Virus record (IMG/VR): IMGVR_UViG_3300032053_000002
Location: 186,001 to 250,000 of that record
Reading direction: 5' to 3' (one strand)
Length of the DNA: 64,000 nt
Shown here: positions 1 to 64,000 of the stretch, piece by piece
Position numbering within the stretch: position 1 is the first letter of the stretch
Layout: every line of letters begins with the position of its first letter
Made by a program: the position numbers and the translations under genes
Notes under the pieces: model-generated
Databases searched by the model: none
The model's input: only the letters and a program-made list of their open reading frames with translations
Told to the model about the DNA's origin: nothing

Positions 1-134
1 CGAACATCTCCGATTTTTATATCAAACCTATCCATCTCAATTAATGCGTTCGCAATATCTACGGCATGGCTACCATAACCACTGCGAGTTCCAACTGGCG
101 CGGTCATTATCAAAAAAGGTTTGCTTTTGCCCAT
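1..134 (-). CDS. Glycosyltransferase (GT4-like), N-terminal fragment running off the window edge
   Basis: Manual translation MGKSKPFLIMTAPVGTRSGYGSHAVDIANALIEMDRFDIK; the TRSGYG glycine loop is typical of GT-B N-termini. Confidence 0.6.
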   Translation of the reverse strand, partial: MGKSKPFLIMTAPVGTRSGYGSHAVDIANALIEMDRFDIKIGDV

Positions 135-137
135 AAT

Positions 138-344
138 TTATTTCCTCATAAGTTTTAATTCATTCAATAATTGTTTTTGTTTTGCCTTCCCACCCGATAT
201 TTCTCTTTTCAGATAAATCCAATGGTCATCCTTAAACATAACTTCCCAACCGTTCAACCCGGCCGCATTTAATCTAATTATCAAATCCTCCGGTTCAATA
301 ACGCTGGCAATAATATCTATTTTTTTATACTCAAACTCCTTCAT
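138..344 (-). CDS. Small hypothetical protein, DUF4177-like
   Basis: EYK...LNAAGLNGWEV pattern; tight packing with neighbours. Confidence 0.5.
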   Translation of the reverse strand: MKEFEYKKIDIIASVIEPEDLIIRLNAAGLNGWEVMFKDDHWIYLKREISGGKAKQKQLLNELKLMRK

Positions 345-799
345 TTTTTCAACCCCCTTTTTGCTGAAAGTTTCCCGTTCCCTTCAATGAAATCTTTATT
401 CCATAATGAAGGATTTTTTCTTATTTTAAATTTTTCGCCCGTTTTGGTATCTTTTATGACAATGTTTTCCGGTTCCGTTTTTTCAACTGCCGCGATTGCT
501 TTTTTTACCACATCATCTTTTACTCCATAACGCAACCGTAAAAGATTTTTAACGTTACGAAAAAAATTCTTGATTTTAGTTTTTAGTGAAGGTTTGAGCA
601 TTTCAATTTCAAGATCATTTGGTGTATTTTTCTTCCTCTTCAAAGAACTTGCTGATGCGGGTTTTGATGCGGATATGAACCCGGTTCCCCATTTTTCATC
701 AATATCAAAAATTTCAAAATTCGAATCGAGAGATTCTAGCGCCGATTTCTTTTTCGGTCGCGGTTTTGTTTGTGTGCTAATTTTCTTTTTGGTACTCAT
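341..799 (-). CDS. Basic hypothetical protein
   Basis: Start MSTKKK follows GGGAGG SD; ATGA overlap with the upstream gene. Confidence 0.6.
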   Translation of the reverse strand: MSTKKKISTQTKPRPKKKSALESLDSNFEIFDIDEKWGTGFISASKPASASSLKRKKNTPNDLEIEMLKPSLKTKIKNFFRNVKNLLRLRYGVKDDVVKKAIAAVEKTEPENIVIKDTKTGEKFKIRKNPSLWNKDFIEGNGKLSAKRGLKK

Positions 800-2409
800 T
801 TTGTTTCCTCCCATTTAGTCGCGAATTCTTTTTGAAAATCCGATATTCCGAAAGATTCGGCGACAAATTTTATTTTATCATCCACTGGTTTTATTTCAAA
901 AATATCAAATCTTTTTCTCGATTTAAAATTTTCAAAAGTGATGTCTATAAAATCCATAAAATTCTTACCCATCATTTCAGACGTCATTCCACATTTAATT
1001 AAATATTCTCGCCCTTCCAATCCACGCTTATCTCTTTCCTCTTTGGGCACGTCATACCAGTATTTTATCGCAACCGCCGCATCGTACCAGTCGCATCTAT
1101 CGTCAAAAATGTATGGCGTTGGAGGCGACCCAACTAGTGCACGATTAGTCGGGAACAGTGGTCTTACCCAACTACCGTGTTTTTTATATTTTCCATCGTG
1201 ATTTGAACCCCATTCCGAATTGAAGTGCTTATCGGGATCGATGTATTCTCCGTTCTCATCGACAAATCCCATTTGATCCTGTAATCCTCCAGTAACCGTT
1301 GCTATAATAGGTTTCCCGACCATAAGAGATTCGCAAGTAGATAACCCGAAACCCTCGTTTGACGCCATGTTGATTGTCACATCGCAAACATTGTATAAAT
1401 AATTTAAGTATTTTGGCTCTAGCCTATCATTAGAAAAGATTAGATTTATATCAGGTGCAACTGCACGTTTAACCGCAATCAAATCCGTTCCATTTTCGTC
1501 TATTGGTTGAGTATGCATGACCAACGCAACTTTTTTTCGTTGTTCTTCGGTTAGCATATCAGTGAAGCATTTAAATGCTAAAATCACATCACCCGGCATT
1601 TTTCTGCGAATATTTCTATTATTGTAAAATACAATGAAATCAAAATCTCTTTCCTTAAAAATCTTTTTTCTGAAATCTCGTAATTCTTCGTATTCATTAG
1701 TGATTTTAACGGTTTCGGTTTTTTTATCTTTTATTTCGAAACTTTCTTCGGGAGATGATAAGCCGAGAGGTTTAAAGTTTATATGATCTACTCCGTGTGG
1801 TAAGTATCTTAGCGCCCAAGATTCAAGAGGCAATCTTTTTCTTGATTGTTTGACTATGTTGTATGTCTGTTTGCTAATACACCCAACACTGTCACATGAT
1901 TCATAATAATCCTGATTATACATTGGAATCGGAACATCGTCCCATATCGCGTAAAATGACAATGGTATGTATTGCCGTATTTCGTGTTCCATCTGATATA
2001 ACCAAATCCAGAATCTAGGGTCTGTAAAATGAATGATCGCATGGACTTTTTCTGCGTTAATCATGTAACGAACTAAATCCGGATCCCCGTATCCATCATA
2101 CGGATATATTCTCATATAATTTTCGCCAATTCCGAACAATCTGTCCATCTCTTTAGACATATCAACGATTTTACCTTTCTCCGGATGCTTAATCGCGCCT
2201 CCAACTTGCACCCAATTATATCGATGAATAGTTTTTAATACGATTTCTTTAGACATTGTTCCGACACCACTTGGAAGTCTTAAATCGTCGGATAATAAAA
2301 GAATTTTCTTTCGTATATTAAAAGGCAAAAATGTATCCCGTCTCCACTCTTCACTTGACTTAAGCACTAAATTTTTTCTGTATTCCTGTAAGTCAAAATT
2401 ATTTTCCAT
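796..2409 (-). CDS. Glycosyltransferase family 4 (GT-B)
   Basis: SDDLRLPSGVG N-terminal loop; NEGFGLSTCESLMVGKPIIAT (E-x7-E) motif; start MENN after GGAG. Confidence 0.9.
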   Translation of the reverse strand: MENNFDLQEYRKNLVLKSSEEWRRDTFLPFNIRKKILLLSDDLRLPSGVGTMSKEIVLKTIHRYNWVQVGGAIKHPEKGKIVDMSKEMDRLFGIGENYMRIYPYDGYGDPDLVRYMINAEKVHAIIHFTDPRFWIWLYQMEHEIRQYIPLSFYAIWDDVPIPMYNQDYYESCDSVGCISKQTYNIVKQSRKRLPLESWALRYLPHGVDHINFKPLGLSSPEESFEIKDKKTETVKITNEYEELRDFRKKIFKERDFDFIVFYNNRNIRRKMPGDVILAFKCFTDMLTEEQRKKVALVMHTQPIDENGTDLIAVKRAVAPDINLIFSNDRLEPKYLNYLYNVCDVTINMASNEGFGLSTCESLMVGKPIIATVTGGLQDQMGFVDENGEYIDPDKHFNSEWGSNHDGKYKKHGSWVRPLFPTNRALVGSPPTPYIFDDRCDWYDAAVAIKYWYDVPKEERDKRGLEGREYLIKCGMTSEMMGKNFMDFIDITFENFKSRKRFDIFEIKPVDDKIKFVAESFGISDFQKEFATKWEETK

Positions 2410-2428
2410 AGTTAATTTCTCCAATCAT

Positions 2429-2878
2429 TCATTCTAAATAAATTATATCTATGCCAACCTCGTTGAGCATTTCCCGTGAAACAATGTGGTTTTCTTTCCA
2501 ACGTTCTTCCTTCCAACGACCGTTTTCTTCTGGATTATAACAAACCAACATTGTTATTCCGGATTGTATTATAGCACGAGCACAATCAGCACAAGGAAAT
2601 CCATTGACATATAAAGTACATCCAAACAAACATACACCGGCTCTTGCGGCACTATATATTGCATTTCTTTCGGCGTGTTCGCTGTAAAAATATTTTATAG
2701 GTCGCTCGTGTCTTTTATCTATGTCGTCATTGCATCCACTTGGAAATCCATTATAACCAGTACTTAGAATTCTATGATTTTTATCGGTGATAATAGCCCC
2801 ATATTTAGTCGACCTATCTTTACTCCACAACGAAATATATTTCGCCAATTCAATAAATCTTTTATTCCAATCCATCAT
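2429..2878 (-). CDS. dCMP deaminase
   Basis: HAERNAI and PCADC zinc motifs, STGYNG. Confidence 0.92.
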   Translation of the reverse strand: MMDWNKRFIELAKYISLWSKDRSTKYGAIITDKNHRILSTGYNGFPSGCNDDIDKRHERPIKYFYSEHAERNAIYSAARAGVCLFGCTLYVNGFPCADCARAIIQSGITMLVCYNPEENGRWKEERWKENHIVSREMLNEVGIDIIYLE

Positions 2879-2888
2879 ATTGTCTTTC

Positions 2889-3428
2889 TTATTCCTCTGA
2901 AAAGTATTCGTTAAATTTATAAAATGCAACATACACCATCGGATCCACTGCGGCTGATATATCAGACGTCCAATAACAATGAGCCATAGCTTCTAACTTA
3001 GTTCCATCTCCAGTTGCTTCTTTCTTTTCTATTTTAGTCAATTCAACCGTAAACAAATAATATACCGTATCAACCGATTTTGTTCCGCGACTAATTCCCA
3101 GAAAAACCATATCTTGCGGCTCAACTTCATACCCGGCTTCTTCTTTTAGTTCTCTTACTGCATCTAGTATTTTACTAGTAGAATCCTTTTCAACTTCGCC
3201 AGTGATACTGCTTATACTTTCGTTCATGCCCCACGGTGGCGTGACTTCACTCCTAAGTAAAAATTCCAGCAAATTAGTTTCTGGATTATACCGATACGGA
3301 AGTATAGCAACAATTTGACCATCGCAACGATCTTCGTGCAAATAGTCATAACCATTTACACCATGTTCTGGGTCTATCATTTTGCGTAGGGAAACCCATT
3401 CGGTTTTACATAATATTTTTTCTTCCAT
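2889..3428 (-). CDS. NUDIX hydrolase
   Basis: GEVE-x-DAVRELKEEAGY Nudix box. Confidence 0.8.
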   Translation of the reverse strand: MEEKILCKTEWVSLRKMIDPEHGVNGYDYLHEDRCDGQIVAILPYRYNPETNLLEFLLRSEVTPPWGMNESISSITGEVEKDSTSKILDAVRELKEEAGYEVEPQDMVFLGISRGTKSVDTVYYLFTVELTKIEKKEATGDGTKLEAMAHCYWTSDISAAVDPMVYVAFYKFNEYFSEE

Positions 3429-3658
3429 TATTTCATACTCCCTGAAAAGATTACGTGTTCTAATATAAAGTTTGGATTAAAGCTGCTTGATAAAATAAGA
3501 TTTTCAAAATTTTCGTTATTGCTAAAAATAAATAATGCGGCTTCGACGAATTTATTAAAAGTTAACTGTCTTTCTACCGATTTATACTTAAACTTACGGT
3601 ATAATTCCGAATTTACCTTTACTGAAGTAATTTGTGTGTATTCTAATTTATTTTCCAT
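3428..3658 (-). CDS. Small possible ribbon-helix-helix DNA-binding protein
   Basis: Start MENKLE after AGGAG; TSVKVNSELYRKFK strand-helix pattern. Confidence 0.45.
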   Translation of the reverse strand: MENKLEYTQITSVKVNSELYRKFKYKSVERQLTFNKFVEAALFIFSNNENFENLILSSSFNPNFILEHVIFSGSMK

Positions 3659-3719
3659 AATGATTTTACTCCTAAAAAATATACATATACATATAAATAT
3701 ATGGAAATTAAAAAAAACC

Positions 3720-5375
3720 TTACTCAATTTCAAAAAATTTATTTTTTATTTCTTCTTTAACTCTTACAAAATCATCATTTTTACCGCGAAGCCACCAGGT
3801 TTTCCAATCATACTTTAGTCTCTCTGTCGCAATCTTGTAATACTCGGGGTCTATTTCAGAACCAATATACGGTCGGTCTAATATTTTACACGCGATTAAA
3901 GTTGTTCCGCTTCCGGTAAAGGGATCATAAACCGTTCCACCATCGGGAGTTGAAAACATTTTTACCAGATAATGCATGAGTTCTGTTGGCTTTACTGTCG
4001 GGTGGTTATTTTTAACTTTTGATATACGATTTAATCCAATATGATTTTGTAGGTATTCTGTTTTACCTTCTTTTTCTGCGTATTGCGCGCCACCACTTCT
4101 CGCCATCAATTTATCATCCAATTTTTCCAATCCCAAGTTTCTTTCAGAAGTGGACGCTTTTGCGGTATAAAAGAAGCGAGATGCTCCACCTTCATCTCCC
4201 AAACCACCCGCGTTATCACCAAGTTTTTTATTATATTTACCGTAAACCAAATCTCCCAGTGCTCCCATGCTTTTTTCTCCTCGTCCCCCAGAAGATTTAC
4301 TTATTCCGCTCTGTTCGTCCAATATCTTTACAGGGCAATCATCTGAACATTGCCAGTCTTCTACTTCTTCCATACCGTTTTCGTCGGCATATCCAATCGG
4401 AGTTCCCAACTCACTTTCGTCGCAACCAGAATATCCGCCGCTATATTGATGACCGTGTTTCCAGTTTCCGCTTTTCGTTCCTGTTATGGCTTTTATTTTT
4501 TTCTTTCCGACCAATTTACACTCTGGAGCGTGACTTAAAACCAGATTGGCGGGAAAACGACCTTTTTCAGAAGCAGATGCGATATCGTTTTTAGTGGGAT
4601 CGAAACCGCAATTTTCGCTAGAAAAAACGCCTTTTTGTCGCGGTTGGCAAGAAGTTGTTTTTGTTTCTTCGTTATGACTTATCCGACTACCATCTATATT
4701 TATTCCAGCGACACCGTGAGTAAGCGCATTATTTACAAAGTTTTTATCAGTTGGTTTCATTCCGATAATAATCGGCTCGTAAGCAGGCTTGAGAGCAGTT
4801 CCCCAACCGTTCCATTTTTTTGCTTCGTCGGTAGCAGGACGTGTTATATCAACCATTCCGTTTTTTAGATGCATTTCTGAAACAAAATCTATGCCACTTT
4901 TTTTATTAGCAGTTCTTCTCTTTTTTCCATCAATAAACGGATTCCTTTGTCCAACAACTTCTCTTTCCGCATTAGCATTTTTATCTATTCCCTTGCTTAT
5001 ATCAAAACTTTTCGGAAATCCGCTTCCGTAAAGCCAGCAAATAGTATCGCGTATTTCAAATCCAACATCTTCCATTGCGGATGCCAATCGGTGTGATGTT
5101 CTCGTTCCACCAAATGCAACAAGAAACCCGCCGGGCTTTAAAACACGATAGGCTTCTTTTACCCATTCTAAATGCCACTTATACATTTTTTGACCGTCAT
5201 TGTCGCCTTCGAGTTGTTTATGCTGCGAATCAAAAGCGGCATTCATGAAATTGAGGAGATATGGTGGATCGGTTATTATGAAGGGAATAGAATTTTCTTC
5301 CATTTTTTGCATTGTCAGCTTGCAGTCTTCGTTATATAGCATATTTTTACTCAAAAAACTTATTTTCCTTTTCAT
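3720..5375 (-). CDS. DNA N6-adenine/N4-cytosine methyltransferase (beta class)
   Basis: DPPY catalytic motif at the N-terminus; HPTVKP and DPFTGSGTT SAM-binding motif at the C-terminus. Confidence 0.9.
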   Translation of the reverse strand: MKRKISFLSKNMLYNEDCKLTMQKMEENSIPFIITDPPYLLNFMNAAFDSQHKQLEGDNDGQKMYKWHLEWVKEAYRVLKPGGFLVAFGGTRTSHRLASAMEDVGFEIRDTICWLYGSGFPKSFDISKGIDKNANAEREVVGQRNPFIDGKKRRTANKKSGIDFVSEMHLKNGMVDITRPATDEAKKWNGWGTALKPAYEPIIIGMKPTDKNFVNNALTHGVAGINIDGSRISHNEETKTTSCQPRQKGVFSSENCGFDPTKNDIASASEKGRFPANLVLSHAPECKLVGKKKIKAITGTKSGNWKHGHQYSGGYSGCDESELGTPIGYADENGMEEVEDWQCSDDCPVKILDEQSGISKSSGGRGEKSMGALGDLVYGKYNKKLGDNAGGLGDEGGASRFFYTAKASTSERNLGLEKLDDKLMARSGGAQYAEKEGKTEYLQNHIGLNRISKVKNNHPTVKPTELMHYLVKMFSTPDGGTVYDPFTGSGTTLIACKILDRPYIGSEIDPEYYKIATERLKYDWKTWWLRGKNDDFVRVKEEIKNKFFEIE

Positions 5376-6219
5376 TTTTTATTTTGTCGCCAGAAACCTC
5401 TAGCTCGCCCTCTTTGCGAAAAATCAGCAAATATTCGTGCACTTTTGAAGTATACCGTTTCGCCGCAACTTTCCCTATTTGATTTGAGGCGAAAGGCGAA
5501 ATGTTTTTAATGATAATCGTGTCCCAATGCAACAAACCTTCGGCGACAAACATCCTAATAATATCTGAATGAAACGAGCGAAACTTTCCATCACTTCTCC
5601 AATCTGCACAAACCCACGCAACGAACCCGCCCGGTTTTAATACTCTTTTTATATTTTTTCCAGTTACCGCCATTTCGGCTAAAAAGTCGCCATATTCTTT
5701 AATGTCGGACAGTTGTCCTTTTACGGATTCGTATTTTTCCAGATCGTGATATGGTGGGCAGGTCATAACTAAATGGGCAAAGTTATCAGGTGTTTCCCCC
5801 ATAAGGCAACCATTACTATTATAGATCGTCGCCTCGATTGAATGCGTCTCCAAATGTTTTTTCACCCGGCCAACCGTCGTTGGCGAGATTTCGTATCCGT
5901 AGTATTTTCTTCCCAACTTTGAGGCGACAAACGCTCTAGTCGCTCTTCCTGCAAACGGGTCTACTATTATTGAATCCACCATTGACCAGTATAAAACTAT
6001 ATTCTCGGCTAATCCGGCGTGAAACTCGCTGAACTCCAAACCCGGTAAATACTTTGCGTCTTCGGAGCGTTTTAACTCTTTTACGGCGTCGTCAAGGTAT
6101 GCGTCTTTCCATTTTGCTTTGGACTGTTTCTCAGGTTCTATTACCGACAAGGGAACAAATCCGAATTGCGAGTTTATCCGTCTTATATCTTCAAACGGAA
6201 GTATTTTTTCGTATCTCAT
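5347..6219 (-). CDS. Second amino-DNA methyltransferase
   Basis: DPFAGRAT motif I followed by TCPPY motif IV. Confidence 0.8.
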   Translation of the reverse strand: MRYEKILPFEDIRRINSQFGFVPLSVIEPEKQSKAKWKDAYLDDAVKELKRSEDAKYLPGLEFSEFHAGLAENIVLYWSMVDSIIVDPFAGRATRAFVASKLGRKYYGYEISPTTVGRVKKHLETHSIEATIYNSNGCLMGETPDNFAHLVMTCPPYHDLEKYESVKGQLSDIKEYGDFLAEMAVTGKNIKRVLKPGGFVAWVCADWRSDGKFRSFHSDIIRMFVAEGLLHWDTIIIKNISPFASNQIGKVAAKRYTSKVHEYLLIFRKEGELEVSGDKIKNEKENKFFE

Positions 6220-6662
6220 AAATAATAAACTCTCGCGTTATTTTTTACAAAAACACTTTCTATTATTTTACTAACGACATCCCAGTCGCCACCAGCAAGT
6301 CCGCAACCAATTTTAGGCATAGCAAATGATTTACTACGAAAAACAAATTCCGCGGCTTCCAATCCAGTACGGATTGCGTCGTAGTCGGTATAAACTCCGC
6401 CGTGACCGTATTTATACTGGGAATATAAGTTGATTACTATTATATCCTGATCATAATAATGATGTTTCCCGTACCAAAACGTAAAAGTTCCCAATTTGCC
6501 TTTGTCGCCTTTTTTTGTCAAGTCGTCTATGTTCCAGGCCTCAGGATATAATTTTTTCATAGTTTTGGCGACACCGGCTCCCCAGGTACAGAAACAGTTA
6601 CAGCCGTGCACGAGAATATCTTCTTTTGCTTTAAATAGATCGTCTTTGATTAGTTGTATCAT
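6216..6662 (-). CDS. Macro domain ADP-ribose hydrolase
   Basis: HGCNCFCTWGAGVA and AMPKIGCGLAGGDW motifs. Confidence 0.88.
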   Translation of the reverse strand: MIQLIKDDLFKAKEDILVHGCNCFCTWGAGVAKTMKKLYPEAWNIDDLTKKGDKGKLGTFTFWYGKHHYYDQDIIVINLYSQYKYGHGGVYTDYDAIRTGLEAAEFVFRSKSFAMPKIGCGLAGGDWDVVSKIIESVFVKNNARVYYL

Positions 6663-7084
6663 TCATTTCTTTCTTTAACATGTTTAATCATATCATTAAT
6701 TATTCCTTCTGTATTTTCTACGATATTCTGCGCGGCATCATCGACTCTATTTTCGCCGCATGCATATACGGCATGTTTTAAAAAAAATTCATCCTGCGGA
6801 GTTCGTAAATTTAAAAGCGTCCATACGACGGATAGAGCGGACACATTATTATTGTCCGGATTCACGTTGATTGATCTAATTCTGAGTCTCATATAAATCG
6901 TGTCGCTCTCCGTTATATTTCTTAAAAACGACGAGTTGGAAATTTTATAAACAACACACGTAATAACCATTTTACCGACATAATTTTGCCCACTTGATAC
7001 TACTTCAACAGGATGTTGCCCGAATGCATATCCAACCAATATAAAAATTAAAAGGCATTTAATAATATTTATTTTATTTTCCAA
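6659..7084 (-). CDS. Hypothetical secreted protein
   Basis: N-terminal hydrophobic signal-like segment CLLIFILVGYAFG. Confidence 0.5.
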   Translation of the reverse strand: MENKINIIKCLLIFILVGYAFGQHPVEVVSSGQNYVGKMVITCVVYKISNSSFLRNITESDTIYMRLRIRSINVNPDNNNVSALSVVWTLLNLRTPQDEFFLKHAVYACGENRVDDAAQNIVENTEGIINDMIKHVKERNE

Positions 7085-7406
7085 CGCATTTTCCTCTTGG
7101 CTTTAATAACCACTCTTTCAATTTAATAAAAACGCCCGACTTCGTAACATCTTTAGCAGAAAAAAGTCCGTCGTTTATATCTTTTTCAGATACCCATCCA
7201 GCATCTTCATTAAAGAAAAATTCTTCTTTGTGTTCTCGCCGTGGAAGGGAGTTCCATCCCGCTATAGCGTCTTCTGGGTGCCCGTCGAATTGCGGGCCGC
7301 CTACTCCGCAATGTTTGCAAAAAACATAATCAAAATTCTTGTGAATTTCCAAATTAAAACTTTCGCAATTTGGGCAATTCGCTAATCTGTGGCTAAAATC
7401 TTTCAT
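7074..7406 (-). CDS. Lar-like (restriction alleviation) zinc-finger protein
   Basis: CPNC...CKHCG...AIAGWN pattern; start reassigned to MKDFSH. Confidence 0.5.
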   Translation of the reverse strand: MKDFSHRLANCPNCESFNLEIHKNFDYVFCKHCGVGGPQFDGHPEDAIAGWNSLPRREHKEEFFFNEDAGWVSEKDINDGLFSAKDVTKSGVFIKLKEWLLKPRGKCVGK

Positions 7407-7416
7407 TTTTTTTCTC

Positions 7417-7575
7417 CTATTTACTCTTTCTCTCTCGCACACGAACCGGATAAAATGTATAACAATACGCACACCAAACATAATCGGGGTTCCGTTTGAT
7501 TCCAAAAATTCTAAAAATCGGGCCTTCGGCGAATTTACCGTGGCATCTTGGACAGGGGATTTCAATTTGTTTCAT
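7417..7575 (-). CDS. Small zinc-finger protein
   Basis: CPRC and CAYC pairs in 52 aa. Confidence 0.45.
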   Translation of the reverse strand: MKQIEIPCPRCHGKFAEGPIFRIFGIKRNPDYVWCAYCYTFYPVRVRERKSK

Positions 7576-7585
7576 TTTTAACTCT

Positions 7586-8374
7586 CTATAACATTTTAAA
7601 CAGTTGACCGAGAACACCCTTTTTATTTCCCGGTGTATGAAAAACCGAAGGGTATGTGTTGTATAATCGGTTTTTTACTTTTTTATTTTTATAGTCGTAT
7701 GTCACATCAAAATAAGTTGTTTTTTCGTCGTCCCACTTTGACATCAGTTGCAAGTTCTGAAAAATTTTATTCTCATAATCCAATTTTATATCATATTCAT
7801 TGGTTATATATAAAAGTTGATAAATAAGTTGATCGTCCTCTCCAGGATACGTTCCTGACATGGATAGCAAACCATTTTCATCTATGGATGGTTTAACCAA
7901 ATCCATGTAATAAGAATTTTTATTCGCCAGTTTTTGTTTTAACACAATTGCGTCATCTATGAATTGGCGAAAATCTTTTACACGCGCTATACAGGCTCCA
8001 GAGTTTAAAAATCTTGACTTATGACCATTTTCTTGAAAATGTTTTGCAATACAGCTTGCAGGATAACAAAAAATTTCCGCTCCAAAAAGTATTTTTGCAT
8101 TTATTTCAAGAAATTTCTTCATAATGTTTTCGCCAGTTTCAAAAATAATGGTGTCTCTAAAATCGAGCATTAAAATAAAATCGTCGCCGTTCAAATTTTT
8201 CAAATGCGACTGAATTATATTTATTTTTGTTGCCAAATCAAATTTTTCAGTTCCCTGACCTATTATCCATAAATCTATTCCGAATTTTTTACAACTTTTC
8301 ATCAAGGAATTGCCGTTGATCCCGTTAAATTTTGTTAGCGGGGTTGTTTCAATCGCGCAGACGTGCAGAGTCAT
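7586..8374 (-). CDS. PLOD/LH3-type glycosyltransferase domain protein (GT-A)
   Basis: ILMLDFRD, ILFGAEIFCYP, FLNSGACI, DDQL, IFQNL and VFHTPG match the PLOD GT-domain motif series. Confidence 0.7.
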   Translation of the reverse strand: MTLHVCAIETTPLTKFNGINGNSLMKSCKKFGIDLWIIGQGTEKFDLATKINIIQSHLKNLNGDDFILMLDFRDTIIFETGENIMKKFLEINAKILFGAEIFCYPASCIAKHFQENGHKSRFLNSGACIARVKDFRQFIDDAIVLKQKLANKNSYYMDLVKPSIDENGLLSMSGTYPGEDDQLIYQLLYITNEYDIKLDYENKIFQNLQLMSKWDDEKTTYFDVTYDYKNKKVKNRLYNTYPSVFHTPGNKKGVLGQLFKML

Positions 8375-8666
8375 ATAATTTTCTCGGTATTATTATAGAG
8401 TTGCTAACATTTTTTACATACATCTGGGTTCTCTTATTTAAAGTAGATTTCATCCCCAACGTGCTTACCTCATAAACCAGAACGTTATCCTTTAAAGACG
8501 CCTCGTGAATATCGGGGGGATACTTTCTTATGCTCGGAATTATGATAACTAACGTCTTATTAAATTTGCGTAGAATGTCGCCGACCTCCGAAAAAAAGGT
8601 GTCATGTTTATTTCCAAATATAACAAACTCGTCAATCTCAGAATTCTGGCGAATAAAATTCTCCAA
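8349..8666 (-). CDS. Hypothetical protein
   Basis: ORF in operon context only. Confidence 0.5.
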   Translation of the reverse strand: MENFIRQNSEIDEFVIFGNKHDTFFSEVGDILRKFNKTLVIIIPSIRKYPPDIHEASLKDNVLVYEVSTLGMKSTLNKRTQMYVKNVSNSIIIPRKLYDSARLRD

Positions 8667-8709
8667 TTCTAAATTAGTATATGCGGTTTTATCAACATCA
8701 AAAAACTTT

Positions 8710-9120
8710 TTAATACAACACCAACACTTTCTTTCCCATCTTTTTCGCCTTAGTAATGGTATCGTTAGTCCCGCGACTGTCTTCTATTTTCCAATTCTTA
8801 GGAATAAACGCAACTACTATGTCAGCGTATTTTGCTATTTTTGTATTTCTTTGCAAGTAATGATATACCCGATATGGCTTTCCATAATTAAAAGGTTCGT
8901 CGCCACAATGCTGATTGAATGAAAAATGTTCCGGTGGAAACTCGACATATTTCGCACCCAACTCAACCGCGAATTTTTTAGCAAATCCGTCGGCCCCTTT
9001 TGGTTGCCCACCAGAAACTATTTCCAATTCATCACCGTATTTTTCAATTAGTTTTCTAATAAAATTTTTGATCTTCAATGAATCGCGATACTCACGACTC
9101 CCTATTATCGCAACTTTCAT
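8710..9120 (-). CDS. SLOG-superfamily (DUF2493/YspA-like) protein
   Basis: VAIIGSR, IVSGGQPKGAD, RN, SRGT motifs. Confidence 0.75.
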   Translation of the reverse strand: MKVAIIGSREYRDSLKIKNFIRKLIEKYGDELEIVSGGQPKGADGFAKKFAVELGAKYVEFPPEHFSFNQHCGDEPFNYGKPYRVYHYLQRNTKIAKYADIVVAFIPKNWKIEDSRGTNDTITKAKKMGKKVLVLY

Positions 9121-9535
9121 TATTATTATTTTCCTTTTTATAGATTACTTTTTTTCCATGCCCACTTTCTACAAATTTAATAACAGATTTAAAATTGTCA
9201 ATACCTTTTATTATATCACTTAGTTTTTGATAAACATATGAAAAACGATTGCATTGGGTATGGTTATTTTTAGCAAAACTATAATTTAATACATCAAACC
9301 AGACAAATTCTTCGTTGGGTCTATTTTTGGTAATTTTAATATGGGAACAAAAATTGTATAAGGGTTGTATCTTTTCTTTAAACATTTGTATTTGCGCATC
9401 GTCAACCCCACCGTTGTGCCAAAACACTATTCTTCTTATTTCGTGCTCTTTTGCGATAGATTCCAATCGGAACATGATTTCGTTCTCCAATTCCGCACGC
9501 AAAATATCTTCTAAGTTCAGCCGAATCTCGTTCAT
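9092..9535 (-). CDS. Hypothetical protein
   Basis: Start MNEIRL after AGGAG. Confidence 0.55.
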   Translation of the reverse strand: MNEIRLNLEDILRAELENEIMFRLESIAKEHEIRRIVFWHNGGVDDAQIQMFKEKIQPLYNFCSHIKITKNRPNEEFVWFDVLNYSFAKNNHTQCNRFSYVYQKLSDIIKGIDNFKSVIKFVESGHGKKVIYKKENNNNESCDNRES

Positions 9536-9545
9536 TAAATTTCTC

Positions 9546-10430
9546 CTAATTCTTTTTGTCGCATAGTTCTGGTACTTGATTGAATTCACAATACCTACAA
9601 TTATTTTCAGTTGCTATTTTCGGATATACGATTCCACTCACACAATTCCCGACACTATCAAAACAGGTGTTTAAAAACCGATTAAAATTTTGTATTGTTT
9701 TATTGACGGTCGGCTTTCCCGACGCCGGAACGAATCGCTGGATTCTCTTTTGTGGGTAAGGCGAATCTTCATATAATTCTCTTTTTAATATTATGAATTC
9801 AACGTCTATGTCTTTCAGGTCTACTTTAAATTTTTCAGAATAAAATGATTTATAGATAACCAATTGCGAAGTCTTATTCTCATCATTTTTTTGATATTTC
9901 CAGCCTCGTCTAGAAGTTTTAAAGTCAACAATCCTAATCTTACCAGTAACCTTATTTCGTAGAACAACGTCTAGGTACGCAACGAAATTCAAATTTTCCC
10001 TGAGAGAATACTCTATGGGAACTTCTACTCCTATCAACTCTTCATCTCTATAATTAAAATAGTCTCTGCGATGTTTTAAAAACCCGTCCAATATTTTTAT
10101 TCCATCATAATAAAATTTGAGCATATCATTTTTAGTAATTTTATTATCTAGACTTTCGCCGTATATTTCTTTTAATTTTCTATACTCGTTCCCCATATAT
10201 TCGCGAAGAATATCTTTTAGTTCCATCGAGTCGGCAAATTTAACGCCATTGCTATAAAGTGCGGTCAAATACGCCTGTAACGTATGATGTATCGCACTTC
10301 CAAAAATCAACTCTATCCCCGGTTCATCAATCCGTTTCTTATCAATATAGATCACTTTCCACCTATGAGGGCACTGACTCCAAAGAGAATATTGTGAATA
10401 ACTTATTTTATTTTTATATTCTTCTTCCAT
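9546..10430 (-). CDS. PD-(D/E)xK RecB/Cas4-like exonuclease
   Basis: SYSQ..CP, GSAIH, YLDVV..IVDFKTS, Q-L-x-x-Y and C-terminal CRYC. Confidence 0.85.
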   Translation of the reverse strand: MEEEYKNKISYSQYSLWSQCPHRWKVIYIDKKRIDEPGIELIFGSAIHHTLQAYLTALYSNGVKFADSMELKDILREYMGNEYRKLKEIYGESLDNKITKNDMLKFYYDGIKILDGFLKHRRDYFNYRDEELIGVEVPIEYSLRENLNFVAYLDVVLRNKVTGKIRIVDFKTSRRGWKYQKNDENKTSQLVIYKSFYSEKFKVDLKDIDVEFIILKRELYEDSPYPQKRIQRFVPASGKPTVNKTIQNFNRFLNTCFDSVGNCVSGIVYPKIATENNCRYCEFNQVPELCDKKN

Positions 10431-10432
10431 AA

Positions 10433-11074
10433 CTATCTTCCAACTATCTCATCCACGAGCCCATGTTCCAAACATTCTTCCGCAGAAAAATATAAATCAT
10501 GTTTCATCAATTCATCTATTTTACTTTCTTTCAGTTTAGTGGATTCTAAATAGATCTTTTTCAGCGCCTTCATTAAATTTTCCGAATTCTTCTGGTCATC
10601 TGACAATTCCTGATGGGTAAATGTTCCCCAATATTCCATTCTAACTTGATGAATTAGCATAAAAGAGTTTTCATAGATAAACCTTTTAGTTCCCGCAATA
10701 TTTAAAAGTGTCGCCGCGGATGCGGAAACTCCATCCACATAAGTATGAATCGGGATTTTGGATGTCTTGATTGCGTCATAAGTCGCCAACGCAGAATGAA
10801 CCAACCCACCATACGATTGAATGTGCAGGTGAAGAATCGGATTTTCCGCTAGCGACCATATTTGTTTCTTAAACGCAAAATCGTCAATTTTTTCTTGCAA
10901 CATTTTAGTCAACATAAGAATTCTATCTGGGGTTATGTCCGAATAAAAATAAATTTTATTATAGGTTGTAGATTCTAAAAATCCCTTTTCCTCATCGGAC
11001 AGGGAAGCGCCTTGTGGGATCGAATGTGTTTTACCGGCGTCTTCTTGCATTTTCCAACTCGTTTTGTATAGCAT
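10433..11074 (-). CDS. clpP: ClpP-like serine protease
   Basis: IQSYGG, SASAAT (catalytic Ser), MLIHQ (His), DLYFSAEECLEHGLVD. Confidence 0.8.
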   Translation of the reverse strand: MLYKTSWKMQEDAGKTHSIPQGASLSDEEKGFLESTTYNKIYFYSDITPDRILMLTKMLQEKIDDFAFKKQIWSLAENPILHLHIQSYGGLVHSALATYDAIKTSKIPIHTYVDGVSASAATLLNIAGTKRFIYENSFMLIHQVRMEYWGTFTHQELSDDQKNSENLMKALKKIYLESTKLKESKIDELMKHDLYFSAEECLEHGLVDEIVGR

Positions 11075-11095
11075 AAATCAATCTCCTCATCATAA

Positions 11096-12532
11096 TCATA
11101 ATTCAAAAAACTTAATAGATTTTTTAGATTCCATTGCAATAGTAGATGTGAATGGTTTAATATAAACTTTAACGTCTTTAATCATTTCACGAAATTTATC
11201 TTTATCCTTTTCCTGAATAAAATAATTTGTGAATCTAGAGTCTGGATTATCCTTGACTCCATGCTGCAATAACCAACGGCGAGTCCATTGCCAGGCAGAA
11301 TTTTCGCTCATTACGTCGCTCGTTTGAGAAATAATGTCTTTTTTATATCCTATCCCATTTAAAATATAATAAATCCAATCGTTTCCGTATTTTGTATCTT
11401 GGATGGTTTTGGAATAAAAAGTTTCATTCATCGCGTTGTGAAGATTTTGTTTAAATTGGGTTTCAAAATCCGCCAATTTCCATTTAAACATTGGTGGAAC
11501 GGTTTTAACTAATTGCTCAAATTCGTCTTTTGTTTTAAAGAAAAATGGGTAATCAACTCCCAAAATTCTTTCCAGAGTTGGGTGACGATATACTATAACT
11601 GGTTTGTTTAATCTAACTCCGTCTTGTGATGATAAATTCCAGGTTGCGTAACCACTGACAAAACAAACTGACGCCAGACTATTCTCTATTAAATATCTAT
11701 ATTGCGAAAATTTTAAGTTTCTGGCGACCAGTTCTTTTGGAGCCCTAATGTCAGTGCACCAGACAATATATTCACCGCTATTCCGAAGATTTTCAGTATA
11801 TTCCATCATCATATCCCAGCCGGTTGATTTATTCCATCGGTGATTGAATACCAGTATTTTTTTATTTGTCGGAAAGTCTGATATCGGTTCAGATGGAGGA
11901 AAATCGTCCGAACTTAACGGCATACATTCAACTTTTTTCATCAAATTATCAATATTTAATCCAACAACCATATCTTTTCTAAAGTTTTTTTCATAATACA
12001 ATGGAGATTGTTCCGTATGAAAAAACGCCTTATCGGCAATATTTATTGCTTCCAGTTGTCGCATAAATGTTGGTGGAACTTGAGAAGAACCGCGAGAAGA
12101 CGGATTATCTACCCAGTGAAAGAATAAAAATCTATCAACGATTTCGCCGTATCTTTTTTCCGACAGAGAAGTCATTATATCCAACATTACTTCTGATTGA
12201 TGGTTAAAAATAAAATCAAAATCTATTTGCCGTAAATCTATATGTTTTCTAAATGCGAGAAAATCATAGTGGGTGCGATTCACCACTGCATTTTTTACAT
12301 ACTCAAAAGGAATATACGTAACGTTTTTTCGTTGGTCGTATCCGTCAAGTTTATTTATTTTCGGAACAATTACGTAGTGATGACAGAACGGCAGAAAATT
12401 AATTGTTTTTTCTAAAACTTTATAGTTTGAATCGGATTGATGCAAAAATGTTCCGTCCGGACTAAATTTTACTGGCGCAGAATAGTGAAGTATTCTCATT
12501 CCGTACAATGGGTGGTCAATATAATTTTCCAT
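11096..12532 (-). CDS. GT-B glycosyltransferase, paralog 1 (possible DNA base glycosyltransferase)
   Basis: ILVFNHRWN motif; aligns by eye over its full length with 19131..20657. Confidence 0.65.
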   Translation of the reverse strand: MENYIDHPLYGMRILHYSAPVKFSPDGTFLHQSDSNYKVLEKTINFLPFCHHYVIVPKINKLDGYDQRKNVTYIPFEYVKNAVVNRTHYDFLAFRKHIDLRQIDFDFIFNHQSEVMLDIMTSLSEKRYGEIVDRFLFFHWVDNPSSRGSSQVPPTFMRQLEAINIADKAFFHTEQSPLYYEKNFRKDMVVGLNIDNLMKKVECMPLSSDDFPPSEPISDFPTNKKILVFNHRWNKSTGWDMMMEYTENLRNSGEYIVWCTDIRAPKELVARNLKFSQYRYLIENSLASVCFVSGYATWNLSSQDGVRLNKPVIVYRHPTLERILGVDYPFFFKTKDEFEQLVKTVPPMFKWKLADFETQFKQNLHNAMNETFYSKTIQDTKYGNDWIYYILNGIGYKKDIISQTSDVMSENSAWQWTRRWLLQHGVKDNPDSRFTNYFIQEKDKDKFREMIKDVKVYIKPFTSTIAMESKKSIKFFEL

Positions 12533-12534
12533 AA

Positions 12535-12930
12535 TTATTTTGCCCACATGCCACTTTTAACAACTCTTGCAATTTTAGAATAAACTGCTAAATCGCGATA
12601 ACTATCTTCTACAGATTCATTATTTGCTTCCAATGTTTCTTTTATCAGAATAATATTAAACAATCTTTGCATCTTGTCATTGCATCGAAACCAAATCCCT
12701 TCTAAACTCACCATTATTTCCTTTATTGTTTTTAATTGGGTTCCGACCGCAATATTCCCAGTTCCATAATCGCTTTGTTTTTTACAGAACACAATATACT
12801 CTTCTAAAAGATAATGCTTGAAAGACGATGTTGTTTGCGGATAGTTTTTTTCCATTGTTTGTATTACTTCAATGTCTTTTTCAGACAATTCTGTTAATAA
12901 ATTTAATTCGTATTTTTTTTCTTCGCCCAT
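12535..12930 (-). CDS. DUF1599 / nucleotide-modification-associated domain 1 protein
   Basis: KQSDYG, RCNDKMQRL and ESVEDSYRDLAVY motifs. Confidence 0.8.
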   Translation of the reverse strand: MGEEKKYELNLLTELSEKDIEVIQTMEKNYPQTTSSFKHYLLEEYIVFCKKQSDYGTGNIAVGTQLKTIKEIMVSLEGIWFRCNDKMQRLFNIILIKETLEANNESVEDSYRDLAVYSKIARVVKSGMWAK

Positions 12931-12931
12931 A

Positions 12932-13471
12932 TTAACTCCTAGTTTTTAATAAATTTTTTATTTCTTCTTCAGTCTTTGCATACATTTTACATATTTTTAT
13001 GAGACTCTCTTTTAAAACGTCGGCAGAGAAAAATATCATTAAATAGTCGGTCGCATCTCGTTTTGATATCTGATAGTGATGCGCGATTAATTCTAATAAC
13101 TCATTGTTAAATCTTTTTTCTTTTTTTCCTTTGACGTATTTTAAAAATGTTCTGCCCTTTGGAATTATATTCCCATAGATTTTATACAACGCCTCAGGCG
13201 AAACATCATAACTTATTTTTTGAATCATGCTTACGATAGATAGCCAATCGGGGTTCATTGACAGATACCTATTTATCATATATGTAGAAAATGTTTTCCT
13301 GTCAGATTCCGATAAATTATCAAAATATTCCTTATCGTACTTATGTTCCGTAATATATTTGAGATGGTCGAAAAGAGTTATGGATTTTATTTTTTCGGCT
13401 TCATCTTTCGCCTTTTCAATAGGAAATTCTATCGGCAAATCCTCTACGATAAAAAAATCTCTATTCTTCAT
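12932..13471 (-). CDS. Clamp loader small subunit (gp62-like)
   Basis: FSTYMINRYLSM motif; position beside the clamp loader. Confidence 0.6.
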   Translation of the reverse strand: MKNRDFFIVEDLPIEFPIEKAKDEAEKIKSITLFDHLKYITEHKYDKEYFDNLSESDRKTFSTYMINRYLSMNPDWLSIVSMIQKISYDVSPEALYKIYGNIIPKGRTFLKYVKGKKEKRFNNELLELIAHHYQISKRDATDYLMIFFSADVLKESLIKICKMYAKTEEEIKNLLKTRS

Positions 13472-13733
13472 CTATTAAATTTCCGCCAAATTCTTTTGGA
13501 ACCGCTCCGCAATTTGTGCAGGAAAAAACTTGAACGGGAACAACCGCTTCTTTTCCAACCGGCGACTGTAACGCACTTACTTTTTTAATTATGTAGAAAA
13601 CTTGAAAAAGATTGTGCCCACACTGGCATTTAAATGTGGTTAGATCTTTAACATTTACATTTAATCTTAATTGTTCATTCGCACCCATTGACGGGTCATC
13701 TCCACCCGGAGTGAAAATCATTTTGTCGGCCAT
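13461..13733 (-). CDS. Zinc-binding hypothetical protein
   Basis: CQCG and CTNCG pairs. Confidence 0.55.
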   Translation of the reverse strand: MADKMIFTPGGDDPSMGANEQLRLNVNVKDLTTFKCQCGHNLFQVFYIIKKVSALQSPVGKEAVVPVQVFSCTNCGAVPKEFGGNLIDEE

Positions 13734-13747
13734 TTTTATTCTCCTTA

Positions 13748-14044
13748 CTATTTATTATTTTCGCCAATCGCAGTTCCTTGTGACATATTATTCGATATTA
13801 AAGGAATCGATCCGATTGGAACGTATTGTTTCAATTTATTATGCAATAATTCATAAACTTCTTCTGGTATTGATAAGTTGTATACTACAGGTGTCATATA
13901 CTCTCGAACATCAATGCCATTTCTCACCGCGATATAAAAATCCATTTTGCAATCCATTTTTTGCTCTTCGCTCTTCAAAACCGCCTCTTTGGATATTCGT
14001 ATCGGGATTAAATAAAAATTTAACATATTACTCTCCAAATTCAT
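13748..14044 (-). CDS. Hypothetical protein
   Basis: ORF in operon context only. Confidence 0.45.
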   Translation of the reverse strand: MNLESNMLNFYLIPIRISKEAVLKSEEQKMDCKMDFYIAVRNGIDVREYMTPVVYNLSIPEEVYELLHNKLKQYVPIGSIPLISNNMSQGTAIGENNK

Positions 14045-14954
14045 TTATTAGTGTTATTAACGTGCCCATAAAACAAATTTCTTTGTCTACGCTCATGAAA
14101 TCATTTTGAATGCCATTGGCGAGTATTAAAATAGAATTCGCAACATTATTTGGAGCAAACTCGTCAATCTTATCATACAGAAATCTATAAACTTCGATGA
14201 AATCGTTTATATGATTATCCGCAACCAATTGCCTTACACTTCTAAATATGTCTTTCTTGTTTTTTCCTTTTAAAATCTCTAGAAGTTTAAGTCTAAAATC
14301 CGACTCAATTATTTGCGCTCTATCAACTTTTAATTCACCGTTCATACAATTCATTTGCGCAGAATTTATTAATTGTCTTATATCAGGATATGTTGCGTCA
14401 ACCAATACCTTAATGTCCGCTACATCAAATTTTATATTTTCCGCCTTCAATATATTTCCCAATCGTACTGCAACATCCTTTCTCGTTGGCGGCACAATTT
14501 GATAAATCTGGCATCTTGAAATTATCGGATCGATTATTTTTTCATGGTAATTCGCGGTTAAAATAAATCTAGTTGTTCGCGAAAAAGTTTCCATTAAATT
14601 TCTCAATGCCGCTTGCCCGGAAGGGGAAATAAAATCGCACTCATCCAAAATAATTATTTTAAGCGACTTGAACCCCACACTCGATGCGAATCCCTTAATT
14701 TTATTTCTAACGGTTTCGACCGAGTTTTCATCCGACGCATTAACATACATTACGTCAGATACAGTGTTTTCCGCGATAATTTTCGCCAGTGAAGTTTTCC
14801 CAGTTCCCTGTTTGCCATAAAAAAGTAAATGCGGTGGATCGTTTTCCTTAATATATTGCGCAACTTTTTTCTTCACGTGGTCGTTTCCGACATATTCTTC
14901 CAGATTTGTTGGTCTATATTTTTCAACCCAGATTGTGTGTTCTTTTTTTATCAT
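14028..14954 (-). CDS. gp44: Clamp loader AAA+ subunit (RFC/gp44-like)
   Basis: WVEKYRP, GKQGTGKT Walker A, LDECD Walker B, SRC motif. Confidence 0.95.
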   Translation of the reverse strand: MIKKEHTIWVEKYRPTNLEEYVGNDHVKKKVAQYIKENDPPHLLFYGKQGTGKTSLAKIIAENTVSDVMYVNASDENSVETVRNKIKGFASSVGFKSLKIIILDECDFISPSGQAALRNLMETFSRTTRFILTANYHEKIIDPIISRCQIYQIVPPTRKDVAVRLGNILKAENIKFDVADIKVLVDATYPDIRQLINSAQMNCMNGELKVDRAQIIESDFRLKLLEILKGKNKKDIFRSVRQLVADNHINDFIEVYRFLYDKIDEFAPNNVANSILILANGIQNDFMSVDKEICFMGTLITLINEFGE

Positions 14955-14965
14955 GTGCGTATTCC

Positions 14966-15721
14966 TTAATTGGAAAAGTCAGTATCAGCTTCAACAATAT
15001 AATACTTGGCGGTATAATTGTCGCCTTCGAAGGCGACAAACCCTAATCCTTCAGAACTAATCTTAAAAACCGCTTTTTTAGCACCTTTGTTAGCGGAAAA
15101 AATTTCTTTAATATAATCCGCGTTATATGATATTGTTTTGTCTACTGAATTTATTTCATTGACTTTGACATCCAAAAATGCTCGATTGGTATTTATCGAT
15201 GAATATCCCAATACGAGTTTATATTCCCCGTCTCGATTTTTCAAAAGCGTCGCGATCTTGGTTTCGGAAAAAACACCTTTTACTTTAATGTAGTCGTTCA
15301 TAAACTCTTTCGTTAAACCGATTTCCAAATCATATGGCGGTTCATCCTTTAACCCCTTTGGTTTTGGAATAACCAATAAATCAGACAACATATAATTTAA
15401 TTGCTGTTTTTTATCTCTCATTTGCACAGACACGTATTTTTCTTCTCCACTCTCATTAATATTTTGCAAATCGAGTTCGAATTCGTCGTCCATCAAAGAC
15501 AAAAATTTTGAAAGTAGGCCGGAATTCAATATTCCTATTTTAGTATCTATCCCAGTAAATCCGGCCTTATTCACGACAACTTCTCCCATGAGAGATTTAT
15601 CTTCAGTAATTATTTTCGTGCTCAACGTGTCTTCTGAAATATCCCACGCAGCTGCCTCAACCGTTCCGCTTAGATAATATTTTTCAATAAAATCAAGCAA
15701 ATATGACTTCTTCATTTTCAT
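14966..15721 (-). CDS. gp45: Sliding clamp (gp45/PCNA-like)
   Basis: Size, beta-rich acidic pattern, position between polymerase and clamp loader. Confidence 0.78.
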   Translation of the reverse strand: MKMKKSYLLDFIEKYYLSGTVEAAAWDISEDTLSTKIITEDKSLMGEVVVNKAGFTGIDTKIGILNSGLLSKFLSLMDDEFELDLQNINESGEEKYVSVQMRDKKQQLNYMLSDLLVIPKPKGLKDEPPYDLEIGLTKEFMNDYIKVKGVFSETKIATLLKNRDGEYKLVLGYSSINTNRAFLDVKVNEINSVDKTISYNADYIKEIFSANKGAKKAVFKISSEGLGFVAFEGDNYTAKYYIVEADTDFSN

Positions 15722-15743
15722 AATCTTACTCCTTTTATGTTAG

Positions 15744-18281
15744 TTAAAAATCAAAATATTTATTTATCGCACTTCTTTGAAATGTCGGCATTTCCCAATT
15801 AACCGCTTTATAACAATCTTCTATTTTTGACTTTAAAATTCGCTCAAAGATTTTTTCTCTGTCTATGTATTTTCTCGCGAATTCCAAAACTTCTATTGGG
15901 TCGTCATATCCTCGAATGGCGAGTCCATCCATACCGAATTCATTTTCTTTTAAATACATCCAACGTATTTTTTCGCCAGATTTTATTGGAGAAAATTTAT
16001 TACGTAACTTGTAATAATCCAACAATTCATTGTGACTAACCGCCGCCTTAACATGAGCGGGAGTAGCTTTAATCCAATTTCCAAATGTCTTATTATTTGT
16101 TTTTTTATAGGTTTCAAATTTTGATACATTTTTTACAGAAGTTGGAACCGCAATTTCTTCTATTTTCACATTTTTGATCATCTCTTTAAAATCCAAAACT
16201 TTTTTATCAATTATATCTCGGTCAATATTTTTTAACATATCGCTGAGAAGTATAGTTAAAAAGTTTTTGAACGCGTTTGGAAAATTGGAACGAACAACAT
16301 CCAATCCTTTATAGTCTATTTCATCGGTTATTACGCCCTTGTCATAAATAACCCACAGCGCATATCTTTTTTTAGTTATCCATATTCCGCTCTTCGCGAT
16401 TATTTCTCTTTTTACGTCAAACCTATGAGAATCAACATTTAAAAAGTTTTTTCCAAACAACTTGAAAGAATTATTCAAAAAATCTTGAACCTGTATTGTT
16501 ATTTTAGAAATATGTTCCGTCATCTGCACGTCATCATTGGTGTCCACTTCCGGATATATTTTTTCTATTAATGGTTTTGCTGGGCAAAAAATAGAATCGG
16601 TGTCCATATAAATCACGTAATCTTTATGGCTTTCCATAATTTTGTTGTAATAATGATTTGTCATTAACTCCGTATATTTTATTAGACTAACTCCCGTTGT
16701 GGTGACCGCTTCTGCATTGGCGAGATCATAAAATCTAAAACTTGGCAGTCCCAAAACACCGTAAACAGAATTTAACATAACCTTTGCAATGGTTCTTCGT
16801 CTTTTATAGTATCGTGATTTTTCCTTGTCGCCTTTATTTCCATATTCTTTCATTAACGAGTCATAAATATTTTTATCCTTATTCCATTCTTCTAATATTT
16901 TTGGAATGATACCGATTTTGTCTTTTCTATAAACTACACCGTTAGAAGATATACAAAATCCATATTTTTCTAAAGTTTCTTGAAGTTCGTCGCCAGTAAA
17001 TTGATAATCTTTACCTAGCATATTTGCCGTGTATGAAACGGACTTATCTTTTAGATGAACAGAAGAGTCCCAATTTTCAACTTTTCCAACTTTAGTTTCT
17101 GGCGAAATATTTAATGTCAATACAATTGATGGGTATAGAGAAGTAAAATCTAGATCGTAAATCCATTCATATTTAGCAGTTTCCGGAGATTTTACGTACG
17201 CACCAGAAAATCTTACGTCGGTATCACTCATCAACTTTCTATTTTCTGGATTTTTATTTGGAGCGACCAACTTATGATGCTTCATATAAGTCAATATCGC
17301 ACCCTCTATCCACCGACTAGAATAAAATATATCTTCATACGGAACGTGACCTTTGTGGCAAATACCCTGAACTAAATCTATGAAATTTAATTTTTGATCT
17401 AGTTTAACCACTAATTTTGTGTCCACCAGAGAATATTCAATAAACTTGTTTATATCGTCTTTTCTCAGTTTACCAAAGTTTCCATCGTATTTTACTTTCC
17501 CTTCTCCTAATTCGAGGCGAGAAATAAAATCCAAACTATACGATGAACGTTCTTTATACGCATAATTTCTATACAGTGGGAGATAATCCAGACACGACAC
17601 CCCCGCAATAAAATATCTTCTTCGGTTTTCGTTATAAAAAATAATCCCAATGGGACTTAATTTTCTTGCATAATTTTCGCCCAACACTTTTAACAGACGA
17701 TGATATAAATATGGAACATCAAAATTATCTATGTTCCACCCAGTAATAATCGTCGGGTGAATCTCTTCCCACTTTTGCAGAAATGCTAATAAAAGGTCTT
17801 CTTCGTTAGCAAATGAAATAATTTCTTCGTTTTCACGACGATATTGTTGTATTGTATTTTCATCGTCCAAAACATAAACAAAATAATCATCGGAGATCTG
17901 GTCGTATATGGAAATGGCGGTGATTTTATTTTCCGCTTTTCTAATGTCGGGTAGACTAAATTCGGTTTCTACTTCAATATCAAAAAATAAAATTCGATGG
18001 CCGGTGGAAATATCATCACTTTCATAATATAAATCAACTAAAATTCTAGTTTCAGACGACACATCCGATTCAAATATCTTTCCCTTTTCCGCATCCCACT
18101 TTGTCCACGAGTGTACCTTACTAACTTTTTGTCCGTAGATTGTTTCGTAATCACCGACGTCGCCCAATTTATATGCATAATTGATAAAATCAAACTGTTT
18201 ATAACCCAATTTGTCATCCCAAATATGCGCTATACTTTTTCCGAATGTCGGTGTTCTTTGAATAAAAATGTTTTGATAAAT
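15744..18281 (-). CDS. gp43: Family B DNA polymerase, probable ATT start
   Basis: Exonuclease DIE motif, DFTSLYPS, KVMLNSVYG, YMDTDS; frame stays open upstream to ATT at 18281 (MYQNIF), 9 nt after AGGAGG. Confidence 0.95.
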   Translation of the reverse strand: MYQNIFIQRTPTFGKSIAHIWDDKLGYKQFDFINYAYKLGDVGDYETIYGQKVSKVHSWTKWDAEKGKIFESDVSSETRILVDLYYESDDISTGHRILFFDIEVETEFSLPDIRKAENKITAISIYDQISDDYFVYVLDDENTIQQYRRENEEIISFANEEDLLLAFLQKWEEIHPTIITGWNIDNFDVPYLYHRLLKVLGENYARKLSPIGIIFYNENRRRYFIAGVSCLDYLPLYRNYAYKERSSYSLDFISRLELGEGKVKYDGNFGKLRKDDINKFIEYSLVDTKLVVKLDQKLNFIDLVQGICHKGHVPYEDIFYSSRWIEGAILTYMKHHKLVAPNKNPENRKLMSDTDVRFSGAYVKSPETAKYEWIYDLDFTSLYPSIVLTLNISPETKVGKVENWDSSVHLKDKSVSYTANMLGKDYQFTGDELQETLEKYGFCISSNGVVYRKDKIGIIPKILEEWNKDKNIYDSLMKEYGNKGDKEKSRYYKRRRTIAKVMLNSVYGVLGLPSFRFYDLANAEAVTTTGVSLIKYTELMTNHYYNKIMESHKDYVIYMDTDSIFCPAKPLIEKIYPEVDTNDDVQMTEHISKITIQVQDFLNNSFKLFGKNFLNVDSHRFDVKREIIAKSGIWITKKRYALWVIYDKGVITDEIDYKGLDVVRSNFPNAFKNFLTILLSDMLKNIDRDIIDKKVLDFKEMIKNVKIEEIAVPTSVKNVSKFETYKKTNNKTFGNWIKATPAHVKAAVSHNELLDYYKLRNKFSPIKSGEKIRWMYLKENEFGMDGLAIRGYDDPIEVLEFARKYIDREKIFERILKSKIEDCYKAVNWEMPTFQRSAINKYFDF

Positions 18282-18294
18282 TTTTAGTATCCTC

Positions 18295-18879
18295 CTATTT
18301 TTTTAATTTACAATTATCTAAGTGCCATCTATATAAATTCTGGATTGTCATTTTCTTGTGACAATGGAGACATTCTCCCAATTTATTATGTTTGCCTTTA
18401 TTTGATTCTGAAATTTTCTTTTTATGTGTATTTGACTTTGGCGCTTTTAACCATTCATAAGAATATTTTCCGTTTTTATGACTTCTCTTTAGCCAATCCG
18501 AAAAAGTTGGTCTGGCCTGTCCCCTACATTTACTCGGTTTTCCTTTTAATGCGTCCGATTTTCGCTTAAGCCATTGTATATATTTTGTTTTTGTATATCC
18601 CATTCGCGTATTTCCACCATCCCCACCTTCAGATATATTATAACCCAATTTTATTGTATTTAATTTTTTTATCCAAAATATTTCACGCTTATTTAAATTT
18701 GCAATAGAATTACAAGATTCAACTATTTCTTTTTTGAAATTTTCTATACCATATTTTTTAATGGCTTTTTTCAGATATATCCCAGACCCCAAATATTCAG
18801 AACTTTTTTCTTCCGACGATTTACATTTTCCAATATATACTTTTCCATTTATTAAATTGGTGGTTTTATAGATATACAC
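18295..18879 (-). mobile_element. Free-standing GIY-YIG homing endonuclease with NUMOD-like basic tail
   Basis: YIYKTTNLINGKVYIG, YLGSG, REIFWI, GYNISEGG. Confidence 0.88.
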
Positions 18880-18934
18880 AATTCTCCTATTACGAAATAC
18901 ACATTAGGATTCCGCCCCCCCCGTTTTTAGATTT

Positions 18935-18950
18935 TCTTTATGCATAAAGA
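18935..18950. promoter_or_regulatory. 16-bp perfect palindrome, possible operator
   Basis: TCTTTATGCATAAAGA in the leader of the endonuclease/polymerase operon. Confidence 0.35.
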
Positions 18951-18991
18951 TTAAATCAAGTTAAAAGATTTAAGTTAAAACCATTATTCAT

Positions 18992-19020
18992 ATTATACTA
19001 AACTATTTAATAAAAGTTCC
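18992..19020 (-). promoter_or_regulatory. Putative middle promoter GGAACT-N17-TATAAT
   Basis: Same elements and spacing recur at 21702, 37146 and 57730. Confidence 0.7.
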
Positions 19021-19126
19021 ATTTTTTCTTTTTTTTATTGTCGCGAATCATCCATATTATAGCGATAATCGCGATTATCGCCATCAAATAGCCAATACCG
19101 GCAATAATTGCCCAAAGATTTTCCAT
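19007..19126 (-). CDS. 39-aa single-pass membrane protein (below the ORF-track cutoff)
   Basis: GGAG SD, then MENLWAIIAGIGYLMAIIAIIAIIWMIRDNKKKKKWNFY. Confidence 0.55.
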   Translation of the reverse strand: MENLWAIIAGIGYLMAIIAIIAIIWMIRDNKKKKKWNFY

Positions 19127-19130
19127 ATGA

Positions 19131-20657
19131 TTACTCCGTTTCAAACATATTTTTCTTAGATATTTTTATAAACTTCGGATCTTTTTTTGCTTCGCTACAA
19201 AACTTTTTGTTTTTCCATTCTGGGTCGTCTAATAATTTTTGTACTTCTTCTTTCCTATCATCTCGAATTTCCAAACGAGTGTCCGAATCAAATGGGTCGT
19301 CAACCGCACCCATCATTATAACCCATCTCCTCAGATGCTCCCACGAATTAGACAAGTGAAGGTCTCGATGTGTATTATAGAGAATATTTCTCTTATATCC
19401 GTTTCCGTTTATAATATGTTGTAACCATTCTCTTCCGTATAATCGTTGCCCACCGTCACTGTACTCGCGATCATCACCCAGACTATGCGGTTCTTTTTTT
19501 CTTGCATCTTCATAATTTTTTATACACTCCGTCATCGAAGAAAGTAAATTATTTTTAAACACTTCTTCGTGCGATGGTGAAGGTAATTTCCATTTATTTT
19601 TATCGGGCGACATTTCGAGTAATGATAAAAAATCACTTTTCGTTTTAAAGTACTGAGTATAATTGTCGCCCAAAACGTATTTCATAATTGGATGCTCATA
19701 AACCAATGACCTCGCGCCCAATTCTATTCCGTCCTGAACCGACAAGTTCCATGTAGCATAATCGTCCACAAATGTCAATGTCGCAAAACAATTTTCTATC
19801 AAATACCGATATTCTCCACGGCTTGGAAGCGATTCTACCCTCATCCAGTTCGGAGCGGCTTCACCGGCAGTTGGGTGTAGAGCATTTTTATCCGTTACCC
19901 AAATCAGATATTCGTCCCTGGATAAATCTTTCGTGTATTCTATTAAACGTTTAATTCCCGTGGAATTATTCCAGCGGTGATTGAAAACTAAGATATTTTT
20001 CTTTGGTAACGAAATTGGTTTGGATGGCGGGAACGGGTCTGGCGACAGAGGCATATAAGTGATTTTCTTTTTTATTTCAGTGTCGATTATCTCTCCGGCA
20101 ATTCTCGATCTTTTCCAGTTGTCTTTTAAATAATTTATGGAAACATCACTGTGTATAAATGTCTTCGCAGATAAATCTATCGCTTCAATCTGTCGCCAAA
20201 ATCCATCCGTATATGTTTCGGACGGCTTTGACTTTGGGGAGTCTATCCAGTGAAAAAACAGAAATGTATCTACTGATGTTCCATATCTTCTCGATAACAT
20301 CCCGCTCATAATATTATAAAATAGTTCTGGTTGATGTAGAAAAATAAAATCAATGTCGTATCTTCGCCAGTCGAAAAAACTGGCCAGCGCGGAATATTCA
20401 AAATATCCCCGATTCGCTAAAACCGAAATCGGGTATGGAAAAGGCACCCACGTAACATTTTTCCTAATGTAGTCGCCTCCAATTTCGTTTAATTCAGGAA
20501 CCAGAATAAAATGGTGGCAATCAGGTAAGAAGTTTACGGTTTTCCATAAAACTTTGAAATTGGAATCCGCGTGATGTTGCCAGACGTTTCCACTCCATCT
20601 AACAGGCGACATACAATGTAAAACTCTTCTACCGTATAATATACTTTTTTTATCCAT
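19131..20657 (-). CDS. GT-B glycosyltransferase, paralog 2
   Basis: ILVFNHRWNNSTG; full-length similarity to 11096..12532. Confidence 0.65.
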   Translation of the reverse strand: MDKKSILYGRRVLHCMSPVRWSGNVWQHHADSNFKVLWKTVNFLPDCHHFILVPELNEIGGDYIRKNVTWVPFPYPISVLANRGYFEYSALASFFDWRRYDIDFIFLHQPELFYNIMSGMLSRRYGTSVDTFLFFHWIDSPKSKPSETYTDGFWRQIEAIDLSAKTFIHSDVSINYLKDNWKRSRIAGEIIDTEIKKKITYMPLSPDPFPPSKPISLPKKNILVFNHRWNNSTGIKRLIEYTKDLSRDEYLIWVTDKNALHPTAGEAAPNWMRVESLPSRGEYRYLIENCFATLTFVDDYATWNLSVQDGIELGARSLVYEHPIMKYVLGDNYTQYFKTKSDFLSLLEMSPDKNKWKLPSPSHEEVFKNNLLSSMTECIKNYEDARKKEPHSLGDDREYSDGGQRLYGREWLQHIINGNGYKRNILYNTHRDLHLSNSWEHLRRWVIMMGAVDDPFDSDTRLEIRDDRKEEVQKLLDDPEWKNKKFCSEAKKDPKFIKISKKNMFETE

Positions 20658-20660
20658 AAA

Positions 20661-21662
20661 TTATATTTCCTTGTATAAATTTTGTATCCAATTTTCTGCG
20701 AAAAACTTCTCTAAAATGTTTTGTTGCTTTAAAACTATTTCATTCTTTTTATCAGTATTCGCCGTATAATAATTTATTTTTTCTATTAAGTCGCCCATCG
20801 AATCGTATCGTAACTCGTCAATAACATATTCTTTATATGCGGTTGTATTATTATTAGGCACGAAATAACAGAGACCACTCACCATACCCTCAATTACCGC
20901 ATATCCGAAATTATCATAATCCGATAAAGATAATCCGAATCCGCAAGTATAAAGAAATTGCTTGTACTGACCATCACTTATTTCTGGATTATACCTAACA
21001 TCAAACTCCTCTTTAAATTTTTCCGGAAATGAAGAGAACGGTTGAAATGGGCAAGTAATCACCATTCTATTTTTTATTTCTTTTGGTAACTCAAATAATT
21101 TTTGCGGATTCTTTTCTTTAACAAGACGATGATTAAATAAAATGATATTAGAATTCCTCGGACTTAATTTTTTTTCAAAAATTGGTAAACCCATTGCGAT
21201 TGTTTCATATGGTAATAAATCGGAAAACCATTTCGTCGCAACAAAAACTTTTGTCGCCAATTCAGCGACAACTTTTTCATATTCCCTCAATTTTTTAGAA
21301 TTTCCCGGTTCGTATTTTGAAAAATTGGAACCGTGAACTATACCGTATATTTGTTCAGCAAACCCCGCTTTAATTATGTCGGGAGTAAAATCTTCTATCA
21401 AATTAGCGAAAAATACTTTCTTAATTTCCCTATCTCTCATTTCTTTAATAATTGTCGCCAAAAGTTTATGCTGTTCCGTTCTCCCTGGTAAATACGTATC
21501 TTCTCTAAACGGGGATGGCGACACAAATACTTTTGATAAAAATACGTTTAAATCACGAGACCACTTTACGTTGTAAAGATGCGGAACGAAAATAATATCT
21601 TTCCGTTTATACTTTTCCGCAAAAGAAAATTGGTCATCTTCTGATTCGAATGTTTTACTCAT
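20661..21662 (-). CDS. GT-B glycosyltransferase, divergent paralog 3
   Basis: IILFNHRL motif and DNFGYAVIEGM (E-x7-E-like) motif. Confidence 0.62.
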   Translation of the reverse strand: MSKTFESEDDQFSFAEKYKRKDIIFVPHLYNVKWSRDLNVFLSKVFVSPSPFREDTYLPGRTEQHKLLATIIKEMRDREIKKVFFANLIEDFTPDIIKAGFAEQIYGIVHGSNFSKYEPGNSKKLREYEKVVAELATKVFVATKWFSDLLPYETIAMGLPIFEKKLSPRNSNIILFNHRLVKEKNPQKLFELPKEIKNRMVITCPFQPFSSFPEKFKEEFDVRYNPEISDGQYKQFLYTCGFGLSLSDYDNFGYAVIEGMVSGLCYFVPNNNTTAYKEYVIDELRYDSMGDLIEKINYYTANTDKKNEIVLKQQNILEKFFAENWIQNLYKEI

Positions 21663-21701
21663 AGATTATATTGTCGTAATGATTAATAAATAACTTTAAA
21701 T

Positions 21702-21730
21702 ATTATACTACACGGAAAATAAAAAGTTCC
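21702..21730 (-). promoter_or_regulatory. Putative middle promoter GGAACT-N17-TATAAT
   Basis: Intergenic, directly upstream of the glycosyltransferase pair. Confidence 0.7.
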
Positions 21731-22201
21731 CTAAATTCCTGTTGAGCCGAATCCGCCATCTCCGCGAGAAGTATCCGATAATTCATCTACTACCTGTATC
21801 TCGGGAGTTATTACCGGACAAACCACCAATTGCGCGATTTTTTGACCTTTTTTTATTTCTACCGCATGATAATTGACATTATACAGTATCACACAAATTT
21901 CTCCCCGATAAAGATAGTCCACGGTTCCCGGTGTATTCAATATAGTCAACCCCTTTAATGCCAACCCGCTTTTTGGACGAACTTGCGCTTCCCAGATTAT
22001 TTTAACTTTTGGATATGCGGGAATGTTGATACTTATTGGCGGTGGCAACTCAATGGCCATTCCAGTATGAATAAGTTCCTGTGATTTTGAAACCAACCAA
22101 AAATCTTTATCAACCGAATATAAATCCAACCCGGAATCAGTATCATGCGCTCGTATTGGTATAATCGCGTCTTCTCGTAGTTTTTTAATTTTTAATATCA
22201 T
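21731..22201 (-). CDS. dut: Trimeric dUTPase
   Basis: SGLDL, RPKSG, GTVD..YRGE, RGDGGFGSTG. Confidence 0.95.
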   Translation of the reverse strand: MILKIKKLREDAIIPIRAHDTDSGLDLYSVDKDFWLVSKSQELIHTGMAIELPPPISINIPAYPKVKIIWEAQVRPKSGLALKGLTILNTPGTVDYLYRGEICVILYNVNYHAVEIKKGQKIAQLVVCPVITPEIQVVDELSDTSRGDGGFGSTGI

Positions 22202-22880
22202 GTTTTTTAACCATTTTTACTTTTTTCTTTATTTCTCTAAATACATCTTTTGATTTTTTACAGTCACCTTTTTTAATTTTTAATATTTGATTTTGTAATT
22301 CTTTTAATTTATCTTCTCGCCGAGAAGGGCTTCCAAACCAACTTATTTCATAAAGTATTGCGCTTACTACATCATATACAGTAAATATTTTGGTAGATGA
22401 AAACAACTTTTTTGGTTTAATAGAATCCGAATAAATTTCAAATTTGGTATCCAGTTTAAGCGGATAGTTTTTAAAATTGTTTATTGGAGTAAGTTCCAAC
22501 GCGAAACCAATATTTCTCCATTTTCCTTTTTCTTTTATTCGTCCTTCGCCACCAAACTCCACCCCTTCAGCTAATTCTTTTTCAAATATATAGGTTCTCC
22601 ATCGTATACTGAGATATGTCATTTCTTCGGCATAGGTATCGTTGAGTTTGTCAGTGAAAGGCAAATTCCACTCTTCAACCCAATCAGACAGATGTGCATG
22701 ACCCAAATGACTGGCAAATGCTTCTGAATATTTATCGTGTTCTTTCATTATGTGATTAAAAAAATCCTCGAAAGTAACACCATCTTCTATTTCTATGTTT
22801 TGTATTAAAAATGGCAATAAACTATTTACCTTCTTTTTTCCAAACCATATACCGTTCTTTTTAATCTTAATTGTTATCAT
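22185..22880 (-). CDS. Hypothetical protein
   Basis: 231-aa ORF overlapping both neighbours. Confidence 0.6.
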
Positions 22881-23250
22881 TTTTTATGTCCTCTTCCTTA
22901 ACTTCTATCCATTTGGCATCTCTGGTAATTTCTATTTTAATGTTTTTCGCCTCTAATTGTTTCTCTACCCATTTTTCAACGTCTATCCAATTTTTCATTC
23001 TTTTCGCAGTTTCTATTTTGTGCCAATTTTTAAAGGCACTCGTTTCAATACATCGTTTGAAAGCAATAATTTTATTCTGATGCTGAGAACGAGTCTCGCG
23101 ACATTCACCAACCGCGCCAGATGCGATATGTGTTATTCTCACGCCGGATGAAGTTTTATTCTGATGCTGCCCGCCTTTACCACCGGACCGAAAAGTATCA
23201 ACTTTAAAATCTTTTCGAGTTATGCTGAAAAGTAGTTTTCGCTCTTGCAT
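22867..23250 (-). CDS. RF-1 domain peptidyl-tRNA hydrolase (ArfB/PrfH-like)
   Basis: [21 protein letters not shown] and RSQHQNK; no codon-recognition domain. Confidence 0.85.
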
Positions 23251-23265
23251 TTCTAACCTCTTATT

Positions 23266-23418
23266 TTATTCCTTTTTATGTAGTTTGATAGCAACCTTTG
23301 CTCCCTCTTTAATTGCCATGTCGATTAGCTTTTTATTGTGATCATCCACGACAAAATAAACCTCGCAAAATAGTTTTGATGTCCTTTCCAGTTCTTTTGT
23401 CAGTTCATTATTTTCCAT
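23266..23418 (-). CDS. 50-aa hypothetical protein (below the ORF-track cutoff)
   Basis: GGAGG SD, then MENNELTKELERTSKLFCEVYF... Confidence 0.5.
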   Translation of the reverse strand: MENNELTKELERTSKLFCEVYFVVDDHNKKLIDMAIKEGAKVAIKLHKKE

Positions 23419-23450
23419 TTGTTTTCCTCCTTGTTTATATTATATTTATA

Positions 23451-26054
23451 TTATATGCATCGGCTCCATCCACAAAATGAACATTTTACGCAACCATTTT
23501 CGTAAATTAAATTAGTATTATTGCATGACGGGCAACTCATTCCGCTCACCGATTCACCATCCTTAATATATTTTTTTAGAACTCGGGCAGCAGCAGCGGT
23601 GAGTGAATGCATCTCTTCTACAGATTTGCTCAATTGTTCCACGATAAAGCGAATCGGGACTCCGTGTCTGAGACCGGTGGAAACCATTCTAAATAACGCC
23701 TTTTCTACTGGCTCAAACTGTTCCGAAAAATCATCTATTATTATTTCATTCGCAATGACTAATTTATATTGCGATCTTTTAACTTTTTCTATGATTCCGG
23801 ATTTTTCTTTTCCGAAAGAGAACTTCAATCCGTTCATTTTTCCACCGAACATTTCGTATGGGACACCATTAAGTAATCCAATCGCCAACAAAAATCGTTC
23901 ATCCTTAACCTGGATCGTGAAAACGTCAGCGTCCAGTATTCTTGGTCGAGCGGGGGCGAACGCAGGAGTGATGCTATCCCGACTTAAATTCAACTCTTTT
24001 AATTCGTCATCGTCGAAATTTTGCGGGTGTAAAGACACTCCCTCCGATTTTAATTTCATTGCTGATTCTCGGAACGGAATGAATGAAACTATCCCATACA
24101 TTTTTTTATCAGGAAATGTGGCAATAGATTTAACTCCCCGTTTCCAACCTTCCAGTAAAAAGTTTTCTACATCGTGTATCTTTGTATTTTCTGGAAGCAT
24201 ATACGTTACAGAAATAGAACTATCTATCCATTTCATAACTTTCGCCATCAAGTCCATTTTTTTCATCGGACTTATTTCCGTTGAAGTTTTAAAACGTATC
24301 TCGATTTTTTCCTTATTTTCTTCTATAAACTTCGCAATTGGGCTCCCTCGTTTCCCGTCCCATGTATCTTCTATCATATCAGCTTCCATTGGAAGTTCCA
24401 ATCCGCGTTCTTTAAACAACATCCTGACCTCATTCGGGACTACAAAATAGTATTTATACTTTCCAGTAATTCGAGTTCTTTTCCAAAAATACATCCCGAA
24501 CGCCGGTTCTATTCCATAACTCATTGTCGCCGTTCGTTTCATCAAGGTAAGTGTCCCGGTTGGGGCGACAGACGAAACGGTAACATTTCTCATCGCATCA
24601 AATTTTAATTCAGGAAATTCTTTATTCATATGTTGGATAAATTTTGATTTTTTAATTTTGTCCGGATCAAACAACTTGAAAGAACCTTTCTCCTTTCCAA
24701 GAGAAATTGTGCTCTCATACAAATAATAATTATACCACTTAGCAAATTCTTCCACTTTATTATTTGCGTCTTCATCACCGTATTCCAAATTCATTTTGAA
24801 CACCCATCCACCCAAATCAGTTATTCCAGCACCGGTTCTTCGTAAACTCTCTATCGCTAATTTTTGAAATGGCGTCGCATACGTACCGTACACTAATTCG
24901 CACTCATTCACATCGTCTAAAAATCGGTTGATCGAATACGCGACAGTTTTCAGTTCTTCTTTGTATTGTTCGGGATAGATGGAAAAACTGCTCATAAAAA
25001 TAGACGATAAAACGCATAAACTGTCTCGGGACATGTACTGTTCCGAACATGCGTTAGTCCCAATAATTCTGCTATCATATTCCGCACTTTCGTTGTATAC
25101 GGCATCTGAGTTCGAGTATTTTCTGGCGACATCTATATTTTGAATTCCAGGTTCGGCATTTTTCCACATATTCTCGGCTATAAGTCTGAATAATTTTTTC
25201 GCAGAAATTGTTTTTTTAATCACTTCTTTTTCTTTGTTAAATTTTGCGGTATAGTAATAACCGTTTTCATCTTTCTCGTGATCCATCAGCGCGGAATGAA
25301 TATCAACGTATACTTTGTCGCCTTTTTTAACTTGCGGAATTGTAAAAACCAACTCCCAATCTTTATCTTCCAGCACCGCTTTGTAAAATTCGTCCGTTAC
25401 TTGCACAGATATATTTGCATTTTGTATCATCGTATAATCTTTTTTAACCGTGATGAATTCTTCTATATCTGGGTGTTTTATATTTAAAGAAAAAAGCATA
25501 GCGGGTATTCTACCTTTTTGCCCGACGAAATATCCGATAGAATCTATAAGTTTCATCCAGTGAATCGCACCAGTGGATTCGTTGGACGAGTTCATTATTT
25601 TTGAACCCCGTGGTCTCAGCCGAGAAAAATCCACACCGAGTCCCTGACGATACGCGGCAGTTTTGGCGACAGTGTAACCGAAGTTACGAAATATCCCTTC
25701 TAAACTGTCCCAGCTTAAATTGTCTAATCCACCGGCAGAAATGTGGGTGCAATTTGCTAATGATATTTTGCGACCACTACCGGCCCCCTGCATAATAGAA
25801 CCTGCTGGATGCCACCAATCACTTAAAATTTCCATTTGCCATCGTGCAGACCAATACTTTCTAAGTTCTTCGGTTGTTTCTACAGACGAAATAAAATCAC
25901 ATACTCGTTTTACGGCGTCGGAATACGTTTCATCTCCCTGTCTATATTTTTTATTAAACGCGTCTATCGAAAATTGGTTGCCCCCAAAGTATTCTTCGGT
26001 TGTCATGTTTTTATATTTATTTATCACATCGTTCATTTTTCTAATTTCTTCCAT
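23451..26054 (-). CDS. nrdJ: Class II (B12-dependent) ribonucleotide reductase
   Basis: LANC, TNACSE catalytic motif, VAPTGT, C-terminal CPSC...CSFCGWSRC zinc ribbon. Confidence 0.92.
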   Translation of the reverse strand: MEEIRKMNDVINKYKNMTTEEYFGGNQFSIDAFNKKYRQGDETYSDAVKRVCDFISSVETTEELRKYWSARWQMEILSDWWHPAGSIMQGAGSGRKISLANCTHISAGGLDNLSWDSLEGIFRNFGYTVAKTAAYRQGLGVDFSRLRPRGSKIMNSSNESTGAIHWMKLIDSIGYFVGQKGRIPAMLFSLNIKHPDIEEFITVKKDYTMIQNANISVQVTDEFYKAVLEDKDWELVFTIPQVKKGDKVYVDIHSALMDHEKDENGYYYTAKFNKEKEVIKKTISAKKLFRLIAENMWKNAEPGIQNIDVARKYSNSDAVYNESAEYDSRIIGTNACSEQYMSRDSLCVLSSIFMSSFSIYPEQYKEELKTVAYSINRFLDDVNECELVYGTYATPFQKLAIESLRRTGAGITDLGGWVFKMNLEYGDEDANNKVEEFAKWYNYYLYESTISLGKEKGSFKLFDPDKIKKSKFIQHMNKEFPELKFDAMRNVTVSSVAPTGTLTLMKRTATMSYGIEPAFGMYFWKRTRITGKYKYYFVVPNEVRMLFKERGLELPMEADMIEDTWDGKRGSPIAKFIEENKEKIEIRFKTSTEISPMKKMDLMAKVMKWIDSSISVTYMLPENTKIHDVENFLLEGWKRGVKSIATFPDKKMYGIVSFIPFRESAMKLKSEGVSLHPQNFDDDELKELNLSRDSITPAFAPARPRILDADVFTIQVKDERFLLAIGLLNGVPYEMFGGKMNGLKFSFGKEKSGIIEKVKRSQYKLVIANEIIIDDFSEQFEPVEKALFRMVSTGLRHGVPIRFIVEQLSKSVEEMHSLTAAAARVLKKYIKDGESVSGMSCPSCNNTNLIYENGCVKCSFCGWSRCI

Positions 26055-26925
26055 GAATAAACCCCCCAAAGTCCAGTTTGTCGTATTCTAATAGGTTATT
26101 GTCTCCCCACGCCTTCAAAATTCGGAAAGATTCTTCAGTTAAAAACATATTTTTACGACTGTTATGTTTATGGTTTATCATTTTAAGGTTAATTATGTCT
26201 GATACCAAATAAGGAGATATTTTATTGACAAACGAAAATTTGATTGGAACTATGTGGTCAATAGATAGGGTTACTGAATTGTTTTGATGCCCTCTTTTAT
26301 TAAAATTTTTTAAATTATGATATTTAATATTTTTAATTGACAATTTTTCTATATTTCTTTTGTATTTTTTATATTCTGGCACAGAATCCAAATGTTCTTC
26401 ATATGACTTTCCTCTAGAATATATTCCTTTTTCATATATTTTTTTTCTTAATTCATTTCCTTGAATTCTATCCAACATATCCCACCATTCAGATCTGTTT
26501 CTAATTTTTATTTTATATTTTTTGAGCAAATTACTGCATGATTTTGAAGAAATAGACAATATGTTAGATATGTCCGAAATTCCCATTTTTTTATTTATAT
26601 ATAAATCATACAAAACATTTTTCTTTATTGTTTTTACATATGTTCTAAATTTTATTTTTTTTATATTAAAAAATTTAAATAAAAATAAAATGTCGTTTTT
26701 ATGGCAATCAAATTCTTTTGATAGTTTTTCAATAGAAAATCCTCTTTTGTAATGTAAATTATATAATTTGCTTTTTGTTATATTATTACATAAAATAATT
26801 TTGTTTAATCTATTAAATCGTATCAAAACCCAACATTTCACTAAATGTTTTGGTTGAGTTTCTGATGTTATTTTATTACAAAAAAAATATAGTTTTTGAT
26901 TTTTCACTTCCTCGTATTTTACCAT
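26041..26925 (-). mobile_element. Free-standing HNH homing endonuclease
   Basis: SIDHIVP..NLKMINHKHNSRK; very AT-rich; start MVKYEE after GGAG. Confidence 0.78.
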
Positions 26926-27045
26926 AGATTTTTCTCCAGAGTTGAATAGTAACAAGATAATACATCACAGGCCGAACTCCTATGTGGTGATTTTGTATTT
27001 GAGATTAAATAAAAGAATGTTTATAAACATTCGTATATCTATAAA

Positions 27046-27101
27046 TAGTATAAAAAACTATTTTATAGTTAAACGACTTGAAAGAGTATTTTGTTCCCGA
27101 A
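27046..27101 (-). repeat. Regulatory repeat, copy 1
   Basis: TAGTATAAAAAACTATTTTATAGTTAAAC-N19-TTCCCGAA; second copy at 27461. Confidence 0.75.
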
Positions 27102-27132
27102 AAAACAAAGAAGCGATCAACGCCTATCGCTT

Positions 27133-27435
27133 CTAATTTTTATCTGAATTATTGTTTTTTGATTTTTCTATTTCTTCTTTTTCACACTCTAAACAAATAA
27201 ATTTGGGAGATTCGTTTTTGGGTAAAAAACTTACTCTATATTTTGTTTCATGGTTTTCCGCACCAAAACTCGCGTCTACAAAATATATCTTTGTTTCTTT
27301 CTTTGGTAAGTCGCAAATACTACATACGGCGGGTATTATTTCATAATTTACGGCCATATTTAAAAAATTCTCGTTATTATTAAACTTTCCATCCTCCCCT
27401 ATAGCATCACCCCGCAGATTTTTGGGTATTCTCAT
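27133..27435 (-). CDS. Hypothetical protein with CxxC pairs
   Basis: GGAG SD; CSIC and CLEC. Confidence 0.55.
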   Translation of the reverse strand: MRIPKNLRGDAIGEDGKFNNNENFLNMAVNYEIIPAVCSICDLPKKETKIYFVDASFGAENHETKYRVSFLPKNESPKFICLECEKEEIEKSKNNNSDKN

Positions 27436-27460
27436 AATAATTTCTCCATTTCTTGTTTAA

Positions 27461-27517
27461 TAGTATAAAAAAACTATTTTATAGTTAAACAATTTGATAT
27501 AAGTTTTAATTCCCGAA
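27461..27517 (-). repeat. Regulatory repeat, copy 2
   Basis: Same elements and N19 spacing as 27046..27101. Confidence 0.75.
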
Positions 27518-27524
27518 GGATTGA

Positions 27525-28133
27525 CTATTCTTTATATTTCTTAGCAATTTTGTTTAATCTTTTTATTTCATTCGCGTCTAAAATATGGTCGCCAACTTCT
27601 TGTACGGCCCGAGTATACAGAGATTCAACAAAATTCATATCATTATCGTAATTCTTTCTACCAAAGCCAATAAATACCAAAGAACGTAACCGATTCAATC
27701 TTTCCGCGATACTTTGTATTTTTTTCTCTCGATACCTAACAGTTGCGTCGCAAATTGCGTCAAATAACTCTTTATATTCCTCAACCGATTTTATAGATTT
27801 CCCCCGCACCGCTTCACATACTTCCCACTTTTCGTTAGAATAACAAACAAAATATTGGTCTTTAAGATTAAAACTATATGGATTATCGGCCACCCATAAA
27901 TGATAATTTCGATGTGGGCTGTTCGGACGTAAATCTTTAAGCCACTTTCCTGCCGATCTTAATATATTTTCGCGAGTCAAACAACGACGACCCGATAATA
28001 AATTAATAATAAAAAAATTTCCATAAAAATTATAAAAAAATTCCCAGTTCGGGTAAATATATTTTATTTCCCATCTATTGTCTTTTAGATACGTATATTG
28101 ATACGGGTTTATTTTACGAAACACTCTAGGCAT
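27525..28133 (-). CDS. Hypothetical protein
   Basis: C-terminal ~40 aa resemble those of 28715..29182. Confidence 0.6.
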   Translation of the reverse strand: MPRVFRKINPYQYTYLKDNRWEIKYIYPNWEFFYNFYGNFFIINLLSGRRCLTRENILRSAGKWLKDLRPNSPHRNYHLWVADNPYSFNLKDQYFVCYSNEKWEVCEAVRGKSIKSVEEYKELFDAICDATVRYREKKIQSIAERLNRLRSLVFIGFGRKNYDNDMNFVESLYTRAVQEVGDHILDANEIKRLNKIAKKYKE

Positions 28134-28134
28134 T

Positions 28135-28431
28135 TTATCTTGTTAGTCTCCCCCGAATACCACGATATTCACGATACTGAGTTTTATTTTTTGCATTATT
28201 CATTAAAAGTTTAATTTTCTTTTTTCGTTTTTCGATGACTCCAGGGATTAAACCGTCGGCCATTTCCACCAACATTTTTGCGTTGCATTGACCGCAATCA
28301 CGATGGGATTTTTTTTCAGTGAGTTCCTTGATGTAGTTGTCTACATAAATAGGATTTTCGCCATCCGAAAATTGAAGTTTTTCGGAATACGCATGACCGC
28401 ACTTGTATTTTAAAGTAATGATTTTTATCAT
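28135..28431 (-). CDS. Hypothetical protein (YKCGH...CGQC)
   Basis: ORF in operon context. Confidence 0.55.
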   Translation of the reverse strand: MIKIITLKYKCGHAYSEKLQFSDGENPIYVDNYIKELTEKKSHRDCGQCNAKMLVEMADGLIPGVIEKRKKKIKLLMNNAKNKTQYREYRGIRGRLTR

Positions 28432-28697
28432 ATCGGCTCCTTTTTATTAAAAAATTCAAAAATAGTTACTTCTTGTCGCGAGTCAAGATTGATACATTCT
28501 ATTGGCGACAACAAATCAACTTTCGTCTCTTTTTGTATTTTTCCATCTTTTAAATACGCGCGTATGTGAACGTTTAGTGTATTACCTGCTCCCCTAGTTC
28601 CATATAATTCCATGAACGGAAGATAATAATACCACTTCTCATAAAATTTAATACTGACCCACATTCCAACAGGTACAAATTCAAATAAAGTTTTCAT
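28428..28697 (-). CDS. Hypothetical protein
   Basis: ORF in operon context. Confidence 0.5.
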   Translation of the reverse strand: MKTLFEFVPVGMWVSIKFYEKWYYYLPFMELYGTRGAGNTLNVHIRAYLKDGKIQKETKVDLLSPIECINLDSRQEVTIFEFFNKKEPI

Positions 28698-28714
28698 TAC
28701 TCAATATACCAAAT

Positions 28715-29182
28715 TTATTTGTTATTGTCAACCGTTTTATATTCTCTATACAAAAAATTTAATTTTTTTACCTGCGCGATTGTTAGTTTTTCAACTCCAT
28801 AAAGAAGAGAACTGCCCGTCATAATAGTTGACACGTATCTTTCATTGGATTCGTCCATCTGCGTTTCAAGACTATTTTTAAAAATGCGGGTCGCCATTAC
28901 AGATTGAATAAGTTCACGTAATTTTTTTAACCTTAAATAAATAAACGCACCTTTATAATATTTTTCCGCGTATGTTATGGCGGCATTTCGGTGTTCAATT
29001 TGAGCGATCGCCGGTATACCAAACATTTCCGGCGCAATATCCAATAAAATCGGAGCTTCTATTACATACCAATTACCAGTCGTACTAATCATTTGTTTAA
29101 TTTCTACAGTACGAAAATATTTATTCCTGGGATCCCGCAAAACCCAGTAATTAGTGAGCACTTCTTCCCAGGTAATTGTCAT
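28715..29182 (-). CDS. Hypothetical protein
   Basis: ORF in operon context. Confidence 0.55.
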   Translation of the reverse strand: MTITWEEVLTNYWVLRDPRNKYFRTVEIKQMISTTGNWYVIEAPILLDIAPEMFGIPAIAQIEHRNAAITYAEKYYKGAFIYLRLKKLRELIQSVMATRIFKNSLETQMDESNERYVSTIMTGSSLLYGVEKLTIAQVKKLNFLYREYKTVDNNK

Positions 29183-29183
29183 A

Positions 29184-30143
29184 TTATTTAACTCCGAAAT
29201 GTCTTTTTAACATTTTTTTAATCAAATCCTGCACTTCATTATATCTGGGTTTCGAGGGAAGTTTGCTAGTATTAGATAAACTTTCAACTTCCTTTTCTAA
29301 TTCTTCAGACATTTTTAAAACATCGGTCATTTTATACTTTCCATTTTTAACATCTAAAATCAGGTCGCGGTCTTTTAAAGGAAAAATCAACTCACCGGTT
29401 TTTAATAACTCAATTCCTTCAAACATAAGACGTAATAAATGACTTCCGAACTTAGTGTCGAATCCTTTATTTAACAATAAATCTTTACGATTACTCACTT
29501 TAGATAATCTTTCAGCTAACATTTTTTTTACTTTTTTAACCATGAAATGTCGTTGAAAATTTAAATCCCCACATTGAATATTGTCGCCTTTAACAGTGAA
29601 AAAAGGAAGTTTTTCCAAAGGCAATTCAACCAATAATTTTTTATTTTCTTCTACGGTATTAAAGTTTTCTTCCAAATATTCATATGTGTTTTTTAAGGCA
29701 TAAAAATTCTCGGTACGAATAACCATTTTTCTTTTTTGAGTAAACGCATAACCTAAAAACCTATGTTTCAATCCAACATGAAGAAAAAGATGGCGATTAT
29801 CCAATAATTCTTTCCCAAAATCGTTGGCGAAAAGCAAATTTTCTTTATTCACAAAAAGAGTTTCTAGTACATTGGGATTATTGTCGAGCGACAACTTGGC
29901 GTATTTTCGTAATTCATAAAAAACAACATCTATCGCTTCTTTAGAATTTCGCCCACTTTCCAATTTATCTTTGACGGATAAATCAATAAAATTGGCGGTT
30001 TCAAACCCGAAAACTTGATTTTCTTCAGGCATAAAAACACCGGCATAGTCTTCATCGGAATTAACGGTGTTAGTTCCATATAGAAAACTACCAATACGAA
30101 ATTTTAAAATCTTATTTTCTTTAACTAATTTTTCGGCGTTCAC
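29184..30143 (-). CDS. Pol-beta-superfamily nucleotidyltransferase (RlaP/Nuc-transf-like)
   Basis: GSFLYGTNTVNSDEDYAGVF, NNPNVLETLF, FDTKFGSHLLRL. Confidence 0.85.
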   Translation of the reverse strand: MNAEKLVKENKILKFRIGSFLYGTNTVNSDEDYAGVFMPEENQVFGFETANFIDLSVKDKLESGRNSKEAIDVVFYELRKYAKLSLDNNPNVLETLFVNKENLLFANDFGKELLDNRHLFLHVGLKHRFLGYAFTQKRKMVIRTENFYALKNTYEYLEENFNTVEENKKLLVELPLEKLPFFTVKGDNIQCGDLNFQRHFMVKKVKKMLAERLSKVSNRKDLLLNKGFDTKFGSHLLRLMFEGIELLKTGELIFPLKDRDLILDVKNGKYKMTDVLKMSEELEKEVESLSNTSKLPSKPRYNEVQDLIKKMLKRHFGVK

Positions 30144-30170
30144 GATACATAACCTTTTTATTTATAATAA

Positions 30171-30199
30171 AATATAACCACAAAACTCTCAATTGTCAA
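30171..30199 (-). promoter_or_regulatory. Sigma70-type early promoter TTGACA-N17-TATATT
   Basis: Shares a ~30-bp downstream leader with the 30481 copy. Confidence 0.75.
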
Positions 30200-30212
30200 G
30201 ATAAAATTTCGT

Positions 30213-30452
30213 TTATTCAATATTTAAAACGGTCACGACGGTTTTTTCGGTTGGATTAAAAACCAATCCGATAATTTTACCATTAAGACGTACTGTTATG
30301 GTCAGGCTGTTGCGAAGGGCTTCTTCTTTGATAACATAAAACTTTTTCAAACTAACAAGAAACCGAATAGCGTCCAATTCACGTTTTAGTTTTATATCGT
30401 ACCTTTCAAACAACCGCATGACGGCATGGTTCGTTAATTTTATCTCGTTCAT
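30213..30452 (-). CDS. Small protein, DUF4258/RelE-like HAxxR motif
   Basis: LTNHAVMRLFERY. Confidence 0.5.
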   Translation of the reverse strand: MNEIKLTNHAVMRLFERYDIKLKRELDAIRFLVSLKKFYVIKEEALRNSLTITVRLNGKIIGLVFNPTEKTVVTVLNIE

Positions 30453-30480
30453 AGTAACATAACCCTTTTATTTATAATAA

Positions 30481-30509
30481 AATATAGTCATTATAACCAT
30501 ATCAGTCAA
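30481..30509 (-). promoter_or_regulatory. Sigma70-type early promoter TTGACT-N17-TATATT
   Basis: Near-identical leader to the 30171 copy. Confidence 0.75.
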
Positions 30510-30558
30510 GAGAAAAATTAACTATTTTGAAGTTGGTGTACGAGTGTTCACCATTGGA

Positions 30559-31959
30559 CTATCCCATGCCCTCAACTTTTTTTACCGGCGTCTCTATCAG
30601 TTCTTCAAATTTCTGATTTAATAATCTTCTTTCCAACAGAGTTCCGCTTTCCATTTCTTTTTTGATTTTCTGACCCGTGTCCGTCTTTTCATCAAATATT
30701 TCAATCGTACCATTCGCCGCATTTATTTTGGCCGGATAAGTAAACCCGTCCGGCCCGAATCTATTTTTGGCGACATGAATTCTTCCAGTGTGAGATAATT
30801 TATCCTTTGTTCTTCTCTGCAAAGTCATTATAAAGTCGCTTATCATCACCTTAGAATATGCTTCCGATATTCTATTCGCTTCGATGTATTCGTCTTCGGT
30901 AGATGACCGATTACTTTGTGATGCGCTCCATAACGGAACTTCAAATTCTCCGGCCATTCCTCTAAGTTCTTCGTATATGCCTTCTAATTCGAACCGTTTT
31001 TCTTTTGCGTTATATAAAATATTCCCTTTTATTAAATCTCCGTAATCCACTATAATCATATCCGGTTTAAACCCAAAATTTATACAACGAGTTATATGCG
31101 CTCGTATGGTATCGATTGTCGCATGTTTTGTTGGATAGTGTTTTATTATAACATTTCCTTTAACTTTTCCTATTTCTTTTAAAACGTCATCCTGATGAAA
31201 TTTTATCTCTTGAGATGGATACCCCGATAATCTAGAATCATACCTCAGTCCGATATAATCGTCAGATAATTCTAAAGTATAATGCAAAACTATTTTTCCC
31301 TTATTCGCGGCAGCAATGCCTATGCAAGTCAATGCCCATGTTTTTCCAATTCCACCTGGCGCAACAATCACTCCCATTTCTCCCTTTCCCAGTCCGCCAT
31401 CCAATATTTCATTTATGATTGGCCAGGGTGTTGAAATAGTATTTCTAACCGTTTCGCTAACTCGTCTCTTGAAGAACTCCAAGTCTTTATAAATCACCCC
31501 TAACTCTCTGGACTCCCCCGCTTTAAGCGCTTTATCGACGATTGGGCGAACACCGTCCAGCTTTCCTTTGTTTATCAAATCTGCGCATTCTATAATTGCA
31601 TTTTTCATCGCTTGGTTTTTGGCGAAATTTAAAAAATTTTCCTTAACATAATCTAAATCTGTCGCCCCCATATTTTGATATACGGAACGCAAATTCTCTA
31701 TTATGGATTTTTTTAGTATATCAGGTAAATCATTTTTTTCTAACTCTATCTTGAAAACGTCTAAAGTCGGGTAGTTTTTATATTGTTGATGATACGATAA
31801 AATATTTCTAATGATCCACTTATTTGCGTCAGAATCGTAATATTGAGGCAAGACTATATCCGATATCTGTTCTAAATATTTGGAATCCTTTAATAAACAA
31901 GTAATAGTTTTTATTTGAAATGAAACTCCGAATTGAAATAGGCTATCGTATTCGGTCAT
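30559..31959 (-). CDS. gp41: Replicative helicase (DnaB/gp41-like)
   Basis: APGGIGKT, YTLE, IVDYGD, SASQSNR, KNRFG. Confidence 0.93.
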   Translation of the reverse strand: MTEYDSLFQFGVSFQIKTITCLLKDSKYLEQISDIVLPQYYDSDANKWIIRNILSYHQQYKNYPTLDVFKIELEKNDLPDILKKSIIENLRSVYQNMGATDLDYVKENFLNFAKNQAMKNAIIECADLINKGKLDGVRPIVDKALKAGESRELGVIYKDLEFFKRRVSETVRNTISTPWPIINEILDGGLGKGEMGVIVAPGGIGKTWALTCIGIAAANKGKIVLHYTLELSDDYIGLRYDSRLSGYPSQEIKFHQDDVLKEIGKVKGNVIIKHYPTKHATIDTIRAHITRCINFGFKPDMIIVDYGDLIKGNILYNAKEKRFELEGIYEELRGMAGEFEVPLWSASQSNRSSTEDEYIEANRISEAYSKVMISDFIMTLQRRTKDKLSHTGRIHVAKNRFGPDGFTYPAKINAANGTIEIFDEKTDTGQKIKKEMESGTLLERRLLNQKFEELIETPVKKVEGMG

Positions 31960-33011
31960 TATTTTTCTCCCTGGGTTTGTAATGCAAATATATTTAACTT
32001 ATTAAAATTAGTCAGCAACCACGAATTCAAATTAGGAATTGCGGAATACATCTTGTCCTCTAGAAACAAGCGTTTAAATTGAAACTGATTTATTATACTT
32101 ATCGGCTTATCAATAAGTTCCCGAATAATTGATTTACTAGTTCCGCTAATATTACTGGTACTGAGTTGCATTAATTTATAATTTCTAATCAGTTCATCTT
32201 TTTTTTCAGATAAAGTTTTAAGTGTCTTATTATTTTCCGACTCTTTTTGTATGTATTCCATGAAAGAATCAAAATCTATTTTTTTATCTTCGCAGATTAT
32301 TGCGACATTTTTATGCACCGTTTTTTCGCCGATTCCTTTTATACCTGGAACATTATCAGATTTATCCCCGGTAATAATTTTAAATAAAATATGATTGTCA
32401 GATATAACTCCGTAGTCTTCTTTCACCGAAGAAGGGGTATAGAGTTTTTTTCGGGTTGGACTCCAAACCGAAACCTTATCGTTTATTAACTGTATAAAAT
32501 CCGCGTCGGTCGACATTATAGTTACTTTTTCTTTGAATATATCATTCGCAAGATACGCCATCACATCGTCGCCTTCTACATTTTCTATCACAATAGTTGT
32601 TACCGGCAAAAAATCCAAATACTCCGCTATTCGTATTAATTGTCGCATCGCATTTTTATGTTCTTCATCCGCATCTTCAAAATCGTATGCACGATTCAAC
32701 CTTACTCGTAATCCTTTTCTGTTTTGCTTATATTCGGGGTATATTTTTCGCCTTCGTTGACTTCCACCTTTACCATCGAAAACAATTACACAACGAGTTG
32801 GGCTCAGCAATCGAACGGCATACGCGACAGTATTCAAAAACCCGACAATCCCTCCAATGTGAGTTCCGTCATCATTCATGGACGGATTGACCGAAAACGC
32901 TCTTAAATAAGAGTTGAGCCCATCGATTATTAAAACATTAGAATTTACGGTTTGCTCAACGGAATGTTCCTTTTGTATCTCTTTTAAGAGATTGTTAAAA
33001 TTTACGGTCAT
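31959..33011 (-). CDS. 5'-3' flap exonuclease (T4 RNase H-like)
   Basis: IIDGLN, VFDG, EGDD, STDADFIQ, GDKSDNVPGIKGIG. Confidence 0.92.
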   Translation of the reverse strand: MTVNFNNLLKEIQKEHSVEQTVNSNVLIIDGLNSYLRAFSVNPSMNDDGTHIGGIVGFLNTVAYAVRLLSPTRCVIVFDGKGGSQRRRKIYPEYKQNRKGLRVRLNRAYDFEDADEEHKNAMRQLIRIAEYLDFLPVTTIVIENVEGDDVMAYLANDIFKEKVTIMSTDADFIQLINDKVSVWSPTRKKLYTPSSVKEDYGVISDNHILFKIITGDKSDNVPGIKGIGEKTVHKNVAIICEDKKIDFDSFMEYIQKESENNKTLKTLSEKKDELIRNYKLMQLSTSNISGTSKSIIRELIDKPISIINQFQFKRLFLEDKMYSAIPNLNSWLLTNFNKLNIFALQTQGEK

Positions 33012-33562
33012 GGATTTAACACATCAACCAATTTCTCAGTCGCCTTTCCATAAATTTGTTTAGTCCAACCGTTTGTTTTTCCGCGATTGTTTCCTATTAA
33101 ACAACCTCGCTCTTCATTTTTTGCTTTTACTATATGAAGATAAAATTTCCCCTTTACTTTGCAATAAACAATGTCGCCTACTTTAACATCTTCCATTTTA
33201 ATCGGCACCAATCTAACAGGTTGTTTTGATTTAATTAGGGGAGTCATAGAATTTCCAGATTCTTTAACTATTATTGATTCTCCTTTTTGGAGCATTTCTA
33301 CTTTCCAATTATTCAACTCCGTTTCCTCCAATATATTATTTTTTTTATGTAATTCAAGTTCTTTTTCAAACTTTTTATCCGCCGCCCTAAAACAATGAAA
33401 GTTTTCGCATTGACTTCCAGGATCTCGTTCTTCTTTATGTTTTCTACACCAACCTTTTTCTATATAGCCACCAAACTCATTTCCGTTAAAATTATAATAA
33501 ATACAAAAATCGCAAACGGGCAAGCACTCATCGCAACAAGTTATTGGTAAATTACTTTTCAT
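33008..33562 (-). CDS. Cys-rich N-terminus fused to an S24/S26 peptidase-like domain
   Basis: SGNSMTPLI...VGDIV...YLHIVK. Confidence 0.6.
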   Translation of the reverse strand: MKSNLPITCCDECLPVCDFCIYYNFNGNEFGGYIEKGWCRKHKEERDPGSQCENFHCFRAADKKFEKELELHKKNNILEETELNNWKVEMLQKGESIIVKESGNSMTPLIKSKQPVRLVPIKMEDVKVGDIVYCKVKGKFYLHIVKAKNEERGCLIGNNRGKTNGWTKQIYGKATEKLVDVLNP

Positions 33563-33944
33563 ATTTTTCGACTATCCTCTGAATAAAAAGTTTTTTATTT
33601 GAAGTTTTTTTCCATTCACTTTGCCATATAATTTCTATATTAAATCCCATTTTCTTAGCGAAATCCATCTTTTCTTCGTCTTTTTCCCACTTTTCCCACG
33701 CATACTGATTTTTTATCTTATCATAGAAATCTGGCGAATATGTATTTTTATTATAATGCCATCTGTCGCCATAATACTCAACGATTAAATTTAAATCTTC
33801 AATATACATATCGTATGGAAAAGTGTTTAAATAAAATTCATTTCTGATTTTAAATCCACAAGATTTAAATTCTTCGGCTACCTGAATATGTCCCTGACTA
33901 TATCGACGGCGAAGTATTTTTTTCTTCTTATTGTTTTTAGGCAA
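33552..33944 (-). mobile_element. Vsr/EDxHD-like endonuclease
   Basis: PYDMYI..IVEYYGDRWH..KD..K..GF..IWQSEW. Confidence 0.72.
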
Positions 33945-33962
33945 AATAGTTCTCTATGAGCG

Positions 33963-34853
33963 CTATTCTTCGCCCACAACTTCATCCGTGTGAACTACCG
34001 TATCATCTTCGCTCAACCCGATAGTCGATTCAGAACGATATTTGGTGATTAAAATATCGCAAATCTTATTATAAACGAATTCTTTAAATTCGGGTTTGCT
34101 CTCCAATATAGATTTCCAGTTACTTAACTCGAATTTTACTTCTTCTCCATTTTGGTCATCCATCTTATATCCCGGGCTTGAACGTTTCGCAACGTCATAG
34201 TCTTTTAGAATGTTAAGCCAACTTTCGTAGTCGTCTATTCCGCGATCAAAATACATATCAAAGTCGGCAGTTCTAAATGGTGGTGCGACACGATTTTTAA
34301 TAACCTGCGCTCTTGCTTTAACTCCGAGTACCCTATCTTCACTTTTTGTTTTTTGTTTTATTTGCCCTATACATTTTAAGCGAAGTCGTACAGAAGAATG
34401 AAATGCTATTGCTTTTCCGCCAGAAGTTGTATTATGATTTAATCTTCCATTGGCATAATAATTTTCGCCATCAACTTCAATGTCAACTATATTTAATGGT
34501 TCGTCAGTAACCCACTTAAAATCTTCATGGCTTCTTAGCGTAATATCTTTATAGATTTTTTTTGTTTTAAATTCTTCTCCACCAAATGAATCCGCGGGTC
34601 TCCTCAACTCTATTATTCTATGATTTCCACTTCCTTTCAATTTTCCATCTGTATAATAATCTTCAACGGATTCTTTAACCAAAAAGGTTTTTACTTTCTT
34701 ATATTCATCTTTTCCAGTTTCCAGATTCTTTCCCAACACTTGAATATCAAAATCAGATAAATCATACTCGCATGGTGTCTTAAAATCATTTATACCGATA
34801 AATTTTTCAGCGAATTCTGCTAAAGTCAATTCTTCTTCAATGTATTTTTCCAT
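33963..34853 (-). CDS. uvsX: RecA/UvsX C-terminal half preceded by a 141-aa C-intein
   Basis: ...NGRLNHN|TTSGGKAIAFHSSVRL..IKNRVAPPFR; own GGAG SD. Confidence 0.9.
   Translation of the reverse strand: MEKYIEEELTLAEFAEKFIGINDFKTPCEYDLSDFDIQVLGKNLETGKDEYKKVKTFLVKESVEDYYTDGKLKGSGNHRIIELRRPADSFGGEEFKTKKIYKDITLRSHEDFKWVTDEPLNIVDIEVDGENYYANGRLNHNTTSGGKAIAFHSSVRLRLKCIGQIKQKTKSEDRVLGVKARAQVIKNRVAPPFRTADFDMYFDRGIDDYESWLNILKDYDVAKRSSPGYKMDDQNGEEVKFELSNWKSILESKPEFKEFVYNKICDILITKYRSESTIGLSEDDTVVHTDEVVGEE
34431..34853 (-). mobile_element. Split intein, C-part (141 aa)
   Basis: Block B-like KGSGNHRI; blocks F/G VDIEVDGENYYANGRLNHN, followed by Thr+1. Confidence 0.88.
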
Positions 34854-34855
34854 AA

Positions 34856-35287
34856 TTATTCTCCAAAAAATTCAAACGCAACTATTTTTTCGTTTTTTCG
34901 GATTCCCCGACCTTCTTGATTAAAATGATCACGTAAATACTCGTGACTTTTAAAAAATATCATTCTATTCTCTTTAAAAAAATCTTGATTCATAATAATT
35001 CTATAACTGTTTTTCGATTGTTCAAAAATATTTTTATCCGTTCTTTTTGATCTTAAATATTCCCTACACATTTTATATATTTCTCTATCATTATATTCTT
35101 TCGTATATCTCTCTATACTATCGCATAAACCATCCAATTCAAAAATAAAACTATGTATTAATATTTTTCTTTTTGATTCTAATAAATCTCTTTCTGATTC
35201 TTGATATCCTTTAAATTTCAATATAAAATTAATAACATCCGCAACATCGGTTTTTCTTTCTTCAATCATTTCTAAAATATAGTTCAT
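34856..35287 (-). CDS. Hypothetical protein lying between the two recA halves
   Basis: GAGGAG SD; no nuclease motif recognised. Confidence 0.65.
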   Translation of the reverse strand: MNYILEMIEERKTDVADVINFILKFKGYQESERDLLESKRKILIHSFIFELDGLCDSIERYTKEYNDREIYKMCREYLRSKRTDKNIFEQSKNSYRIIMNQDFFKENRMIFFKSHEYLRDHFNQEGRGIRKNEKIVAFEFFGE

Positions 35288-35389
35288 AATAAATTCTCCT
35301 CAATTATATTTTTCCATCAACTATTTTAATTTTCTTCATAAAATAAAACTCCTTTAATTATTTTTAATATTATCTAATATGAAGAATAT

Positions 35390-36130
35390 TTATTTTTCAT
35401 TCAATTTATATCTAATTTTTATTTTTGTTGTATATGGGTCAACACACCACGGGTCTCCGAACATTACTCCGAGTTTCTGCCTAAGTTGATTTGTCAGAAC
35501 AACGCATATCTTTTGTTTTCCGATTAGACGAGTTATTTTGCGAAGTGCTCTAGAAATGATAATCGCTTTATCGGTATTCCAACCTTCTTTAGAATAGTCG
35601 CCTTCGAGTTCTCCAGTAGTCGTCGCTGCGGCGACCGAATCCACAACAATCGTTACTAATTTATCTTTGTGCGCTTCACGAACTTCATTTATTATTTTAT
35701 CTATTGCGGAAAAAATTTGTTCGACCGTATCAAGTTGAGTATAGACCATTTTACTTATATCTATTCCGATTGCTCGTAAGAAATCCATACTCAATGCATT
35801 TTCAGTATCAATATAAACCGCAACGCCGTCTCTCTTTTGAGTATTCGCCAAAATGTGGGCGGCCAATAACGATTTTCCTGATGCTTCCAATCCATTTATT
35901 TCTATGATTCGCCCAACCGGAATACCACCGTGCGGACGATTAGAAATCGCCAAGTCCAGCATCGTACTTCCAGTAGAAATCCAATCGTCAACATCCGTAG
36001 GAGTTTCTTCTTCACCTATAAAATATGCCACTTTTCCTATGTCTTTAAATTCTTTATTTAAGTTCTCCGCCAACGAATGCGCTAAATCATTTTTGTCCGT
36101 TTTATTCTTTTCACTTTTATTTGTCGCCAT
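35390..36130 (-). CDS. uvsX: RecA/UvsX N-terminal half ending in an 18-aa N-intein
   Basis: GLEASGKS Walker A, YIDTE, VVDSVAA, TNQLR..GVMFGDPW|CVDPYTTKIKIRYKLNEK*. Confidence 0.92.
   Translation of the reverse strand: MATNKSEKNKTDKNDLAHSLAENLNKEFKDIGKVAYFIGEEETPTDVDDWISTGSTMLDLAISNRPHGGIPVGRIIEINGLEASGKSLLAAHILANTQKRDGVAVYIDTENALSMDFLRAIGIDISKMVYTQLDTVEQIFSAIDKIINEVREAHKDKLVTIVVDSVAAATTTGELEGDYSKEGWNTDKAIIISRALRKITRLIGKQKICVVLTNQLRQKLGVMFGDPWCVDPYTTKIKIRYKLNEK
35393..35446 (-). mobile_element. Split intein, N-part (18 aa)
   Basis: Block A-like CVDPYTTKI starting with Cys1. Confidence 0.82.
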
Positions 36131-36161
36131 AATTTTTCTCCATCTCCAATCAATAAAAATA

Positions 36162-36187
36162 AAATGAGCCGGAATCCCGGCTCATTT
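36162..36187 (-). terminator. Intrinsic terminator after ssb
   Basis: AAATGAGCCGG-AATC-CCGGCTCATTT, 11-bp stem with T-rich tail on the minus strand. Confidence 0.8.
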
Positions 36188-36205
36188 GTTAGTCGCAATT
36201 AAATG

Positions 36206-37057
36206 TTATTTCTCGTTAAAAACCGCATTAAACGCATCTTGTAATTCACCGGCATCTAGTGGTTTCGTAGATGGTTTCGGTGGTTTAGGCGGAGCGGGTT
36301 TTTTTGGAGCTTCTTCTTCTTCGACGACGCTGTCTGGGTCTGGAACTTCTTCTTCGTCTTCCGAATAACTGACAGCTTCCTTACCTTCTGGCGCATCTTC
36401 CGGATTCAGGTGTTTTTTGAGTATACTCGTCAACTCTTCATAGCTTTTTTCTTCGTACAATTCGGAAATGTCAATCTGAGAATCAACGATGATTTTCATA
36501 ATTTCCTTATCGTCCGTAATAGGCGTTTGGTTTACCCGAATACGCATATTTGTTTTCGGATAATCTTGACCTTCGGCTTTTTTGGAGCTGACAATTATAT
36601 CTCTACCGGATACTACGTCAGTAATATCACCGTATTCAGGATCGGCGATATGTGCTAACAGTTCTTCGTATACCGTTTTACCGAATCCCCAGAACTTAAC
36701 TCCCTCTTGTTCTTTTTTACGAATAATAATCGGAACAAAAGTTCTCAGTTTAGGTTCTAACTTTTTACCCATCTTCCAGTTTTCCTTGTCGCCAGAAGTT
36801 TTCAACTTTTGTGCGAATTCCATTATCGGGTCAGGACGACCAAATGAAACGGGCGACAAAAGTGTTTTACCGGCGAGTTCATAATGGAAATACAGTTCGA
36901 TAAAAGGATTTTCGCGATTGAATTTGTACGGCACAATTCGTATAACCTGTTCTTGTACTGTAGGCTTCCAAATCATATCAGATTTACGATTTGTTTTCTT
37001 TAAAGCGTCCAGACGTTGCTTGATTGCATCGATGTTGATGCCTTTTTGAGGTGACAT
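36206..37057 (-). CDS. Single-stranded DNA-binding protein (gp32-like)
   Basis: WKP..RIVP, FWGFGKTVY, YGDITD..GRD, acidic/Pro-rich tail; start MSPQ after AAGGAG. Confidence 0.82.
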   Translation of the reverse strand: MSPQKGINIDAIKQRLDALKKTNRKSDMIWKPTVQEQVIRIVPYKFNRENPFIELYFHYELAGKTLLSPVSFGRPDPIMEFAQKLKTSGDKENWKMGKKLEPKLRTFVPIIIRKKEQEGVKFWGFGKTVYEELLAHIADPEYGDITDVVSGRDIIVSSKKAEGQDYPKTNMRIRVNQTPITDDKEIMKIIVDSQIDISELYEEKSYEELTSILKKHLNPEDAPEGKEAVSYSEDEEEVPDPDSVVEEEEAPKKPAPPKPPKPSTKPLDAGELQDAFNAVFNEK

Positions 37058-37145
37058 AGCAATTCTCCTTGTTTTATGATTCAAAGTTTAAGGTTTACCA
37101 TTCAGACTTATTCGCCTAAATGCAACCCTTTTTGTTTTATGTTTT

Positions 37146-37174
37146 ATTATACTACCTATAAATATAAAAGTTCC
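37146..37174 (-). promoter_or_regulatory. Putative middle promoter GGAACT-N17-TATAAT with an embedded TATTTATA
   Basis: Upstream of ssb/recA/helicase. Confidence 0.7.
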
Positions 37175-37179
37175 AAAAA

Positions 37180-37575
37180 TTATAAATTTATTATTTCAAA
37201 TATTTTGGTGTTTATTTTCTTTAATCCATTTTCATCAGTGACTAATAGAGTGTTCTGAAATTTTTCCCAATCTATCTGAAAGTTTGGATCGGGTTTTCCG
37301 TCGTTTAATAGACTGACAATATGATTTAACGCGTTTATGGTATAAAGAGTGTTGGTTTGTTTCTTCCTATGAACTGAAATCGTATTGTGTAGTGTTTCGG
37401 AAGGAGTTTCTTTTAATTCGATATTATATGTGCACATTAGTTCTCGGTTATTTTCTTTATTTTCTAATACATATATTCGCCCGAATACCACATTATAAGT
37501 TTTTTTTATCAAATCAATCGTTTCCTGTAATTTGTTTTTTTTAGTAAATGTACACAGTAACTGAGTTTTATCCAT
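37180..37575 (-). CDS. Conserved-looking phage hypothetical protein
   Basis: QLLCTF..TYN..HRKKQTNTLYTINALN. Confidence 0.6.
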   Translation of the reverse strand: MDKTQLLCTFTKKNKLQETIDLIKKTYNVVFGRIYVLENKENNRELMCTYNIELKETPSETLHNTISVHRKKQTNTLYTINALNHIVSLLNDGKPDPNFQIDWEKFQNTLLVTDENGLKKINTKIFEIINL

Positions 37576-39868
37576 CGCGTTTCTCCTCTTGTTTTTGTTT
37601 CAATTTTTCACCAATTCGCGTAATATGGCCCATTATTTCCTTTTGGGCTTTTTGATTGCCTTTATTTGCATTTAGTCGCTCTTCATATTCTCCTTTTAAT
37701 TTTTTGAGAAAATTGACTCTTTGAATTGGATTCCATTTTTCTATATCAAACGTTTTAAATTTTAAAGCGTTCGCCATATATGGGGTTTGATGTACTTCAA
37801 GTACTGGAGCGGCGCCGATTCCTCTTGTTCTAGAAGCTATAGTAAAAATGGGATATTCCTTACCATCTTCATGTTTTACTTTTATTACACCGTCTTTCGC
37901 TCCATCTTTAAAATCAATATAAATACTATCGTTTATATTTTTTATTATCATACCAGAATATTTTTTCTCCTCTTCTGAAGTTTCGGCTTTTTGAAATTGC
38001 TCGTAGATTTCCAAATTCTCGTATAATGCGGTAGTCTTTTTACCGAATAATTCTAATAAAGTTTCCTTACTCAACTCGGCTCCATCCGGGGGTTCTCCAT
38101 ACGCAACAATAAATTGATCCAGTTTATTATTTTGTTCTAGATTAAGAATCTCCTTTATATGAACTTTATTTATAATATTTTTTTTAACATTTGCCGCGAA
38201 TTTCGGATTCTCTTCAAAAACTTTTAATAGTCTAGAAGTAAGTCTATTATCAGCTAAATTTATATCGTCATATAAATTTGGATGTTTTTCGTAAATAGGG
38301 GAACCGCGACCAATGATTCTTGATACAGATTTTATTTCATCCGCAGTCAATTTTTCTCCGAAACTATATTTTTTAACTAACGAATTAAAATTAGATAGTA
38401 TCCCTAAATATTTAGGATAATTACTACCAAATACAGATTTAGATAATTCAGAATTAGATTTAAATTTTTTCAATGAGGATTGTAAGTCTTCTTTCATTTC
38501 TTTATTCAAAGTACTGACCGCCCTTCCTAACTTCTCATCTCTGTCGGCATAATAAGTTTTTACTCCGGCCATATTGGAAATTTTTTGTTTTTCGGAGTCG
38601 CTCATGCCTTCTGTCAGATCAGACAATGCCAGTTCATATCCAAGATTTACCAAAAATACGTCGCCGTTTTTCTTTAATGATATACCGATTCTCGACATCC
38701 CCTTTTTTGTTTTCACTGTAATAAACATATCAGAAGGAGTTTCGTGTCCTTCAACTCCAACCAACTTTCTTCCGGATGGAGTATCCCACGCAACTTCACC
38801 TATATTTTCTATTCCATATTTTTTTACTATGAGTTTTGTAGTGCTAATCGCTCCATTAACCCACGATTCGTCTAAATAAGTGTTTTTTCCACCCATTTTT
38901 TTCTTACTCGCGATTTTCATTAAAGCATCTTCTATATCTTCAATAGATTTTCCTTCTTTTAATTGCCGGATAGCATAATGTACACTGGCCTCTCCCGCTC
39001 TAGATTCGGGCGTACCTAATCCGCGACTTAATAATTTTCCACTTTTTCTTAATTTTTCTTCTTCATTATATTGATCTTCAGTAAATGTTAAAGCTTTATC
39101 CGTTTCATCATGATCGATTTTCCTTAATCTTTCTTTTTGTTTATCATCCAATTTTTCAGGAGTCGTTGGTTCTTTTTCTGGGGGTTCTTCCGGTTTATCC
39201 TCCTTAGATGCTACATACTTTCCCGCTTTTGCCTTTTCAACATCTTCCGGATTCGCGTCCTTTTTTATTAATGCTTGCCCTTTTTTTGGATCGTATTGTT
39301 GCACCGGATAAACATTTCCACTTTTTTTCTTTTTTACTAAATCTTCTTCGCCGACCAACTTTTTCGAATTTTTTTGCCACTCTTTTAAATCATCATATTT
39401 AACAAACAATCCTTTTTGTATTTCAACAACTATATCATTTGTAGGCAACCTCTTTATATTTTCAGCAATAGTTAATAAAGACAAATCTTCTACAGAAATC
39501 AGGTTTTCGGTTTTTTCTAATCTGTTATTATCGTAAAAATATGATGGCATAGTATTTTCTGAAACATCTTCTTTTTCGTCGCCTTCGATTTTTTCTGGCG
39601 ACTCTTCTTCTTTTGGTTCTGGTTCTTCAGGCACTAATATTTTACGAACTACCAAACTTTCTGGTTCGTCAATACCTTCTCCTTTTTCAGATATTGCTAT
39701 CAATCGTTCTATGATTATATCTGAAGGTATGTTTGATTTTTTTAAAATATCTTTTAATACAATAAGATGCGACATATTAAAAATATCCGGCATACCATCG
39801 TGCACTTTGTATGCCCATTCTTCTAATAGTTCATCTATAAAATTTTCACTGTTTATATCAAGTAGCAT
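37568..39868 (-). CDS. Large protein with a possible PD-(D/E)xK-like nuclease domain
   Basis: SRAGE...PSDMFI...IGISLKK; preceded by TATTTATA. Confidence 0.5.
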   Translation of the reverse strand: MLLDINSENFIDELLEEWAYKVHDGMPDIFNMSHLIVLKDILKKSNIPSDIIIERLIAISEKGEGIDEPESLVVRKILVPEEPEPKEEESPEKIEGDEKEDVSENTMPSYFYDNNRLEKTENLISVEDLSLLTIAENIKRLPTNDIVVEIQKGLFVKYDDLKEWQKNSKKLVGEEDLVKKKKSGNVYPVQQYDPKKGQALIKKDANPEDVEKAKAGKYVASKEDKPEEPPEKEPTTPEKLDDKQKERLRKIDHDETDKALTFTEDQYNEEEKLRKSGKLLSRGLGTPESRAGEASVHYAIRQLKEGKSIEDIEDALMKIASKKKMGGKNTYLDESWVNGAISTTKLIVKKYGIENIGEVAWDTPSGRKLVGVEGHETPSDMFITVKTKKGMSRIGISLKKNGDVFLVNLGYELALSDLTEGMSDSEKQKISNMAGVKTYYADRDEKLGRAVSTLNKEMKEDLQSSLKKFKSNSELSKSVFGSNYPKYLGILSNFNSLVKKYSFGEKLTADEIKSVSRIIGRGSPIYEKHPNLYDDINLADNRLTSRLLKVFEENPKFAANVKKNIINKVHIKEILNLEQNNKLDQFIVAYGEPPDGAELSKETLLELFGKKTTALYENLEIYEQFQKAETSEEEKKYSGMIIKNINDSIYIDFKDGAKDGVIKVKHEDGKEYPIFTIASRTRGIGAAPVLEVHQTPYMANALKFKTFDIEKWNPIQRVNFLKKLKGEYEERLNANKGNQKAQKEIMGHITRIGEKLKQKQEEKRDG

Positions 39869-39907
39869 CTATTTTCTCCAAAAAATGTTTTCATATCTAT
39901 AAATATG

Positions 39908-41251
39908 TCATAATTCAAATATATTATTTAAAATTTTCATATCGCCATAGTTTTTTCCCTTAAATACCTTGAAAGGAAACACTTTAATAATATCATTTAT
40001 TTTCGCAATTGCGTCTTCCCCATCTTCAATTGAATGGTCGAACAGAAACGAATCGTATGTATATAACAGCAATTTAGTTTTATATGGCTTTAAAACTTCT
40101 ATTATTCTTTCAATCATCGCGAAATTCGCTTCCGTTTCGATAAGTTGTAAAAAATAATTAAATACTTTTGTCGCATTTGGCGACCCGATTTTATCCAAGA
40201 AGATTTTTCTTTTTGTCAATGGCGACTCGTAATATCCAACCTTATTAACCTCTTTCCACATTTCATATACATATTTATTAACTTCGGCAAAAAATGGTAT
40301 CGCCTCTCGTATGTCTCGTGGAATCCCGCCGTATAAATACTTAAAATTCAACTTCTTCGCTTCTTCATATTCCCAATCGTCAAGAGTTTCTTTCCCGAAG
40401 TAATATTTTCCCAAATATGAATGAAGGTTTTTTTCGGCAAATTTAAATTTTATTATTCTGGAAATTAAGTGTAAATGGAAGGAATCAAAATCAATCATAA
40501 AAAATTGGTCGTTTTGTGGAATGAAAGCGGAGCGGGAGCCATCTTTCTTATTTACTGCGGCGAAATTAATATTTCCAAAGGAATTACTCGGTCTACCTGT
40601 TGAAGTATAGAAATTATAATCAGAATATACTTTATTCTCTCTGTTTATAAATCTTGATACTTCTTCTCCATAGTATTTTTGTAATATAGTCGGGTCTACT
40701 TTGATACCGATGCGCTCTATACTGTATACTATCCCCCCGTACTTGGAGTATTTTTTATACTCTTCAAAATCTAAAAAGTTCCCGACAATTTCAATTATTT
40801 TATCGGTATTAAATTGGTCTATTTCAATGTGTTTCATTAAAGGTATTATTTTATTAATGTTAATCATATTATTAAATTTTCGCCGAAAATAAATATGGGC
40901 GGGAGTTTCCAGTTGCCAACTCGGAGTAGTGTTATTTTGAAGATAATAATACATAGTTGCGTCTTCTATGATATCTGAATTAAAATATGGTAAGAGATGT
41001 TTTTTGTTTATCGTCCACATTTTTCTCGGGCAAAGTTCGTTTATTATATTTCTCGGAAGAGATTTCGCTTCTTCGTGCCCGAAAGGTAATACGAAAAAAT
41101 TCTTGTTTTCGAGATTGGTTATACCCAACATTAAAAGTTCAGATTGACTATAATGTTGGACTGAGTCGGAAAATGTAGGCAAAACGACAACTTCTTTGCC
41201 TTCAATCTCTTTACGAAAGTTTTCAAATGTTTCTATATTTTCTATTATCAT
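39908..41251 (-). CDS. Compact family A DNA polymerase-like protein
   Basis: TSTGRPS, IDFDSFHL (motif A), AKKLNFKYLYG (motif B), YTYDSFLF (motif C). Confidence 0.8.
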   Translation of the reverse strand: MIIENIETFENFRKEIEGKEVVVLPTFSDSVQHYSQSELLMLGITNLENKNFFVLPFGHEEAKSLPRNIINELCPRKMWTINKKHLLPYFNSDIIEDATMYYYLQNNTTPSWQLETPAHIYFRRKFNNMININKIIPLMKHIEIDQFNTDKIIEIVGNFLDFEEYKKYSKYGGIVYSIERIGIKVDPTILQKYYGEEVSRFINRENKVYSDYNFYTSTGRPSNSFGNINFAAVNKKDGSRSAFIPQNDQFFMIDFDSFHLHLISRIIKFKFAEKNLHSYLGKYYFGKETLDDWEYEEAKKLNFKYLYGGIPRDIREAIPFFAEVNKYVYEMWKEVNKVGYYESPLTKRKIFLDKIGSPNATKVFNYFLQLIETEANFAMIERIIEVLKPYKTKLLLYTYDSFLFDHSIEDGEDAIAKINDIIKVFPFKVFKGKNYGDMKILNNIFEL

Positions 41252-41281
41252 ACATAAAACCTTTGGTAAGACATAACCGGT

Positions 41282-41656
41282 TTACTTCCAAAATTCTAAA
41301 CGGTTCCCCAATTTTAAATTTAGACCTGGGAATATGGGTTCTAATGATTTAACTACTCTATCGTTGGAAAGTTCCACATCAGAACGTTCTCCCGAAATTT
41401 TCCAGCGAAGAGATGTCGATAAATACAAGTCCGACAAAGACGATGCGACCACCGATGTAAACATTTTGAATTCTTTTTCTTCGACTTCTATAATAGAAGA
41501 ATCTTTATTAGATTTTAACTTTATAAAATACCGAATAATATATCCTCGCGCATAATCGTTCTGTGTTGGGGCGGGAGTATAATTTCTTGGATATTTATAA
41601 ACCATTCGCCTATTGCCAGTAATTATTTTATATTCTTTATTTATATTCATTGTCAC
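41282..41656 (-). CDS. Hypothetical tail/baseplate-module protein
   Basis: PTQNDYARGYIIRYF..LRWKISG; position in the module. Confidence 0.55.
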   Translation of the reverse strand: MTMNINKEYKIITGNRRMVYKYPRNYTPAPTQNDYARGYIIRYFIKLKSNKDSSIIEVEEKEFKMFTSVVASSLSDLYLSTSLRWKISGERSDVELSNDRVVKSLEPIFPGLNLKLGNRLEFWK

Positions 41657-43677
41657 CCTGCCGTTCCACTGGCCCCCTCATTACTTACATATTTTGTCGG
41701 TCTATAAAATGCTCGTATTTTAGTTGTCCATACGTCACTACTTATTTCGTGTGAAATCCCGGTCGCTTGAAACACCCCCCATTCTTTATATATTTGTGGA
41801 ATATTTTCAACCGTAAATACATTTCCGGGAAGAATCCCGCTTATTCCATCGATAGTAACTTCTATTTCTAACGGATATATTGGCATATGTCTAGTTTCAT
41901 TACCACGCTTATCCCTTCTTAAATATTCTGATAGTGTTTTCTTGCACTCTTCGCTTAAAACTATGTATCCGCCGGGTTTTTTAAGTTTATTACTGTTTGG
42001 AGGAATGGATAATATAAAATCATCGTATTTTACTTTATAGTCCGCTTCTTCCTTGGCTTTAGCTTCTTCGGCCTTTTTTCTTTCCTCGGCCTGCTCTTTA
42101 GTTTCTTCTGGAAGTTTCAAATCTTTTAAAATTCGGTCTTTTACATCTCCATATAAAAGTTTTACGATTACGTCTGAATATGCGCCTAAAACTTGATTGG
42201 GATCGGCTTTATTTCTTCCAAAATATTGAGTCAACGCAATTTGATTAGTCATTTTTGAAGTAAATGATAAATCAGATACAATACTTCTCCCAGAATATCC
42301 ACCAAAAACAAACGGCCGGTCTTTCGAGTATATACTATTTATATTATCTCCAGAAACATAATTTAAATCGATAACATATGAAGTATATCCTACATACGGA
42401 TCTACATATAATTTAAAATTCCATATATCCGCCGCCGCCGAACTTATTTTTTTTAAAATTCGATTTAATCCTTCTTCAAGGGTTTCCGACTCGCTCAATT
42501 CTTTTTTGATCAAATCAATATTAACATAAACATATTTCAGGTATCCTGATTTTGTATTTGGTGCCTGTTTCTCAAAAGACTTGCGATTTGCGGAATCCTC
42601 TTTATACAAAAACATTATATTATCATCCGTCGTATATAAAAGAGGGTCATTACATATTAGTGTTTCCCCACTGTCCATTTTAAAAGTCGGCTCTTCCTTT
42701 TTACCATTTGTTGCCAATGCGCCAAGATGCCCGTTGATTATAACTTTTTCTAAAAATTCCCATGTCACGAATATTAATGGTTTAGATAGGGATGTCGATG
42801 GATATACAACTCCCGGTAACGATGAAAACGAATAGCTACTAACCACTTCATTCGCAATAAAAATAGAACCCGGTTCAGGGTTTCCATCTTTTCCGGTGCA
42901 GCGTTTAATTTGAGACCGAAGACCTTCTTCTGAAAAAGTAGTATCTAGATATTCTTTAATAGTCACCGTTTTTTTATTCTTTTGTGCTTCATCAGTTCCC
43001 ATCACATTACTTTCAATCTGTATATTAAGCGCTAACATTGTCTCGCCAAGAGTGGTTAGTTCTGTCATACAACTAAAAGAACCGTCATCGTTTTGATTCC
43101 AAGAGAAATTTGTTATCAATCCAATATAAAAATCCTGATTACCATTTGATGCTAATATTATATCATCGTATATTTTTCGCGGACTAAAATAATAGTCGTG
43201 TAATTTGCCAGTATTTTCTACTGATGTTTGGATCGGGGTTTCCGCAATGTCTGCCCATCCCCACTCCACTATTACAGAAATTCCCGGGGATAACCAATAT
43301 TTCATGAGTTCGTCCAAATCTTCCGCACTGGGGCAAAACCAGTTTATTGTTACTTTTCTTAAAGAACCATATTCTCCTTTACTTTCAACTGATATATTTT
43401 CTATACCTGGAATTGGACGATCTTGTATTTTTCTCCCCGGTCGCCTATATACCGGTTCAAATCCACTGGCAATCTTTCCCGATTTTGTCAATAGCCCGCC
43501 GACCATTACATTCTTAGAAGAGTCAAACCCGGTTGGTGGAATACCATTTGATATGGCTCTTACCCATATCGATTTTGGCTTATTAGAAGAACCGAATGAA
43601 CGAGATTTTCTACTGTCTAGTTCTTTTATTATTTTTTCATCTATATTAGAAAGACGTGGGAAACTTTGAATAGCCAT
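41653..43677 (-). CDS. Baseplate hub-like protein
   Basis: Position; IVEWGW, GLITNFSW, TIDGISGI..F..GVFQ. Confidence 0.6.
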   Translation of the reverse strand: MAIQSFPRLSNIDEKIIKELDSRKSRSFGSSNKPKSIWVRAISNGIPPTGFDSSKNVMVGGLLTKSGKIASGFEPVYRRPGRKIQDRPIPGIENISVESKGEYGSLRKVTINWFCPSAEDLDELMKYWLSPGISVIVEWGWADIAETPIQTSVENTGKLHDYYFSPRKIYDDIILASNGNQDFYIGLITNFSWNQNDDGSFSCMTELTTLGETMLALNIQIESNVMGTDEAQKNKKTVTIKEYLDTTFSEEGLRSQIKRCTGKDGNPEPGSIFIANEVVSSYSFSSLPGVVYPSTSLSKPLIFVTWEFLEKVIINGHLGALATNGKKEEPTFKMDSGETLICNDPLLYTTDDNIMFLYKEDSANRKSFEKQAPNTKSGYLKYVYVNIDLIKKELSESETLEEGLNRILKKISSAAADIWNFKLYVDPYVGYTSYVIDLNYVSGDNINSIYSKDRPFVFGGYSGRSIVSDLSFTSKMTNQIALTQYFGRNKADPNQVLGAYSDVIVKLLYGDVKDRILKDLKLPEETKEQAEERKKAEEAKAKEEADYKVKYDDFILSIPPNSNKLKKPGGYIVLSEECKKTLSEYLRRDKRGNETRHMPIYPLEIEVTIDGISGILPGNVFTVENIPQIYKEWGVFQATGISHEISSDVWTTKIRAFYRPTKYVSNEGASGTAG

Positions 43678-43678
43678 T

Positions 43679-43990
43679 TTATCTAGCCTTATTTACGGTA
43701 TCTAAATCGGAAAAAATCTTGCCCAAATTTTGCGGAATTCTTAATTGAGTTCCTGGGTCTATATTCAGCGTTCCTTTTCCAATGTGGTTTGCCTGAGCAA
43801 TAATCCACCACAGAGTTACATCTCCGTAATAACGATACGCTAATAAATCCAGTCTATCCCCAACATTTGAATAAATATAAATATCATTTTCATCGTCTTC
43901 TATTTTTGGATAAATTGTGGAACTAATTTTACGAAACCCGGAATCTGTATCATTTGCAACAATCGAACTTCTATATCTATCACTGGACAT
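43679..43990 (-). CDS. LysM-like baseplate/tail protein
   Basis: GDRLDLLAYRYYGDVTLWWIIAQAN..PGTQLRIP. Confidence 0.8.
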   Translation of the reverse strand: MSSDRYRSSIVANDTDSGFRKISSTIYPKIEDDENDIYIYSNVGDRLDLLAYRYYGDVTLWWIIAQANHIGKGTLNIDPGTQLRIPQNLGKIFSDLDTVNKAR

Positions 43991-44008
43991 ATATTATCTC
44001 CGAAAAAA

Positions 44009-46072
44009 TTATACTTTCTTTGTTTTCCAATTTTTAATTGCTGAATAAAATGGACTTGTGGAACTAATGGGTGAATTATCCAATCCGAATATCGTGAATC
44101 CACTAATTGTTACTTCGATAAATCTAGGTAATTTGGCTATATCAATTTCTTTTCCACTACTGTCTTTATTAGGCGTGGAGTCGCGAACCTCCCACGTCGC
44201 TTCATCAGGAATACTAATAGTTATTCCACCGTTTAATATTCCAGGAACATTCGCAAATAAGTCGCCAATGGTTAATTTGACGAACGGGGCTTCCATATAT
44301 TTACCTTCATTATCTGATAAATCTCTATATTTTGGATAGCACAATCCTATTAAGTAATTTACTTTTTCCCATACCGGTCGGACTTCTATTTCAGAATGAA
44401 CAGATACCTTAAAACCGAAATTAACAACACGAGTCGCACCTTTATAGATATAAACATTATCCGCTCTGCCAATATATTTTCTGGAATTCCAATCTGGGGT
44501 AATTGAGTCGGTTAATCCAGTCAAAGCGGCTCTAAATATAATCCACTTGGCATTATTCACATGATAAAACTTAAACGGGATTAAATCAGTTACTCCAGAA
44601 GGATAATCTTCGCCGTATGGAATGGTGTTTATCTTATCAGCGAGCCGAGTTTCTTTTATGGCTGCCCCGGGATTGGCGAACCCGTAATCCACGTAAATAG
44701 TTTTTGTTTTATTTTTTTGTAATTCTTTCGTGTAAGGTAATTTTTGGTCTGAACCTAAATCCACTATATTTGCGCCTCCGGCGGCATCCGCCCCTCTCTT
44801 CAAAACAATGTCTCCGTAACTCTGCAAATATCTTTTATTTAGTTTCGCGTTATCTTGCGGATTGCGAAGAATCCTATTATCTGGAATAGTAGTATTACCC
44901 AATTTACGCGCAAGTTCTTCTCTAGATTGGAACGTCCCAGTAGTTGGTTTTCCCTTATCGATAGTTTGTATTTTTTTAATCCCTTCCAGCATTGCGGCGA
45001 GAGGAGATTCAGAATTTAAAATATCATATGTCGCAATAACGCGACCTTCTTTATTTAACATTCTAATAAACTTCGGAAGATTGGTATTATCAACATATCC
45101 GTAAGTTGGATTATATCTATTGAATATTTTTATTTCTGTCGCCTTCGTTCCCATTATACCGTAACCGAGAAGTTTTAAGAGCACGTCTGAATACGGAATA
45201 GCTTTTAATAAGTTGGATAAAAATCCCGCCCCTGCTTCCTGGTTCATAGTAATCTGCGCGTCTATGATCGGATTATATCCGGTAGACATAGTAAACCTAA
45301 ACGCCTGAGTCGCCAATCCGATATTTTTTTTCATTTCTTCGCGAGGACTTAATCTACTGGTTAAAGGTAGACCCGCCCCATCCGCCCCGATAGGATATAA
45401 ATACTTATTCGGATTCAAATTAAAATAAGTCTGAGGCATAGTCATTATATCCCGACCAACATTTGCGTAATCTAACCCGGGATATTCGTCGCCTTTTCCA
45501 ATGGAAACCTGCGGAGACTGATGTATATTTCGGCTTTTATATTCTGAAGAAAATACGGCCTGAGTATAAGTTTCAGGAACAGCACCTTTTATGAAACTAG
45601 TATCCAGCCCGAACAAAGAAGAGAGAGACATATGCCTTCTTTCATGATAACCAAACACTGGAAGTGTATTGCTAAATAGTGATAATGGATTCCATATCTT
45701 TGTTTCTATCGTCGGGTTAAACGTTTGTATCATTGTTTGATTAAAAATCATTTGTAAACCTTTTGGACTAACTAAATAATTCGCCAATCTTTTCGCGCTA
45801 GTAAGTGCATAACTTGTTTTATCGGAAAATCGTTCTTTCCCAGATGTTTCACTCGGAAGAGTCGAAAAAATCGTATCTCCCGCCAGAGCAGAGCGAACCG
45901 GTCTCGGCGCACTTTGATAAGATTGTTCCGCCATTTTTAAGGAATTGGTTTCATTCATAGCCGGTGGCATATTTTGCACAGGTTTATCCAGCGTTGCGGT
46001 TTTCGGGGTCGGCATTGCCGAACCCAGATTCCTAAAAATCGACCGTTCATATAGTCCTAAAATCGTTGCCAT
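44009..46072 (-). CDS. Baseplate/tail-tube initiator-like protein
   Basis: C-terminal IPFKF..FRAALTGLTD..W..YIGR..YIY..R..F. Confidence 0.62.
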   Translation of the reverse strand: MATILGLYERSIFRNLGSAMPTPKTATLDKPVQNMPPAMNETNSLKMAEQSYQSAPRPVRSALAGDTIFSTLPSETSGKERFSDKTSYALTSAKRLANYLVSPKGLQMIFNQTMIQTFNPTIETKIWNPLSLFSNTLPVFGYHERRHMSLSSLFGLDTSFIKGAVPETYTQAVFSSEYKSRNIHQSPQVSIGKGDEYPGLDYANVGRDIMTMPQTYFNLNPNKYLYPIGADGAGLPLTSRLSPREEMKKNIGLATQAFRFTMSTGYNPIIDAQITMNQEAGAGFLSNLLKAIPYSDVLLKLLGYGIMGTKATEIKIFNRYNPTYGYVDNTNLPKFIRMLNKEGRVIATYDILNSESPLAAMLEGIKKIQTIDKGKPTTGTFQSREELARKLGNTTIPDNRILRNPQDNAKLNKRYLQSYGDIVLKRGADAAGGANIVDLGSDQKLPYTKELQKNKTKTIYVDYGFANPGAAIKETRLADKINTIPYGEDYPSGVTDLIPFKFYHVNNAKWIIFRAALTGLTDSITPDWNSRKYIGRADNVYIYKGATRVVNFGFKVSVHSEIEVRPVWEKVNYLIGLCYPKYRDLSDNEGKYMEAPFVKLTIGDLFANVPGILNGGITISIPDEATWEVRDSTPNKDSSGKEIDIAKLPRFIEVTISGFTIFGLDNSPISSTSPFYSAIKNWKTKKV

Positions 46073-46090
46073 TCATTTTCTCTCTGTTAT

Positions 46091-49000
46091 TTATTTACGG
46101 GCAGTTTTTGCTAAAAATTCTCCTATACGGGCGCCATTGAGCTTTAGCTCTACTCCGTTTTCCAACCGACTTGCAATGTTATCTAATCTATCAACCACTT
46201 CTCCCATATCTATTTCCGTCGAGGCCACTGTTCCAACGGCTTCAGCCGCAGGTGCTACTACGCCCCCAACCACCCCGCCAACTCCACCTGTCGCGATGAT
46301 TTTTACTGCGTTAGCAGTTTCTTGCAATCCCGGTGCTAACGACGCAAGTTTTTCCAACTGCTCAATAAGTCCACCGCCAGGAAGCAAACCGGTTATAAAT
46401 CCACCAACTCCCGCTACAGCATTCGCCGCTGAAAAAGCGACAAGCGCGGACGATAAAGAAAGTATGGCAACAGAAGCGGTCATAAGACTGGTCGCAATCT
46501 CACCCAATTTAGAAAGTGGGTCTATTATTGCGTTTAATCCAGTAGATAAAATTTGAGTGGAGAATCCAAGTGCGGTAAATGCACCCGCTAGTGCAAACAT
46601 AGCAACTATTCCCGCGCCAAATAAAACCGCTCCGACACCGGATGTTATTAATGCGCCCAACGCGAAGACCGCCGCAGTCAATCCAACTAACACAACCGCT
46701 GCTTTAGCTAAATCTCCCCAACCAACGTCAGTAAACTTTTGCATTGCGATTCCTAAAAGAAGCATTGATCCGGCCATTAAACCAATTGCGACCGCTCCAA
46801 TGATAGCCTTTCCAGCAATTTTGGATAACACTTCAACGGCTACTACTAATCCGACTAAAGAAGCACCCGCCTTTGCCATGTCACCAACACCAACCGTCGC
46901 AAACTCTTGCATTGCTTTTGCCAGAATAAATACTGCTCCCGCAATCATAATCAGAGACGCTCCTGCCGCTAACATCTGAGTAGGTTTCATATCCCCAAAA
47001 ATACTGCCAAGTATTCCGCGTTTCCCGCCGACTTTACCCGCCGCCCCTTTACCGCCAAGAAGACTTCCCAATCCAGTTTTTGCTAAACTAAATGTTTTGA
47101 ATATCCCCCACAGCGCTCCAGCAGCTGCTGCTGCGTAAAGAAGTGCCTTTCCTATTCCAGTTATACTAATACCCGCTTCTTTGCTCACAGTAGTAGCTTT
47201 ATCCCAACTACCCGTTAATTTGTCGATCCCTCCCATAACCCAACCAATACCGCTGGCGACCTTACTAAGCGTGGTCATAACCAGATTAAGCAAAGGTAAT
47301 ATGGTTTTGAGAACAACCGTTCCGATATTCGCCAGAGAGTTTTTTAATTGCGTTAACGGCGACAATACACCTTCTACATCGAGCGCTTCGGATAATGATA
47401 GCCCTTCAACTTCAAACGCGCTCATCGCGTGTGTGGCGACTTTATCTAATTCTTTTGATCGAGAAATCATTTTTCCTAATTCAGAAACAGAAACTCCAAT
47501 AGCATCAGCCATTGCTTTTCTTTGTATAACATTCATTCGTTGAAATTCCGCTTCAGAACCGATCACGTTCACTATTTCTTTTTGAAGACCCATCAAGTCG
47601 CCTTCCAATGCGAGTGCGCGAGCCCTATCCAAGTTGACATTTCTTCCAGTCAAAACCATTGCGTTCATTTGTGCTTCGATGGAACTTTCAAAGTCTAATA
47701 ACTTATCCGCAATCCCAGTTACTGTAGCAAGATTCACTCCGAGTTTTCTGGCCGCAACCGCTGCCATGACGATATTCTGGCCCATTCCTTTCGAGTATTT
47801 TGCGGCTTCTTCTGAACTTTCAGCAATATCTCTCATTACCACACCCGGCGCGACACCGCTAGCTTCCGCAAACTTTTTCGTGATTTTAATCATATTTATC
47901 GCCGTTTCGCTAGATCCGGCAGTCATATTCATAAATGAAGCGACAAGTTTAGCGGATTCATCTGCGGACATACCCAATGCGACAGATATAACGGTCGCAT
48001 CTTCTATCAATTTAGTGTTTATCATATCAAGAGAACCAAACTCACCAACCAACGCTTGAGTTTGTTCGAGCGCTTCTTTTTGAGTTATTCCAAATCTTCC
48101 CAGTGTTGACGCGACAGCTGTTGCCTGGTCATTCAAAACAGTAAATTGCGCTCCAGTTATAGCTGTTGCTTTACGAAAATCTTCACCGGCCTGAACCCAA
48201 TCCACAAAAATCTTTCCAATCCAGGTCGCGATTGCTAAGGCAGCAGTAAGCGGGTTAAAAATAAATCCCATTACTGCGCCTTTTACGCGCTCAATTTTAT
48301 TTCGGAGTTCGTCTATTTTATTAGCCTGTTCTTTATATCCTTCCAAGTACGCATCTTGTATTGTTTTTACTTTTTGTAATTGTTTGATGTTTTCATTAAA
48401 TAGTTCACCGGCCTTTTCTTCGGACAGTACTTTTGCTTTTACTTTATCGAGTATCGATACCGAATCATCAAGAATTTCAGAAGACATTTTTTTAAATTGC
48501 TCAGTAATAACGCCTTCTTCGCGATATGTTTTAATCATATCTATGTGTAAATCCCCAATTGTTTCGAATAGGTCTTTATATGATTCTTCGTCTCTAATCT
48601 TTTTTTCTAATTTTTTTACAATATCTTCCTCAACTTTTTTTATTTTTTCGCGGGATCCCTTACTCCGTTCATCAATTTTTTGTTGTTCTTTTTTGGTTTT
48701 AACAAGTTCTCCACTTAATTTGATTCTCTCTTTTGATTTTTTCGATAATTTTTCAGTAATTTTAAGAAGCTCTCCGGAAAGATTTGTTAGTATTTTTTCA
48801 TAGCCACCCTGTTCCTTAATCATGTCCAGCATACTATCACGTCTATCACCAATGTTATCTAGAGCATGAATAAGTATTCCCAAGTTCTTTATTTCTTTTT
48901 CGTAATTCTTTGAAAGATCGCCCTCTTCTTTTACTTTCATAACAGTTGAAAGCAATTCTTTTGCAAACCCAGTAAGTATTTGTAATTTTTTTGCACTTTC

Positions 49001-49687
49001 ATTATACGTTTCAACCGAATCTTCTTGATAATTTCCAATTTTTTCCGATTCCGACGCAAACCCTTTTATTCTTTCCGTCAATTCATTTATGCGATTTTTA
49101 TCATCAATATTAGCGTTGTCTTTGAGAGCCGTTTCTTTTTTTATGTTTTTTATTGCATCGTTTGTTATTTCATTATATTTTTCAGATATTTTTTCTTTAT
49201 TTTTTATTTCGTTCTTATAGTGGTCATTTTCGGCTTTTGAAACTTTGCTTATATTTTCTATTTGGCTTAAAGATGTCTCGGATATTTCTTTCACTTTATC
49301 TCTAATACTAGTTAGGTAATCAATTCTATCTCGATGTTTCTTTGCAACATCTTCTTCTAAATCCTGGGTTTTTTCAAGATTATTATATATTTCTTTATAT
49401 TTTGAAATTTGGTCGTTTAATGACTCTATCGCCCGAGGTAAAAGCTTAATAGTACTGACCATGCTTTTTAAAATTCCCTTTTCATTAAAGAATTGGGATT
49501 TTTTAAAATCCAATACTTTTTTAACTTTTTTTATAATTCTATCCGTAAGATCTATATCGGCTTCAAGATAGTTGTTAGTTTTTTTACGTTCATCGGTTAA
49601 TTTTTTAGTCAGCTTAACAACTCTATTAAGAGCCTTTTCGTGAGCGTCTAGTAATTTCTTTTGTTTTTCTAAATCTTCCATTGCCAT
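46091..49687 (-). CDS. Tape measure protein
   Basis: 1198 aa, coiled-coil N-half, Ala/Gly-rich hydrophobic repeats; FESSIEAQMNA..NLDRAR. Confidence 0.85.
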   Translation of the reverse strand: MAMEDLEKQKKLLDAHEKALNRVVKLTKKLTDERKKTNNYLEADIDLTDRIIKKVKKVLDFKKSQFFNEKGILKSMVSTIKLLPRAIESLNDQISKYKEIYNNLEKTQDLEEDVAKKHRDRIDYLTSIRDKVKEISETSLSQIENISKVSKAENDHYKNEIKNKEKISEKYNEITNDAIKNIKKETALKDNANIDDKNRINELTERIKGFASESEKIGNYQEDSVETYNESAKKLQILTGFAKELLSTVMKVKEEGDLSKNYEKEIKNLGILIHALDNIGDRRDSMLDMIKEQGGYEKILTNLSGELLKITEKLSKKSKERIKLSGELVKTKKEQQKIDERSKGSREKIKKVEEDIVKKLEKKIRDEESYKDLFETIGDLHIDMIKTYREEGVITEQFKKMSSEILDDSVSILDKVKAKVLSEEKAGELFNENIKQLQKVKTIQDAYLEGYKEQANKIDELRNKIERVKGAVMGFIFNPLTAALAIATWIGKIFVDWVQAGEDFRKATAITGAQFTVLNDQATAVASTLGRFGITQKEALEQTQALVGEFGSLDMINTKLIEDATVISVALGMSADESAKLVASFMNMTAGSSETAINMIKITKKFAEASGVAPGVVMRDIAESSEEAAKYSKGMGQNIVMAAVAARKLGVNLATVTGIADKLLDFESSIEAQMNAMVLTGRNVNLDRARALALEGDLMGLQKEIVNVIGSEAEFQRMNVIQRKAMADAIGVSVSELGKMISRSKELDKVATHAMSAFEVEGLSLSEALDVEGVLSPLTQLKNSLANIGTVVLKTILPLLNLVMTTLSKVASGIGWVMGGIDKLTGSWDKATTVSKEAGISITGIGKALLYAAAAAGALWGIFKTFSLAKTGLGSLLGGKGAAGKVGGKRGILGSIFGDMKPTQMLAAGASLIMIAGAVFILAKAMQEFATVGVGDMAKAGASLVGLVVAVEVLSKIAGKAIIGAVAIGLMAGSMLLLGIAMQKFTDVGWGDLAKAAVVLVGLTAAVFALGALITSGVGAVLFGAGIVAMFALAGAFTALGFSTQILSTGLNAIIDPLSKLGEIATSLMTASVAILSLSSALVAFSAANAVAGVGGFITGLLPGGGLIEQLEKLASLAPGLQETANAVKIIATGGVGGVVGGVVAPAAEAVGTVASTEIDMGEVVDRLDNIASRLENGVELKLNGARIGEFLAKTARK

Positions 49688-49692
49688 TGGAT

Positions 49693-49983
49693 TTATTCTT
49701 CCTTAGATTTTCCTAACGATTTTACATATTCAATATCATCATATTTCGCTAATCTTTGCGGTCTCTGTGCATCCCATTTTTTTGCGTAATTTTTTCCATA
49801 TCTATCTTCCAGATACTTCAATAAATCTTTATAATTTTGATCTATTTTCGACACGATGGCTTTTAATTCCGGATCTTTTTGTATTTTACTTTTAACTCGT
49901 TCCAATTCTTGCCGTTTCATCGAGTCAATGATGCGGTCAATAAATCTAGTAATGATCCCCTCGTTCAGTTGTTTTTTAGGCAT
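49693..49983 (-). CDS. Hypothetical virion-module protein
   Basis: Starts MPKKQLNEG (LxE motif); follows TATTTATA. Confidence 0.55.
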   Translation of the reverse strand: MPKKQLNEGIITRFIDRIIDSMKRQELERVKSKIQKDPELKAIVSKIDQNYKDLLKYLEDRYGKNYAKKWDAQRPQRLAKYDDIEYVKSLGKSKEE

Positions 49984-50037
49984 CGGTATTCTCCCATTTA
50001 GAATATATAATTTACTAAATATAAATAGTTATATATC

Positions 50038-50292
50038 TTATTTTTTTGTTTTAGAAGATGGTTTTATGTTTTTATATCTGGATGGGGATGGAGGCGGCGA
50101 ACTTTTTTTAGTGGATTGTTGTTCTATCTGTTGTTTTTCTTTTTGCTTGGCTTCAGTTAATTTTCGCAGAAAAAATCGTCTTTTATGAACAGGCATAAAA
50201 TACACTTCGGAAAAACCAAATGCGCCCTCGGAATAATAGCACAGGTCAAAGATTTCTTCGTGGAAGGCGACGTTATAACCTTCCGGATGGCC
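50038..50292 (-). CDS. Tail chaperone frameshift extension (84 aa, +1 frame, no canonical start until codon ~30)
   Basis: GHPEGYNVAFHEEIFDLCYYSEGAFGFSEVYFMPVHKRRFFLRKL...; begins right after the T7 run at 50293-50299. Confidence 0.65.
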   Translation of the reverse strand, partial: GHPEGYNVAFHEEIFDLCYYSEGAFGFSEVYFMPVHKRRFFLRKLTEAKQKEKQQIEQQSTKKSSPPPSPSRYKNIKPSSKTKK

Positions 50293-51097
50293 AAAAAAAG
50301 GAGAGTTCCATTGGTATAGTCATTGTTTGCTGATGCATACAGGAATTACATTCGAAATTAAAATCACTACTAATATCCGGGGAAACTCTGGCGATTTCAG
50401 ATCGTAACGCTAATGAGTCTCTACTGAGCATAGTATTGACTAAATTGGTTATAACGGCTTTTTCTTTATTCCCATCGACTTCCGTAATTGAATGTTTTAG
50501 ACGAGTAGTGATTTCAAAGTCGGATTCGGATCTCAACTTTTTTAATCCTTGTAAATCTTTTTCTATTTCTTTATCTTCGATGTGAGTTAGCAGTTTAAAT
50601 TTTACTTGTTTTTTAGACGTTGGTAACTGAAAATCAAATTCTTGTTGACCTTTGACATATGTATTAAAATCGATTTCTTTCGCCTCTAATGACGTTAGAT
50701 CAATCTTAACATCTTTATTAACCGCATTACATTTAGGGCAAGTAACTTCCACAGTATAATCTGACCCATATGCGAGTATTCTTGCGGAAAACATGATACC
50801 GTTCTTATCGCCTAATAATAAAGAATTATAATCAAGTTTGGTTACGATAATAGATTCGAAAAATTTATCCAATACGACACCTTTCTGAATTAAATTCTTT
50901 GATGTCAGAATATCTTCTTCCCGAGCAGTAGGATATTTTAATTCTATTCGCCCGTCCGATTCAAATAGTGGATGCCCCGAAGGATAGAAAAATCCTTTAG
51001 ATGGGAGAGTGACTATTTCAGTCGGATAATCTATTTTGGTTTTCAGAGTTTCCTGATACTCTTTTAATGCTTTTTCTCTTAATTCTTTGTCATTCAT
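50273..51097 (-). CDS. Tail assembly chaperone / baseplate hub assembly protein (gp26-like)
   Basis: LPSKGFFY, PTAREEDILTS, CPKC..C..C, ends FFWP; lies between tube and tape measure. Confidence 0.72.
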   Translation of the reverse strand: MNDKELREKALKEYQETLKTKIDYPTEIVTLPSKGFFYPSGHPLFESDGRIELKYPTAREEDILTSKNLIQKGVVLDKFFESIIVTKLDYNSLLLGDKNGIMFSARILAYGSDYTVEVTCPKCNAVNKDVKIDLTSLEAKEIDFNTYVKGQQEFDFQLPTSKKQVKFKLLTHIEDKEIEKDLQGLKKLRSESDFEITTRLKHSITEVDGNKEKAVITNLVNTMLSRDSLALRSEIARVSPDISSDFNFECNSCMHQQTMTIPMELSFFWPSGRL

Positions 51098-51209
51098 AAA
51101 CTACTCCTTTTGAATTGATAATAACTATTAAACTATAATAAAATCAAATTGTTCCCAAGTATATATATAAATATAACAAAAATGAATTTTTAGTTTCGCC
51201 AGAAAAAAT

Positions 51210-51240
51210 AAAGACCGCTCCACCTGGGTGTGCGGTCTTT
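51210..51240 (-). terminator. Intrinsic terminator after the tail tube gene
   Basis: AAAGACCGC...GCGGTCTTT with T-tract on the minus strand. Confidence 0.72.
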
Positions 51241-51274
51241 TATATTGAAAACGTTTAAATTTAACACGGCAATT

Positions 51275-51769
51275 TTAGAATTCGAGTATCGCCCAATCGT
51301 AATTCAGTGTGACGTTGATTTCTATCGGCGAATCACTGGTGTAATCATAACCACCAAAATCTACGGTTTCCAAAAAGGCACCATATAATTTCCATTTTTC
51401 TACCAAGTCGCCAACCGGCCCTAATCCATATAAATCCAAATCTTTTTTATAAAAGTCTTGGTATCCATCGCGACCAGTTAAACTTTCATGATGCAATCTA
51501 AGCCATTCCATTATAGCTTGTGCGGCGGATGGGACTACCGGATCAATCAAAGTAATACTGATCGAATTCCAGGTCCATTTTCCAGCGAATTTTCTCTGCA
51601 TGTTAATATAATCAATCGGAATTACATTGGTTTGAGGTTGCGGTCTTTGAGCCGTTTTAATTACCCATGACGGAATTCCATCGATATACATAATAAACCT
51701 GTGCATCTGCTTTGGCTGGAAACGGTCTATCATCAATTCGTTTGCTTCTACCATGCGTTCTGTAGGCAT
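51275..51769 (-). CDS. gp19: Tail tube protein (gp19-like)
   Basis: FQPKQMHRF, W..ITL.DPV, WKLYGAF, YDWAILEF. Confidence 0.88.
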   Translation of the reverse strand: MPTERMVEANELMIDRFQPKQMHRFIMYIDGIPSWVIKTAQRPQPQTNVIPIDYINMQRKFAGKWTWNSISITLIDPVVPSAAQAIMEWLRLHHESLTGRDGYQDFYKKDLDLYGLGPVGDLVEKWKLYGAFLETVDFGGYDYTSDSPIEINVTLNYDWAILEF

Positions 51770-51779
51770 TTTATTTCTC

Positions 51780-52661
51780 CTAAATTTTTATTCTTATAAA
51801 ATTACATCCAAGAAATTTTTTTATTTCTTCTTGTCTATAAATATCTTTTTCTCTCAATTTTCCATCAATATAATGATGTTTTTCATCAATTTCTATTACT
51901 ATATTCTTTTCTTTACTATATCCGTCTACCCAATATCCTAACTCTTTAATACAGTATTCGCCACCATTCTCGGCGTGTTGAAGATCCGTAATCCCAAGCT
52001 CTTTTGCTTTTTGCTCAAGTATTGGAATGGCGGTTGGATTATATCCAGGAATTATTTGAGAGCCATTAAATTTATTTTTTTCAATCCTTTTTATAGCAAT
52101 TAATCTTAACTTTTCAATATTCTCCCTCGTTAATTTTTTCCCAGTGTTTGCCCGGCCAATTTTTATTTTAGTTTCAATACTTCTCGGTTTCCTCCAACAA
52201 GGATTTTTTTCCCCAATTTTTGTCATACTTAATTTTTTTCGATGCTCTTCTGATAATTTTTTCCCAAAGAACGGGTGATTTTCCATCTGTTTAGATATAC
52301 TCATTCTTTTTCTTGATTCTGGGTTTTTCGCCGGATTTTCATTCCCATACATTCTCTTGCTCAATATCATTCTACAATTCTCCGAAACTTTATGCCCCCG
52401 AAGAGATTCACCAATCTTTCGTTTAACTTCTTCGGTACGATGTTTTCCAAACATTCCATTTTTTTCTCCACGCTGAGCATCACTCATTCTTTTTCTCGTT
52501 TCATTTGAACGTTTTACGCCCCACCCAGGATTTTTCTTTCCGAGTTTAGCACAAACTCCGCACAATGAATTAGCTTTATTCGCGCGATTTAATGAGCTCT
52601 TTTGAGAATATTTTAATTCTGTTTTACATCCTGAGCATTCTCTTATAAATTGTCTATCCAT
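51780..52661 (-). mobile_element. NUMOD3-repeat EDxHD/Vsr-like homing endonuclease
   Basis: GEKNGMFGKHRTEE repeats; YWVDGY..VIEIDEKHH..RQ. Confidence 0.8.
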
Positions 52662-52666
52662 ATTTT

Positions 52667-52948
52667 TTACTTATTTAAAATTTTTTCTATTAACTCGGCT
52701 TTAGTCCCGACCGCAGCAACACCAACTGATTTGGCGTATGTTTTTAATTGAGCGTATGTAAGCGCATCAAGATCTTCCGCGGTGTTCTTTGGTTCTACCA
52801 TTATGTCGGAAACTACTCCTTCTTCGGCTACCAACTCGTTCGTAAAATTCATCGGCGACATATCTTCACCTGCAAAAGTTTTTTTGTTGGCATTTTGAGC
52901 ACGAAATTCTTTTATCATATTGCGTTTTTTATGTATTGCACTACCCAT
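52667..52948 (-). CDS. Small protein with a C-terminal HeH/SAP-like domain
   Basis: LTYAQLKTYAKSVGV..GTKAELIEKIL. Confidence 0.6.
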   Translation of the reverse strand: MGSAIHKKRNMIKEFRAQNANKKTFAGEDMSPMNFTNELVAEEGVVSDIMVEPKNTAEDLDALTYAQLKTYAKSVGVAAVGTKAELIEKILNK

Positions 52949-53000
52949 AATACAATCTCCCAGTTATTATAAATATAAATATAAAGATTTTTAAAAAGTG

Positions 53001-53852
53001 TTATAAATATTTCTTCAGAAAGGTTATAAGTTTAGGAAGTTGTTCTTTTTTTATAAAAATTATTTCCCAGCGAGTTACTCCGTCCTGTTTCAGTACTATA
53101 TCGTTTTCATTATCAACATACGCAATAATTGGCATCCCTTCCCCGACTTCTTTTGGATTGATGGTCTGCAAATCTTTTTTTTCTTTAATCAAATTTTTTA
53201 ATTTCATTATGTTATCTCCCAGCCCTTTTTTCATTCTGAATCTTGTCGCCGCGGGAATCTCGCCAGGTAAGGCTCCAGGAACCCTATGTCGCGACCCCAT
53301 TCCCGGCGGAACTTTTACGTTACGTTTCAACATCGGCGACACCATGTGTTGAGCCCCCTTTTCAGAATCAGATCTTTCTTCACTTCCAACATAATCTTTT
53401 AGTGGAATGAACTGAATTTTATTTTTTCCGGCAGAAGAATCCCATTTATCGTTATTCCTTTTACTGTTGGGATTTATCATTTTTTCATGTTTACTTATAA
53501 TAACTTCTATACGATATTTCGGGTCGTTAGAAATTTTTATATTTTTGCCAAGTTTTATATTTATTTCGGATTCCAGATCAGCGGCAACTTTTTTTATCAT
53601 ATTCTTTGGCGGATATTGCCAGAAAGAAATTATTTTCTTATTTGTCCATACTCTCCCAGGATATTTAAAATTTTCTCGATCTGCATGGGAGTGCATATCA
53701 TCATAGTATTGACGAATATTATTATGTGTCCCACTACTAACTCTCATTTTGTTTTTATAGTATCCAAAGCAAATTGCGCTATTGTCCCCCCAACTCAATC
53801 CCTTTTTGTCGATAAAATCCGGACTTTCTAATATTTTTTTTAATTTAATCAT
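53001..53852 (-). CDS. Probable head-internal protein with a nested in-frame start at 53207
   Basis: N-terminal MIKLKKILE and internal MKLKNLIKE with its own GGAG. Confidence 0.55.
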   Translation of the reverse strand: MIKLKKILESPDFIDKKGLSWGDNSAICFGYYKNKMRVSSGTHNNIRQYYDDMHSHADRENFKYPGRVWTNKKIISFWQYPPKNMIKKVAADLESEINIKLGKNIKISNDPKYRIEVIISKHEKMINPNSKRNNDKWDSSAGKNKIQFIPLKDYVGSEERSDSEKGAQHMVSPMLKRNVKVPPGMGSRHRVPGALPGEIPAATRFRMKKGLGDNIMKLKNLIKEKKDLQTINPKEVGEGMPIIAYVDNENDIVLKQDGVTRWEIIFIKKEQLPKLITFLKKYL

Positions 53853-53876
53853 TTTTTATTTTCTCACCTATCTCCT

Positions 53877-53939
53877 TATAAATATAAAGATTATTTGTTT
53901 TTTTAGAACCGAGTGTTTTTTTATTTTTTTATATTTATA
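53877..53939. promoter_or_regulatory. Divergent pair of TATTTATA motifs
   Basis: 53877-53884 on the minus strand and 53932-53939 on the plus strand, each upstream of its gene. Confidence 0.65.
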
Positions 53940-53970
53940 CACTACGTTTAAAATAAAAGAGGGAATAAAA

Positions 53971-55068
53971 ATGGAAAGATGGCAAAAAATTCTGCAAAAA
54001 AGTTTAACGAAACCCGAACAAATTGCTAAAAAATTTAATTTACCGTTATCGGAAATTCAACAAGTAAATAAATCATTTAAGACTCGTATCACTCCGCATT
54101 TCGCCGCATTGATAAAAGAAAACGGCGACGCACTGTATCGTCAAGTTATACCTGATAAAAACGAATTATTAGAAGGAGATTCTGACGAAGACCCGTTAGG
54201 AGAAGACGGAGATTCTCCCGTCCACAACATCGTTCATCGCTATCCAGATAGAGTATTATTTTTAATCAGCCATGTATGCGCATCTTATTGCCGTTTCTGC
54301 ACGCGCAAAAGAAAAGTAGGCGACGCATCAAAAATCAGTTGGAAATATGTTGATGAAGGGATCGAATATATCTCCAATCATTCGGAGATTCGCGACGTTA
54401 TTTTATCTGGTGGAGATCCATTACTTTTATCTGATGACAAAATAGAATATGTTTTACGAAAACTTCGGGATATTCCGCACATTGACATCATCCGCATTCA
54501 CACGCGCGTTCTCGCGTTTTTACCGCAGCGCATCACGGCGAAACTATTAAAAATGCTAAAGAAGTATCATCCACTGTTTATGAACGTGCATTTTAATCAT
54601 CCAGACGAATTGCATCCGATGGCAGTTAAAGCATTAAATAGATTGTCAGATTCAGGAATACCGTTGGGGAGTCAAACCGTTTTGCTCAAAGGAGTTAATG
54701 ATGATCCGATTATCATGAAAAAATTGATGCAAAAGTTATTAAAAGCCAGAGTAAAACCGTATTACATTTATCAGGCCGATAGAGTGTTTGGAACGGATCA
54801 CTTTCGTACTAGTGTTGAACGTGGTTTAGAAATTATGGAAAATTTAAGGGGGTGGACGTCGGGATTGGCGAATCCTTATTACGTAATAGACGCGCCAGGT
54901 GGTGGTGGCAAGATACCACTTTTACCTAACTACGTTATTCGCCTCACCGATGATGAAGTCGTGTTGAGAAACTATAAAGGGAAAATGTTTAGATATAAAC
55001 AATCTGATAACGAACAAATAAAAGTGGAAGAATTGATAGGCGAAAATTTAGACTTATCGTTGGTTTAA
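53971..55068 (+). CDS. kamA: Lysine 2,3-aminomutase (KamA family radical SAM, PLP)
   Basis: HRYPDR, CASYCRFC, ILSGGDPL, YQADR, DAPGGGGKIP; start MERWQ after GAGGG. Confidence 0.92.
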   Translation: MERWQKILQKSLTKPEQIAKKFNLPLSEIQQVNKSFKTRITPHFAALIKENGDALYRQVIPDKNELLEGDSDEDPLGEDGDSPVHNIVHRYPDRVLFLISHVCASYCRFCTRKRKVGDASKISWKYVDEGIEYISNHSEIRDVILSGGDPLLLSDDKIEYVLRKLRDIPHIDIIRIHTRVLAFLPQRITAKLLKMLKKYHPLFMNVHFNHPDELHPMAVKALNRLSDSGIPLGSQTVLLKGVNDDPIIMKKLMQKLLKARVKPYYIYQADRVFGTDHFRTSVERGLEIMENLRGWTSGLANPYYVIDAPGGGGKIPLLPNYVIRLTDDEVVLRNYKGKMFRYKQSDNEQIKVEELIGENLDLSLV

Positions 55069-55376
55069 CGATCTACATTTTTTGGAATATCGTCGCCTAT
55101 TAAAAACCGGTATGTAAAATTGGAATTTATTACGTCATAAAACAAAAGTCTGGCCATTGTCCATTCCGAGTTATCATACATACGCATTTCACCGGTAGAT
55201 GTAATACTTTTTTTAATCCCGTGTTTTTTCATAACAGAATAAAACTTTTTTCGTAATGTCGCCAGAGAATCATCGTCCTTGATATTCATTTTAATAATAT
55301 CTTTGGCGACATTTTTCATAAAGTCGTGTTTTTGCGTAGATAAACTATTCCAGGCCGCAAGTTTTGGCGTTTTCAT
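55065..55376 (-). CDS. Hypothetical protein
   Basis: Convergent TTAA stop overlap with kamA. Confidence 0.5.
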   Translation of the reverse strand: MKTPKLAAWNSLSTQKHDFMKNVAKDIIKMNIKDDDSLATLRKKFYSVMKKHGIKKSITSTGEMRMYDNSEWTMARLLFYDVINSNFTYRFLIGDDIPKNVDR

Positions 55377-55377
55377 T

Positions 55378-55566
55378 TTATTTTCCTACATTTTTTAGTG
55401 GGCAACTTTTTTGAAAATCTCCCTTTCCAATAAAAAGAATCGGTATTCTGGCATCAACAGGTTCAAACATTAACCTTGTCCCATAGTCTTTAGATCCAAT
55501 ATATCGCATCGAATAAGTTTTTCCGGTTCGTTTATCAGTGAAAGTTATTATTTCTCCAATTTTCAT
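55378..55566 (-). CDS. Small hypothetical protein
   Basis: AAGGA SD; packed operon. Confidence 0.5.
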   Translation of the reverse strand: MKIGEIITFTDKRTGKTYSMRYIGSKDYGTRLMFEPVDARIPILFIGKGDFQKSCPLKNVGK

Positions 55567-55567
55567 T

Positions 55568-55828
55568 TTATTCCTTTTCTATTTTTTCATATGGAAATTG
55601 CGTTTCCAAATCGTCATAAATAACCAATTGACCACACAACAAACATCGGTCTTTTCTCTGTAAATGAAATGTGACAGCGTTTCGGCTAACCGGTAAAATC
55701 CCGTCTTTACACGCCGGACAAATAGATTTATACAAGGAACTTTCATCGAGTCGTTCAAGTTCAGCATGATTTACGTGAATGGCTTCTTTATATATGTTTT
55801 TTGGAAATCCCGATTTCACCCTTTTCAT
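55568..55828 (-). CDS. Small zinc-ribbon protein
   Basis: CPAC and CLLCG. Confidence 0.55.
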   Translation of the reverse strand: MKRVKSGFPKNIYKEAIHVNHAELERLDESSLYKSICPACKDGILPVSRNAVTFHLQRKDRCLLCGQLVIYDDLETQFPYEKIEKE

Positions 55829-56013
55829 TTTTTCGATTCCTTTATATTTATTTTTGATTCATTCGCCCACGCCAAGAGTATATATCCGGCGTCACGAAAT
55901 ATTTTTTTGGCTTCGAATTCACCGACTTTTAGTGCGTCCGACAGGGAATGAGCCGTATAATTAAAGGAAATTTTGCGACCCATGTAGGACGCTGTGATTT
56001 TGTAATCTACCAT
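55825..56013 (-). CDS. Small early hypothetical protein
   Basis: First gene after a sigma70 promoter. Confidence 0.55.
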   Translation of the reverse strand: MVDYKITASYMGRKISFNYTAHSLSDALKVGEFEAKKIFRDAGYILLAWANESKINIKESKK

Positions 56014-56042
56014 TTTATTTAACCCTCTTTTTTATTTAATAC

Positions 56043-56071
56043 AATATACAAAATTAAACACTAAAAGTCAA
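56043..56071 (-). promoter_or_regulatory. Sigma70-type early promoter TTGACT-N17-TATATT
   Basis: Exact spacing; intergenic. Confidence 0.75.
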
Positions 56072-56108
56072 GTTTAATTTTTATTGCGCTCATTTTTTAA
56101 TTGTTCTC

Positions 56109-56300
56109 CTAATAGTCCCAAGGCATTTCTTGAAATCTTTCTCTGCCCTCTTTAATGGAAATTTCTAACAAGTCATAAATGGCGCCAGCGTCTTCAACCG
56201 ATAAAATCACCATCATTTTTTTATTCACATGAATTTCTTCTGATTTAAGTATGGCGCGTTTAAGTATATCCCTAGCAAGTTTTAAGTTTTCTAAAATCAT
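56109..56300 (-). CDS. Small hypothetical protein
   Basis: GGAG SD. Confidence 0.5.
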   Translation of the reverse strand: MILENLKLARDILKRAILKSEEIHVNKKMMVILSVEDAGAIYDLLEISIKEGRERFQEMPWDY

Positions 56301-56316
56301 CTCTTTATCTCCAAAT

Positions 56317-56610
56317 TTAATAATAATATTTTTTTACTTTATGCCGGTATTTACGTCCAACAATTCCGACAACCAGCATAGCAACAACCGCCAAAAAACA
56401 AAACCCTAAATAATATGGAATATATGTTTCCAAAAAATTACCGACTTTTGGATAATCTTTCGCCAACGCAGACCCCATAAATAATACTCCAATTAAAATA
56501 CTCGTCGCGAATGCTGTTATCACATATAAAATATCATCAAGTTTTTCGATAGTTTTACTTGAATATTCAGTAAAGTATTTCGCTCGTTTATGATTTCTTG
56601 GTTGTCTCAT
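56317..56610 (-). CDS. Two-TM membrane protein
   Basis: Two hydrophobic segments. Confidence 0.6.
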   Translation of the reverse strand: MRQPRNHKRAKYFTEYSSKTIEKLDDILYVITAFATSILIGVLFMGSALAKDYPKVGNFLETYIPYYLGFCFLAVVAMLVVGIVGRKYRHKVKKYYY

Positions 56611-56637
56611 CAGATTATAACCCTTTCTTTATAACAG

Positions 56638-56666
56638 AATATACCAAATTAAAGAGTAACAGTCAA
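56638..56666 (-). promoter_or_regulatory. Sigma70-type early promoter TTGACT-N17-TATATT
   Basis: Exact spacing; intergenic. Confidence 0.75.
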
Positions 56667-56719
56667 GTAAAAAATAATATATTTTTACCACCTTTTAACT
56701 CAATGTGGGGCAAATATAT

Positions 56720-57361
56720 TTATCGTTTTCTCGATACCGATGACCTTCCTGAAGACCGATGGGATTGTGATACACTTTGTTTGCTTGTGTTGCCAGTGGG
56801 TCGCGTATGAACTTTCGGAGTGTTATTTTCAACCCTTTGTCTACTTAATGGTTTGAATTCGGAACGTGAACGGGTAGGCTCCTTTCTCTTAATCGTTCCA
56901 CGAGTATTTTGTTTAGCGACTCTATTTCCATTTAATTCGCGAGTATTGTTATAGATTCGTTCTCTTTTAATAGGTTGTCGCCTAATTTGTTGCGCCGTAT
57001 TGGATATCTGAGTTCGGTGAGTATTCATCGGGCGACGATCATAAAAAGAGTAATGATGGTTAGCAGCTAAATAGTGTGGGCGACTATGATAATAATGGTC
57101 GTGGTAATAATAGTAATCGGGATAATAATATGGATAATAGTAATAATAATCAGGCCAGTAATAATACGAATAATAATATGGATAATAATAGTACGGAGCC
57201 CATCCCCAATAAAGTTCTAAATAAACTCGGGAATAACTTTCCGTGTCAACGCAGGTTACACTATCACTGTATACATCGTTGTCAGTCTGGGCGACAACCC
57301 ACGGTGTGCAAGACGACAAAAGTAAACCTAACATCAATACAAATAATAATTTAATTTTCAT
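56720..57361 (-). CDS. Lipoprotein with a Tyr-rich tract and an Arg/Ser-rich disordered tail
   Basis: LLLSSC lipobox; YYYYP/DYYYY repeats. Confidence 0.7.
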   Translation of the reverse strand: MKIKLLFVLMLGLLLSSCTPWVVAQTDNDVYSDSVTCVDTESYSRVYLELYWGWAPYYYYPYYYSYYYWPDYYYYYPYYYPDYYYYHDHYYHSRPHYLAANHHYSFYDRRPMNTHRTQISNTAQQIRRQPIKRERIYNNTRELNGNRVAKQNTRGTIKRKEPTRSRSEFKPLSRQRVENNTPKVHTRPTGNTSKQSVSQSHRSSGRSSVSRKR

Positions 57362-57429
57362 GGCGACTTTCTCCATCTATTTACTACTATAAATATACTA
57401 CAAATATCATACCAACTTTGAGAAATAAA

Positions 57430-57456
57430 AAAAAGCCGCTTTATGGGCGGCTTTTT
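57430..57456 (-). terminator. Intrinsic terminator after cspA
   Basis: AAAAAGCCGC-N7-GCGGCTTTTT. Confidence 0.8.
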
Positions 57457-57479
57457 CCAATCAACAAAAGATAAACGGC

Positions 57480-57683
57480 TTATACTATTACTTTAACATT
57501 TACAGCCTGTAAACCTTTTGCAGTTTTTTCAACATCAAATTCAACTTTATTTCCTTCACTTAAAGATTTGAAGCCATCGCTTACGATACTTTTAAAATGA
57601 ACAAATACGTCTTCTCCCTCTTCGCGAGAGATGAAGCCAAAGCCCTTACTTGAGTTGAACCACTTTACGGTTCCTTGTTCCAT
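57480..57683 (-). CDS. cspA: Cold-shock protein
   Basis: GTVKWFN, KGFGFI (RNP1), DVFVHF (RNP2). Confidence 0.95.
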
Positions 57684-57729
57684 AGTTCTTCCTCGTTTGT
57701 TTATTGTTTCCGTTAATTACTCTATAACT

Positions 57730-57758
57730 ATTATACTCACATATAAGTAGTTAGTTCC
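57730..57758 (-). promoter_or_regulatory. Putative middle promoter GGAACT-N17-TATAAT
   Basis: Upstream of cspA; a TATTTATA lies 10 bp further upstream. Confidence 0.68.
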
Positions 57759-57787
57759 CAATAATAATATAAATATATTTTTTCGGC

Positions 57788-58309
57788 TTACTTTTCTACG
57801 TAGAGTGGTGTTCTCGCACTTTTTTGAATTTCGGCTCTTTCTGTCATTCTTCCACGAGAATGCGCATGGCTAATAGCAAGATCCGACAATAAATGAGATT
57901 CCCACGCACCTGCGCAGTTTGTGTAGTTATACTTTTCAATCAAATCTATTGAGCCCATCGGATTCAAAAAACAATGAACTATTCTATGAAAAAGAGGCAG
58001 AATTTCATCTTCTTCATAAGTCATAGCCAAAACCGAATATCCATGAAAAATTTGAAGGAAAACTTTTAGATATTTTTTGGTTATCTCTTGATCTTCCTCA
58101 TAATCCGATATTAAGTAATATACCGCCCTTTCATCCAGAAATTTAGTTATTCCTCTTACATATTTCCCTTTACACCGAATAACTGAAAAAGTTCCTTCAT
58201 AAAAGAAATGCCAAGTATCATCTTTATGGAGAATTTTTTCATAGAGAGTCTTAAAAAGTTCTCTATCATAAATCGTAGTTTCTAGTAACTTTATTTCTTT
58301 TAATTCCAT
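57788..58309 (-). CDS. Possible Lant_dehydr_C (thiopeptide biosynthesis domain)-like protein
   Basis: WHFFYE..IR, YEED, IFHGYS, IVHCFLNPMG resemble the W.F.RY/Y.PE/F..DS/H...NR pattern. Confidence 0.4.
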   Translation of the reverse strand: MELKEIKLLETTIYDRELFKTLYEKILHKDDTWHFFYEGTFSVIRCKGKYVRGITKFLDERAVYYLISDYEEDQEITKKYLKVFLQIFHGYSVLAMTYEEDEILPLFHRIVHCFLNPMGSIDLIEKYNYTNCAGAWESHLLSDLAISHAHSRGRMTERAEIQKSARTPLYVEK

Positions 58310-58596
58310 CGTGTGCTCGTTCCCATTAAACCGGTTTCTAAACCTTGAATCCAGTGCGGTTCGCCATTTAGCCATTCTATTTCGTCGGGAATATCCCAAA
58401 CAATATTGCCGCAATCATAACACCGCGTTCCCATGGCTCCGACTCCTTGAGCACCGCCACCTAACGTATTTGAGCCACGGCGCCAATGTGAATACTTCAG
58501 TTTTGCTGAACCGCACTTTTTACATTTGGGCAATCTGAGATAGGCGACAATCGGTAAAAGAATAATAACTAAAACTACTAAGAGAAAAATATACAT
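58300..58596 (-). CDS. Membrane-anchored zinc-ribbon protein
   Basis: N-terminal TM; CKKCG and CYDCG. Confidence 0.55.
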   Translation of the reverse strand: MYIFLLVVLVIILLPIVAYLRLPKCKKCGSAKLKYSHWRRGSNTLGGGAQGVGAMGTRCYDCGNIVWDIPDEIEWLNGEPHWIQGLETGLMGTSTRWN

Positions 58597-58624
58597 AGGC
58601 GACTCCCCATTTTTATTTTAATAT

Positions 58625-58653
58625 AATATACAAAATAAAAAAGGAAATGTCAA
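58625..58653 (-). promoter_or_regulatory. Sigma70-type early promoter TTGACA-N17-TATATT
   Basis: Exact spacing; intergenic. Confidence 0.75.
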
Positions 58654-58661
58654 GGTTTATT

Positions 58662-60491
58662 TTACCTGCTATATATCAACTCATATTTTAGGTTTCCGCA
58701 ATCCCAAACTCTATCGTATTCGTTTAGTTGCATATTTTGCCATTCGGTAAGGTTAGGATCGTATTTTTTTAATTTCTTATGTAAGACTTTTTTCCTAAAA
58801 TTAAAACGATGTATTCTACTACTGCCGTTCATATTAAAATACCAATAACTAGGAGATGTTTCTGATACTTTTGTAAATCCCATCTTATTGTATAGATTGC
58901 TGCCGGATTTTGTCCAACGGCGATCGGCGAAACTTATTATTTTTTCTGGAGAATATTCGCGCACAAAAAAATTGAGTAATTTACTAGCTAATCCATTTGA
59001 CCGGACAGATGTTGCAAATCTCATCAATTCATATTCTCCTTTATTTTTTCCAGACCCAACAGACCTTTTTGATTTTCCAAAAGTCATCACGGCAACCAAC
59101 TCATTATCATAAAATGCACCTAATTTTATTTTGGTATTGTCACTTCCTTGTATGTGATTTTCGTTTAGGAATTTGTTTTTTGATGCGTTGTCTATTTCTT
59201 TTATATCACAATTTCTAGCATAAACTTTTCTGGTTTCATCGGACAATATGTATTCTAATCTGTTTTTTACTATATTTTGTTTTTCTATCCATTCATCTTC
59301 AAATATCTGAATTAAATGAATTCCCTTGCTCTCGGCTAATGAAGTCTTACTTAGATGATATTTTTTATCTTTGTTTCCATTTATTTCGGAATGCCAAAAT
59401 ATACCATTATATTCTATACCAATTTTTTTATCTGGAATGTAAAAATCTAGCTCCTTCCCGTTCAATGTTTTTCTATCATTTCTTATTATTTCGCCAGAAT
59501 ATATTTTCTTCAAGAAGTTATTTATTTCGTCTTCGGCTTTAGAAACACCGCTCCACAATAACGGATAACACGTTAAACATCTTGGAATGCGCCCATTTTC
59601 CAAGCTGCCAAAAAATATATTATTGCACTTTTTACAACGAAATTCATATTTTTTATTTTTAACTCCCTGATAATCATTTAAGGTAAATAACACTTCAACG
59701 TATTCGCGTATTTTAGGTGAGCTTAAAAAATTATTATACACCGTTTCAAATAATGATTTTTTAATCTGCGCCATTCCTTCTTCGGTTTGAGTAAAAGAAT
59801 TTGCACCGTATTTCTCTTGGTTGGTTTTCTTTATTTTTGCAACCATCATTTGTTTAATCATTGGGTCGTTAGCTTTCAACGATTGTAGTTTACTGGTTTT
59901 ATTAGATGTGGTTTTTTTTATTCCATATTTAACAATGTAATCCAATGGCAAGATATTATGTTTTTTTAGATGAGTATTGCTCAATTTAAAAAAATGTTCT
60001 TGACAAATTTCGCATTTAATTCTATTATCTGGAATTAGTAGTTTATCTTTTCTATCCTTTTTTATATGATATAATTTCCAGAGATATTTATATCGCGGGT
60101 ATTTATTCAGAAAGTCGTCTACGTTTATGTTGTGAATACTTTTTAGATGCGCAGTAAACACGCCAGATTTATTCTGTGTATCAGAAGTTTTCCATTCTTG
60201 GCACATTGGGCAGGAAAAACTTTCTTTTTTAATCGCGTTCTTTATTATGAAATTTTCTATGAAAAACGGAGAATTGTGCAAAGATGTTGAATGTGTAGTC
60301 AATGCTCCAGATAAATTATTTATATCAATACTTTCCCAATCGCATAATTTACATTTTATTATTTTTGAATTATCGTTGATTTTCCTCTTTACTGTTCGTT
60401 GTTTATTATATTCTTTGTCGGAAAACTTGCATTCATTTGAACAGTATATTCTTTTTTTGAAAATTTCTTTTTTACATATCTTACACTTCAT
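58662..60491 (-). mobile_element. Hef-like endonuclease: Zn fingers + Vsr-like nuclease + Mom/GNAT-like C-terminal domain
   Basis: ELDFY..IEYNGIFWHS..IFEDEW; ARNC..FL.ENHIQG..ELMRFA..ASKLL..SFADRRW; start MKCK after AAGGAG. Confidence 0.72.
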
Positions 60492-60573
60492 TTTCACTCC
60501 TTTAGTAGTTATTTTGACCTTATATGTATAGATATGAAATAAAATAAAAAAAGTTCCATTTTTTGTAAAATAA

Positions 60574-60599
60574 AAAACCCGCTCCGAAGAGCGGGTTTT
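60574..60599 (-). terminator. Intrinsic terminator after the major capsid gene (UUCG loop)
   Basis: AAAACCCGCTC-CGAA-GAGCGGGTTTT. Confidence 0.88.
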
Positions 60600-60636
60600 C
60601 ATTAGATTTTATAGTTTAACTGTTAAGTGTCAGAAA

Positions 60637-62268
60637 TTAGACGGTTTCCAACCCATGAACTACTATTTTTCCGTAAAATTCCGGACGCACGATTTTCTTT
60701 GCGTATCGCGTCATAACCCCGCGTCTTGGCGTGAAGTTATCCGGGTCGTATACAAGAGGAGTCATGATTAATGGAATGTATGGAGCATAAACAGCGCCAG
60801 TTTCCAAGAAACTAGTTCCTCTGAATCCGACTAGAATTACGTTTTCAACCATATAAGGATTCTTATATACTGTAAAACGTGAATTCAACATACCGACTTT
60901 TTGAACGCCCATCGCGAACGACATGGCGGTTCCATCAGTATCAGCCGCATATCCAGGAATAGATTCAATAATCGTAGCAATATCCGGTGATAAAACTATG
61001 AAGTTTGCACCACCGCGAAGAGTCAATTGATGAATCTTGTTGGATACTTTTTGAATCTTGTTGCCAAGAGTTTGATACCATTCGTTCTTTGTACCAGTGT
61101 GAGAAGTTGCATCATAGAACGACGCTTTATCGGAAGAGATTTCCCACCCAGGAATGGCTGACCAGTATTCTTTAGTAACGGCATTCACCATTAACATATC
61201 AAGAATTTCGAGGTCAATTTCCATACCAATATATTCGCTTAACAGAGCGGTAAGCTCGGCTTCAGCGTCTATTGAATGGTATGCATTCAAGTCTTGGGCA
61301 AGTTCAGGAGTCCATACGGCTTTCATCTTACGAGTTTTCGAGACGATGGATTCTTGAGCGACCGATAGGTCAATTTCAGGAATGTCAAGTTTTAATGCAC
61401 TACCGGATTCAGACGTATCTTCGAAATCACCGCGAGCAGTAGCCGTTGGTTGTTTATGATAACGAATTACATACGAACTTCCAGAAAAATCAGTTAATTT
61501 GGCACTACCAGAAACAACCCACATAATATTTGCACCGACAATTTTGGTAAATTGTGGCAAATAAGAATGAATACTACTACCAGAAACGGAAAATGCGCGA
61601 ACGCCTTCCAAATCCAGATCGGATAATGAACCGGTGTTATAGAAGATTTTTACTAGCTGGCCCGCAGAAAGTGAAGCTGAAACTAATCCGGTTGTAAAAT
61701 CAATATCAGCGTATGCACACGCAGCAGATGCAAATGTATTTGTGGCAGCCGTTGCGCCCCAAATAGGTATACCACCAACACTAGTATCATTGACGGAATA
61801 ACCGAATTTTCCAGCGCCATAGAGACCGCCGACCGTATCATCAGTTGTTCCCGGGGTTTTTCCAACACCTGAACCACCATATACGGATTTGTTCTGGGTA
61901 AACCCAGGTTGATGACCGCTTCCATATTTAAAATCGATATAGAATACGAGTCCAGAAGGAAGATTCATCGGCTGAATAGAAACGAATTCCTTAGCAGCCA
62001 CTTCGCCGAAAATACGGCGAACCAATGGAAGAGCGACACCAGACCATTGTTCAGCACCACCCCCGCCGGTTTGCGATACTTCATGCAATACCTGACGAGC
62101 TTGGTTTTCCAAAAGGATTGCCATTCCGTATACTTCATGTTCTTTTTCCAGACCATCAAGTAAACCGGTTGGCTCCCATTTCTTTACTAAACCACGAGTC
62201 TGCTCAATAAGAGCGTCGTAAGGGTTTTTCCCTTCCATTAACTTTTTTAAGTTGAGCAATGTACTCAT
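60637..62268 (-). CDS. gp23: Major capsid protein (T4 gp23-like)
   Basis: SIQPMNLPSGLVF, KTRKMKAVWTPELAQDLNAYH, YAPYIPL, GVMTRYA. Confidence 0.96.
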   Translation of the reverse strand: MSTLLNLKKLMEGKNPYDALIEQTRGLVKKWEPTGLLDGLEKEHEVYGMAILLENQARQVLHEVSQTGGGGAEQWSGVALPLVRRIFGEVAAKEFVSIQPMNLPSGLVFYIDFKYGSGHQPGFTQNKSVYGGSGVGKTPGTTDDTVGGLYGAGKFGYSVNDTSVGGIPIWGATAATNTFASAACAYADIDFTTGLVSASLSAGQLVKIFYNTGSLSDLDLEGVRAFSVSGSSIHSYLPQFTKIVGANIMWVVSGSAKLTDFSGSSYVIRYHKQPTATARGDFEDTSESGSALKLDIPEIDLSVAQESIVSKTRKMKAVWTPELAQDLNAYHSIDAEAELTALLSEYIGMEIDLEILDMLMVNAVTKEYWSAIPGWEISSDKASFYDATSHTGTKNEWYQTLGNKIQKVSNKIHQLTLRGGANFIVLSPDIATIIESIPGYAADTDGTAMSFAMGVQKVGMLNSRFTVYKNPYMVENVILVGFRGTSFLETGAVYAPYIPLIMTPLVYDPDNFTPRRGVMTRYAKKIVRPEFYGKIVVHGLETV

Positions 62269-62284
62269 TGTTTTTCTCCTAAAT

Positions 62285-63466
62285 TTATTTTTTAAGTTTA
62301 ATGTTCGCCAATTTGTGAATACGAGATTTCATATCAGCGTTAGCGTTGACAATTGGATCATCAACTTTCGGCTTGGTCGTACCGACCGATCTCGATGCGC
62401 CTTCTACAATCCTTTGGGTTCTGTTTGGCGAGTCGCCAGAACCGAGATTTTCCATCAAAGTGGCGTAAACCAGTTTGATTTCGCGAATTGATTTTGCGCG
62501 GTCAAAGTTTTCAACAACTTTCATTTTGCTTTTGTTATCGAGAGCAAAATTACGGAAAACTTTGTTTGTGAATAGTAATTTAGCGTTGAGCACATTAATT
62601 TCGTTCAATTTACTTTTCATAAATCTCACTACTTCAATAGCTTTCGCAAGTTTGTTTTTGGTTTTTGCCAATTCCGTTCGAAGAGATTTGATTTTGGCTT
62701 CACCGACGAAATTATCAACTTCGTCTTCGTCATCATCTTCTTCTTCCGGCACTTCGGCAGGAACTTCTTCTTCGGCTTCACCGACCGGTTCTTCTTCAGG
62801 AACTTCTTCATCTTCCTCGATGTCGATGTCTAACTCTTCATCATCATCAGCAGCGGGAACTTCTTCGGCTTCACCAACCGGCTCTTCAGGAACTTCTTCC
62901 TCGTCATCTTCAACGTCGAAATCTAAATCGTCGTCTTCATCAACAACGGGTTCTTCCAGAGGTTCATCTTCTTCACCGGCTTCGGCTTCCAATTCGGCGA
63001 CAACTTGTTCCAAATCAAGGTCATCTTCTTCCGGCGCTTCTTCGTCTTCAGGTTCGTCCTGTTCAGTCAACTCAGACTCTTTCGCGTCTTCATGGTCAGA
63101 CTTTACTTTGGTCGCACCTTCTTCGTCATCAGTAGTCGTTTCAGATGATTCTTTGGATGGTTCTTTGTTATCACCAGTTCCGATATCAGAAGTGTCTTCT
63201 TGTTCGGTTAATCCAGAATCTTCTTCCGCTTTTTCGTGATCATCATCGGTTCCGATTTGAGCACCAGCGTCATTCGTGACTTCTTCTTCTACAGGTTCTT
63301 CCAATTCTTTTTCTTCTTCATCTTCCATTTCCTGTTGAATCTTGCGAGAAATCATCGACTTAACTTGCGGAGCAAAAGCTTCTTCCAAAAACGCCTTGGC
63401 TTGCTTTAACGCCATTTCACGAATCGTTTTTGCTTCAGCAATCGATTCTTTAAGTAATTTAGTCAT
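62285..63466 (-). CDS. Prohead core/scaffold protein
   Basis: LLKESIAEAK start, long acidic middle, NAKLLFTNK..FDRAKSIREIKLVY; AGGAG SD. Confidence 0.85.
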   Translation of the reverse strand: MTKLLKESIAEAKTIREMALKQAKAFLEEAFAPQVKSMISRKIQQEMEDEEEKELEEPVEEEVTNDAGAQIGTDDDHEKAEEDSGLTEQEDTSDIGTGDNKEPSKESSETTTDDEEGATKVKSDHEDAKESELTEQDEPEDEEAPEEDDLDLEQVVAELEAEAGEEDEPLEEPVVDEDDDLDFDVEDDEEEVPEEPVGEAEEVPAADDDEELDIDIEEDEEVPEEEPVGEAEEEVPAEVPEEEDDDEDEVDNFVGEAKIKSLRTELAKTKNKLAKAIEVVRFMKSKLNEINVLNAKLLFTNKVFRNFALDNKSKMKVVENFDRAKSIREIKLVYATLMENLGSGDSPNRTQRIVEGASRSVGTTKPKVDDPIVNANADMKSRIHKLANIKLKK

Positions 63467-63488
63467 TACGGTTCTCCTAATACATTTA

Positions 63489-63604
63489 TCCAATATTATT
63501 GGTTTGGATTTTAACACTATTGATGAGTGTTAATGAATTACTAACATCATTTATTTCGGTACACTATATCGTAGATAGTGTATTCGGTAGGTTAAATATA
63601 AATA
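63489..63604 (-). promoter_or_regulatory. TATTTATA motif plus a structured leader with twin hairpins
   Basis: Motif at 63597-63604; 8-bp stems with 7-nt loops at 63511-63533 and 63560-63582. Confidence 0.55.
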
Positions 63605-63651
63605 TATGTAAAAAATAAAAACATATTAAAAATGATATATTTTCTTCATAC

Positions 63652-63879
63652 TTATTGGTTTCGCCTCATTTCACTTCGCATCCTCGCTTTCGCGCGATTG
63701 CGTTTTTCGCGTTTTATAGCAGATGGTTTACGAAAATTTGATTTTTCCTGTATATGGAGCATCAACTCTTCTTTTTTAATCATTTGTTTTAATTTTTTCA
63801 GTGCTCCATCAATATTTTTGTCACGTACAGTTACTTGTAATCCAGTAAACCTTGATAAAACTTCTTCATTTGGGATCAT
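63652..63879 (-). CDS. rpsU: Ribosomal protein bS21 homolog
   Basis: VTVRDKNIDGALKKLK..FRKPSAIKREK; adjacent to head genes. Confidence 0.88.
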   Translation of the reverse strand: MIPNEEVLSRFTGLQVTVRDKNIDGALKKLKQMIKKEELMLHIQEKSNFRKPSAIKREKRNRAKARMRSEMRRNQ

Positions 63880-63891
63880 ATTCCCTCCTAT

Positions 63892-64000
63892 TTATTTCAC
63901 TTGATTATATTTTCTTTCTTCTACACTGTCGCCAAGAACATAGGTATTAAAAAGAACTTCTAATTTTCTACCTTTGTCGCCTTTAATCATTTTTAACTGG
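63892..64000 (-). CDS. C-terminal fragment of an upstream gene
   Basis: Open frame QLKMIKGDKGRKLEVLFNTYVLGDSVEERKYNQVK*. Confidence 0.5.
   Translation of the reverse strand, partial: QLKMIKGDKGRKLEVLFNTYVLGDSVEERKYNQVK

What the first reader, a model, noticed from the sequence alone, without database searches (positions are those of the whole stretch)
50038..51097. Probable +1 (or -2) programmed frameshift on a U7 run in the tail chaperone gene
Seen: the chaperone ends TCC TTT TTT TGG CCA...TAA (SFFWPSGRL*). The +1 frame opens after a TGA just upstream and reads FF-GHPEGYNVAFHEEIFDLCYYSEG... for 84 codons to 50038. Its first GTG/ATG is about 30 codons in, after the most protein-like segment. 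tRNA-Phe can re-pair on the seven U's at 50293-50299. The fusion would be about 352 aa. Established: lambda G/GT (-1) and Mu (-2) tail chaperones upstream of tape-measure genes use programmed frameshifts; T4 itself does not. Inference: a G/GT-type switch in a T4-superfamily-like phage using a non-canonical shift direction.
Basis: partly seen in the sequence, partly recalled or inferred. Interest (0 to 1): 0.75.

Follow-up and report, generated by a model that had tools for sequence, protein, structure and literature searches.

The report
Frameshifted tail chaperone gene, +1 direction
A jumbo phage makes a short and a long version of its tail-assembly chaperone from one gene, most likely by letting the ribosome slip one base forward on a run of seven U's; thousands of uncultured relatives do the same, and databases list the second half as a separate unnamed gene.

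Summary
A 274-codon gene (51097..50273, minus strand) ends ...SFFWPSGRL*. An 84-codon +1 frame with no usable start continues from the U7 run (50299..50293) to 50038.

The split is not a sequencing error. Contigs from four metagenome runs carry SNPs here but no indel. In 73 of 79 non-identical related loci the same +1 architecture holds.

The 12-nt core TTTTTTTGGCCT is nearly invariant, synonymous positions included. Flanking third-codon positions vary freely. The +1 peptide (FFGLxPEYKxxLHEEIF...VYNMPIYLRRFY) is conserved from the first codon after the run.

One subclade lost the U run and carries the extension in the -1 frame behind a canonical A_AAU_UUC heptamer. Another clade has the two parts fused in frame, with the junction reading SFFG as a +1 shift predicts.

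The gene is a PF12322 (T4 gp26/gp51) protein lying between the tube and tape-measure genes. Its best fold matches are the three solved tail assembly chaperones. T4 makes the short form (gp26) and the long form (gp51) from two paralogous genes. This phage has only one such gene.

A ribosomal +1 slip on UUU_U is favoured over -2 and over transcriptional slippage. Prior art probably overlaps (Vladimirov et al. 2022, which I could not read).

The parts
50273..51097 (-). Zero-frame gene for the short chaperone form (TAC-N, gp26-like), 274 aa, ending ...SFFWPSGRL*
   Evidence: Pfam PF12322, E 1.3e-11, above the curated cut-off. phrog_150. AF2 model pLDDT 92. Fold matches to the solved tail assembly chaperones.
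50293..50299 (-). U7 slip site. Zero-frame codons are UUU (50299-50297), UUU (50296-50294) and U of UGG (50293). Proposed shift: P-site tRNA-Phe moves from 50296-50294 to 50295-50293.
   Evidence: TTTTTTTGGCCT is found in 58 of 79 non-identical loci; nearly all other +1 variants keep YTT_T or TTT_C. About 2 bits per position, including synonymous sites. No indel in contigs from four runs.
50273..50292 (-). Dual-coding overlap. Zero frame reads (W)PSGRL + UAA; +1 frame reads GHPEGYN. The zero-frame stop lies inside the conserved +1 'Y-N/K/R' codons.
   Evidence: The zero-frame tail after FFWP varies in length and sequence. The +1 reading GLxPEY(K/R/N) is conserved.
50038..50292 (-). +1-frame extension, 84 codons plus stop. 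It forms the C-terminal domain of the long form (TAC-NC, gp51-like C domain): a helical core followed by a K/E-rich and then a P/S/K-rich tail.
   Evidence: Profile search found 1357 representatives at 50% identity and 3861 clusters at 90% identity. Natural in-frame fusions exist. Colinear with the T4 gp51 C-terminus, hhalign probability 81%, E 1.2e-5. Helices predicted in the fused homologue.
50262..50284 (-). Hairpin 8 nt downstream of the U run: GGAAGGU / GCCUUCC, with a 9-nt loop that contains the zero-frame UAA. Its role is uncertain.
   Evidence: At -9.7 kcal/mol it is more stable than any other 40-nt window of the same gene. Analogous but non-homologous hairpins occur in 16 of 69 loci. 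There is no consensus structure.
51275..51769 (-). Tail tube gene (164 aa), immediately upstream
   Evidence: phrog_4542 'tail tube protein', E 1.2e-25. A tube homologue lies upstream of the chaperone gene in 81 loci.
46091..49687 (-). Tape measure protein gene (1198 aa), downstream
   Evidence: BLASTP E 2e-20 to the annotated tape measure protein of Flavobacterium phage immuto. Same position as the annotated TMPs of SP-15 and LIS04.
49693..49983 (-). Small 96-aa ORF between the chaperone extension and the tape measure gene. It has its own GGGAGA SD and ATG. Function unknown.
   Evidence: no significant family. A small ORF occupies the same position in Mel-JY01.

Best explanation
The gene at 51097..50273 encodes the tail assembly chaperone of a roughly 293-kb myovirus-type phage.

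Most ribosomes read it in frame and terminate at UAA 50275..50273. This gives a 274-aa short form, equivalent to lambda gpG, to TAC-N and to T4 gp26.

A minority of ribosomes slip while tRNA-Phe sits in the P site on the second UUU (50296..50294) and the A site waits for the single Trp codon UGG. The tRNA moves one base forward onto UUU 50295..50293. GGC (Gly) is read next and translation continues for 84 codons to 50038. This gives a 352-aa long form with junction ...ELSFF-GHPEGYN..., equivalent to lambda gpGT, to TAC-NC and to T4 gp51.

By analogy with lambda, the short and long forms together coat the tape measure protein (gene 49687..46091), and the extra C-terminal domain recruits tube subunits (gene 51769..51275).

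Shown here:
- the sequence anatomy;
- conservation of the site and of the +1 peptide;
- absence of an independent start;
- the chaperone fold and gene position;
- homology of the extension to the gp51 C-terminus.

Inferred, not shown:
- that the shift is ribosomal;
- the exact slipping codon;
- the efficiency of the shift;
- the binding partners.
For: Conservation of the site and the extension:
- Of 79 non-identical related loci, 73 have a +1 extension of 67-102 codons (or one that runs off the end of the contig), beginning exactly at the T run.
- TTTTTTTGGCCT carries about 2 bits per position, including third-codon positions. Flanking third positions carry 0.1-0.4 bits.
- The T at the third position of Pro codon CCT is explained only by the Leu codon of the +1 frame.
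- The +1 frame is closed 3 or fewer codons upstream of the run in 35 of 73 loci, so the shift must happen within about 6-8 codons.

No independent start:
- 33 of 69 loci have no ATG/GTG/TTG at or before the conserved FFG.
- Only 2 of the 36 loci with such a codon have an SD-like sequence.

Variants that keep +1 re-pairing but break the homopolymer:
- TTT CTT TGG in 7 loci, arising at least 4 times on the tree. This is the CUU_U slip of prfB.
- TTC TTT T, CTT TTT T, GCT TTT T, TTT CTA.

Other configurations in the same family:
- A monophyletic subclade (100/98 support) has TTC TTC TGG, with the homologous extension in the -1 frame behind a canonical A_AAU_UUC heptamer. The family therefore uses ribosomal slip sites.
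- Natural in-frame fusions of 293-318 aa read ...SFFGITPQYKPAIHKEIF. They keep the same 11-residue G-to-H spacing as the +1 product.

The long form can only come from recoding:
- Only one PF12322 gene exists in the 292,723-bp genome.

Chaperone identity:
- Tube - gene - TMP synteny.
- The top three of 48,161 PDB chains are 3klu, 3fgx and 2ob9, the three solved tail assembly chaperones.
- T4 gp26 and gp51 both carry PF12322, and gp51 has the extra C-terminus, colinear with the fused homologues.

Not an assembly error:
- Contigs from four metagenome runs show SNPs but no indel.
Against: - There is no protein or RNA evidence. Nothing here measures the shift or shows the junction peptide.
- The A-site codon is a sense codon (UGG, or UAC in 4 loci), not a stop or a demonstrably rare codon.
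- An SD-like stimulator is present in only 26 of 69 loci, and at -9/-10 rather than the short spacing of prfB.
- No conserved RNA structure was found. The window region as a whole folds no better than shuffles (z = -0.38).
- A run of seven T's is also a possible site of RNA polymerase slippage. This cannot be excluded for the window itself.
- The tested interaction between the extension and the tube protein gave no answer.
Confidence: 0.68

Rival explanations
1. Transcriptional slippage. RNA polymerase stutters on the T7 run and produces a minority of mRNAs with six U's. In these the two frames are joined and translated normally. The products are the same but the mechanism differs.
For: - The homopolymer is conserved at nucleotide level in 64 of 73 +1 loci, and is T8 in L027.
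- A paper citing Vladimirov et al. 2022 mentions poly-T signals in TAC-N genes of T4-like phages. [quoted passage not shown]
- No strong ribosomal stimulator was found.
Against: - At least 12 loci keep the +1 extension with an interrupted or short run (TTTCTTT, TTCTTTT, TTTCTATTC, GCTTTTT, TTTCTTCTC), where polymerase realignment is implausible.
- TTTCTTT arose at least 4 times independently.
- The -1 subclade uses A_AAU_UUC, which has no homopolymer run.
- From general knowledge: seven T's is at the low end for efficient slippage by bacterial RNA polymerase, and slippage usually gives insertions as well, which here lead to a dead-end frame.
Confidence: 0.17
2. Ribosomal -2 frameshift on the U7 run. 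tRNA-Phe slips back two bases, giving ...SFFF-GHPEG... with one extra Phe, as proposed for phage Mu.
For: - U7 allows perfect re-pairing two bases back.
- For TTT CTT T, tRNA-Leu(GAG) could also pair with UUC two bases back (inference).
Against: - TTC TTT TGG (L043), GCT TTT TGG (L078) and CTT TTT TGG (L033) do not allow good -2 re-pairing but do allow +1.
- Natural fusions have two, not three, hydrophobic residues before Gly.
Confidence: 0.08
3. Two independent genes. The downstream ORF is translated on its own from an internal or non-canonical start, and there is no fusion protein.
For: - Gene callers list thousands of these ORFs as separate 56-130-aa proteins.
- 36 of 69 loci have some ATG/GTG/TTG upstream of FFG.
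Against: - In the window the first possible start is 32 codons in, after the best-conserved block.
- 33 of 69 loci have none before FFG, and only 2 have an SD-like sequence.
- Conservation starts exactly at the slip site.
- In-frame fusions and gp51 show that the domain belongs on the end of the chaperone.
Confidence: 0.03
4. Artefact or decay. The split is a homopolymer sequencing or assembly error in an originally continuous gene, or a pseudogene.
For: In-frame fused homologues exist.
Against: - Contigs from four runs with different SNPs all have T7 and no indel.
- The same split is found in 73 of 79 diverged loci, and in thousands of database proteins that all end FFWP plus 1-5 aa.
Confidence: 0.01

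Closest known systems
Lambda gpG/gpGT and the conserved tail assembly chaperone frameshift (Levin et al. 1993; Xu, Hendrix & Duda 2004; as cited)
   Same: - Two overlapping ORFs between the tube (major tail) gene and the tape measure gene.
- The second ORF has no start of its own.
- A short form and a rarer C-terminally extended form are produced.
- The fold matches the solved chaperones.
   Different: - The shift is +1 on U_UUU_UUU_GG rather than -1 on an X_XXY_YYZ heptamer.
- The protein is much larger (274 aa against about 110-140).
- It carries a four-Cys zinc-ribbon-like insertion.
- It belongs to Pfam PF12322, not to the lambda G family.
T4 gp26 and gp51 ('hub assembly chaperones', PMC3004832 Table 2; identified as the T4-like tail assembly chaperones by Vladimirov, Gautam & Davidson 2022, not read here)
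   Same: - Same Pfam family, PF12322.
- gp26 corresponds to the short form and ends EFFELL, compared with SFFWP here.
- gp51 corresponds to the long form. Its extra C-terminus is colinear with the extension.
   Different: - T4 encodes the two forms as two separate, divergently transcribed paralogous genes with no frameshift.
- This phage has a single gene and needs recoding.
- In T4 the genes are not next to the tube gene.
prfB (RF2) +1 programmed frameshift, CUU_UGA_C
   Same: - P-site tRNA slips forward one base onto UUU.
- The CUU_U variant occurs in 7 relatives.
   Different: - The A-site codon is a sense codon (UGG), not a stop.
- There is no consistent SD-like element at short spacing.
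- There is no autoregulatory logic.
Listeria phage PSA +1 frameshifts in capsid and tail genes (Zimmer et al. 2003, cited) and the Mu -2 chaperone shift
   Same: Phage structural genes that use non-(-1) recoding to make C-terminally extended forms.
   Different: Different genes, protein families and slip sites. PSA is a siphovirus. The Mu shift is -2.
-1 frameshift on GTTTTT in the chaperone genes of Vandenendeviridae and Andersonviridae myoviruses (PMC12846349)
   Same: - A T-rich slip site at the 3' end of TAC-N in myoviruses.
- The downstream ORF is annotated as a hypothetical protein.
- The case was made by the same kind of comparative argument.
   Different: The direction is -1, and the gene family and phage lineages differ.

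Membership tests
Frameshifted tail assembly chaperone (G/GT type) | Gene lies between the tail tube/major tail gene and the tape measure gene | tested here: met
   Tube gene at 51769..51275 (phrog_4542). TMP gene at 49687..46091. Same order in immuto, Mel-JY01, SP-15 and LIS04 and in 81 loci.
Frameshifted tail assembly chaperone (G/GT type) | Second ORF overlaps the end of the first in another frame, lacks its own start, and is conserved as protein | tested here: met
Frameshifted tail assembly chaperone (G/GT type) | Conserved slippery sequence inside the overlap | tested here: met
   U7 or YUU_U in the +1 group, A_AAU_UUC in the -1 subclade, U_UUU_UUC in PA5oct. The site is not the canonical -1 heptamer in the window.
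Frameshifted tail assembly chaperone (G/GT type) | Chaperone fold (spiral-forming TAC fold of HK97 gp13, YqbN, Rbstp2171) | tested here: met
   These three chains are ranks 1-3 of 48,161 (Z 5.7, 5.4, 4.9). 2ob9 is also top by Foldseek and on the second look. Their identity as chaperones comes from PMC9603447. The absolute Z scores are modest.
Frameshifted tail assembly chaperone (G/GT type) | Both forms are made, the long form at a few per cent, and both are needed for tail assembly | not testable with these tools
   Needs proteomics or genetics. The phage is known only from metagenomes.
Frameshifted tail assembly chaperone (G/GT type) | Short part binds the tape measure protein; the extension binds the tube protein | tested here: inconclusive
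   Complex prediction of extension plus tube: score 0.00, 'no answer'. Binding to the TMP was not tested.
Pfam PF12322 T4_baseplate (T4 gp26/gp51) | Match to the family model above the curated cut-off | tested here: met
   45.1 bits against a cut-off of 24.5, covering residues 50-269 and ending at the slip site. 49.1 bits in the genome search.
Pfam PF12322 T4_baseplate (T4 gp26/gp51) | Long form carries the gp51-type C-terminal extension | tested here: met
   Fused homologues against the gp51 family: hhalign probability 81%, E 1.2e-5, colinear to gp51 residue 242. The extension alone against gp51 is not significant.
prfB-type +1 frameshift | In-frame stop codon in the A site and an SD-like element about 3 nt upstream of the slip codon | tested here: not met
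   The A-site codon is UGG. An SD-like sequence is present in only 26 of 69 loci, at -9/-10.
Transcriptional slippage site | Uninterrupted A or T run long enough for polymerase realignment, conserved across the family | tested here: inconclusive
   T7 in the window and in 64 of 73 +1 loci. The run is interrupted or short in at least 12 loci that keep the extension. No RNA reads were available.

The most novel reading that the evidence does not exclude
UUU_UGG (U7-GG) is an efficient, stimulator-independent +1 ribosomal slip site of a class not yet characterised in bacteria. On this reading, one chaperone family has switched repeatedly between four ways of making its long form: +1 frameshift, -1 frameshift, in-frame fusion and gene duplication. 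That would make it a natural series for studying how recoding signals evolve. A lineage-specific hairpin holding the zero-frame stop codon in its loop may tune the ratio of the two forms.
Probability: 0.3. Interest if true: 0.7.

Novelty: new variant of a known kind. Interest (0 to 1): 0.5.

Why it matters
- **Annotation.** At least 3861 protein clusters (90% identity) in public databases are listed as separate hypothetical proteins. They are really the C-terminal domain of a chaperone made by recoding. The upstream gene is widely labelled 'baseplate hub' although it has the fold, the position and the two-form logic of a tail assembly chaperone.
- **Biology.** The finding links the puzzling T4 pair gp26/gp51 to the universal G/GT rule. 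T4 solved by gene duplication the problem that its distant jumbo-phage relatives solve by frameshifting.
- **Recoding.** A forward shift on a U run before a sense codon is conserved over protein divergence down to about 45% identity. Relatives that switched to -1 or to a fusion offer a compact natural data set on how slip sites arise and are replaced.
- **Prior art.** Much of the general idea is probably already in Vladimirov et al. 2022, so the gain is in the direction, the site, the breadth and the evolutionary switches, not in the concept.

Tried and rejected
- **Family searches on the extension.** Pfam and PHROGs scans of the 84-aa extension found nothing.
- **Extension against T4 gp51.** hhalign of the extension profile alone against T4 gp51 or its family was not significant (probability 0.1%). 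Only the full-length natural fusions gave a significant colinear match.
- **Binding to the tube protein.** Complex prediction of extension plus tube scored 0.00 and counts as no evidence either way.
- **Conserved RNA structure.** RNAalifold on 69 aligned slip regions found no consensus pairs. The 141-nt window region folds like shuffles (z = -0.38).
- **SD-like stimulator.** Present in only 26 of 69 loci.
- **Foldseek alone.** It gave no significant PDB match.
- **Literature.** Eight full-text searches found no paper describing a +1 shift in gp26-like genes. The most relevant paper (Virology 566:9, 2022) is not held.
- **Rejected explanations.** Homopolymer error and independent initiation.
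- **Phage tRNAs.** No phage-encoded tRNA that could bear on the slip was found in the window.
- **Sheath gene.** A search for the sheath gene in the window, using the immuto and Mel-JY01 sheath proteins, found nothing.

Full report
**What is in the window**

On the minus strand, an ORF runs from ATG 51097 to TAA 50275..50273 (274 aa) and ends TCC TTT TTT TGG CCA TCC GGA AGG TTA TAA, which reads SFFWPSGRL*. The seven T's occupy 50299..50293.

One base forward, the +1 frame opens after a TGA seven codons upstream of the run. It reads ...SPFF GHPEGYNVAFHEEIFDLCYYSEGAFGFSEVYFMPVHKRRFFLRKLTEAKQKEKQQ... to TAA 50040..50038. That is 84 codons counted from GGC 50292. Its first possible start codon is the GTG at 50205, 32 codons in.

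**Context**

The window belongs to a 292,723-bp virus record, about 91% complete, so this is a jumbo phage. The gene order on the minus strand is:
- tail tube gene, 51769..51275 (phrog_4542, E 1e-25);
- a strong terminator-like hairpin;
- the gene in question;
- its +1 extension;
- a 96-aa ORF;
- a 1198-aa protein homologous to an annotated tape measure protein (E 2e-20).

The 274-aa protein matches Pfam PF12322 'T4_baseplate' (45 bits, cut-off 24.5), and the match ends at residue 269, right at the slip site. It also matches phrog_150 'baseplate hub'.

**Not an artefact**

A word-index search returned 7644 homologues. The best 120 are all 254-294 aa long and all end FFWP (rarely FFYP, FLWP or FFWI) followed by 1-5 variable residues. 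Contigs from four separate sediment metagenome runs cover the stretch. They carry up to 13 substitutions and no insertion or deletion.

**Comparative test**

I fetched 91 related loci: cultured phages Mel-JY01 and immuto, an uncultured 484-kb phage, and 88 IMG/VR contigs.
- Of 79 non-identical loci with the C-terminal motif, 73 have a +1 frame open for 67-102 codons from the motif, or open to the end of the contig in a few truncated loci.
- Its translation is conserved from the first codon: FFGLxPEYKxxLHEEIFxLxYxGKGGFTxxxVYNMPIYLRxFYxKxL, followed by a K/E-rich and then a P/S/K-rich tail.
- Seven further loci that my motif filter missed show the same arrangement with variant sites.
- The +1 frame is closed by a stop 3 or fewer codons upstream of the run in 35 of 73 loci. 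The change of frame therefore has to occur inside a window of 6-8 codons.
- In 33 of 69 loci there is no ATG, GTG or TTG at or before FFG. Of the 36 loci that have one, only 2 have an SD-like sequence.

**The site**
- TTTTTTTGGCCT occurs in 58 of 79 loci, TTTCTTTGGCCT in 7, TTTTTTTACCCT in 4 and TTTTTTTGGCCA in 2, one of which is the window.
- Information content is 1.5-2.0 bits at all 12 positions, synonymous positions included. Third-codon positions on either side carry 0.1-0.4 bits.
- The T at the third position of the Pro codon is explained by the Leu codon (CTN) of the +1 frame. This is direct evidence that the +1 frame is read immediately after the run.
- Nearly every +1 variant offers a P-site codon that can re-pair one base forward: UUU_U, CUU_U (the prfB slip) or UUU_C. 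The one unclear case is L085 (UUU CUU CUC).
- Several variants cannot support a -2 shift (TTC TTT T, GCT TTT T).
- Several cannot support polymerase stuttering (TTTCTTT, TTTCTATTC, TTTCTTCTC).

**Switches of strategy**

Six loci form a clade with 100/98 support. They have TTC TTC TGG, so no slippery UUU_U remains, and the homologous extension lies in the -1 frame. All six have the canonical -1 heptamer A_AAT_TTC two codons upstream.

More distant family members behave likewise:
- Bacillus phage SP-15 and Listeria phage LIS04 have an unannotated +1 extension of about 75 codons. It fills the 'gap' between the gene labelled 'baseplate hub' and the tape measure gene.
- Pseudomonas jumbo phage PA5oct has a 78-codon -1 extension behind U_UUU_UUC.

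A profile of the extension finds 1357 representative proteins. Most are small ORFs called by gene finders. About ten of the top 150 are natural in-frame fusions of 293-318 aa, with junctions such as ...LDHSFFGITPQYKPAIHKEIF. These have two, not three, hydrophobic residues before Gly. They keep the same 11-residue spacing from Gly to the conserved His as the predicted +1 product.

**What the protein is**

The AlphaFold model of the 274-aa form is confident (pLDDT 92). Foldseek finds nothing significant, but its top hit is the HK97 tail assembly chaperone, which a second look scores at Z 5.2.

A search of 48,161 PDB representatives that does not depend on Foldseek puts 3klu (YqbN), 3fgx (Rbstp2171) and 2ob9 (HK97) at ranks 1-3. 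According to PMC9603447, these are the three solved phage tail assembly chaperones. The absolute Z scores are modest (4.9-5.7), but the coincidence is not plausible by chance.

T4 gp26 (208 aa) and gp51 (249 aa) both match PF12322 over its full length, and gp51 has about 48 extra C-terminal residues. The alignment of natural fusions matches the gp51 family colinearly through that extension (hhalign probability 81%, E 1.2e-5).

T4 gp26 ends EFFELL* directly before gene 25 and has no extension. T4 therefore encodes the short and long forms as two paralogous genes. The window's genome has only one PF12322 gene and must recode to make the long form.

**Mechanism**

I favour a ribosomal +1 slip of tRNA-Phe from UUU to UUU with UGG waiting in the A site. 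After the slip, the A-site codon is GGC.

No universal stimulator was found:
- an SD-like sequence occurs in only 26 of 69 loci;
- there is no consensus RNA structure.

There is, however, an excess of strong hairpins starting 3-8 nt after the run. Sixteen of 69 loci are at or below the 5th percentile of windows from their own gene. The hairpins differ in sequence and register, and their loop usually contains the zero-frame stop. The window's own hairpin (50284..50262, -9.7 kcal/mol) is among them. I leave this unexplained.

**Prior art**

Frameshifted tail chaperones are classical (Xu et al. 2004). [quoted passage not shown] I could not read that paper. Citing papers say two things about it:
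- some T4-like phages carry a short and a long gene instead of frameshifting;
- poly-T signals occur in TAC-N genes of T4-like phages.

The concept is therefore known. The additions here are:
- the +1 direction and its site;
- the exclusion of the alternative explanations;
- the breadth: about 7600 homologues of the short gene and 3861 clusters of the extension ORF, all labelled 'hypothetical protein';
- the repeated switches between +1, -1, fusion and duplication.

**Verdict**

It is a new variant of a known kind, of moderate interest.

Noticed in passing
window 51200-51240 (minus strand): A strong terminator-like hairpin (-18.2 kcal/mol, z -4.0) followed by UUUAUUUUUU lies between the tube gene and the chaperone gene. 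Bacillus phage SP-15 has an annotated rho-independent terminator at the same place. It may set a low chaperone-to-tube expression ratio. The simple consensus scan did not list it.
   Followed up: partly
window 50262-50284 (minus strand); L013, L014, L017, L051, L054 and others: Hairpins just downstream of the slip site, with the zero-frame stop codon in the loop. The sequences and registers differ between clades. 16 of 69 loci are at or below the 5th percentile of windows from their own gene. No consensus structure.
   Followed up: partly
L031, L039, L052, L065, L066, L089: A monophyletic subclade carries the homologous extension in the -1 frame behind A_AAT_TTC. The U run is replaced by TTC TTC, as if the +1 site had been selected away.
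   Followed up: yes
L093 (Listeria phage LIS04) about 3170-3430; L094 (Bacillus phage SP-15) about 3150-3390; L095 (Pseudomonas phage PA5oct) about 3320-3560: Cultured phages with unannotated frameshift extensions after the gene labelled 'baseplate hub'. The extension is in the +1 frame in the two Thornevirus genomes (TTT TTT AGT and TTT TTT CAC) and in the -1 frame in PA5oct (T_TTT_TTC).
   Followed up: partly
P0155, P0185, P0192, P0198, P0199, P0243, P0251, P0260: Natural in-frame fusions of the chaperone and its extension (293-318 aa). Seven of them form a separate clade. These phages would make only the long form.
   Followed up: partly
window 51780-52661 (minus strand): A NUMOD3 homing-endonuclease gene lies directly upstream of the tube gene, where relatives have the sheath gene. 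No homologue of the immuto or Mel-JY01 sheath protein was detected anywhere in the window.
   Followed up: partly
window 53782-55068 (plus strand): A radical-SAM protein with a lysine-2,3-aminomutase C-terminal domain (PF04055 + PF12544). It is the only sizeable plus-strand gene in this region. Relatives of this enzyme family modify elongation factor P; any link to translation here is pure speculation.
   Followed up: no
window 58662-60602 (minus strand): A 646-aa protein next to the major head protein gene (60637-62268). It matches PHROG families annotated as 'homing endonuclease' and 'HNH endonuclease' (E 5e-113 and 6e-92) and has a weak, sub-threshold Mom-like C-terminal match.
   Followed up: no
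P0271-P0362 (T4 gp51 homologues): Precomputed annotation gives gp51 homologues a second Pfam family, PF28602, besides PF12322. That family is absent from the local Pfam copy, and none of the extension ORFs carries it.
   Followed up: no

What the first reader, a model, noticed from the sequence alone, without database searches (positions are those of the whole stretch)
53877..55068. Phage-borne lysine 2,3-aminomutase wired to the phage's own promoter motif
Seen: the only substantial plus-strand gene, with an intact CxxxCxxC, the PLP lysine (GGGKIP) and aspartates in YQADR and VIDAP. It has TATTTATA 32 nt upstream, the same motif found before the structural genes, and carries two GGCGAC copies. 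At 365 aa it appears to lack the C-terminal Zn-binding extension. Established: those two Asp residues bind the lysine side chain in KamA and are replaced in glutamate 2,3-aminomutase; beta-lysine feeds EF-P modification, N-acetyl-beta-lysine osmolyte synthesis and lysine fermentation. No epmA, efp or ablB is in the window. Inference: a domesticated auxiliary enzyme supplying beta-lysine for translation tuning, or for DNA or virion modification; it also points to an anaerobic or micro-oxic host.
Basis: partly seen in the sequence, partly recalled or inferred. Interest (0 to 1): 0.72.

Follow-up and report, generated by a model that had tools for sequence, protein, structure and literature searches.

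The report
Host-derived lysine aminomutase gene in phage
A 293-kb sediment phage carries an intact, selectively maintained radical-SAM lysine 2,3-aminomutase-type gene. It took this gene alone from a conserved four-gene cassette of Calditrichia-like bacteria, so it most likely raises beta-lysine supply in the infected anaerobic host. The kind of gene is known, and many other large phages carry one too.

Summary
Window 53971-55068 (+) encodes a 365-aa KamA-family radical-SAM/PLP aminomutase. It has an intact CxxxCxxC, the PLP lysine and both lysine-binding aspartates, and it lacks the Zn site. It sits inside a T4-like 293-kb phage genome.

It is not an assembly chimera. Two independent assemblies and contigs from four sediment runs join it to the same phage flanks. 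The 9 and 15 nucleotide differences between strains are all synonymous.

Phylogeny nests it (SH-aLRT 99) among Calditrichaceae genes. There the gene is always the last member of an uncharacterised cassette: two Ddl-like ATP-grasp ligases, a GNAT, then KamA. The phage took KamA alone. Its composition has drifted to match the phage, and it sits behind the phage's own over-represented upstream motif TATTTATA.

The phage genome has no GNAT, ATP-grasp, EpmA or EF-P gene. Five genomes carrying this KamA type (two with the cassette) lack EpmA, so the EF-P reading is not supported.

Best reading: an auxiliary gene that pushes the first step of a host beta-lysine pathway. At least 90 IMG/VR contigs, many from huge phages, carry solitary KamA genes, so this is a new member of a known but unstudied kind.

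The parts
53971..55068 (+). KamA-family radical-SAM/PLP aminomutase CDS, 365 aa (P0001)
   Evidence: Pfam Radical_SAM plus LAM_C. TIGR00238 scores 301.6 against a cut-off of 199.2. PDB 2A5H matches at E 7e-110. The AF2 model matches 2A5H at TM 0.81.
54277..54300 (+). Codons of C103-x3-C107-x2-C110, the [4Fe-4S]/SAM cluster motif
   Evidence: Aligned to C125/C129/C132 of 2A5H. Invariant in alignments A1 and A2.
54778..54780 (+). D270 (in YQADR), equivalent to D293 of C. subterminale LAM
   Evidence: alignment. Invariant column.
54889..54891 (+). D307 (in VIDAP), equivalent to D330
   Evidence: alignment. Invariant column.
54910..54912 (+). K314 (in GGGGKIP), equivalent to the PLP-binding K337
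   Evidence: alignment. Invariant column.
53932..53939 (+). TATTTATA promoter-like motif preceded by a T-run, 31 nt before the ATG
   Evidence: Promoter function was not tested.
53958..53963 (+). AGAGGG ribosome-binding site, 7 nt before the ATG
   Evidence: Read from the sequence.
53877..53884 (-). Divergent TATTTATA motif, 24 nt before the 283-aa minus-strand gene (53001-53852)
54124..54129 (+). GGCGAC copy 1 (Gly-Asp codons in KENGDAL)
   Evidence: The two nearest bacterial relatives examined read GGGGAT here; two more distant ones read GGCGAC.
54319..54324 (+). GGCGAC copy 2 (Gly-Asp codons in KVGDAS)
   Evidence: The nearest bacterial relative reads GGCGAT here; one of the six examined (P0007) reads GGCGAC.
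55065..55068 (.). 4-nt convergent overlap of the KamA stop with the stop of the 103-aa minus-strand gene; no terminator lies between them

Best explanation
The gene encodes a working radical-SAM, PLP-dependent amino-acid 2,3-aminomutase that most probably converts L-lysine to beta-lysine.

The ancestor of this phage lineage captured it from a Calditrichaceae-like sediment bacterium. There it is the last gene of a conserved cassette: Ddl-like ATP-grasp ligase, a second Ddl-like ATP-grasp ligase, a small GNAT, then KamA.

The phage kept only KamA and placed it behind its own TATTTATA-type upstream element with a good ribosome-binding site. It expresses the gene as an independent unit, antiparallel to the surrounding late or structural genes.

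In the infected anoxic cell, the host would supply Fe-S assembly, a reductant, SAM and PLP. The host's own ligases and acetyltransferase would take the extra beta-lysine on to the cassette's still unknown end product, probably an N-acylated or ligated beta-lysine compound.

Shown: enzyme family, intact catalytic residues, phage residence, bacterial origin, compositional adaptation, purifying selection, absence of partner genes in the phage.

Inferred: lysine as the substrate, promoter function, the host's identity, and that the host cassette consumes the product.
For: Family and residues:
- Searches give the family assignment and the residue alignment.
- The model matches 2A5H at TM 0.81, while other radical-SAM folds reach only 0.47 or less.
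- The phage protein departs from the bacterial consensus at only 7 of 169 columns that are at least 90% conserved. Bacterial members range from 0 to 10.

Phage context:
- T4-type DNA polymerase, Gp23-type capsid protein, tail tube and baseplate hub are all in the window.

Not a chimera:
- The identical protein sits in the same context in two further ENA assemblies of distinct strains, at 99.0-99.3% nucleotide identity.
- Contigs of runs X2-X4 bridge the junctions: X2 and X3 both of them, X4 the 3' one.

Purifying selection:
- 9 of 9 and 15 of 15 nucleotide differences between strains are synonymous.

Origin:
- The best hits are 72-74% identical proteins named Calditrichaceae or Calditrichia.
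- The tree nests the phage row in a 10-row clade with SH-aLRT 99.
- All seven nearest bacterial genes examined sit in the cassette ATP-grasp x2, GNAT, KamA.
- The same cassette, in the order seen wherever it was checked, is in 45-48 of 80 loci from many phyla.
- The sister cluster (P0134) occurs in ENA assemblies whose accession numbers adjoin those of the phage's, probably one study.

Compositional adaptation:
- Gene GC is 38.3% and GC3 is 35.5%.
- Phage genes average GC 35.3 +/- 3.9% and GC3 30.7 +/- 5.1%.
- Bacterial homologues have GC 44-56% and GC3 46-78%.

No partner in the phage:
- No GNAT, Ddl-like or other ATP-grasp, HDAC-like, EpmA or EF-P gene was found.
Against: - No activity, transcription or metabolite data exist, and no RNA run was listed.
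- The protein and its whole bacterial clade fall below every NCBIfam equivalog cut-off. AblA scores 449.6 against 525.4. The substrate is therefore inferred from conserved residues only.
- The cassette's product is unknown, and no paper on it was found.
- The host is inferred only from the gene's own phylogeny and from apparent co-occurrence in one study.
- Solitary KamA genes occur in at least 90 viral contigs, and almost none have a cassette gene nearby. This could mean that beta-lysine itself, rather than a host cassette product, is what phages want.
- The record is rated 91% complete, so a partner gene could lie in the missing part.
Confidence: 0.5

Rival explanations
1. Phage-specific use: beta-lysine made by the solitary enzyme feeds a phage process, not a host cassette. 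Candidates are modification of DNA or virion proteins, or a cationic counter-ion for packaging a 293-kb genome.
For: - KamA is solitary in 77 of 80 viral loci and has no conserved partner gene.
- The gene lies in the structural-gene region, 3.6 kb from a 646-aa gene with a weak Mom-family hit (24.4 bits against a cut-off of 27.1).
- The genome has a strong lineage-specific hexamer signature, GGCGAC, that could be a modification target.
- In Vibrio and Pseudomonas phages, a distant KamA sits with a GNAT (GR11A) and near queC and topoisomerase II.
Against: - No ligase or transferase that could attach beta-lysine was found in the phage.
- The Mom hit is below its cut-off.
- The closest relatives by capsid protein share the GGCGAC signature, and the records of three of them hold no KamA. 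The signature therefore does not depend on KamA.
Confidence: 0.12
2. EpmB-like role: the enzyme supplies beta-lysine for beta-lysylation of elongation factor P, tuning translation of polyproline proteins.
For: - EpmB is also a short KamA-family enzyme without the Zn site (my knowledge).
Against: - TIGR03821 (EpmB) scores 235.8 against a cut-off of 369.3, well below the AblA-type score.
- The phage has no EpmA or EF-P.
- Five near-complete genomes with this KamA type, two of them with the cassette, have only LysRS-length matches below the EpmA cut-off.
- The conserved partners are ATP-grasp ligases and a GNAT, not EpmA.
Confidence: 0.04
3. Different chemistry: the clade migrates the amino group of another substrate, for example a peptide-bound or other basic amino acid. 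'Lysine 2,3-aminomutase' would then be a misnomer.
For: - The clade is below all equivalog cut-offs.
- It is always coupled to two ligases and a GNAT of unknown specificity.
- A 61-aa ORF precedes the cassette in two loci.
Against: - The residues equivalent to D293, D330 and R134, which hold free lysine in 2A5H, are invariant across the clade and the phage copy.
- The best model match is AblA.
Confidence: 0.12
4. Lysine drain or catabolism: the enzyme lowers the host lysine pool or opens lysine fermentation for energy during infection.
For: - KamA is the first step of clostridial lysine fermentation (my knowledge).
- The host lives in anoxic sediment.
Against: - No gene assigned to beta-lysine 5,6-aminomutase or to later fermentation steps appeared in the phage parts annotated or in the bacterial loci examined; these families were not searched for directly.
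- The conserved linkage is biosynthetic in type: ligases plus an acetyltransferase.
Confidence: 0.06
5. Passenger: a functionless hitch-hiker carried along in a variable region rich in homing endonucleases.
For: - The region between the capsid and tail genes is variable among strains and relatives.
- A NUMOD3 endonuclease lies two genes away.
- GIY-YIG genes neighbour KamA in 12 of 80 viral loci.
- Close relatives lack the gene.
Against: - All 24 differences between strains are synonymous.
- All catalytic residues are intact.
- The composition has adapted to the phage.
- The gene has its own motif and ribosome-binding site.
Confidence: 0.06

Closest known systems
Clostridium subterminale lysine 2,3-aminomutase (KamA, PDB 2A5H)
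   Same: - Same fold (TM 0.81) and 48% identity.
- Same CxxxCxxC, PLP lysine, and residues equivalent to D293, D330 and R134.
   Different: - About 50 residues shorter.
- No C-terminal Cys cluster, and Cys268 is Asp, so there is no inter-subunit Zn site.
- Not part of a lysine-fermentation operon.
AblA/AblB pathway of methanogens (N-epsilon-acetyl-beta-lysine osmolyte; TIGR03820)
   Same: - Best-scoring NCBIfam model (449.6 bits).
- The bacterial source cassette also pairs KamA with a GNAT.
   Different: - Below the equivalog cut-off of 525.4.
- The cassette's GNAT gave no hit to any beta-lysine acetyltransferase model in NCBIfam (best hit rimI, 37 bits) and resembles PDB 2R7H, a 'putative D-alanine N-acetyltransferase'.
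- The cassette has two extra Ddl-like ligases.
- The phage has no GNAT.
EpmB (YjeK) of the EF-P beta-lysylation system
   Same: A short KamA-family enzyme without the Zn extension that acts as a stand-alone beta-lysine supplier.
   Different: - Scores 235.8 against a cut-off of 369.3.
- No EpmA or EF-P in the phage.
- EpmA is absent from five genomes with this KamA type.
KamA-family genes of other phages (Vibrio phages vB_VcorM_GR11A and GR7B, Pseudomonas putida phages such as Peetri, huge phages LR756500-LR756503, at least 90 IMG/VR contigs)
   Same: - Phage-borne, mostly solitary, and often in genomes of 200-640 kb.
- The lysine-binding Asp residues are kept in the four aligned phage homologues.
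- In LR756500 it is likewise a lone gene on the opposite strand.
   Different: - Only 37-58% identical, and outside the Calditrichia clade in the tree, so this is an independent capture.
- The Vibrio phage copy has a GNAT next to it and lies near queC.
Bacterial cassette: Ddl-like ATP-grasp x2, GNAT, KamA (uncharacterised; Calditrichia, KSB1, Gemmatimonadota, Ignavibacteria, Desulfuromonadales and others)
   Same: The source of the phage gene: 72-74% identity, nested phylogeny and the same short architecture.
   Different: The phage carries only the fourth gene, on its own promoter-like motif, with phage-like base composition.

Membership tests
KamA-family radical SAM proteins (TIGR00238; Pfam Radical_SAM + LAM_C) | Score above the curated cut-offs | tested here: met
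   TIGR00238 scores 301.6 against 199.2. PF12544 scores 75.2 against 26.7. PF04055 scores 57.6 against 29.5.
KamA-family radical SAM proteins (TIGR00238; Pfam Radical_SAM + LAM_C) | CxxxCxxC cluster motif and the PLP-binding lysine | tested here: met
   C103/C107/C110 and K314 align to C125/C129/C132 and K337 of 2A5H.
KamA-family radical SAM proteins (TIGR00238; Pfam Radical_SAM + LAM_C) | LAM fold | tested here: met
   AF2 model with pLDDT 78.8. The top PDB match is 2A5H at TM 0.81 and E 1e-36. The next folds reach 0.47 or less.
Lysine 2,3-aminomutase proper (KamA/AblA equivalog, TIGR03820) | Residues that bind lysine's epsilon-amino and carboxylate groups (D293, D330, R134) | tested here: met
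   D270, D307 and R112 are present, and the columns are invariant.
Lysine 2,3-aminomutase proper (KamA/AblA equivalog, TIGR03820) | Score above the equivalog cut-off | tested here: not met
   449.6 against 525.4. The bacterial neighbour P0015 also falls short, at 491.2.
Lysine 2,3-aminomutase proper (KamA/AblA equivalog, TIGR03820) | Zn site (Cys268 plus the C-terminal CxCxxC) of the clostridial enzyme | tested here: not met
   The Cys268 equivalent is Asp, and the C-terminal region has no Cys.
Lysine 2,3-aminomutase proper (KamA/AblA equivalog, TIGR03820) | Conversion of L-lysine to beta-lysine | not testable with these tools
   This needs an anaerobic enzyme assay.
EpmB (EF-P beta-lysylation, TIGR03821) | Score above the cut-off, and an EpmA/EF-P partner | tested here: not met
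   235.8 against 369.3. No tRNA-synt_2 or efp in the phage. No EpmA above the cut-off in five genomes with this KamA type.
Glutamate 2,3-aminomutase (TIGR04368) | Lys and Asn in place of the two aspartates (my knowledge of Ruzicka and Frey 2007), and score above the cut-off | tested here: not met
   Both positions are Asp. The score is 410.5 against 650.
Phage auxiliary metabolic gene | Truly part of a phage genome, not a chimera or host contamination | tested here: met
   Phage hallmark genes lie on both sides. The same junctions occur in independent assemblies and runs.
Phage auxiliary metabolic gene | Cellular origin, and maintenance by selection in the phage | tested here: met
   Nested in a Calditrichaceae clade. 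GC3 has adapted to the phage. 24 of 24 differences between strains are synonymous.
Phage auxiliary metabolic gene | Expressed during infection and altering host metabolism | not testable with these tools
   No RNA run was listed, and there is no cultured host.

The most novel reading that the evidence does not exclude
Large phages of anoxic habitats have captured solitary KamA genes again and again because beta-lysine itself serves a phage-specific purpose. That purpose might be a beta-lysyl modification of DNA or virion proteins, or a packaging counter-ion. On this reading it does not top up a host pathway, and in this phage it might be linked to the Mom-like gene or to the GGCGAC signature.
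Probability: 0.12. Interest if true: 0.8.

Novelty: new member of a known kind. Interest (0 to 1): 0.45.

Why it matters
KamA-type genes turn out to be widespread in large and huge phages: at least 90 IMG/VR contigs carry one. No paper I could find discusses them.

This copy has an unusually clear history. The donor clade, the source cassette, the adaptation of its composition and the purifying selection can all be traced. That makes it a good entry point for asking what beta-lysine does during infection in anoxic sediments.

It also draws attention to an uncharacterised four-gene cassette (two Ddl-like ligases, a GNAT and KamA) that is conserved across many bacterial phyla. The product of that cassette is probably what the phage manipulates.

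Tried and rejected
Searches that gave nothing or fell short:
- A single-sequence scan of IMG/VR found no relative. An alignment-based scan was needed.
It was used only to show how widely the cassette is distributed.
It was replaced by capsid-protein relatives.
- Literature searches for phage KamA, for the cassette, and for Calditrichota plus aminomutase found nothing relevant.
- No RNA run was listed, so transcription could not be checked.
It was rerun with permitted rows only.

Readings considered and rejected:
- Assembly chimera.
- The longer TTG start at 53782, which disagrees with the homologues' N-termini.
- The T4 late promoter TATAAATA as the relevant motif. It is the rarer orientation here, with 8 occurrences against 26.
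- GGCGAC as a feature specific to KamA. It is simply at genome-wide density.
- A terminator after KamA. Only weak 5-bp stems were found.
Full report
**What is there.** The window is bases 186001-250000 of a single 292,723-bp IMG/VR virus record. The record is rated 91% complete, has 35% GC and holds no tRNA in the window. It is a T4-like jumbo phage. The window holds a family-B DNA polymerase (phrog_262), a Gp23-type major capsid protein, a tail tube protein, a baseplate hub and a ribonucleotide reductase with a TSCPD domain, which is typical of the oxygen-independent class II enzymes (my knowledge). Of 414 crude ORFs, 377 are on the minus strand.

The finding is a plus-strand ORF from ATG 53971 to TAA 55068, 365 aa. 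It lies between the tail-tube module and the capsid module. It is the only plus-strand ORF above about 111 aa in the window.

**Observation check.** The protein has Pfam Radical_SAM and LAM_C domains. It passes the NCBIfam KamA-family model TIGR00238 at 301.6 bits against a cut-off of 199.2. It matches C. subterminale lysine 2,3-aminomutase, PDB 2A5H, at E 7e-110. In that alignment:
- C103/C107/C110 correspond to C125/C129/C132.
- K314 corresponds to the PLP lysine K337.
- D270 and D307 correspond to D293 and D330.
- R112 corresponds to R134.

The roles of these residues in holding lysine, and their replacement in glutamate 2,3-aminomutase, are my knowledge of Lepore et al. 2005 and Ruzicka and Frey 2007. 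The paper library did not return either.

The Zn site is absent. The Cys268 equivalent is Asp, and the short C-terminal tail has no cysteine. An AlphaFold model (pLDDT 78.8) finds 2A5H first, at TM 0.81. All other radical-SAM folds reach 0.47 or less.

TATTTATA lies at 53932-53939, 31 nt before the ATG. An AGAGGG ribosome-binding site lies between them.

**Is the motif real?** Yes. The window has 33 copies against 12.45 +/- 3.37 in shuffles. Genome-wide there are 88 on the gene-sense (minus) strand and 44 on the other. Within 60 nt upstream of ORFs there are 26 in sense and 8 in antisense. Shuffles give 4.0 +/- 2.0, and a second-order Markov model gives 5.5 +/- 2.3. Most sites lie within 40 nt of the start codon (25 of 36 within 120 nt, most often 20-29 nt) and share a T-rich extension, tttaTATTTATA, which the KamA site also has.

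The carriers are not chiefly structural genes. Four of the ten I annotated are homing endonucleases. The tail tube and baseplate hub have the motif further away, at 66-68 nt. The motif therefore looks like the promoter element of independently transcribed units. Its function and timing are untested.

A second copy, at 53877-53884 on the minus strand, serves the divergent 283-aa gene.

**GGCGAC.** The two copies in the gene are real. However, the hexamer is the most over-represented in the whole genome. There are 366 copies against 49 expected from dinucleotide content, in all frames and on both strands. That is one per 800 bp, so two copies in 1.1 kb is simply the genome's density.

**Not a chimera, and under selection.** The identical protein is encoded in the same phage context on two further ENA assemblies, of 20 kb and 3 kb. 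These are distinct strains, at 99.3% and 99.0% nucleotide identity. Logan contigs of sediment runs X2-X4 cross the junctions of the gene with its phage flanks, X2 and X3 both and X4 the 3' one; the X3 contigs across both junctions carry strain SNPs.

All 9 and all 15 nucleotide differences inside the gene are synonymous. The protein departs from the bacterial consensus at only 7 of 169 highly conserved columns, within the bacterial range of 0-10.

**Where it came from.** The nearest proteins are 72-74% identical. Where they are named, they come from Calditrichaceae or Calditrichia MAGs. KSB1, Marinimicrobia and Lentisphaerota follow.

A 126-row maximum-likelihood tree places the phage row inside a 10-row clade with SH-aLRT 99. 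That clade contains the Calditrichaceae sequences. The phage row is sister to the P0003 cluster and has a longer branch. It was a quick search without bootstraps.

A member of that sister cluster occurs in ENA assemblies whose accession numbers adjoin those of the phage's, probably one study. The phage copy has GC 38.3% and GC3 35.5%, within one standard deviation of phage genes. The bacterial homologues have GC 44-56% and GC3 46-78%. The capture is therefore old enough for the composition to have shifted.

Even so, 80 phages related by capsid protein (49-79% identity) have no KamA within the up to 10 kb fetched on each side of the capsid gene. The records of three of the closest relatives (14-78% complete), and of two more distant ones, have none anywhere. 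The gene is a lineage-specific accessory.

**The source cassette.** In each of the seven nearest bacterial genes examined, the gene is the last of four: Ddl-like ATP-grasp, Ddl-like ATP-grasp, small GNAT, KamA. In several of the closest relatives a 580-aa HDAC-like gene follows. Profiles built from these genes find the same cassette in 45-48 of 80 GTDB loci, in that order in every locus where I checked it. Those loci come from Gemmatimonadota, Ignavibacteria, Desulfuromonadales, Verrucomicrobiota and others.
- The ligases score below the D-Ala-D-Ala ligase cut-offs, and their best PDB matches are Ddl and VanA.
- The GNAT gave no hit to a beta-lysine acetyltransferase model in NCBIfam and resembles PDB 2R7H.

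I found no paper on this cassette.

**What the phage lacks.** Whole-genome searches found no GNAT, no Ddl-like or other ATP-grasp, no HDAC-like protein, no class-II aaRS-like EpmA and no EF-P. Five near-complete bacterial genomes with this KamA type, two of them with the cassette, have only LysRS-length matches below the EpmA cut-off. The EpmB model scores 235.8 against 369.3. The EF-P reading is therefore not supported.

**Other phages.** INPHARED holds KamA-type genes in Vibrio, Pseudomonas putida and huge uncultured phages, at 37-52% identity. IMG/VR holds at least 90 contigs, many of 200-640 kb, at 38-60% identity.

In those loci the gene is almost always solitary. Two of 80 have an ATP-grasp and one has a GNAT. 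No neighbour family recurs in more than 12 loci. The commonest neighbours are GIY-YIG endonucleases and SET-domain proteins. The Vibrio phage copy is followed by a GNAT and lies near queC.

**Mechanism proposed.** The steps below mix established chemistry with inference.
1. The [4Fe-4S] cluster reductively cleaves SAM.
2. The resulting 5'-deoxyadenosyl radical abstracts H-3 of PLP-bound lysine.
3. The amino group migrates through an azacyclopropylcarbinyl radical.
4. Beta-lysine is released and SAM is regenerated. Steps 1-4 are the established chemistry of the family (my knowledge).
5. The phage supplies only this first committed step.
6. The host supplies the cofactors, a reductant and the downstream ligases and acetyltransferase (inference).

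An anoxic or micro-oxic host fits the evidence. The phage comes from sediment, has three further radical-SAM genes, two of them B12-binding, and has the TSCPD-bearing reductase.

**Verdict.** This is a new member of a known but unstudied kind, a phage-borne KamA-family auxiliary gene. Its origin is unusually well resolved, and it points to an uncharacterised bacterial cassette.

Noticed in passing
Whole genome; in the window e.g. 54124, 54319, 55092, 55258, 55305: GGCGAC/GTCGCC is the most over-represented hexamer of the genome. There are 366 copies against 49 expected from dinucleotides, and the extended form TGGCGACA has 83 against 4.2. It occurs in all reading frames, on both strands, and is spread along the whole genome, somewhat unevenly. 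Close relatives by capsid protein (77-79% identity) share it, at 64 against 7.7 expected. More distant relatives and Calditrichia-like contigs do not. Its function is unknown.
   Followed up: partly
L001, L003, L015, L016, L019, L021 and 45-48 of L106-L185: There is a conserved, apparently undescribed bacterial cassette: Ddl-like ATP-grasp, Ddl-like ATP-grasp, small GNAT (like PDB 2R7H), then a short KamA. In Calditrichia-like genomes a 580-aa HDAC-like gene often follows. It is found across many phyla.
   Followed up: partly
Genome 12433-13263, 17075-17899, 83904-84608, 275981-277009 (outside the window): Four of the ten annotated genes that carry the TATTTATA motif are free-standing homing endonucleases (GIY-YIG/NUMOD or HNH). 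The motif seems to mark independently transcribed inserted genes.
   Followed up: partly
Window 57754-58671: A stretch of about 918 bp, holding the 208-aa ORF at 57788-58414, is absent from the otherwise 98-99% identical strain on L013. It is an insertion or deletion between the cold-shock gene and the 646-aa gene.
   Followed up: no
Window 53001-53916: Contigs in runs X1 and X4 join about 53064 to 53916, or 52991 to 53829. Co-occurring variants may therefore lack or replace the 283-aa gene that diverges from KamA. The flanks at the joints are short (20-24 nt), so this is uncertain.
   Followed up: no
Window 58662-60602 (-): The 646-aa gene next to the capsid gene has strong PHROG hits labelled homing or HNH endonuclease. 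It also has a weak Pfam Mom-family hit at residues 466-617 (24.4 bits, cut-off 27.1). A homologue is found in 19 of 80 related phages.
   Followed up: no
Genome 150.2-151.5 kb, 175.4-176.8 kb, 86.2-86.9 kb (L007, L008, L010): There are three more radical-SAM genes. Two have B12-binding domains, one of them beside FkbM-type methyltransferase and RmlD/epimerase-like genes. The third is a small SPASM-domain enzyme next to a methyltransferase/glycosyltransferase-like gene.
   Followed up: partly
L011 (Vibrio phage GR11A) 5923-7543; L012 (Pseudomonas phage Peetri): A distant KamA (37-38% identity) sits in a module of similar gene layout beside topoisomerase II. The GR11A copy is followed by a 155-aa GNAT and lies near queC. 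Three upstream proteins of 351-686 aa have no Pfam match.
   Followed up: partly
Window 56720-57376 (-): The 218-aa protein has a hydrophobic N-terminus ending in Cys, like a lipoprotein signal. It also has an extreme tyrosine-rich repeat region (runs of YYY, PYYY and DYYYY). It matches no family and has TATTTATA 11 nt upstream.
   Followed up: no
Genome ends (1-330 and 292.5-292.7 kb): The first 100 bases recur at offset 162, and the record ends inside a GGTTCC/GCTACTACC-type repeat. The linear record probably breaks inside a repetitive gene.
   Followed up: no
L026-L105 (viral KamA loci): SET-domain proteins neighbour KamA in 11 of 80 viral loci, and GIY-YIG endonucleases do so in 12 of 80.
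   Followed up: no
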